Source: Planctomycetota bacterium (GTDB lineage: Bacteria; Planctomycetota; MHYJ01; WSZJ01). Taken from it: a stretch of 20,311 bases of DNA. The notes under the pieces are model-generated. The model worked only from the letters and a program-made list of their open reading frames with translations, ran no database searches and was not told where the DNA came from. Numbering within the stretch: the stretch's first letter is position 1; each line of letters begins with the position of its first letter. The stretch covers positions 1 to 20,311 of the forward strand of contig JBBTCT010000019.1 of NCBI GenBank assembly GCA_038060895.1, read 5' to 3'. The position numbers were made by a program, and so were the translations under genes. Positions 1 to 20,311 of the stretch are shown here, piece by piece.

Positions 1-1
1 G

Positions 2-2818
2 GCGCGGGCGCTCGCGGCGGCGGGAGATTCCCGCGCCGCGCGATGGGCGACGCAGGCGCGCGCGCTCGGCGGCGCCGGCGCGCCGGAAGAAGCGCTCTCC
101 GCCGCGCCGCTGGCGGGCCGCCCGGCGCGCGTCGTCGCGCGGCGCGCGATCGCGGCGGAATTCCAGGGCAGCCCCGCCTTCCACGCAACCGCCGGCGATA
201 TCGCGGCCACGACTGACCCGGGCCACAAGGAACTCGTCGCGTTCGCCCCTTCGGGCCGCGTCCTTTGGCGCTGGCGCTGGGCCGAGCCGCAGAAACTCAT
301 CGACGGACGCTTTCAGCGCACCCGGACCTGGGACTTCGGTGACCTCCTCGCCCTCCCCGATGCGTTTCTCCTCGTCGTGCGCGAGGAGGACAGCGTGCAG
401 CACGAATTCAACAACTCGTCGGACTTCGCCGGCGCCTGGCTCGCGCTCATTGACGCCCGCACCGGGGAAACCCGATCGCTCGCACGCGCCGAAGGACAGC
501 TCTGCGACCCGACCCGCCCCTCCCTCGCCCACGCCGGCCGGCTCTTCGTCTCCAACCCCGAGATCTCCGCGATCGTCGCCACCGACATCCACTCCGCCCG
601 CACCGCCTGGGTCCGCCCGCTCCCCCGCGCCTCTTCCAAAACCGACCCCGACCGCATCGAGGTCCTCCCCCGCCTCGCCGCCCGCGACGGCCTCCTCTTC
701 GTCCCCTCCCCCCACGGTTCCCGCGTCATGGCCCTGCGCATGATCGACGGCACGACCGCGTGGGAAACCGCCACGCCCGGGCCCGCCGTGGACGTCGCCC
801 TCGATGGCGAAGCGATCTGGGCTTGCGCAGGAGACTCGATCGTCAAGCTTGAAGCGGCGACCGGGCGAATCCTGCTGCAGGCGAAGCTGGGCGCCACGGT
901 GATCGGCGCACCGGCGCGGCTCGGGGACGTTCTTTCGGCGCGCACGCGCGACGGCTGGCTGCGCGGCATTTCGGCGACGGATGCAACGGAGAAGTGGAAG
1001 GTCTTCGTGGGCCCGGCGGCGCGCCTCGAATCGCTCATCGCAACCGACGGCGCATTTTTCCTCTGCCGCCGCGACAACCGCGACGTCCTCCCGTCCTGGG
1101 TCGTCACCCCGGACGGACGCGCGCTCCGCCGCCTCTATCTTCGCTTCACGTCTCCCCCCGAAAACTGGCGCGGCTCCCTCCTCGTCGACGATCTCTTCGG
1201 CCGCCGGCAGGCGTTCTGCCTCCCCGCTGGCGGCGACGACTTCTCGCCGCTCTTCCCTTCCGGCCTCCTCCTGGTCGACGGAGCGGCGATGGTGGCGGAC
1301 GACGCCGGGGCGATCGCGCGCGTCGCGGACGGAAAACCGCCGCAGGTCGCGGCGGCGCTCGCTTCGGCGGCCCTGGCGATCGACCCCGAGAATCCCGAAG
1401 CGCTCGCAATCCGCATCCGGCTCGCGCCTCCGGCCGACGCGAACGACCCTTCGCTCGCCAACGCCCTCCGCGCCGACGCCTGGCGCGCACTCGACGCGTT
1501 CCCCCCGCTCGATCCGCGGCGCGGCGAAACGCTCAAGGCCGTCGAGGCCGCCCTGAGCTACCAGATCCCCCTCCTCGTCAAGTTCGACTCCGGCTCCGGC
1601 CCCTGGGTCGACGAATTGCGCCTCTTCAATGCCCTTCACCGCCTCGCCAGGGCCCAGGGCGACCGCGACGCCATCCAGGCCGTCGCCGAGTCCGGGCTGC
1701 GCGGCGCGACCGACTTCCTCCCTCCCGCCGACTTCGATCCCCTGTCCGCCGTCGCCCGCCTGCGCTGCGGTGAAGCCTCGGTCCTCGCGAAAGTAATCTC
1801 CGAGCTGCACCTGCCGGCCGGAACGGCCCGTATGGAAGCGGCCGAAGCTCTCGCCTGGCGCGACGAGAAGGAGGCCGTTGACGCACTGCGTCAACACCTG
1901 GGCGAAGGCGAGCCCGTCCGCGTCCGCCTGTCTGCCGCACTCGCCTGCGCTTCCGACGCCGCATCGTTCGAAGTCCTCGAGAAATTCGGCCTTCCCTCCG
2001 ACGACGACGCGATCTTTTTGCGAAGTGCCTCCATTCTTCTGGCCGCAGGCCGCCCGAAGGCGATCGACGCTCTCGCAAACCCGGAGAACAGCCGCCGCTT
2101 CGCCGGGGACTGGGACTCCCCGCTCGACATGCTCGCCGCCTCGACGAATCCCGACGCCCGCGCGCGCCTGGAGGCGATGATCACGCCGAGGGGGCAGCCG
2201 GCGATCGCCGCGGCCCGGGCGCTGCTGCAGCGCGACCGTCCGCGCGGCATGAAGGCGATGGCGGCGGCGTTGGAGAAGTGCGAGCCGCGCGCGGACAACG
2301 AGCGGTGGCTGCTCCAGATGATCTCGCCGTCGGAGGTCCCGGAAATCGGGCCGGCCTACGCCGGGCGCGCGAAGGCGTTGCTTCCGTCAGAAGACGACAT
2401 TTCGTGGCCCGCGGTCCACCACATGATTGCGGAATCGCTGGACGTGTGCGGGAAAGGGGCCGAGGCGCGCAAGTTCCTGGACACGTACGGGGCGATCCTG
2501 CCGGACACGGCCGAGACGAACAACAATACGGCCTGGTTCATGGCGATTGCCCGCACTCCGGAGATGCGCGGCGGCGGTGAGGCGATCAAGCGCGCCCTCC
2601 GTGCCGTCGCCGCGGAGCCGTGGAACGCCAGCTACCTGGACACTCTTGCCGAGGCGTACCGCGCGGACCGGAACTGGAAGGAGGCCTGTTCGGCGGCAGG
2701 GAGGGCACTGGAGCTGTCCTCGACGGACAGGGACGCGATGTCCGCGCCGTATTACGAACGGCAGGTTGCGAGGATGAAGGCGCTGCGGGATTCCGACGGG
2801 GCGTCCGACGGGCGCTGA
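2..2818 (+). CDS. Large multidomain protein, 5'-truncated: PQQ-like beta-propeller repeats, then HEAT/ARM-like helical region, then C-terminal TPR-like repeats
   Basis: The frame of the 377..2818 ORF stays open back to position 2 (ARALAAAGDS...GRVLWRWRW...), so the true start lies upstream of the window. PQQ-type blade motifs: ALIDARTGE, ALRMIDGTTAWE, LEAATGRILL, GISATDATEKWK. HEAT-like text: RVRLSAALAC, AIAAARALL. TPR-like tail: NNNTAWFMA...AVAAEPWNASYLDTLAEAY. Stop TGA 2816-2818. Confidence 0.75.
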   Translation, partial: ARALAAAGDSRAARWATQARALGGAGAPEEALSAAPLAGRPARVVARRAIAAEFQGSPAFHATAGDIAATTDPGHKELVAFAPSGRVLWRWRWAEPQKLIDGRFQRTRTWDFGDLLALPDAFLLVVREEDSVQHEFNNSSDFAGAWLALIDARTGETRSLARAEGQLCDPTRPSLAHAGRLFVSNPEISAIVATDIHSARTAWVRPLPRASSKTDPDRIEVLPRLAARDGLLFVPSPHGSRVMALRMIDGTTAWETATPGPAVDVALDGEAIWACAGDSIVKLEAATGRILLQAKLGATVIGAPARLGDVLSARTRDGWLRGISATDATEKWKVFVGPAARLESLIATDGAFFLCRRDNRDVLPSWVVTPDGRALRRLYLRFTSPPENWRGSLLVDDLFGRRQAFCLPAGGDDFSPLFPSGLLLVDGAAMVADDAGAIARVADGKPPQVAAALASAALAIDPENPEALAIRIRLAPPADANDPSLANALRADAWRALDAFPPLDPRRGETLKAVEAALSYQIPLLVKFDSGSGPWVDELRLFNALHRLARAQGDRDAIQAVAESGLRGATDFLPPADFDPLSAVARLRCGEASVLAKVISELHLPAGTARMEAAEALAWRDEKEAVDALRQHLGEGEPVRVRLSAALACASDAASFEVLEKFGLPSDDDAIFLRSASILLAAGRPKAIDALANPENSRRFAGDWDSPLDMLAASTNPDARARLEAMITPRGQPAIAAARALLQRDRPRGMKAMAAALEKCEPRADNERWLLQMISPSEVPEIGPAYAGRAKALLPSEDDISWPAVHHMIAESLDVCGKGAEARKFLDTYGAILPDTAETNNNTAWFMAIARTPEMRGGGEAIKRALRAVAAEPWNASYLDTLAEAYRADRNWKEACSAAGRALELSSTDRDAMSAPYYERQVARMKALRDSDGASDGR

Positions 2819-2856
2819 GCGGAAGTGCGCGGGTCGCGCGGTTGCCCGGAACCTAC

Positions 2857-2917
2857 AACTTCAAAACCGCGAACTTCAAAACCGCGAACTCTCAAGCAAA
2901 CGGCGAACTTCAAGACG
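2857..2917. repeat. Short tandem repeat AACTTCAAAACCGCG x2 plus two degenerate copies
   Basis: Exact 15-mer at 2857-2871 and 2872-2886, followed by AACTCTCAAGCAAACGGCG and AACTTCAAGACG. Confidence 0.85.
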
Positions 2918-2972
2918 ACAATCTACCAGGGTCGCGCTTCCAGGCACCCCGGCAGGCGGGGGCCGTTTTGCT

Positions 2973-3086
2973 TGAGCGCGAGAAAATGTTCGTGGGTCGG
3001 GCGGAGTCGGCCCGATCAAGGCTGGCCTCTGTTCTACCGACGTCCGGGCCGACGCAGCCTGCCCCACGAACATCTTCTCGCGCTCA
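2973..3086. repeat. 114-bp MITE/REP-like inverted-repeat element abutting the tRNA 3' end
   Basis: TGAGCGCGAGAAAATGTTCGTGGG (2973-2996) and CCCACGAACATCTTCTCGCGCTCA (3063-3086) are reverse complements at 23/24. An inner perfect 9-bp IR, GTCGGCCCG (3006-3014)/CGGGCCGAC (3045-3053), extends the hairpin. Confidence 0.8.
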
Positions 3087-3159
3087 TAGCGGCGTCCGGA
3101 TTTGAACCGGAGACCGAGGGCTTATGAGTCCCTTGCTCTACCAGCTGAGCTACGCCGCT
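3087..3159 (-). tRNA. tRNA with anticodon CAT, most likely elongator tRNA-Met (tRNA-Ile2 not excluded); CCA not encoded
   Basis: Reverse complement folds as a cloverleaf: AGCGGCG-TA-GCTC AGCTGGTA GAGC-A-AGGGA CTCATAA GCCCT-CGGTC-TCCGG TTCAAAT CCGGA-CGCCGCT-A. It has a paired 1-72 and C11-G24 and lacks the G29-31/C39-41 triple, so it is not the initiator. G2-C71 and C3-G70 fit elongator Met. Confidence 0.95.
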
Positions 3160-3194
3160 GGACCGCGAGGAAACGCCCCGCGCTCTGGGGCGAT

Positions 3195-3223
3195 ACCTTA
3201 GACACGGGCCTGCGCCCGGTCAA
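3195..3223 (-). promoter_or_regulatory. sigma70-type promoter for the tRNA gene
   Basis: Minus strand reads TTGACC (3223-3218), 17 nt, TAAGGT (3200-3195), about 35 nt upstream of the tRNA 5' end. A-tracts lie further upstream (3236-3300). Confidence 0.7.
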
Positions 3224-3324
3224 GAACGCGACCGATTTCACTTTTCCTTTTTTGTTTTTCGTTTTTCGTTTTTCGTTTCCTTGTTGCCCCGTTTTTCTTC
3301 CCCGCCTGCCCCGGTGATCCCCCC

Positions 3325-3699
3325 ATGAAAGTGAATTACCTCATCATCTGCGACGGCGCCCTCCGCACCGCAGGCAAGCTCAACATCCTGGGCCTCTTCA
3401 ATATCGTCAACGTCCGCAAGTTCCCCACCCAGCAGCCCTTCATGGCCCTGGTCGCCGAGCTGAACGCCGAGCCCGGCGAGCACGAATTCTGGTTCCAGTT
3501 CAAAGGGTCGTCGGAGGAAGACCTCGCGCCGGCGACGCCGAAAGGAAAGTTCAAGGTCGGCGACGTCGGGCTCGGTGAAGTCGTCGCCGAACTCCGCAAT
3601 TTCCCGCTCACCAAGGCCGGATTCCTGTCCGTGCAGCTCGTGATCGACGGAAAGGTCGCGGGGCAACGCGATCTGTTGATCCGAAAAGAAGGTGAATAA
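3325..3699 (+). CDS. DUF6941-like small beta-sandwich hypothetical protein (124 aa)
   Basis: N-terminal IICDGA...GKLNILGLFN...FP and C-terminal LRNFPLTKAGFLSVQLVIDG resemble the DUF6941 pattern; codon usage is typical of the window. Confidence 0.65.
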   Translation: MKVNYLIICDGALRTAGKLNILGLFNIVNVRKFPTQQPFMALVAELNAEPGEHEFWFQFKGSSEEDLAPATPKGKFKVGDVGLGEVVAELRNFPLTKAGFLSVQLVIDGKVAGQRDLLIRKEGE

Positions 3700-3701
3700 T
3701 C

Positions 3702-3710
3702 TGCTAGAAT
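3702..3710 (+). promoter_or_regulatory. Extended -10 promoter element (TGnTAGAAT) for the 3743 gene
   Basis: TGCTAGAAT at 3702-3710, just after the upstream stop and 32 nt before ATG 3743; SD GGAG at 3732-3735. Confidence 0.5.
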
Positions 3711-3742
3711 CTTCCCCTTCGCGCCGCCATCGGAGAACGTCC

Positions 3743-4315
3743 ATGAAATCGATCTCTCTCGCCGTCCTTGTGTCCCTTGTCGCTCTTCCGGCCCTCGCCG
3801 AGCCCACTCCCAAGCAGGTTTACGGCGAGGCCATCCGCGACGCCGCCCTCGACTACCAGCAGGAAGTCCGGGACGCGAAAGTCGACTACTCCCGCGGGGT
3901 GGACGCGGTCAAGGAGTCGTGGTCGGTGGGCGCTTACGAAATGAAGAAGAACTACGAAGAAACCGTCGTCGCCGCCAAGGCGGTCTGGGTCGAGATCGCG
4001 AACCGCTCCGAGAAGGAATACGAGCAGGCCGTCAAAGAGCTGAAGGCCCGGCGCGCGACGGAGAAGGAATACGACGAAGCGGAACTCCAGTACAAGAAAC
4101 TGCTCATTGAAGCGAAGAAGCAGTACGGCGACGCGTGCCGGCGCGCGAAGGCGGCGTACGAAGAAGGCGTCGCGGTGCTGAAGGCGCAGTACGAGAGCAC
4201 GGTGGACATGGGGACCGCGACCTACCGCGAGAAGGTGCAGCGCGCCGCCGTGAAGTACAGGGCCCGCCTCAAGGAGGCGTACGACGAGTTGGTCGGGAGC
4301 ACCGAGGGCGACTAG
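3743..4315 (+). CDS. Secreted all-alpha protein with 11-residue (hendecad) aromatic periodicity (190 aa)
   Basis: Start reassigned to ATG 3743 (GGAG upstream). Sec signal peptide MKSISLAVLVSLVALPALA, followed by Ala/Lys/Glu-rich helices with Y/W every 11 residues. Confidence 0.8.
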   Translation: MKSISLAVLVSLVALPALAEPTPKQVYGEAIRDAALDYQQEVRDAKVDYSRGVDAVKESWSVGAYEMKKNYEETVVAAKAVWVEIANRSEKEYEQAVKELKARRATEKEYDEAELQYKKLLIEAKKQYGDACRRAKAAYEEGVAVLKAQYESTVDMGTATYREKVQRAAVKYRARLKEAYDELVGSTEGD

Positions 4316-4359
4316 CGCGGCGGCCGTTTTGAGATTGGTAGTTGGCGAAAGGACGGCAG

Positions 4360-4450
4360 GGGGTAGTGCGTAGGAGGCGGGAACAGCCCTGCTGATCCCC
4401 GTGCTTCCAGGTCTCCTTCTAACTACTCCCTACCCACTACCTCCTACCCC
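4360..4450. repeat. Inverted heptamer-repeat element between convergent genes
   Basis: Left arm GGGGTAG TGCGTAG GAGGCGG (4360-4380). Right arm CTACTCC CTACCCA CTACCTC CTACCCC (4423-4450), whose units are reverse complements of NNNGTAG. Confidence 0.65.
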
Positions 4451-5606
4451 CCGCCTTTCCCGCCTTCAACCGAATCCTCGCGATCTCATCCATGATCGCG
4501 TCGCACTCGTCGTCCGTATTGTAGAAGTGCGGGGAGATGCGCACGCCGGCCTTCGGGCGGTAGTCCACGATGAACTTGCGGCGGATCAGCTCGTTGCAGG
4601 CGGCTTCGGCGCCGGGGAAATCGACTGAGACCGTCCCGGCCCGCACGGCGGGGTCCATCGGCGTATTCACGACGAGTCCCTGCTCGCGGGCCCGTTCGAT
4701 GATGCGCGCCGTCATCTGCATCGACCGCTTGCGGATCGCCTTTACGCCGACCTTCTTGATGATCCGGTATCCGGGGCGCGTCGAGTAGAGCCCCTGCACA
4801 CCGGGCGAGCCGCCCATGTACCGCATGACGGTGGGCGCGTACTTGATCGGGTCCATGTCGAAGTTGAAGGGGTGCTCGTGCGAGAACCAGCCGCACGACT
4901 TCGGCTCGTACTTGCCGATCAGGTCCTTGCGCACATAGAGGTAGCCGCCGCTCGGCCCGCCGCAGAGCCACTTCACGCTCCCGCCGACCATGAAGTCGCA
5001 GTTGAGGTCCTGCACGTCCACGGGAATCGTCCCGACCGCCTGGTACGCGTCCAGCACGACCACCGCGCCGACTTCATGCGCGCGCTGGATGATCGCCCTG
5101 GCATCCTGGATGAAGGCGCTTCGGAAGAGCACGTACGAGATCGGCACGACCAGCGTCGTTTCGTCAATTTCGCGCAGCATCAACTCCGTCGGCAGGTGAA
5201 CGCCGTCGGGCGACTTGACGATGACCACGTTCGCGCCGTCCTTCTCGCGCGCCTTCCAGTTGTAGTGGACCGTCGGGAATTCGAGGTCGCTGTAGACGAC
5301 CTTGTTGCGCTTCCCCTTGAAGTCGAAGCACGAGATCAGGACGTGCTGCAGCACCGAGACGTTCTGGTGCATGATCATCGTCCCCTTCGGCGCGTTCACG
5401 ATGGAAGCGATCAGCTCCGCCGTCGATTGAACCATCGGGACCCAGTCTTCCCACGCGACGACGCCTTTGGTCGCCCAGAGGTCTGCGAATTCCTCGAGCT
5501 CGTCGTAGACGCCCTTGGGCATCGCGCCAAGCGAGTTGGAGATCAGGTAGGTGCACTTCGCGAGGATCGGGAACTCGCGGCGCCACTTGAGCAGGTCGTT
5601 CGTCAC
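4437..5606 (-). CDS. kynU: Kynureninase-like PLP-dependent aminotransferase class V enzyme (389 aa)
   Basis: Motifs YLISNSLGAMP, LEFPT, VLDAYQAVG, GGSVKWLCGGP (PLP lysine), GWFSHEHPF and RISPHFYN. It lies directly downstream of a TDO-like gene. GTG start. Confidence 0.75.
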   Translation of the reverse strand: MTNDLLKWRREFPILAKCTYLISNSLGAMPKGVYDELEEFADLWATKGVVAWEDWVPMVQSTAELIASIVNAPKGTMIMHQNVSVLQHVLISCFDFKGKRNKVVYSDLEFPTVHYNWKAREKDGANVVIVKSPDGVHLPTELMLREIDETTLVVPISYVLFRSAFIQDARAIIQRAHEVGAVVVLDAYQAVGTIPVDVQDLNCDFMVGGSVKWLCGGPSGGYLYVRKDLIGKYEPKSCGWFSHEHPFNFDMDPIKYAPTVMRYMGGSPGVQGLYSTRPGYRIIKKVGVKAIRKRSMQMTARIIERAREQGLVVNTPMDPAVRAGTVSVDFPGAEAACNELIRRKFIVDYRPKAGVRISPHFYNTDDECDAIMDEIARIRLKAGKAGGRR

Positions 5607-5642
5607 CGGTCTTGGCTCCGTTCACGGCGAGTTTGGAGGTTT

Positions 5643-5747
5643 GAGTATTGAGGATTGAGCAGGGCGGAGTGAGGAGTTCGCAGGGAGCAGGTGCAAAGCG
5701 CCTCAACTCCGCACTCTCCACTCCTCCCTACTCAATCCTCAACACTC
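5643..5747. repeat. Inverted-repeat element with heptamer-repeat arms between the TDO-like and kynU genes
   Basis: GAGTATTGAGGATTGAGCAGGGCGGAGTG (5643-5671) pairs with CACTCCTCCCTACTCAATCCTCAACACTC (5719-5747) at 26/29. The left arm is built of TTGAGTA TTGAGGA TTGAGCA units. Confidence 0.8.
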
Positions 5748-5764
5748 CCAACCGGCCTTTGCAG

Positions 5765-6448
5765 TTACCCGTACTGCGGTGACACTGCCCGCGTCAGGTC
5801 GTTCACGGCCTTCCAGAGCGGCGGAAACACCTTTTCAACCGCGGTCGGCGCCAGCGCCGCCGCAGGCACTCCCTTCAGCGACTTCACTTCGTCCCCGATG
5901 ATCCGCCGCACGAGGTGGAAATGGTGGTACCGCCAGGACTGGAAGTTCTCGTCCACCTGCATCAGGGCCTGAAGGAACATCCACAGGTCCCAGTGCTTCC
6001 TCGGCTCCTTGTAGATCGCGTCGATCGTCGCCTTGCGGCGTTCTAGAAGCGCCGCGACATTCGGCCAGATCTGCGGAAGCCGCTCGAGCAGCGCCTGGAA
6101 CCCCGGCGACTCCTGGCCGCTTCCCTTGCCGAGCGCGTTCAGCCGGATCACGTGGTAGTCCGCCGGCGGCATCGACTCGAGGATCTTGAGCGAACCCGTG
6201 AGGTGCTCCAGGATGTGGGCGATGCGGCGCAGGTAATGGTCCGCGCTCTCCAGCTCGTCGCGGTCCACCATCCCGCTCACGCGCTCGATCTCGAAGCACG
6301 TTTCCTTAAGCCAGATTTCCATCGACTGATGAAGCGTCTGGAAGAGGAGTTCGTCGGGGTGGACCATCTGGTCGGGCGTTTTCTGAAGCGCGAGCAGTTC
6401 ATCGGTGCGGATGTACTTTTCGTAGTCGCTGATCTTTTTCTCTGCCAT
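5765..6448 (-). CDS. kynA: Tryptophan 2,3-dioxygenase family heme enzyme (227 aa)
   Basis: Start reassigned to ATG 6448 (MAEKKISDYEKY). TDO motifs: YIRTDELLALQ, HPDELLFQTLHQSMEIWLK, YHVIR..LGKGSGQESPGF, DENFQSWRYHHFHLVRRIIG, FPPLW. Confidence 0.8.
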   Translation of the reverse strand: MAEKKISDYEKYIRTDELLALQKTPDQMVHPDELLFQTLHQSMEIWLKETCFEIERVSGMVDRDELESADHYLRRIAHILEHLTGSLKILESMPPADYHVIRLNALGKGSGQESPGFQALLERLPQIWPNVAALLERRKATIDAIYKEPRKHWDLWMFLQALMQVDENFQSWRYHHFHLVRRIIGDEVKSLKGVPAAALAPTAVEKVFPPLWKAVNDLTRAVSPQYG

Positions 6449-6510
6449 GGGGAGCCACTCTAGCCGGGGCGCGCCCAATTTCAAGAAAGGGCCGGTGGAG
6501 AGAGAATCGG

Positions 6511-6538
6511 GGAACCCAGGACTGTGAAATGTGTCCAA
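6511..6538 (+). promoter_or_regulatory. Candidate ECF-sigma promoter for the 6580 lipoprotein gene
   Basis: GGAACC (6511-6516), 16 nt, GTCCAA (6533-6538), matching the general ECF pattern GGAAC-N16/17-GTC; SD GAGGAG at 6568-6573. Confidence 0.4.
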
Positions 6539-6579
6539 GAGACGGCCACAAACCGGAATTCCCCGTTGAGGAGCGCACG

Positions 6580-7437
6580 ATGAGAACTCTAGCCCTCTGC
6601 CTGCTCACGTTGTCCACGGCGTGCCGTGCCGAGGACACAGCGGCGGCAACATCGGTACTGGACGGCGCAACCCGGGCCCTTGAAGCGCAAATCAGCGGGG
6701 GCCAGGCGATGGGTCAATTCTGGGACGGTTTTGAGGAGGGAACGGAGATCGAATTCCGCCATGAATCCACAAGAAATGGCGTGAAACAGGAATCGTCCAT
6801 CTTCTACCAGATCCTGAAGCGGGACGGGCGGTCGCTGTCTCTGCGCGTGAAGAGTGGTGACCAGGATCGGACGATCGAGATCCAGGGGTTGCCTGAAGGC
6901 GCGGAAGACATGGTGAGTCCCCTGCGTGAGAAGCCGGTCGATCAGGCCATTCCAGGCCGCGAAATCGTCCAGGTCGGCGACAAGGAGTATTCGTGCACCG
7001 TAAGCGAGCGCACGGTCAAGTCGTACCCGCAGTGCGGCACGGGCGAACCGCAGTTCCGCATCCATCGAGTGCGCGCGTGGCACTGCAGCGACGTCGCGGC
7101 GCAGGGCGGGGTGCTGAAAGTGGTGGCGACCTGGGAGGAAGAGTGGGGAGAGGGGCTGCAGGTCAAACTGCGAACGGAACTGGCGGTGACGGAGCTCAAC
7201 GTGAAAAGGAAGATCGGCGACATCGAGCTCACCTGCTACGCAGTATCCACTTCGTCGCGGTGCGGAGAGATCGTAAACCAGGAATCGGCGGAATTGCGGA
7301 TGGACACGACCCCCGGCAGGATCATCGATTCCACGGAAAAATCCCGGGATTCCGAGGGCAAGTCGGACTGGGTGACCTCCCGTCATTGGGTCGGAAAAAT
7401 GTCGCTTACGCGCAAGGCAACGATCGAGAAGAAGTAA
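6580..7437 (+). CDS. Hypothetical exported protein/lipoprotein with two related beta-rich modules (285 aa)
   Basis: ATG 6580 after GAGGAG; signal peptide ending LSTA-C (lipobox-like). Internal similarity between VQVGDKEYSCTV...SDVAAQGGVLKV and RKIGDIELTCYA...MDTTPGRIID. Confidence 0.7.
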   Translation: MRTLALCLLTLSTACRAEDTAAATSVLDGATRALEAQISGGQAMGQFWDGFEEGTEIEFRHESTRNGVKQESSIFYQILKRDGRSLSLRVKSGDQDRTIEIQGLPEGAEDMVSPLREKPVDQAIPGREIVQVGDKEYSCTVSERTVKSYPQCGTGEPQFRIHRVRAWHCSDVAAQGGVLKVVATWEEEWGEGLQVKLRTELAVTELNVKRKIGDIELTCYAVSTSSRCGEIVNQESAELRMDTTPGRIIDSTEKSRDSEGKSDWVTSRHWVGKMSLTRKATIEKK

Positions 7438-7496
7438 TCGCGGCTCGACGGTTTCCTCGCTTCCCCCACAGGGTCCCTCCCCTCATAATCGTGCCC

Positions 7497-9797
7497 ATGA
7501 GCCGTTGCCAGCTTTGCGGGGCGCCGTGTAACGAGGCGCAGGAACACTGCTCGAAGCCGTGCGCGCATGTCGCGAAGGAAGCGGCGCGGGACGGTATCGA
7601 GGCCCGCGTCCGGCGGGCGTTCCAGAGGCGGAAGCGTGCGCCGAGCCTGGCGCCGGACCCGGAAGCGGAACAGATGCTTTTTGAGGTTGAGGGTTTCTGG
7701 GGGCCTGGGTGCGCGGGCGCAGCGGAAGAAATCCTGCGCTGCGCTGCAGGCGTCCACGATGCGAGCATCGTCGGCGACACCGGCCGCGGGCGCGCTTCGT
7801 TCGACCCGGAACAGGTCATGGCACCCGCGATCCTCGACATTCTCCGGCGCTACGGCTTTCGCGCGACGCTCGTCCGGGACGCCTGGGCCCGGTCCGAGGG
7901 ATTCAGCAGAGCATGGGAACTGACGCTCGCCCTCCGGCTCGGCGTCAGCGTCACTCTTGCGATGATCGTATTCGTCCTCACGCTCCTGCTCGCATCCAGG
8001 TACATCGGCGACGAAGGCGGGGACCAGGCCGCCGGCACCGTCCGGGTTCTCATGCTGTTCCTCACGCTCCCCGTCCTTTGCTACGGCGGCTTCCCGATAT
8101 TCGCCAACGCCTTCTGGGCGGTCGCGCGCCGCCGCGTCACCGCCGACCTCCTCACCGCCGCCGCCGCCGCAGGCGCGTTCCTCCTCTCACTCCCAGCCGT
8201 CGTCGAGCACAAGCGGCCCATCCACTTCGACGCCGCCTGCGCCTGCGTCGTCCTCACACTCTTCGCCCGCCTCTGCGAGTACCGCGCCCGCCGCCGCCTG
8301 GCGCGCGTCGGCGAACGCTTCGCCGCCCTCGTCGCCGGCCCCGCCATGCGCGTCCGCAAGGGCGAGGAAATCGCCTGCGCCGCGGGCGAGCTCCGCCCCG
8401 GCGACGTCGTCCTCGTCGCCGCCGGCGCACGCGTTCCCGCGGACGGCGATGTCGTCGAGGGAAGCGGCGTCCTGGAACCCGTCTCCGGCGGGCGCGTCGA
8501 GTTCTCCCCGGGCGACCGCATCGCCGCAGGCGCGCGTCTCAACTCCGGCCGCCTCGTCCTTCGCGCGGAACGGACCGGCGCGGCGACCTCCGTCGGCGAA
8601 GTCGCCCGTATCGTCGAACACGCCCTCGCCTCGCGCATGCCCGGCTCCGCCGCCGTCACCCGTGGCCTCTTCTGGGCCGGCGCCGCCACCGCGACCTTCG
8701 GACTGCTCGCGCTCTTCCTCGGCGAAACGCGCGAACCGCTTCTCGCCGTCCTGCTCGCCGCTTCTCCGTCCGCCATCGCCCTCCTCCCCTCGATCGCCGG
8801 CCTCTCCGCGATGGGCCGCGCCGCCGAACGGCTTGCGTGCTTCCGGTCCGGCGAAGCGTTGGCCGCCGCCGCGAATGCGGACGGCGTCGTCCTCGCGCGC
8901 TCTGCGATGCTCGAGCCGCGCGCGACCGCCGACGCCGCCGCGATCCAGGGCGAACCCGCCGAGTTCTGGTCGGTCGTCGCGTCGCTCGTCTCCGTCGCCC
9001 AGGGTCCCGTCGCCGCCGCGATCCGGGAACGCGCGCGCTCCGAGGGCGCGACCCCCGCCCTCTCCGTCCCGCCCTCCGACGGCCCGCTGTCGCGCGCCCG
9101 CGTGGACGGCCGCGATGCCGCCGGCGGCGACCGCGCGGCGCTCGAGGGCCTCGGATGGAGAATCGCGGCCGAAGCGCGCCCCGCGCTCGCCGAGGAAGAG
9201 CGCGGCCGGACGCTCTTCTGGGCCGGCTGGGACGGAGAAATCCGCGGAGCGATCGCGATCGACGCGGCGGAGCGGCAGGGAGCGGCGGAGATCGGCTCGA
9301 GGCTGAAGCGCGCCGGCCTGCTGACGTGCCTGGCCGGCGCCGATGCGGATGCGGCGCTCGACGCGCAGGCCGCCAGGCTCGGGCTGGACACGTGGATGTC
9401 CGAAGCGGCGCTCGCGGACGGCATGGCGAAGCGGCGTGCGAACGGCCGGCGCACGGCGCTGGTCGCGCGTGCCGCGGTCGATCCGCCGCCGGGCTCGGAC
9501 GCGGCCGACCTCACGATCGCAGTGGACTGTGCCGAGGAAGGCGCGCCGGAGTGGGCCGCGGTTGTCGCGCTGGGTCCCGACGTGCGGGCGGTTGACGCCG
9601 CGCTCGGTTCGGCCAGGCGTGCGGCCCGGGCGCGCCGCCTCGGCGGCACCGCCGCGTTTCTGTACCACGTCGCGGCGCTTCCCTGCGCCGCGGCAGGGCT
9701 GGTCAGCCCGATGGCGGCCGTCGGGCTCGGGGCGGTGTGCGCGCTAGGGCTGATCCACACCGCTCTGCGAGCCGGCGGGAATCCAGGCGGGCAGTAA
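7497..9797 (+). CDS. Degenerate (predicted catalytically inactive) heavy-metal P1B-type ATPase homologue, CcoI/FixI-like architecture (766 aa)
   Basis: Start reassigned to ATG 7497. Has an N-terminal CxxC...CxxxC module, an HMA-like domain (FEVEGFWGPGC), TM segments (LTLPVLCYGGFPIF, HFDAACA), an A-domain (ELRPGDVVLV..GARVPADGDVVEG), GEIRGAIAI and a C-terminal YHVAALPCAAAGLVSP. DKTGT, TGES, CPC, HP, TGD and GDGxND are all absent. Confidence 0.8.
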   Translation: MSRCQLCGAPCNEAQEHCSKPCAHVAKEAARDGIEARVRRAFQRRKRAPSLAPDPEAEQMLFEVEGFWGPGCAGAAEEILRCAAGVHDASIVGDTGRGRASFDPEQVMAPAILDILRRYGFRATLVRDAWARSEGFSRAWELTLALRLGVSVTLAMIVFVLTLLLASRYIGDEGGDQAAGTVRVLMLFLTLPVLCYGGFPIFANAFWAVARRRVTADLLTAAAAAGAFLLSLPAVVEHKRPIHFDAACACVVLTLFARLCEYRARRRLARVGERFAALVAGPAMRVRKGEEIACAAGELRPGDVVLVAAGARVPADGDVVEGSGVLEPVSGGRVEFSPGDRIAAGARLNSGRLVLRAERTGAATSVGEVARIVEHALASRMPGSAAVTRGLFWAGAATATFGLLALFLGETREPLLAVLLAASPSAIALLPSIAGLSAMGRAAERLACFRSGEALAAAANADGVVLARSAMLEPRATADAAAIQGEPAEFWSVVASLVSVAQGPVAAAIRERARSEGATPALSVPPSDGPLSRARVDGRDAAGGDRAALEGLGWRIAAEARPALAEEERGRTLFWAGWDGEIRGAIAIDAAERQGAAEIGSRLKRAGLLTCLAGADADAALDAQAARLGLDTWMSEAALADGMAKRRANGRRTALVARAAVDPPPGSDAADLTIAVDCAEEGAPEWAAVVALGPDVRAVDAALGSARRAARARRLGGTAAFLYHVAALPCAAAGLVSPMAAVGLGAVCALGLIHTALRAGGNPGGQ

Positions 9798-9841
9798 GAG
9801 CGGCGACGGCCGGGAAGCAGGCGATTCAGGACCGCAGATTT

Positions 9842-9873
9842 ATACTTGACTATTTTGATCAACATTGTAAGCT
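9842..9873 (+). promoter_or_regulatory. sigma70-like promoter overlapped by an Rrf2-family (IscR/CymR-like) operator upstream of cysC
   Basis: AT-rich island with TTGACT (9846-9851), 16 nt, TAAGCT (9868-9873). The 25-mer ATACTTGACTATTTTGATCAACATT has a TTGA-N9-TCAA dyad resembling the IscR type-1 consensus. SD AAGGAG at 9895-9900. Confidence 0.6.
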
Positions 9874-9906
9874 TGCCCCGTCCAACATCGATTCAAGGAG
9901 ACTTCA

Positions 9907-10467
9907 ATGCCGCACAAGGGCTTCACCCTCTGGTTCACGGGCCTGTCCGGCTCCGGCAAGTCCACCCTCTCCAACCGCCTCGCGCAGGAATTCCGCCAGC
10001 GCGACTACAGGGTCGAACTGCTCGACGGCGACGAACTTCGCACACATCTCTCCAGGGGACTCGGTTTCTCCCGCGAAGACCGCGACACCAACGTCCGCCG
10101 CATCGGCTACGTCGCCAAACTCCTGTCCCGCAACGGCGTCATCGCCATCACCGCCGCCATCTCACCTTACCGCGACACCCGCAACGAAATCCGCCGCGAA
10201 CACCGCGATTTTGTCGAGGTTTACGCGGAAGCGGCGATCGAGAAACTGGCGGAGCGCGACGTGAAGGGTCTCTATCGAAAGGCGCAGGCCGGCGAAATCG
10301 CGAATTTCACCGGCGTCTCCGACCCCTACGAACCGCCTCACGGCGCGGAGGTCGTCGTCCACACCGACCGCGAAACCGTGGACGAGTCCCTCGACCGGAT
10401 CCTGACGTTCCTCGAAGAAAACGGCTTCATCGACGCAGAAGCGCCGGTCGCCGCGAGTGCGCTCTGA
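9907..10467 (+). CDS. cysC: Adenylyl-sulfate (APS) kinase
   Basis: [15 protein letters not shown]-loop, [49 protein letters not shown]. Confidence 0.97.
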
Positions 10468-10476
10468 ACGACGCCG

Positions 10477-10511
10477 CTCCGCGGGGGTAACCTGTCTCAC
10501 CCCCTGCGGAG
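10477..10511 (+). other. Intergenic GC-rich stem-loop between cysC and the PHP gene
   Basis: CTCCGCGGGGGT (10477-10488) pairs with ACCCCCTGCGGAG (10499-10511) with one bulge; there is no U-tract. Confidence 0.55.
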
Positions 10512-10523
10512 TCGCCGAACACC

Positions 10524-11369
10524 ATGCACCACGAACGCTTTGTCGATCTCCACTCCCACACAACCGCCAGCGACGGCTCGCTTCGCCCGGCCGAACTCGT
10601 CCGGAAAGCCGCTGCCGAAGGACTCACCGCCCTCGCCGTAACGGATCACGACACGATCGAAGGACTGGCCGAAGCGCGCGACGAATCGCGCAAGGCCGGA
10701 ATCGAGCTGGTGAACGGGATGGAACTGTCCGTGAAGTGGAATGAAGGGACGTTTCACCTTCTGGGTTACCTGTTCGAGGAGGGGCCGGGACTGGCCGAGG
10801 GGCTTGCAAAACTGCAGGCGCTTCGCCACGACCGCAACCTGCGCATGCTCGCGAAAATGAACGAGCTGGGGATCGACGTGAGCCACGCCGACATCGCCGC
10901 CGAGAGCGGCGGAGGCCAGGTAGGGCGCCCGCACATGGCGAAGGCACTCGTGCGGAAAGGCCACGCCGCGTCCATCCACGATGCGTTCGAGAAACTGCTG
11001 CGCCGCGGGCGGCCGGCGTACGTGATCGTGGACCGGCTGGAGCCCTCCGACGCGTTCTCCCTCGTGCGCCACGCGGGCGGAGTGCCTGTCATCGCGCACC
11101 CGTACCAGCTGCGGCTGACCGAGGAGGAGCTGGATGCGCGGGTCGCGGGCTGGAAGAAAGACGGCCTCGGCGGGATCGAAGTCCAGCACTCGTCGCATGA
11201 CGCAGCGCGTCAATCGTTCCTGGAAGGTCTCGCGAAACGCCACGGGCTCGCCGCCACCGGAGGAAGCGATTTCCACGGCGACACGAAACCGGACGCGCGC
11301 CTCGGCTGGGCGGGAGGCGGGGCTCGCATCCCCCTTTCCCGGCTCGATGACCTGAAACGGAGGAAGTAG
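10524..11369 (+). CDS. PHP-domain metallophosphoesterase (TrpH/YciV, COG0613-type); candidate 3',5'-nucleoside bisphosphate (pAp) phosphatase
   Basis: Motifs DLHSHTTASDG, AVTDHDT, GMELS, HLLGY, GRPHMA, VIAHP, GIEV, TGGSDFHG. Confidence 0.9.
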   Translation: MHHERFVDLHSHTTASDGSLRPAELVRKAAAEGLTALAVTDHDTIEGLAEARDESRKAGIELVNGMELSVKWNEGTFHLLGYLFEEGPGLAEGLAKLQALRHDRNLRMLAKMNELGIDVSHADIAAESGGGQVGRPHMAKALVRKGHAASIHDAFEKLLRRGRPAYVIVDRLEPSDAFSLVRHAGGVPVIAHPYQLRLTEEELDARVAGWKKDGLGGIEVQHSSHDAARQSFLEGLAKRHGLAATGGSDFHGDTKPDARLGWAGGGARIPLSRLDDLKRRK

Positions 11370-11370
11370 A

Positions 11371-12066
11371 GTGACGACTTCAATCGCCGTCGGCGAGTGG
11401 ACGGACGCCTCCGCTTCCCTCGAAGGAAAATCCCCCGAGGACATCCTCGACTGGGCGACGGCGCGCTTCTCGCCGAAGCTCACCATGGCGACGGCGATGG
11501 GGGCCGAGGGATGCTGCATCGTCGCGATGCTCGCGAAAATCGGCAGGCCGGTGCGGATCTTCAACCTCGACACGGACTACCAGTTCGAAGAGACGCTCGA
11601 CACGAAGAAGCGCCTCGAGGAGAAGTACGGGCTCCAGATCGAAACGGTCCGCGCGGAACGCACCAGAGCCGAAATCGAGGCGGAATTCGGGCCGGACCTG
11701 TGGAAACGGGACACGAATCTGTGCTGCAGGATCCGAAAGGTCGAGCCGCTTCGCGAAACGGTGAAAGGCTGCGACGCGTGGGTGAGCGCGATCCGCCGCG
11801 ACCAGACGCCGGACCGGGCGCAGTCCGCAATCGTCGAGTGGGACGCCCGCTTCCAGCTCGTGAAAGTAAACCCTCTGCTCAACTGGACCTGGAAAAACGT
11901 GTGGTCGTACATCCACACGAACGACGTCCCGTACAACCCGCTTCATGACAGCGGCTACCCCTCGATCGGCTGCTGGCCCTGCACCAAACGGGTGGCCCCG
12001 GGCGCCGATCCGCGCAGCGGCCGGTGGAGCGGCGAGAAGACAGAGTGCGGACTGCACGCGCGCTAG
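11371..12066 (+). CDS. cysH: (Phospho)adenylyl-sulfate reductase, 4Fe-4S-motif type
   Basis: LDTDYQFEET, CCRIRKVEPL, AIRRDQ, KVNPL, YNPLHDSGYPSIGCWPCT, RSGRW, C-terminal KTECGLH. GTG start follows the PHP stop after a 1-nt gap. Confidence 0.95.
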   Translation: MTTSIAVGEWTDASASLEGKSPEDILDWATARFSPKLTMATAMGAEGCCIVAMLAKIGRPVRIFNLDTDYQFEETLDTKKRLEEKYGLQIETVRAERTRAEIEAEFGPDLWKRDTNLCCRIRKVEPLRETVKGCDAWVSAIRRDQTPDRAQSAIVEWDARFQLVKVNPLLNWTWKNVWSYIHTNDVPYNPLHDSGYPSIGCWPCTKRVAPGADPRSGRWSGEKTECGLHAR

Positions 12067-14102
12067 TCAGCGCGAAGCACCGCCCATCCCAGTTCAGGAA
12101 TCACGACTCTCCGCGGGTCCCGCCGTTCCCCCGTGAACGCGCAGCGGCACGCGCCGATCCCGTCCACGCGCGTCGCGACGCTGGGGCCGTGGTTCACGAG
12201 GAAGGCGTACTTGCCCCGCATCCACGCCTCGACGCGCGGAGCGTCCGCCGTCAGGCCGGGCTCGACCGCGAGAAGAGCATGCGCGAAGTCGCGCCGCATG
12301 CGCAGCTCGGATTCGTTGATGTCGTAGAAAGCGGGGCGATCGTAATCGGAGGTGAACGAGGCGCCGATGCGGACGGTGCGTCCCCAGTCGTTGTGCTGCA
12401 CGGCGCCGAGCGGCTCGCCGTCAGGGGCGCGGAGAAAAACGTCGCCGCCCTCAGGAATGCGGCGACGGGCGCCGTGGACGCGTAGCGCACCGGCGGCGCC
12501 GGCAAGCGAGCAGACGGCGATTTCCGACGGCAGGTCGATCAGCCCATCCAGCGACAGCCAGCCAAGAGGGCCCCACGGCCGCGGATCCTCCCCGCTGGCC
12601 AGCTCGATCAGCGTCGCCCCGCCGGCGGACGCCGCTTCCAGCTTGATGCGGGCCTCCGGCGGCAGCAGATCCGGGCGCACGCAGACGATTGCCAGGAATC
12701 TCTCGAGATCCGGGGCTTCGACGTCGTCGAGATCGAGGACGGCGGGGTCGTAGCCGGCGAAGCGCAGCCACGCGAACGCGCCGGGTCCCTCGATTGACCA
12801 GACCCGCCCTCGATCCCCCGGGTCGGCCGCGTGCGACCTGTGCGTCACGACGGCGACCTTCGACTCGTGCGGCGACCGCGCCAGTTCCATCCCGTGCCGG
12901 GCGACGAAGCGCGCGAACTTCGCGACGACGTCCCAGCGCGACGTCGCGTCGCCGTGAAGCGCGATCGGCGCCGCGGGCCCGTACAGCGTCCCGTCGCCGT
13001 TCAGGCCCTCGCGCATCACGTACAGCGACCCGCCCTTCAGCCCGCTTCCCAGCAGTTGTGCCAGCAGCTGCCCTGTCACGCGGGGATCGCATTCTGCGGT
13101 CAACCCGAGAAGATGTTTCAGGTGCATCGACTGGATTTCCGCCGCGTACACGAAGTTCCGCTTCGAATGGCACTCGAACAACCGCGTGAAGTACGGCGCC
13201 TGGAAGGGCTGGTCGGTCGGCGCGGTGGAGATCGGCTGCGGGATTCCCTTGGGGTAGGTGTCGAGCGCGAGCATCGCGACGGACGACTTGCGCGGCCCGT
13301 CGGTGAGGACGTTGTGGCGGCCCGGGATCGCAAACGGGGAGTCGTTCGTCGTGAAGAGGACGTCGCCCTCGTCGATTCCGAGTTCGTGCCAGAACCACTT
13401 GAGGTCCGCGAGGTAACGCCGGCAGTGTTCCTGCCTTTCTTCGTAACCGCCCGCCACGTCCACCTGCGCAAGGTCGGTCCACCAGAGATTCGTCTCGTTG
13501 TCGAGCTGCAGGATCGCGACGCACGGGCGCTCGACCATGTACCGCCGGATGACGGGCGCGACGGCCGCGAACCACTTCTTTGTCGCCGCAAGAAATTCCG
13601 GCGCGTCGTAGCGCGGCTGCGTCTGGTCGCGCCCGCCGAGCGGGTCGAACGTCCACGCCCGTCCCGCCGACGTCTGCGCGAGCGCCCCGGGATACCGCGT
13701 GCGGAACCAGGACGGCACCGCCCCGAACGACCCGAACCCGCGCGGCCACTCCGCCGTGATGAACGGCCCCGGCTTCAGCCCGACGATGAACCCCCGCGCG
13801 TAGGCCAGCGCGAGAAACTTGTCCAGGTCCCGGTCCCCGTCCCACCGGAACTTCCCTTCCTCATCCTCGTGCCAGTCCCACGGCACGTACGTCGTCACGT
13901 GGTTCATCCCCGCCGCCGCCATCCGGTCCAGCGTCTCCTGCCAGATCTCGTGCGTCCGCTCGGGGTCCCCGTGCGGGTCCCGGTTCCGGAAATACTGCAC
14001 TTCCCCGCCAAACGGCACGACCGCCCGGCCGTTGAAGTGAAGCAGGCCGTCGCGGATCGCAACTCTGGGCCGGGTTTCGGGTTTAAGATTCAGGGGAGCC
14101 AC
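12063..14102 (-). CDS. Glycoside hydrolase family 35 (beta-galactosidase-like) with GH42-like C-terminal trimerisation-type region
   Basis: FGGEVQYFR, RMAAAGMNHVTTYVPWDWHE..EGKF.W, KPGPFITAEW, acid/base motif QLDNE, candidate nucleophile AAEIQ; no signal peptide. Confidence 0.85.
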   Translation of the reverse strand: MAPLNLKPETRPRVAIRDGLLHFNGRAVVPFGGEVQYFRNRDPHGDPERTHEIWQETLDRMAAAGMNHVTTYVPWDWHEDEEGKFRWDGDRDLDKFLALAYARGFIVGLKPGPFITAEWPRGFGSFGAVPSWFRTRYPGALAQTSAGRAWTFDPLGGRDQTQPRYDAPEFLAATKKWFAAVAPVIRRYMVERPCVAILQLDNETNLWWTDLAQVDVAGGYEERQEHCRRYLADLKWFWHELGIDEGDVLFTTNDSPFAIPGRHNVLTDGPRKSSVAMLALDTYPKGIPQPISTAPTDQPFQAPYFTRLFECHSKRNFVYAAEIQSMHLKHLLGLTAECDPRVTGQLLAQLLGSGLKGGSLYVMREGLNGDGTLYGPAAPIALHGDATSRWDVVAKFARFVARHGMELARSPHESKVAVVTHRSHAADPGDRGRVWSIEGPGAFAWLRFAGYDPAVLDLDDVEAPDLERFLAIVCVRPDLLPPEARIKLEAASAGGATLIELASGEDPRPWGPLGWLSLDGLIDLPSEIAVCSLAGAAGALRVHGARRRIPEGGDVFLRAPDGEPLGAVQHNDWGRTVRIGASFTSDYDRPAFYDINESELRMRRDFAHALLAVEPGLTADAPRVEAWMRGKYAFLVNHGPSVATRVDGIGACRCAFTGERRDPRRVVIPELGWAVLRAD

Positions 14103-14137
14103 GCGCTGGTAATGTAGAGGTCCACGCCGAACTGACC

Positions 14138-15397
14138 ATGAAAACGCTCTTCACCGCCTTCCTCCTCATATCGGCCGCCACCGCGGGCCCGATGTTCGAC
14201 GATCCGCGCGCCGGCGTCGCCTTCCCGACGCCCGACGGCTGGACCGAGGTTCCCACACCCCCCGTCCCCGACGACGCCGAGCCCTCCGATTCCCCCCTCA
14301 CCCCGCTCGTCCGCTTCCAGTCCTCCCGCCCCGCCGCCGACGGAACCCTCGCACGCCTCGATGTCTTCTTTGTGCGCGCTTCGAGCCTGGACGAAGCGCA
14401 GAAAGCATTCGAGCGCGGCATGCAGGATTCATGGAGAGGGTTCGAGGTCTCCGAGCGCCGCGATCTGGGAAGCGCGAAGTCCTTTTCAGCGAAGATCGAA
14501 GGCGGCAAGGCGTTCGGCGCGGTGGTGCAGGACGGGAAGCGGTTTGCCGGGATTCTCCTGGCAGGCGGCGGGGACACGACCGACGCGCCGGTGATCGCGG
14601 CGACGGGAACGTGGGCCTGGTCGCGCCCCGATCCCGATGCGCCGCTGAGAGTTCAACCCGGCTGGAAAGCGCGCGAGACGCAGCACTACCGGATCCGCTA
14701 CGCGGGAGACGACGACTTCGCGGCCGAGGTCGGCCGGCACCTCGAAGCGATTTCCACCGAGCTGCGCCGGGTTCTGCCTCTCGAGGTTCCAGGGACGTCC
14801 CGCCGCGCGTTCGACGTCCGCCTCTTCGGAAACGAACGGGAGTTTGAAGCGTACGCCGCGCTCAACGGCGTGAACGGCGCCGAGGCGTATTTCAGCCCCG
14901 CGCAAGGTGAGCTCGTGGCGCACATGGACGGACGCGCCCCCGAGCGGACGTTTCACGTGCTCTATCACGAAGCGACGCACCAGTACCTGCGCGATGCGCT
15001 CGGCAAGGGCGTCCGCATTCCAATCTGGCTCGACGAAGGTCTCGCCGAGATCTTCTACCCGGGAACCTTCGGCGCCGGCGGCCGGTTCACGCTCAAGGAG
15101 AACCTAGGCCGGCGAGACGAGGCAAGGGACGCGGTGGTGGACGGAAGAGCTCCGACGCTGGAGAAAATGTTCGCCATGACGCGCGACGAGTTCTACGCGC
15201 TGGAGCCGTCGTACGGCCTCGGGTGGTCCGTGGCGCATTTTCTGCTGAACGATCCGAGATACCGGGGAACTGTCGTGGGATATCTCGAAGCGCTGAGGGA
15301 GACTAAAGACGATGGAAAGGCGCGAGAGAAGGCGTGGACGAATTTCACGGTGGAACAGCTGGAGCGCGATTGGAAGAAGTGGGTCGTTGAAGAGTAG
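14138..15397 (+). CDS. Secreted DUF1570 / peptidase MA-like zinc metallopeptidase
   Basis: Signal peptide MKTLFTAFLLISAATAG; ETQHYRIR, AEAYFSP, VLYHEATHQY (HExxH), PIWLDEGLAE, YGLGWSVAHFLL. Confidence 0.85.
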   Translation: MKTLFTAFLLISAATAGPMFDDPRAGVAFPTPDGWTEVPTPPVPDDAEPSDSPLTPLVRFQSSRPAADGTLARLDVFFVRASSLDEAQKAFERGMQDSWRGFEVSERRDLGSAKSFSAKIEGGKAFGAVVQDGKRFAGILLAGGGDTTDAPVIAATGTWAWSRPDPDAPLRVQPGWKARETQHYRIRYAGDDDFAAEVGRHLEAISTELRRVLPLEVPGTSRRAFDVRLFGNEREFEAYAALNGVNGAEAYFSPAQGELVAHMDGRAPERTFHVLYHEATHQYLRDALGKGVRIPIWLDEGLAEIFYPGTFGAGGRFTLKENLGRRDEARDAVVDGRAPTLEKMFAMTRDEFYALEPSYGLGWSVAHFLLNDPRYRGTVVGYLEALRETKDDGKAREKAWTNFTVEQLERDWKKWVVEE

Positions 15398-15408
15398 CCG
15401 CTTGAACG

Positions 15409-15553
15409 AAAGAGACTGCAGCCGCAGAGGGCGCAGAGATCTGCCAGAGCTGGACAGGTCTTGACTCTTGAGGTGCCTTGCCCGCTCGGAGGGTCCATTT
15501 CTCGAGTCGATTTTCTCGGCGAACTCTGCATCCTCTGCGGCTCAAGTCTTTTT
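15409..15553. repeat. 145-bp inverted-repeat element with 9-nt-periodic arms, ending in a T-run (may double as terminator)
   Basis: AAAGAGACTGCAGCCGCAGAGGGCGCAGAG (15409-15438) pairs with CTCTGCATCCTCTGCGGCTCAAGTCTTTTT (15524-15553) at 25/30. The right arm has units CTCGGCGAA CTCTGCATC CTCTGCGGC. Confidence 0.8.
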
Positions 15554-15605
15554 TTGACGCCAGCCCCACGCGCCAATGCGAATCGCGTATGTTGTCTGCG
15601 ACCGC

Positions 15606-16676
15606 ATGCCACCTCGCATCCTCTTCCTCACCGGCGGCAGGAACACACCCGCCTCTCGCTTCCGCGTGCACCAGTACCTGCCGCGCCTGCGCGCGGACGG
15701 ATGGGACGCGGTCGTGCGCCCCTGCGAGCCCGGCATGTACGAGTGGCCGGACGGCTCCGGGTTCTTCGGGAAGTTCCGGCGGTTCCGGGCGCTCGCGAAA
15801 AAGGTCGCGCACCAGAAGCGCTCCATGCGCGATGCCGCGAAGTTCGATCTCGTCTACGTCGAGCGCGAGCTGATGCCGTATATGTCGCCGCGGCTCGAAC
15901 GCCGGCTCGCTTCACGAAACAAAAACATCATCTACGACCTCGACGACGCGGTCTTCCTCAAGTACGGCCAGAGCGAGCCGAACCCGATCGCCGAAGTCAT
16001 GCGCGCTTCGCACACCGTCATCGCGGGGAACCAGTGGCTCCTCGAGTGGGCGCTCCCCCACAACCCCAACGCCCACATGATCCCGACCCCGATTGACACG
16101 GACGCCTGGAAGCCGGACTGGACGAAGCCGGACACCATGCCCGACGGCCGCGAACGGTCGCTCGTCGTCGTCTGGACGGGGACGTCCGGAAATCTCCCGA
16201 TGCTGAAGCCAGTCGCAACCGCGCTCGCCCGCGCCCGCGAACGCGCCCCCCGGATGGCCTTCCGCGTCGTCTGCGACCGCCCTCCCCCGGACGACCTGTT
16301 CCCCGGCTGCCAGTTCGTCCCCTGGCACGCGGACGCCGAAATCAAATCCGTCCAAAGCGCCGACATCGGCCTCATGCCGCTCCCCGACGACTCGTGGTCG
16401 AAGGGCAAGTGCGGGTTCAAGCTGCTGCAGTACATGGCGTGCGGCCTGCCGAGCCTCGCGAGCCCCGTCGGCGTGAACGCCGAGGTGCTTGACGAGGGTT
16501 GCGGTTACTGCGTGCGGTCAACGGAGGAATGGGAAGAAGCGCTCGTTCGGTTGCTCATGGACCCCGCGCTCCGCGTCGAAATGGGCCGCAAGGCGCGAAA
16601 GCGCGCGGAGGAGCGGTATTCGGTGGGGGCGCTGTACCCGCAATGGAAGGCGGCTCTGGAGTCGGCGCTGACTTGA
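15606..16676 (+). CDS. Glycosyltransferase family 4 (GT-B) protein
   Basis: ASRFRVHQYLP, IIYDLDDAVF, VIAGNQWL, VVWTGT, ADIGLMPL, GKCGFKLLQYMACGLP..ASPVGVN. ATG 15606 is preferred; ATG 15576 is possible. Confidence 0.9.
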   Translation: MPPRILFLTGGRNTPASRFRVHQYLPRLRADGWDAVVRPCEPGMYEWPDGSGFFGKFRRFRALAKKVAHQKRSMRDAAKFDLVYVERELMPYMSPRLERRLASRNKNIIYDLDDAVFLKYGQSEPNPIAEVMRASHTVIAGNQWLLEWALPHNPNAHMIPTPIDTDAWKPDWTKPDTMPDGRERSLVVVWTGTSGNLPMLKPVATALARARERAPRMAFRVVCDRPPPDDLFPGCQFVPWHADAEIKSVQSADIGLMPLPDDSWSKGKCGFKLLQYMACGLPSLASPVGVNAEVLDEGCGYCVRSTEEWEEALVRLLMDPALRVEMGRKARKRAEERYSVGALYPQWKAALESALT

Positions 16677-16813
16677 TACCGGCGGCGCTCCGCCGGCGTA
16701 GAATCCGGGGAAGGACGGCTGTTTTCTACTCACAACCAGGCGCCTGCTGGTGCTCAAGCCTGGGCCTCAACCAGGCCGATAAATCTCCGGAGAAACTTCA
16801 TTCGGAGAGGGCC

Positions 16814-18004
16814 ATGCGCTACGTCTACGCCTTGATTTTGGCCGGCCTGCTGGCCGGATGTTCGTCGATGGACAAGGACTACTCGCGGCCCCTTCCGCCC
16901 GGGAAAATGGCGCTCGAGAAGATCACCGACCCGGCGCAGTACCCTGATTTTGCCGCGGGGTGGAACGACCGGGACTCGCTGCTGGCGGCGATCGACTACA
17001 GCCTGTCTTACTACGGGAAGCCGTCTTCGCAGAAATACTTCCCTTACCTCGACATCTCGCACGAGCGCGCGGTTGCCAGCCTCCACGCGATGAAGGAGCT
17101 TGTCCAGACATGTCAGTCCGGATCTGAACTGAACGCGCGCATCGCCGCGGATTTCGACGTTTACCGGTCGGTCGGTTGGGACGGCTCCGGCGAAATGCTC
17201 TTCACAGGGTACTGCGAACCGATCTACGAAGCGTCCCTGACGCGCACGGACCAATTCCGCTTTCCGCTCTATGGAAGACCCGACGAGCTGGTCAAGGACG
17301 ACGAAGGGTTTCCGATCGGCTGGCGGCGCGCGGACGGGACGATCGGCCGGAGCCCGCGGCGGGTGGATTTTGACGGCGGGTGCCTGGCGGGACGCGGGCT
17401 TGAGATCGCCTGGCTTGCCGACCCGATGGACGTGTACGTCATCCAGGTGCAGGGCTCGGCGCGGCTGAAGCTGGAGGACGGATCGGTGTTCCAGATCGGG
17501 TACGCGGGCAAGACGGAATATTCGTACGGCTCGATCGGGAAGGCGCTGATCCGGGACAAGAAGCTGGACAAGAAAAACCTCTGCCTGCGTGCGATCCGGC
17601 AGCACTTCAAGGATCACCCCGAAGACCTCAACCGGTATCTCCAGGTCAACGACTGCTACGTCTTCTTCCGCGAAGCGGAGGGCGGGCCGTTCGGGTCGCT
17701 CGGCGTGAAGGTCACGCCCTTCCGGTCGATCGCCACGGACAAGTCCGTGTTCCCCCGCGGCGGCGTCGCCTTCCTGGTCAGCACCCTTCCTTCAATGAAC
17801 GGCCCTGAGCGCAGCGGAAGCCAGCAGTTCGCGCAGTTCCTGATGGACCAGGACACGGGCGGCGGGATCCGGAGCGCGGGACGCGCGGATATCTTCATCG
17901 GAACCGGCCTGGACGCGGAGCTCATGGCCGGATCGATGAGCGACGAAGGGCGGCTTTACTATGTTTTCCTCAAGGAAGTGACGTCCGAGGTTGCCGAGAA
18001 GTAA
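16814..18004 (+). CDS. mltA: Membrane-bound lytic murein transglycosylase A (lipoprotein, 396 aa)
   Basis: ATG 16814 after GGAGAGG; lipobox LLAG-C. Motifs FTGYCEP, PLYGRP, IQVQGSARL, YVFF, GSLGV..TP.RSIATD, QDTGGGI, RADIFIG (3D domain). Confidence 0.92.
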   Translation: MRYVYALILAGLLAGCSSMDKDYSRPLPPGKMALEKITDPAQYPDFAAGWNDRDSLLAAIDYSLSYYGKPSSQKYFPYLDISHERAVASLHAMKELVQTCQSGSELNARIAADFDVYRSVGWDGSGEMLFTGYCEPIYEASLTRTDQFRFPLYGRPDELVKDDEGFPIGWRRADGTIGRSPRRVDFDGGCLAGRGLEIAWLADPMDVYVIQVQGSARLKLEDGSVFQIGYAGKTEYSYGSIGKALIRDKKLDKKNLCLRAIRQHFKDHPEDLNRYLQVNDCYVFFREAEGGPFGSLGVKVTPFRSIATDKSVFPRGGVAFLVSTLPSMNGPERSGSQQFAQFLMDQDTGGGIRSAGRADIFIGTGLDAELMAGSMSDEGRLYYVFLKEVTSEVAEK

Positions 18005-18022
18005 GCGCGCAAGTCTTTCCTG

Positions 18023-18064
18023 ATGAAATCGCGGGCCTCCGACAAGGAGGCCCGTTTCATTTCC
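18023..18064 (+). terminator. Intrinsic terminator-like hairpin after mltA
   Basis: Stem CGGGCCTCC (18032-18040), loop GACAA, stem GGAGGCCCG (18046-18054), followed by TTTCATTTCC. Flanking ATGAAA/TTTCAT can extend the stem. Confidence 0.7.
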
Positions 18065-18141
18065 TGCGCGCCCTTCCGCTATGGCTGCGCAAATTCCCTC
18101 GGCACCCTCGCGGTTCCACCCCAGGTGTGGCTCGGCGGAGG

Positions 18142-18156
18142 CGGCACGGCGGTTGC
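18142..18156 (+). promoter_or_regulatory. sigma54 (-24/-12) promoter upstream of ric
   Basis: CGGCACGGCGGTTGC matches YGGCACG-N4-TTGC with exact GG-N10-GC spacing; it ends 34 nt before ATG 18191; SD GGAGG at 18179-18183. Confidence 0.7.
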
Positions 18157-18190
18157 CGTACTGTCGGGGAATCCTTCCGGAGGTCCACCC

Positions 18191-18898
18191 ATGAACGCCA
18201 CCGTCGATCCTGCCCGTTCCCTCGCCGACCTGGTCACCGAGCGCGAATCCCGCGGCGACATCCTTGAGAAATTCGGCCTCGATTTCTGCTGCGGCGGGCG
18301 CAAGTCCCTCCGCGACGCCTGCAGCGAGTCCCGGATTTCCCTTCCGGACGTCGTCCGCGCGCTGGATCGCAACGACGCGACGCCGCCACCGGCCGGAGCC
18401 GTGATCGACTGGCGAAAGGCCCCCCTGCGCGACTTCCTGGACCACATCGTCGGCACTCACCACGTTTACCTGCGGCATGCCCTTCCGGCTCTTCAGCTGA
18501 AGGTCGATAAAGTCGCCCAGGTCCACGGCGAGCGACACACGGAACTCTGGAACGTCCGCGAGATCTTCTCAAAGCTCAAGATGGAGCTGGAAACGCACCT
18601 CGCGAAGGAAGAGGACGTCGTATTCCCTGCCATCCGCAGGATGGAAGCCGGCATCCCGCTTCCGGAGTCGGCGATGTGCGAACTGGAGGATGAGCATCAG
18701 AAGGTCGGCGACGCCCTCCACGAAATCCGGCGGATCACGAATTCATATCGCGCGCCGGCGGATGCGTGCCCGACGTACCGGGCGATGCTCTCGGACCTGG
18801 CGGCGCTGGAAGCGGACACCCACCACCATGTGCACAAGGAGAACAACGTCCTCCTGCCGCGGGCGAGGGGCGCGGCGCGGAAGGCTGCCGGGCGCTGA
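18191..18898 (+). CDS. ric: Iron-sulfur cluster repair di-iron protein (Ric/YtfE/ScdA, 235 aa)
   Basis: Start reassigned to ATG 18191. ScdA_N motif GLDFCCGG; hemerythrin motifs HIVGTHHVYLR, HLAKEEDVVFP, LEDEHQ, HHHVHKENNVL. Confidence 0.95.
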   Translation: MNATVDPARSLADLVTERESRGDILEKFGLDFCCGGRKSLRDACSESRISLPDVVRALDRNDATPPPAGAVIDWRKAPLRDFLDHIVGTHHVYLRHALPALQLKVDKVAQVHGERHTELWNVREIFSKLKMELETHLAKEEDVVFPAIRRMEAGIPLPESAMCELEDEHQKVGDALHEIRRITNSYRAPADACPTYRAMLSDLAALEADTHHHVHKENNVLLPRARGAARKAAGR

Positions 18899-18928
18899 AG
18901 AGACCGCCGCCGTGTAAGATCCCGGGAC

Positions 18929-20311
18929 ATGCGACGAGAAGGATGGCTCTCTGCAGTTCCCCTCGCGACTCTCGTCGCGGCGATCCTTGCGGCGGCCGCG
19001 CAGGCGCCTGCTCCCCCGCCTCGAGAACTCCACTTCGACGGGAAGCGCGCATTCGCGGACCTCGAGGCGTTCGTGGGAGCGTTCGGCCCGCGCCCGGCGA
19101 GGTCGAGCCGATCGCGGGATGTCGCCAGGTGGATCCGCGACCGGTTTGAGAAGGACGGCGTCGCCGCGCGCGTTTCCTCCGGCTACGTGCGGGGCGATCC
19201 GGTGGTCAATACGCTCGCGATGTTCCCGGGTTCGACAAGCCGCTTCCTGGTCGTCCTGGGACACCACGATTCCGTCCCCGGCGCCCCGGGCGCAGAGGAC
19301 AACGCTTCGGCCGTCGCCGCACTCTTCGAGCTCGCGAGGGCCCTGAAAGGCGTGCCGCTGCGGCACTCGGTCATCCTCTGCGCCACCGACGCCGAGGAAA
19401 CGGGAGGTGCGGGGGCGGAACTGCTCCTCTTCGACCTCGGCAAGGAACGCGTCGAGATGACCGATGCGTGCATCGGCCTCGAAATGCTCGCGTGGCCGGG
19501 GGGCGCGCCGGTCATGCACGCGCTTCCGCGCAACTACGCCGCGGAGGCGAAGCGCTACGTGCCGGGCTCCATGCCCGCGGTCATGGCCGCTGCCTCGCCG
19601 GAAGCGCTCCCGCTCGGGGATCCGCGCTTTCCGCTGCTGGCCCAGGCCTTCACACGCACGAGTTCGGCGGGGACGGGAAGCGACGACATTTTTTTTGCGC
19701 AGCAGGGCGTCCCGGCGCTGTTCCTGTCGCGGTCGTCGCTTTCGCATTTCTACCCGCACTACCACAAGGAGTCGGACACTCCGGACAAGCTGTCGGCGGA
19801 GGCGCTCCACTCCAGCGGACGGATTCTGGAAAGCGCGCTGCTCGCTCTCGACGAATTGCCGCCGTCGCGCGATCACGGCCGCGACTACCTGCTCGTTCGC
19901 TCGATGCTGTTTCCGCAGCGGCTCATCGCGCTGGCGGCCCTCGGGCCGATGGTGGCGTGTGCCGCGCTGGCGCTCTGGAAACGCCGCGCGGACCGCGCGC
20001 TGTCCATCGCCGCGGGATTCGCGGCTCTTCCCTGCCTCAGCGTCGCGCTGCGTTTTCAGCCGCTGGTGCTGCTCGCCTGCTGGCTGCCGGCGGCGGTCCT
20101 GCCGCTCGTTGCGATGGCCCCGAAGCGGTGGGCGCGCCTCGTGACGGCCGGGATCGGCGCGCTCCCGGCGCTTCTCCTTGTGATCCTCTACGGCGCCGGC
20201 GCGGCGATGTTCGGCGTTCGCATCGGCTGGAGCGACGGAGTCCCGCTCCTCGTTACGGGCGCCATGTCCCTCGGCGCCGTCGCCGTCGCCACGCGCGGCC
20301 TGCGGGAAGCT
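18929..20311 (+). CDS. M28 family metallopeptidase with signal peptide and C-terminal multi-TM region; 3'-truncated, not in the ORF track
   Basis: Manual translation from ATG 18929: MRREGWLSAVPLATLVAAIL..., FDGKRAF, GPRPA, LGHHDSVPGAPGAEDNASAVAALFELAR, TDAEE, GLEML, GSDD, YHKESDTPDKL, then hydrophobic helices. No stop before the window end. Confidence 0.88.
   Translation, partial: MRREGWLSAVPLATLVAAILAAAAQAPAPPPRELHFDGKRAFADLEAFVGAFGPRPARSSRSRDVARWIRDRFEKDGVAARVSSGYVRGDPVVNTLAMFPGSTSRFLVVLGHHDSVPGAPGAEDNASAVAALFELARALKGVPLRHSVILCATDAEETGGAGAELLLFDLGKERVEMTDACIGLEMLAWPGGAPVMHALPRNYAAEAKRYVPGSMPAVMAAASPEALPLGDPRFPLLAQAFTRTSSAGTGSDDIFFAQQGVPALFLSRSSLSHFYPHYHKESDTPDKLSAEALHSSGRILESALLALDELPPSRDHGRDYLLVRSMLFPQRLIALAALGPMVACAALALWKRRADRALSIAAGFAALPCLSVALRFQPLVLLACWLPAAVLPLVAMAPKRWARLVTAGIGALPALLLVILYGAGAAMFGVRIGWSDGVPLLVTGAMSLGAVAVATRGLREA

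Follow-up and report, generated by a model that had tools for sequence, protein, structure and literature searches.

The locus

On the forward strand of a 20,311-nt stretch of planctomycete DNA (the window), a single gene encodes a degenerate homologue of the P1B-type ATPases, here termed P0001 (Table 1). Its translation comprises 766 residues with one terminal stop, and the start, M-x-R-C-Q-L-C-G, is common to its orthologues. The GC content at codon positions 1, 2 and 3 is 0.77, 0.59 and 0.87, respectively, which is the coding pattern of its high-GC genome and agrees with the GC-biased third positions reported in an earlier note on this DNA. Three other long ORFs that overlap the gene (7709-9595 on the + strand, 8081-9865 and 8187-9668 on the - strand) are open for 493-628 codons and have no Pfam match. 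The remaining 14 kb of the window flanks were annotated by Pfam.

The NCBIfam P1B model TIGR01525 aligns with residues 217-757 over positions 2-558 of its 560, so that the earlier description of a full-length P1B homologue of 766 uninterrupted codons is borne out, although the score of 142.9 bits lies far below the curated cut-off of 346.25. TIGR01511 likewise falls short of its cut-off (122 against 397 bits), while the three intact P1B pumps of the same genome score 484-650 bits. The only Pfam match is to E1-E2_ATPase (PF00122; 2.3e-18, residues 282-445); the Hydrolase and HMA Pfam models remain below threshold on P0001, and PF00702 gives an E value of only 0.032 on the isolated region. Clearly homologous to an enzyme family but devoid of its catalytic residues, P0001 answers to that part of the operational definition of a pseudoenzyme.

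Table 1. Features of the P0001 gene and its upstream region; positions are those of the window
Feature	Position	Strand	Basis
ATAAT element, 7 nt before ATG	7485..7489	+	ATA.T invariant in 5/5 orthologous upstream regions
Degenerate P1B-type ATPase homologue P0001	7497..9797	+	Open frame, coding GC pattern, TIGR01525 match, shared orthologue start
N-terminal cysteine module C4-x2-C7...C18-x3-C22, zinc-ribbon-like	7506..7562	+	CQLC...C residues 4-22
HMA-like ferredoxin-fold domain, CxxC down to one cysteine (GPGC, residues 69-72, 7701-7712)	7665..7874	+	NF041115
Membrane helices MA, MB, platform helix, M1, M2, residues 129-279	7881..8333	+	AF2 model
Actuator (A) domain, TGE loop lost (GSGVLEPVSGG, residues 322-332, 8460-8492)	8340..8573	+	PF00122 match
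M4 motif SPS for CPC, residues 423-425	8763..8771	+	Alignment; proline kept
Former phosphorylation motif ARSAML for DKTGTL, residues 467-472	8895..8912	+	Alignment
N-domain AQGP for SEHP, residues 501-504	8997..9008	+	Alignment
P-domain AGADA for TGD, residues 613-617	9333..9347	+	Alignment
P-domain ARAAVD for GDGxND, residues 657-662	9465..9482	+	Alignment
M5-M6, residues 697-759: YH (723-724) for YN, MxxSS lost	9585..9773	+	Alignment, AF2 helices

Loss of the pump motifs

P0001 and its orthologues form a clade that was compared with 70 intact P1B ATPases over 131 columns conserved at a level of at least 80%. The clade keeps 52 of these columns, mostly glycine, proline or alanine, has exchanged 21 for a different invariant residue and is variable at 58. 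Wherever a column of the catalytic or copper-site motifs shows 100% conservation among intact pumps, the clade has lost the residue, and the alignment verifies every motif replacement listed in the earlier note, together with all of its coordinates.

At the N-terminus, C4, C7, C18 and C22 are invariant in 7/7 clade sequences (C10 is not), as expected from the earlier claim that the CQLC cysteines are retained. At this position CxxC...CCxGC is found in the intact relatives nearest to P0001, and the module itself has no significant Pfam match and no match to PF12156. The HMA-like domain that follows is recognised by NF041115 (6.4e-09, residues 57-126) and by Pfam HMA at 0.075 only; the first cysteine of its CxxC is replaced by G, T or A, and C72 is invariant. 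Within the membrane region Ala216 occupies a position that is methionine in 97% of intact pumps, and in M4 the whole clade has C423S and C425S, while P424 is invariant everywhere. In M5 and M6, N724H is a fixed change and C730 is invariant in 7/7 sequences; M745, S748 and S749 have been lost, with varying residues in their place.

The cytoplasmic domains are similarly affected. The threonine of the A-domain TGE is G or A at 331 and its glutamate, 100% conserved in intact pumps, is R or A at 333. The position of the phosphorylated aspartate varies within the clade (A/L/S/T/H), and therefore nothing is selected there, while the lysine-to-arginine and threonine-to-serine changes in the same motif are fixed. 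In the N-domain the HP histidine (100% in intact pumps) is Gly503, a nearby glutamate is Val498 and the Gly531 position is L, V or I. The TGD glycine, 100% conserved in intact pumps, is A, T or P at 615, with D616 retained, K639 of intact pumps is also gone, and none of the GDGxND residues G657, D658 (invariantly replaced by R), G659 and N661 survives, D662 being kept as D or E.

The roles of the DKTGT aspartate and the A-domain glutamate in P-type ATPases are set out in one paper (PMC13466520). It might be argued from the survival of D616 and D/E662, and from the complete fold described below, that P0001 is still an active pump with unorthodox catalytic residues, but this is barely credible given that the phosphorylated-aspartate position is unconserved within the clade and that the lysine, threonine and glycine of DKTGT, the TGE glutamate, the HP histidine, K639, D658 and N661 have all gone. 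In the chemistry of HAD and P-type enzymes no phosphoenzyme can form without these catalytic residues.

Predicted structure

The structure model that the earlier note had called for shows a complete P1B fold: AF2 predicts eight membrane helices together with A, P and N domains at a pLDDT of 92.2 and a pTM of 0.89, a confidence to which the 70 intact homologues included in the alignment contribute in part. Helices are placed at residues 129-166, 169-197, 199-210, 216-236, 244-279, 697-732 and 738-759, the M4 helix breaks at 421-425 and the beta-rich fold of the A-domain is retained. Foldseek aligns the model to P1B structures with a probability of 1.00, the best being 7r0g, an entry titled as a copper-transporting P1B-type ATPase (TM by target 0.79), and 7xuk, titled as ATP7B. 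The separate model of P0001 in the ESM Atlas (pTM 0.72) aligns to P1B clusters at TM 0.70-0.80. As modelled, the fold of P0001 is the complete architecture of a P1B-type pump (MA, MB and M1-M6, with A, P and N domains).

Orthologues and selection

Intact orthologues with the same motif losses, 61-82% identical, occur in four other genomes of the same genus. All 5/5 full-length copies are open, and three further partial copies are ended by contig edges, the third of which (L041, truncated) came from a metagenome scan with the clade alignment. Although their amino-acid sequences diverge by as much as 39%, the five full-length copies show neither frameshifts nor stops, and the length differences among them are of whole codons only. 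Pairwise dN/dS in this one genus is 0.10-0.39 in 10/10 pairs, so that a clade of DKTGT-less homologues with dN/dS below 1, which the earlier note had proposed to look for, does exist. The active CopA paralogue gives the same range in the same genome pairs (0.13-0.39). Constraint extends to every domain, with each of nine segments of the protein at 0.14-0.31; the HMA-like domain is the lowest (0.14), and the cytoplasmic domains (0.18-0.31) resemble the membrane segments. The proportion of invariant columns is highest in segment 131-272 (MA-M2, 61%), followed by the HMA-like domain (60%) and the N-terminus (56%), and is 48% in M3-M4, a modest spread overall (44-61% among five sequences). Between genomes G000 and G003 the gene is some 62-64% identical, within the span of its neighbours (GH35 52%, TDO 69%, cysC 78%, kynU 83%).

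These features bear directly on the possibility that P0001 is a decaying pseudogene, open by chance. High-GC DNA does give long open frames, as in the three others over this stretch, and the catalytic motifs have all gone. However, chance is a very poor explanation for a frame that is open in every full-length orthologue with only whole-codon differences, for dN/dS values equal to those of the active paralogue, for a GC3 > GC1 > GC2 pattern and for the retention of 52 structural Gly/Pro/Ala columns, and we consider it extremely unlikely. P0001 is not a decaying pseudogene and is under purifying selection from end to end within a single planctomycete genus, in line with the earlier preference for a repurposed, maintained protein. 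In the tree the clade sits on a long stem of 1.62 substitutions per site and then opens into a shallow crown, which fits a burst of change followed by stabilisation. Residual constraint over a few million years on a recently inactivated gene is formally conceivable given the shallow clade, but the long stem argues against it.

No P0001-type protein was found outside this genus among 401 genomes of the phylum and 1.84 billion representative proteins, and the genus itself, one of groundwater planctomycetes, was encountered solely in environmental runs and assemblies of the metagenome type. Among relatives whose motifs are intact, the closest (P0081, P0006 and P0007) are only 28-30% identical to P0001. 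Neither close intact relatives nor frameshifted orthologues, either of which the earlier note would have counted against a maintained protein, were seen. Its mention of a candidate undescribed system was nevertheless an overstatement, the finding being a single gene in one genus.

Genome context and expression

The genome that encodes P0001 also encodes three intact P1B pumps, on contigs C18, C9 and C42, of which that on C18 is CopA. This, together with the constraint on the whole headpiece that is expected of an interaction surface, is compatible with P0001 as a subunit, whether regulatory or structural, of one of the three, a dead paralogue modulating a live one in the manner of many pseudoenzyme-enzyme pairs. 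Such a role is nonetheless improbable, since none of the active pumps adjoins P0001 and the tree gives the clade no recent origin by duplication from one of these pumps. Candidates for small HMA proteins lie at C1:26135-26278 and C8:60504-60686 of genome G000. The nearest relatives do suggest a CcoI-like ancestry, but neither cbb3-oxidase nor CcoI genes were found in this 86.5%-complete genome: there is no match to FixS (CcoS) or PF12156, and FixO (CcoO) gives weak partial matches only, inside a 1090-aa frame, with no discrete gene above cut-off. The suggestion that P0001 is the partner of an active CcoI consequently has no footing.

Conserved neighbours were another of the checks proposed in the earlier note. 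P0001 has no operon partner that is conserved across the compared orthologous loci, nor a conserved regulator or signalling gene beside it, and the flanks (kynU-TDO and cysC-PHP-cysH) are collinear across the genus along with some ten other genes; because this collinearity is genus-wide, the flanks carry no specific information. Between the gene and cysC lies an AT-rich gap of 110 nt, and in the G007 locus this gap contains a 1.3-kb insertion with no family match and the upstream neighbour differs. A 302-aa ORF upstream in the window is missing from that position in G003, G004, G006 and L041.

The plausible promoter noted earlier stands in part. A sigma-70 scan, which needs both hexamers, found no + strand site upstream of P0001, but an ATAAT or ATACT element is conserved in 5/5 loci while the rest of the spacer diverges. 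This element may be the -10 box of an mRNA that is leaderless or has a short leader. RNA-Seq contigs from three libraries (one sample, one study) are identical to the gene over 7215-9087 and have one difference over 9464-9735, although these contigs have a depth of 2-3 and come from runs chosen by this gene, with DNA carry-over possible. The same libraries give no contigs over 9806-12007 or 5402-6869, parts of both of which are covered by a DNA run of the same study; contigs of this depth, from runs picked in this way, cannot rank genes. The contigs that match the gene offer a weak hint of expression.

Comparison with known systems

In its order of parts P0001 most closely matches the CcoI/FixI-like P1B-1 pumps, bearers of the PF12156 'ATPase-cat_bd' domain, with which it shares a CxxC...C-x3-C module, an HMA-like domain, eight helices and the A, P and N domains. 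The three best intact matches named above have the N-terminal module, as well as the tryptophan that precedes the HMA cysteine, and the nearest ESM-Atlas clusters are named as CcoI family, with PF12156 on 53-75% of their members. Unlike these pumps, P0001 is without DKTGT, TGE, HP, TGD, GDGxND, CPC, YN and MxxSS and scores well below the family cut-off, and its genome differs from the CcoI/FixI context in that cbb3-oxidase genes were not found. Among solved pump structures the closest is 3j08 by sequence (3.6e-41) and 7r0g by fold (rmsd 4.8 Å), the latter presumably CopA of Archaeoglobus fulgidus. In contrast to P0001, the CopA and ATP7B proteins in these structures (7r0g, 7xuk and 3j08), which are about 20-24% identical to it, are working pumps with all motifs present.

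The retention of a transporter fold without transport, for the purposes of sensing or signalling, is familiar from the 'transceptors' of yeast (Snf3/Rgt2 and Ssy1). The concept is shared with P0001, but transceptors belong to other superfamilies (MFS/APC) and P0001 is without an identified signalling tail or partner. A parallel within the P-type ATPases is the flippase module of the alveolate P4-ATPase-guanylate cyclases (P4GC). In some lineages, namely Cryptosporidium, P4GC-beta, gregarines and Tetrahymena, its DKTGT aspartate and A-domain glutamate are altered or absent; the module nevertheless retains its predicted fold and is needed, and the authors raise the possibility of ATPase loss with a supporting role (PMC13466520). 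The P4GC module is eukaryotic, belongs to the P4 lipid-flippase class, has its output supplied by the cyclase to which it is fused and lacks one or two motifs; P0001, by comparison, is a stand-alone bacterial protein of the P1B class that lacks every motif. A full-text search of literature outside the subscription journals found no paper on a bacterial P1B pseudo-ATPase.

A second degenerate P1B clade, of 16 clusters (P0037 and P0229-P0243) that are 62-89% identical to each other, resembles P0001 in consisting of full-length P1B homologues in which CPC is replaced by Ser-Pro-x. CPC reads SP[A/S/G], and TGE and GDGxND are lost, in 16/16 clusters, DKTGT reads EQxGx in 15/16, YN is kept in 11/16 and PF00702 still scores. 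It differs from P0001 in having no HMA domain or N-terminal cysteine module and in the conservative replacement of the aspartate by glutamate. A FastTree placement of P0037 as sister of the P0001 clade (support 97) was rejected as long-branch attraction because the nearest relatives of the second clade are intact pumps, about 50% identical, with actinobacterial names (Terrabacter or Intrasporangium). From these relationships we infer that the second clade arose independently. Regarding its gene context, a genome-contig scan gave only two unrelated rhizobial pumps and a metagenome scan nothing.

What the protein may do

It is very probable that P0001 is a functional protein that does not pump. 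At a rough probability of 60%, the best explanation is that it is a pseudoenzyme with a complete CcoI/CopA-like P1B fold, kept by purifying selection. Its headpiece would be able neither to be phosphorylated nor to bind ATP in the usual pocket, and its membrane part would no longer coordinate Cu(I), leaving what may be a static, ATP-independent membrane receptor or adaptor. The work would then fall to the best-conserved part of the protein, made up of the zinc-ribbon-like four-cysteine module, the HMA-like domain with its single cysteine and the platform region MA-M2. What this part binds might be a metal, a partner protein or a redox signal, and the A/P/N headpiece, now frozen, could offer an interaction surface. 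Taken by itself, this mechanism, a static receptor or adaptor acting through the N-terminal cysteine, HMA-like and MA-M2 parts, is a tentative proposal drawn from the location of constraint.

The membrane residues could also be read as those of a passive carrier or a transceptor, in which S423-P-S425 of M4, Y723-H724 of M5 and C730 bind a harder metal or a small ligand for ATP-free crossing or reporting. S423, S425, H724 and C730 are indeed invariant in the clade though unlike intact pumps, P424 is retained along with the break in helix M4, and the change of CPC to SPA, SPS or SPG in the independent degenerate clade hints that Ser-Pro-x is favoured, not random. Against this, methionine has given way to Ala216 and aspartate to S, T or A at 388, positions that we take to be the cytoplasmic entry site of pumps, and the MxxSS of M6 is lost. 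In P-type pumps it is phosphorylation that drives alternating access, and P0001 cannot be phosphorylated; were the membrane part all that counted, the cytoplasmic domains should be relaxed or deleted, yet they are constrained as strongly as the membrane segments; and M3-M4 is among the less conserved parts of the protein. A carrier or transceptor is for these reasons unlikely.

Returning to the receptor or adaptor, a broader and more speculative extension is that bacteria have repeatedly made an ATP-independent sensor or adaptor from the P1B fold. This would define a 'pseudo-P1B' class, represented by the P0001 clade and by the second degenerate clade, with a convergent change of CPC to a Ser-Pro-x site and with the headpiece as a signalling or docking surface; we regard it as doubtful at present.

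Significance

P-type ATPases are among the best understood of molecular machines, and their members are normally recognised by the DKTGT motif. In P0001 the whole of such a machine is under selection with its chemistry removed, and a second, independent clade appears to have done likewise. Annotation is one area that may be affected: one source labels an orthologue as a 'cation-translocating P-type ATPase', and metagenome surveys may include genes of the P0001 type in their counts of metal-resistance pumps. If P0001 is functional, the P-type fold would be useful beyond pumping, and the protein would provide a natural 'frozen' pump for structural work.

A degenerate P1B paralogue on an intact frame

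The pseudo-ATPase is a real, selectively maintained and fully degenerate P1B paralogue. Its 766 residues are followed by the only stop, and GC at codon positions 1, 2 and 3 (0.77, 0.59 and 0.87) is the usual coding signature in DNA of ~67% GC. Three other long ORFs overlap it, as is expected because the DNA is high in GC, and none has a family match. The earlier note had described a full-length P1B pseudoenzyme, and translation and alignment confirmed every one of its motif readings and coordinates (see table below); the N-terminal CxxC...CxxxC cysteines that it reported as retained are indeed present (residues 4-22).

Comparison of the window clade (the pseudo-ATPase, P0001, and its orthologues with the same motif losses) with 70 intact P1B pumps covered 131 columns conserved at >=80%. 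Of these, 52 (mostly Gly, Pro and Ala) are unchanged in the clade, 21 are fixed for another residue and 58 are variable. No Asp remains at the phosphorylation site, where the residue varies freely; the Lys, Thr and Gly of DKTGT, the TGE Glu, the HP His, K639, D658 and N661 are replaced. Three N-domain positions that we take to be the adenine-pocket residues of CopA (Glu, His and a Gly) read Val498, Gly503 and Leu/Val/Ile531. Judged by these residues the protein would be unable to perform P-type chemistry, and an active pump of some unorthodox kind is highly improbable. In the membrane, CPC, the N of YN and MxxSS, presumably the Cu(I) ligands, are all lost, and Ala216 and S/T/A388 stand in for the Met and Asp of intact pumps, which we assume to form the entry site. 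A membrane-site transceptor or passive carrier could be based on S423, S425, H724 and C730, a reading that we consider unlikely.

Positions of motifs and features (window coordinates unless a residue range or contig is given)
Feature	Position	Strand	Reading or state
Pseudo-ATPase	7497-9797	+	766 aa
HMA CxxC	residues 69-72		GPGC
TGE loop	residues 322-332		lost, within GSGVLEPVSGG
CPC	residues 423-425		SPS
DKTGTL	residues 467-472		ARSAML
SEHP	residues 501-504		AQGP
TGD	residues 613-617		within AGADA
GDGxND	residues 657-662		ARAAVD
YN	residues 723-724		YH
M6 MxxSS	residues 745-749		lost
Kynureninase and tryptophan 2,3-dioxygenase (TDO)	4437-6538	-
302-aa ORF	6529-7437	+
APS kinase, PHP-domain protein, PAPS reductase	9907-12066	+
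PHP-domain protein	10524-11369	+
358-aa ORF	10497-11573	-
DUF1570 protein	14138-15397	+
ScdA_N and hemerythrin protein	18023-18898	+
fn3-repeat protein and insertion, L033 (G007:C30)	5157-8723 and 11277-12615
C18 pump, window genome			CPC/YN/MxxSS; CopA-like
C9 pump, window genome			CPC
C42 pump, window genome			TPC

Fold and ancestry

Pfam recognises the E1-E2_ATPase domain (PF00122) alone (2.3e-18); neither HMA nor the HAD-type Hydrolase domain, both present in every intact match, reaches threshold. The NCBIfam P1B model TIGR01525 aligns almost end to end (residues 217-757 to model positions 2-558 of 560) and scores 143 bits, where the cut-off is 346. By the P1B family's own criteria the protein is not a member: five motif features are lacking, the score lies below the cut-off, and the architecture alone agrees. 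An AlphaFold2 model built from 8 clade and 70 intact sequences (mean pLDDT 92.2, pTM 0.89) has the P1B layout, with an N-terminal hairpin and helices, a ferredoxin-like domain, MA, MB, the platform, M1 and M2, the A-domain, M3/M4 with a helix break at SPS, the P and N domains, and M5/M6. Copper pumps rank first in Foldseek (7r0g, TM 0.79 by target; 7xuk; 8q74, titled as an E1 state), in agreement with a PDB sequence search (3j08, 3.6e-41). As the intact homologues in its alignment may have raised the confidence of this model, we also cite the ESM Atlas's own model (pTM 0.72), which matches P1B clusters at TM 0.70-0.80.

Among ESM Atlas clusters the nearest bear the name CcoI family, and 53-75% of their members have PF12156. 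P0081, P0006 and P0007, the nearest intact relatives, have a CxxC...CCxGC module at the N-terminus and share the Trp that precedes the HMA cysteine. In a quick FastTree of 88 sequences, which has long branches and is used for the long stem and the non-nesting alone, the clade has a stem of 1.62 substitutions per site and a crown of ~0.1-0.25, and adjoins the groups with N-terminal modules, apart from the three intact P1B pumps of the window genome. A dead subunit modulating an active pump is quite unlikely. Searches of the window genome (86.5% complete) found no convincing genes for a cbb3 oxidase or CcoS. Weak FixO-like (mono-haem cytochrome c) matches at G000:C27:8803-9549 (L024/L025) fall inside a 1090-aa open frame, which is probably a large cytochrome-c-domain protein and not a cbb3 oxidase subunit.

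Distribution and selection

An index of 5.8 billion proteins yielded four clusters (P0002-P0005) with 61-82% identity, the same motif losses and PF00122 as sole Pfam domain; after these comes an intact pump with 28% identity. The orthologue P0003 bears the annotation 'cation-translocating P-type ATPase' in one source. An exhaustive HMMER search of 1.84 billion representatives agrees: beyond the clade's own representative and the fragments P0080 and P0139, the best match has 30% identity (204 bits). The family of the window genome comprises 8 genomes of a single genus: full-length intact orthologues occur in four others (G003, G004, G006 and G007), G001 and G002 have copies truncated at contig ends, and no match was found in G005 (81% complete). 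Searches of three further families in the order (4 genomes) and, beyond the genus, of a 401-genome sample of the phylum found no orthologue (best outsider 162 bits, 29% identity). One further truncated copy, open to the contig end, lies on a JGI metagenome contig (L041). The gene is entire in two groundwater DNA runs, which may be its source, and partial in runs of a second (aquifer) study.

Pairwise dN/dS (NG86, ~762 codons) is 0.10-0.39 in all ten pairs of the clade, as against 0.13-0.39 for the intact CopA-type paralogue of the same five genomes, which is the relevant comparison because strong GC3 bias probably distorts dS in both genes. All nine segments of the protein are constrained (0.14-0.31), including the P and N domains, whose chemistry is lost, with the lowest value (0.14) in the HMA-like domain. 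Invariant columns make up 56-61% of the N-terminal, HMA-like and MA-M2 segments, which hold five invariant cysteines, versus 44-48% of the P-domain. Between the window genome and G003, the pseudo-ATPase (62-64% identity) has diverged at a rate typical of neighbouring genes (GH35 52%, TDO 69%, cysC 78%, kynureninase 83%). The earlier claim of a kept gene is thus upheld by dN/dS values like those of the CopA paralogue and by the intact orthologues, and a pseudogene is extremely unlikely.

Genomic setting and expression

The kynureninase and TDO genes upstream, a tryptophan-to-anthranilate route, are divergent to the pseudo-ATPase in most relatives. The row of APS kinase, PHP-domain protein (which may be a PHP-type 3'-phosphoadenosine-5'-phosphate phosphatase) and PAPS reductase downstream is kept in all four relatives examined. 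Gene order over all 20 kb is shared within the genus, so adjacency carries no specific weight. G007 instead has, upstream, an fn3-repeat protein of 1188 aa encoded on the other strand, and ~1.3 kb with no family match is inserted before cysC. A 302-aa ORF stands between TDO and the pseudo-ATPase in the window genome only; TDO lies directly upstream in G003, G004, G006 and L041. It has a signal-peptide-like or lipoprotein-like N-terminus, no Pfam match and lower local GC (~0.61), and is probably a recent insertion. The 358-aa ORF antisense to the PHP gene, also without a Pfam match, is most likely a shadow frame: codon-position GC fits the plus-strand gene better, and its tblastn 'conservation' in relatives arises because the real gene is on the other strand. 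The window also holds a DUF1570 protein and a ScdA_N and hemerythrin protein, presumably of the iron-centre repair type.

A promoter scan found no sigma-70 consensus upstream of the pseudo-ATPase. All five loci share the element ATA(A/C)T 7 nt upstream of the start codon, in a spacer that has otherwise diverged; it would be compatible with a leaderless transcript. RNA-Seq contigs (three libraries, one sample) match 7215-9087 without differences and 9464-9735 with one, which is a hint of transcription only.

Proposed role and parallels

Because every domain is still constrained, the pseudo-ATPase appears to be used as a whole, and we put the probability that it is functional and non-pumping at roughly 85%. 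The role favoured, given where constraint is strongest and where the invariant cysteines lie (N-terminus, HMA-like domain and MA-M2), is that of a static receptor or adaptor, whose N-terminal modules and platform would be the binding site for a metal, redox signal or partner; this assignment is tentative.

The protein would work like a pseudoenzyme or transceptor. Among published cases, the closest parallel found comes from alveolates, whose P4-ATPase-guanylate cyclases carry a flippase module that in some lineages has neither the DKTGT Asp nor the A-domain Glu and keeps its fold; unlike the pseudo-ATPase, it is a eukaryotic module of the P4 class with a fused output domain (PMC13466520). Literature searches found no description of a bacterial P1B pseudo-ATPase, and the two passages that matched in a 2023 review devoted to open questions about P-type ATPases (PMC10654040) are unrelated and do not mention inactive members.

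A screen of 228 collected proteins for a missing 'DKTG' or GDGxND flagged 15. Seven belong to the window clade (five full-length and the two fragments), four keep the Asp with one neighbour changed (P0035, P0138, P0159, P0182), one has DKTG and lacks GDGxND (P0135), and three are broadly degenerate (P0037, P0121, P0201). The P0037 clade (P0037 and P0229-P0243; 16 clusters, 62-89% identity, ~670-684 aa) has no HMA domain; CPC reads SP[A/S/G], and TGES and GDGxND are lost, throughout, and DKTGT reads EQxGx in 15 of 16. It is of independent origin, as its nearest intact relatives, ~50% identical, carry Terrabacter or Intrasporangium names. The other two are single sequences, reading SPR, FATSGT and GEGLGD (P0121) and CPA, LDPADL and GNGIND (P0201).

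The interest of the pseudo-ATPase is limited by its one-genus range, by the lack of an isolate among the sequences found here and of a functional handle; it lies in its being a natural dead P-type pump and in the recurrence of the phenomenon.
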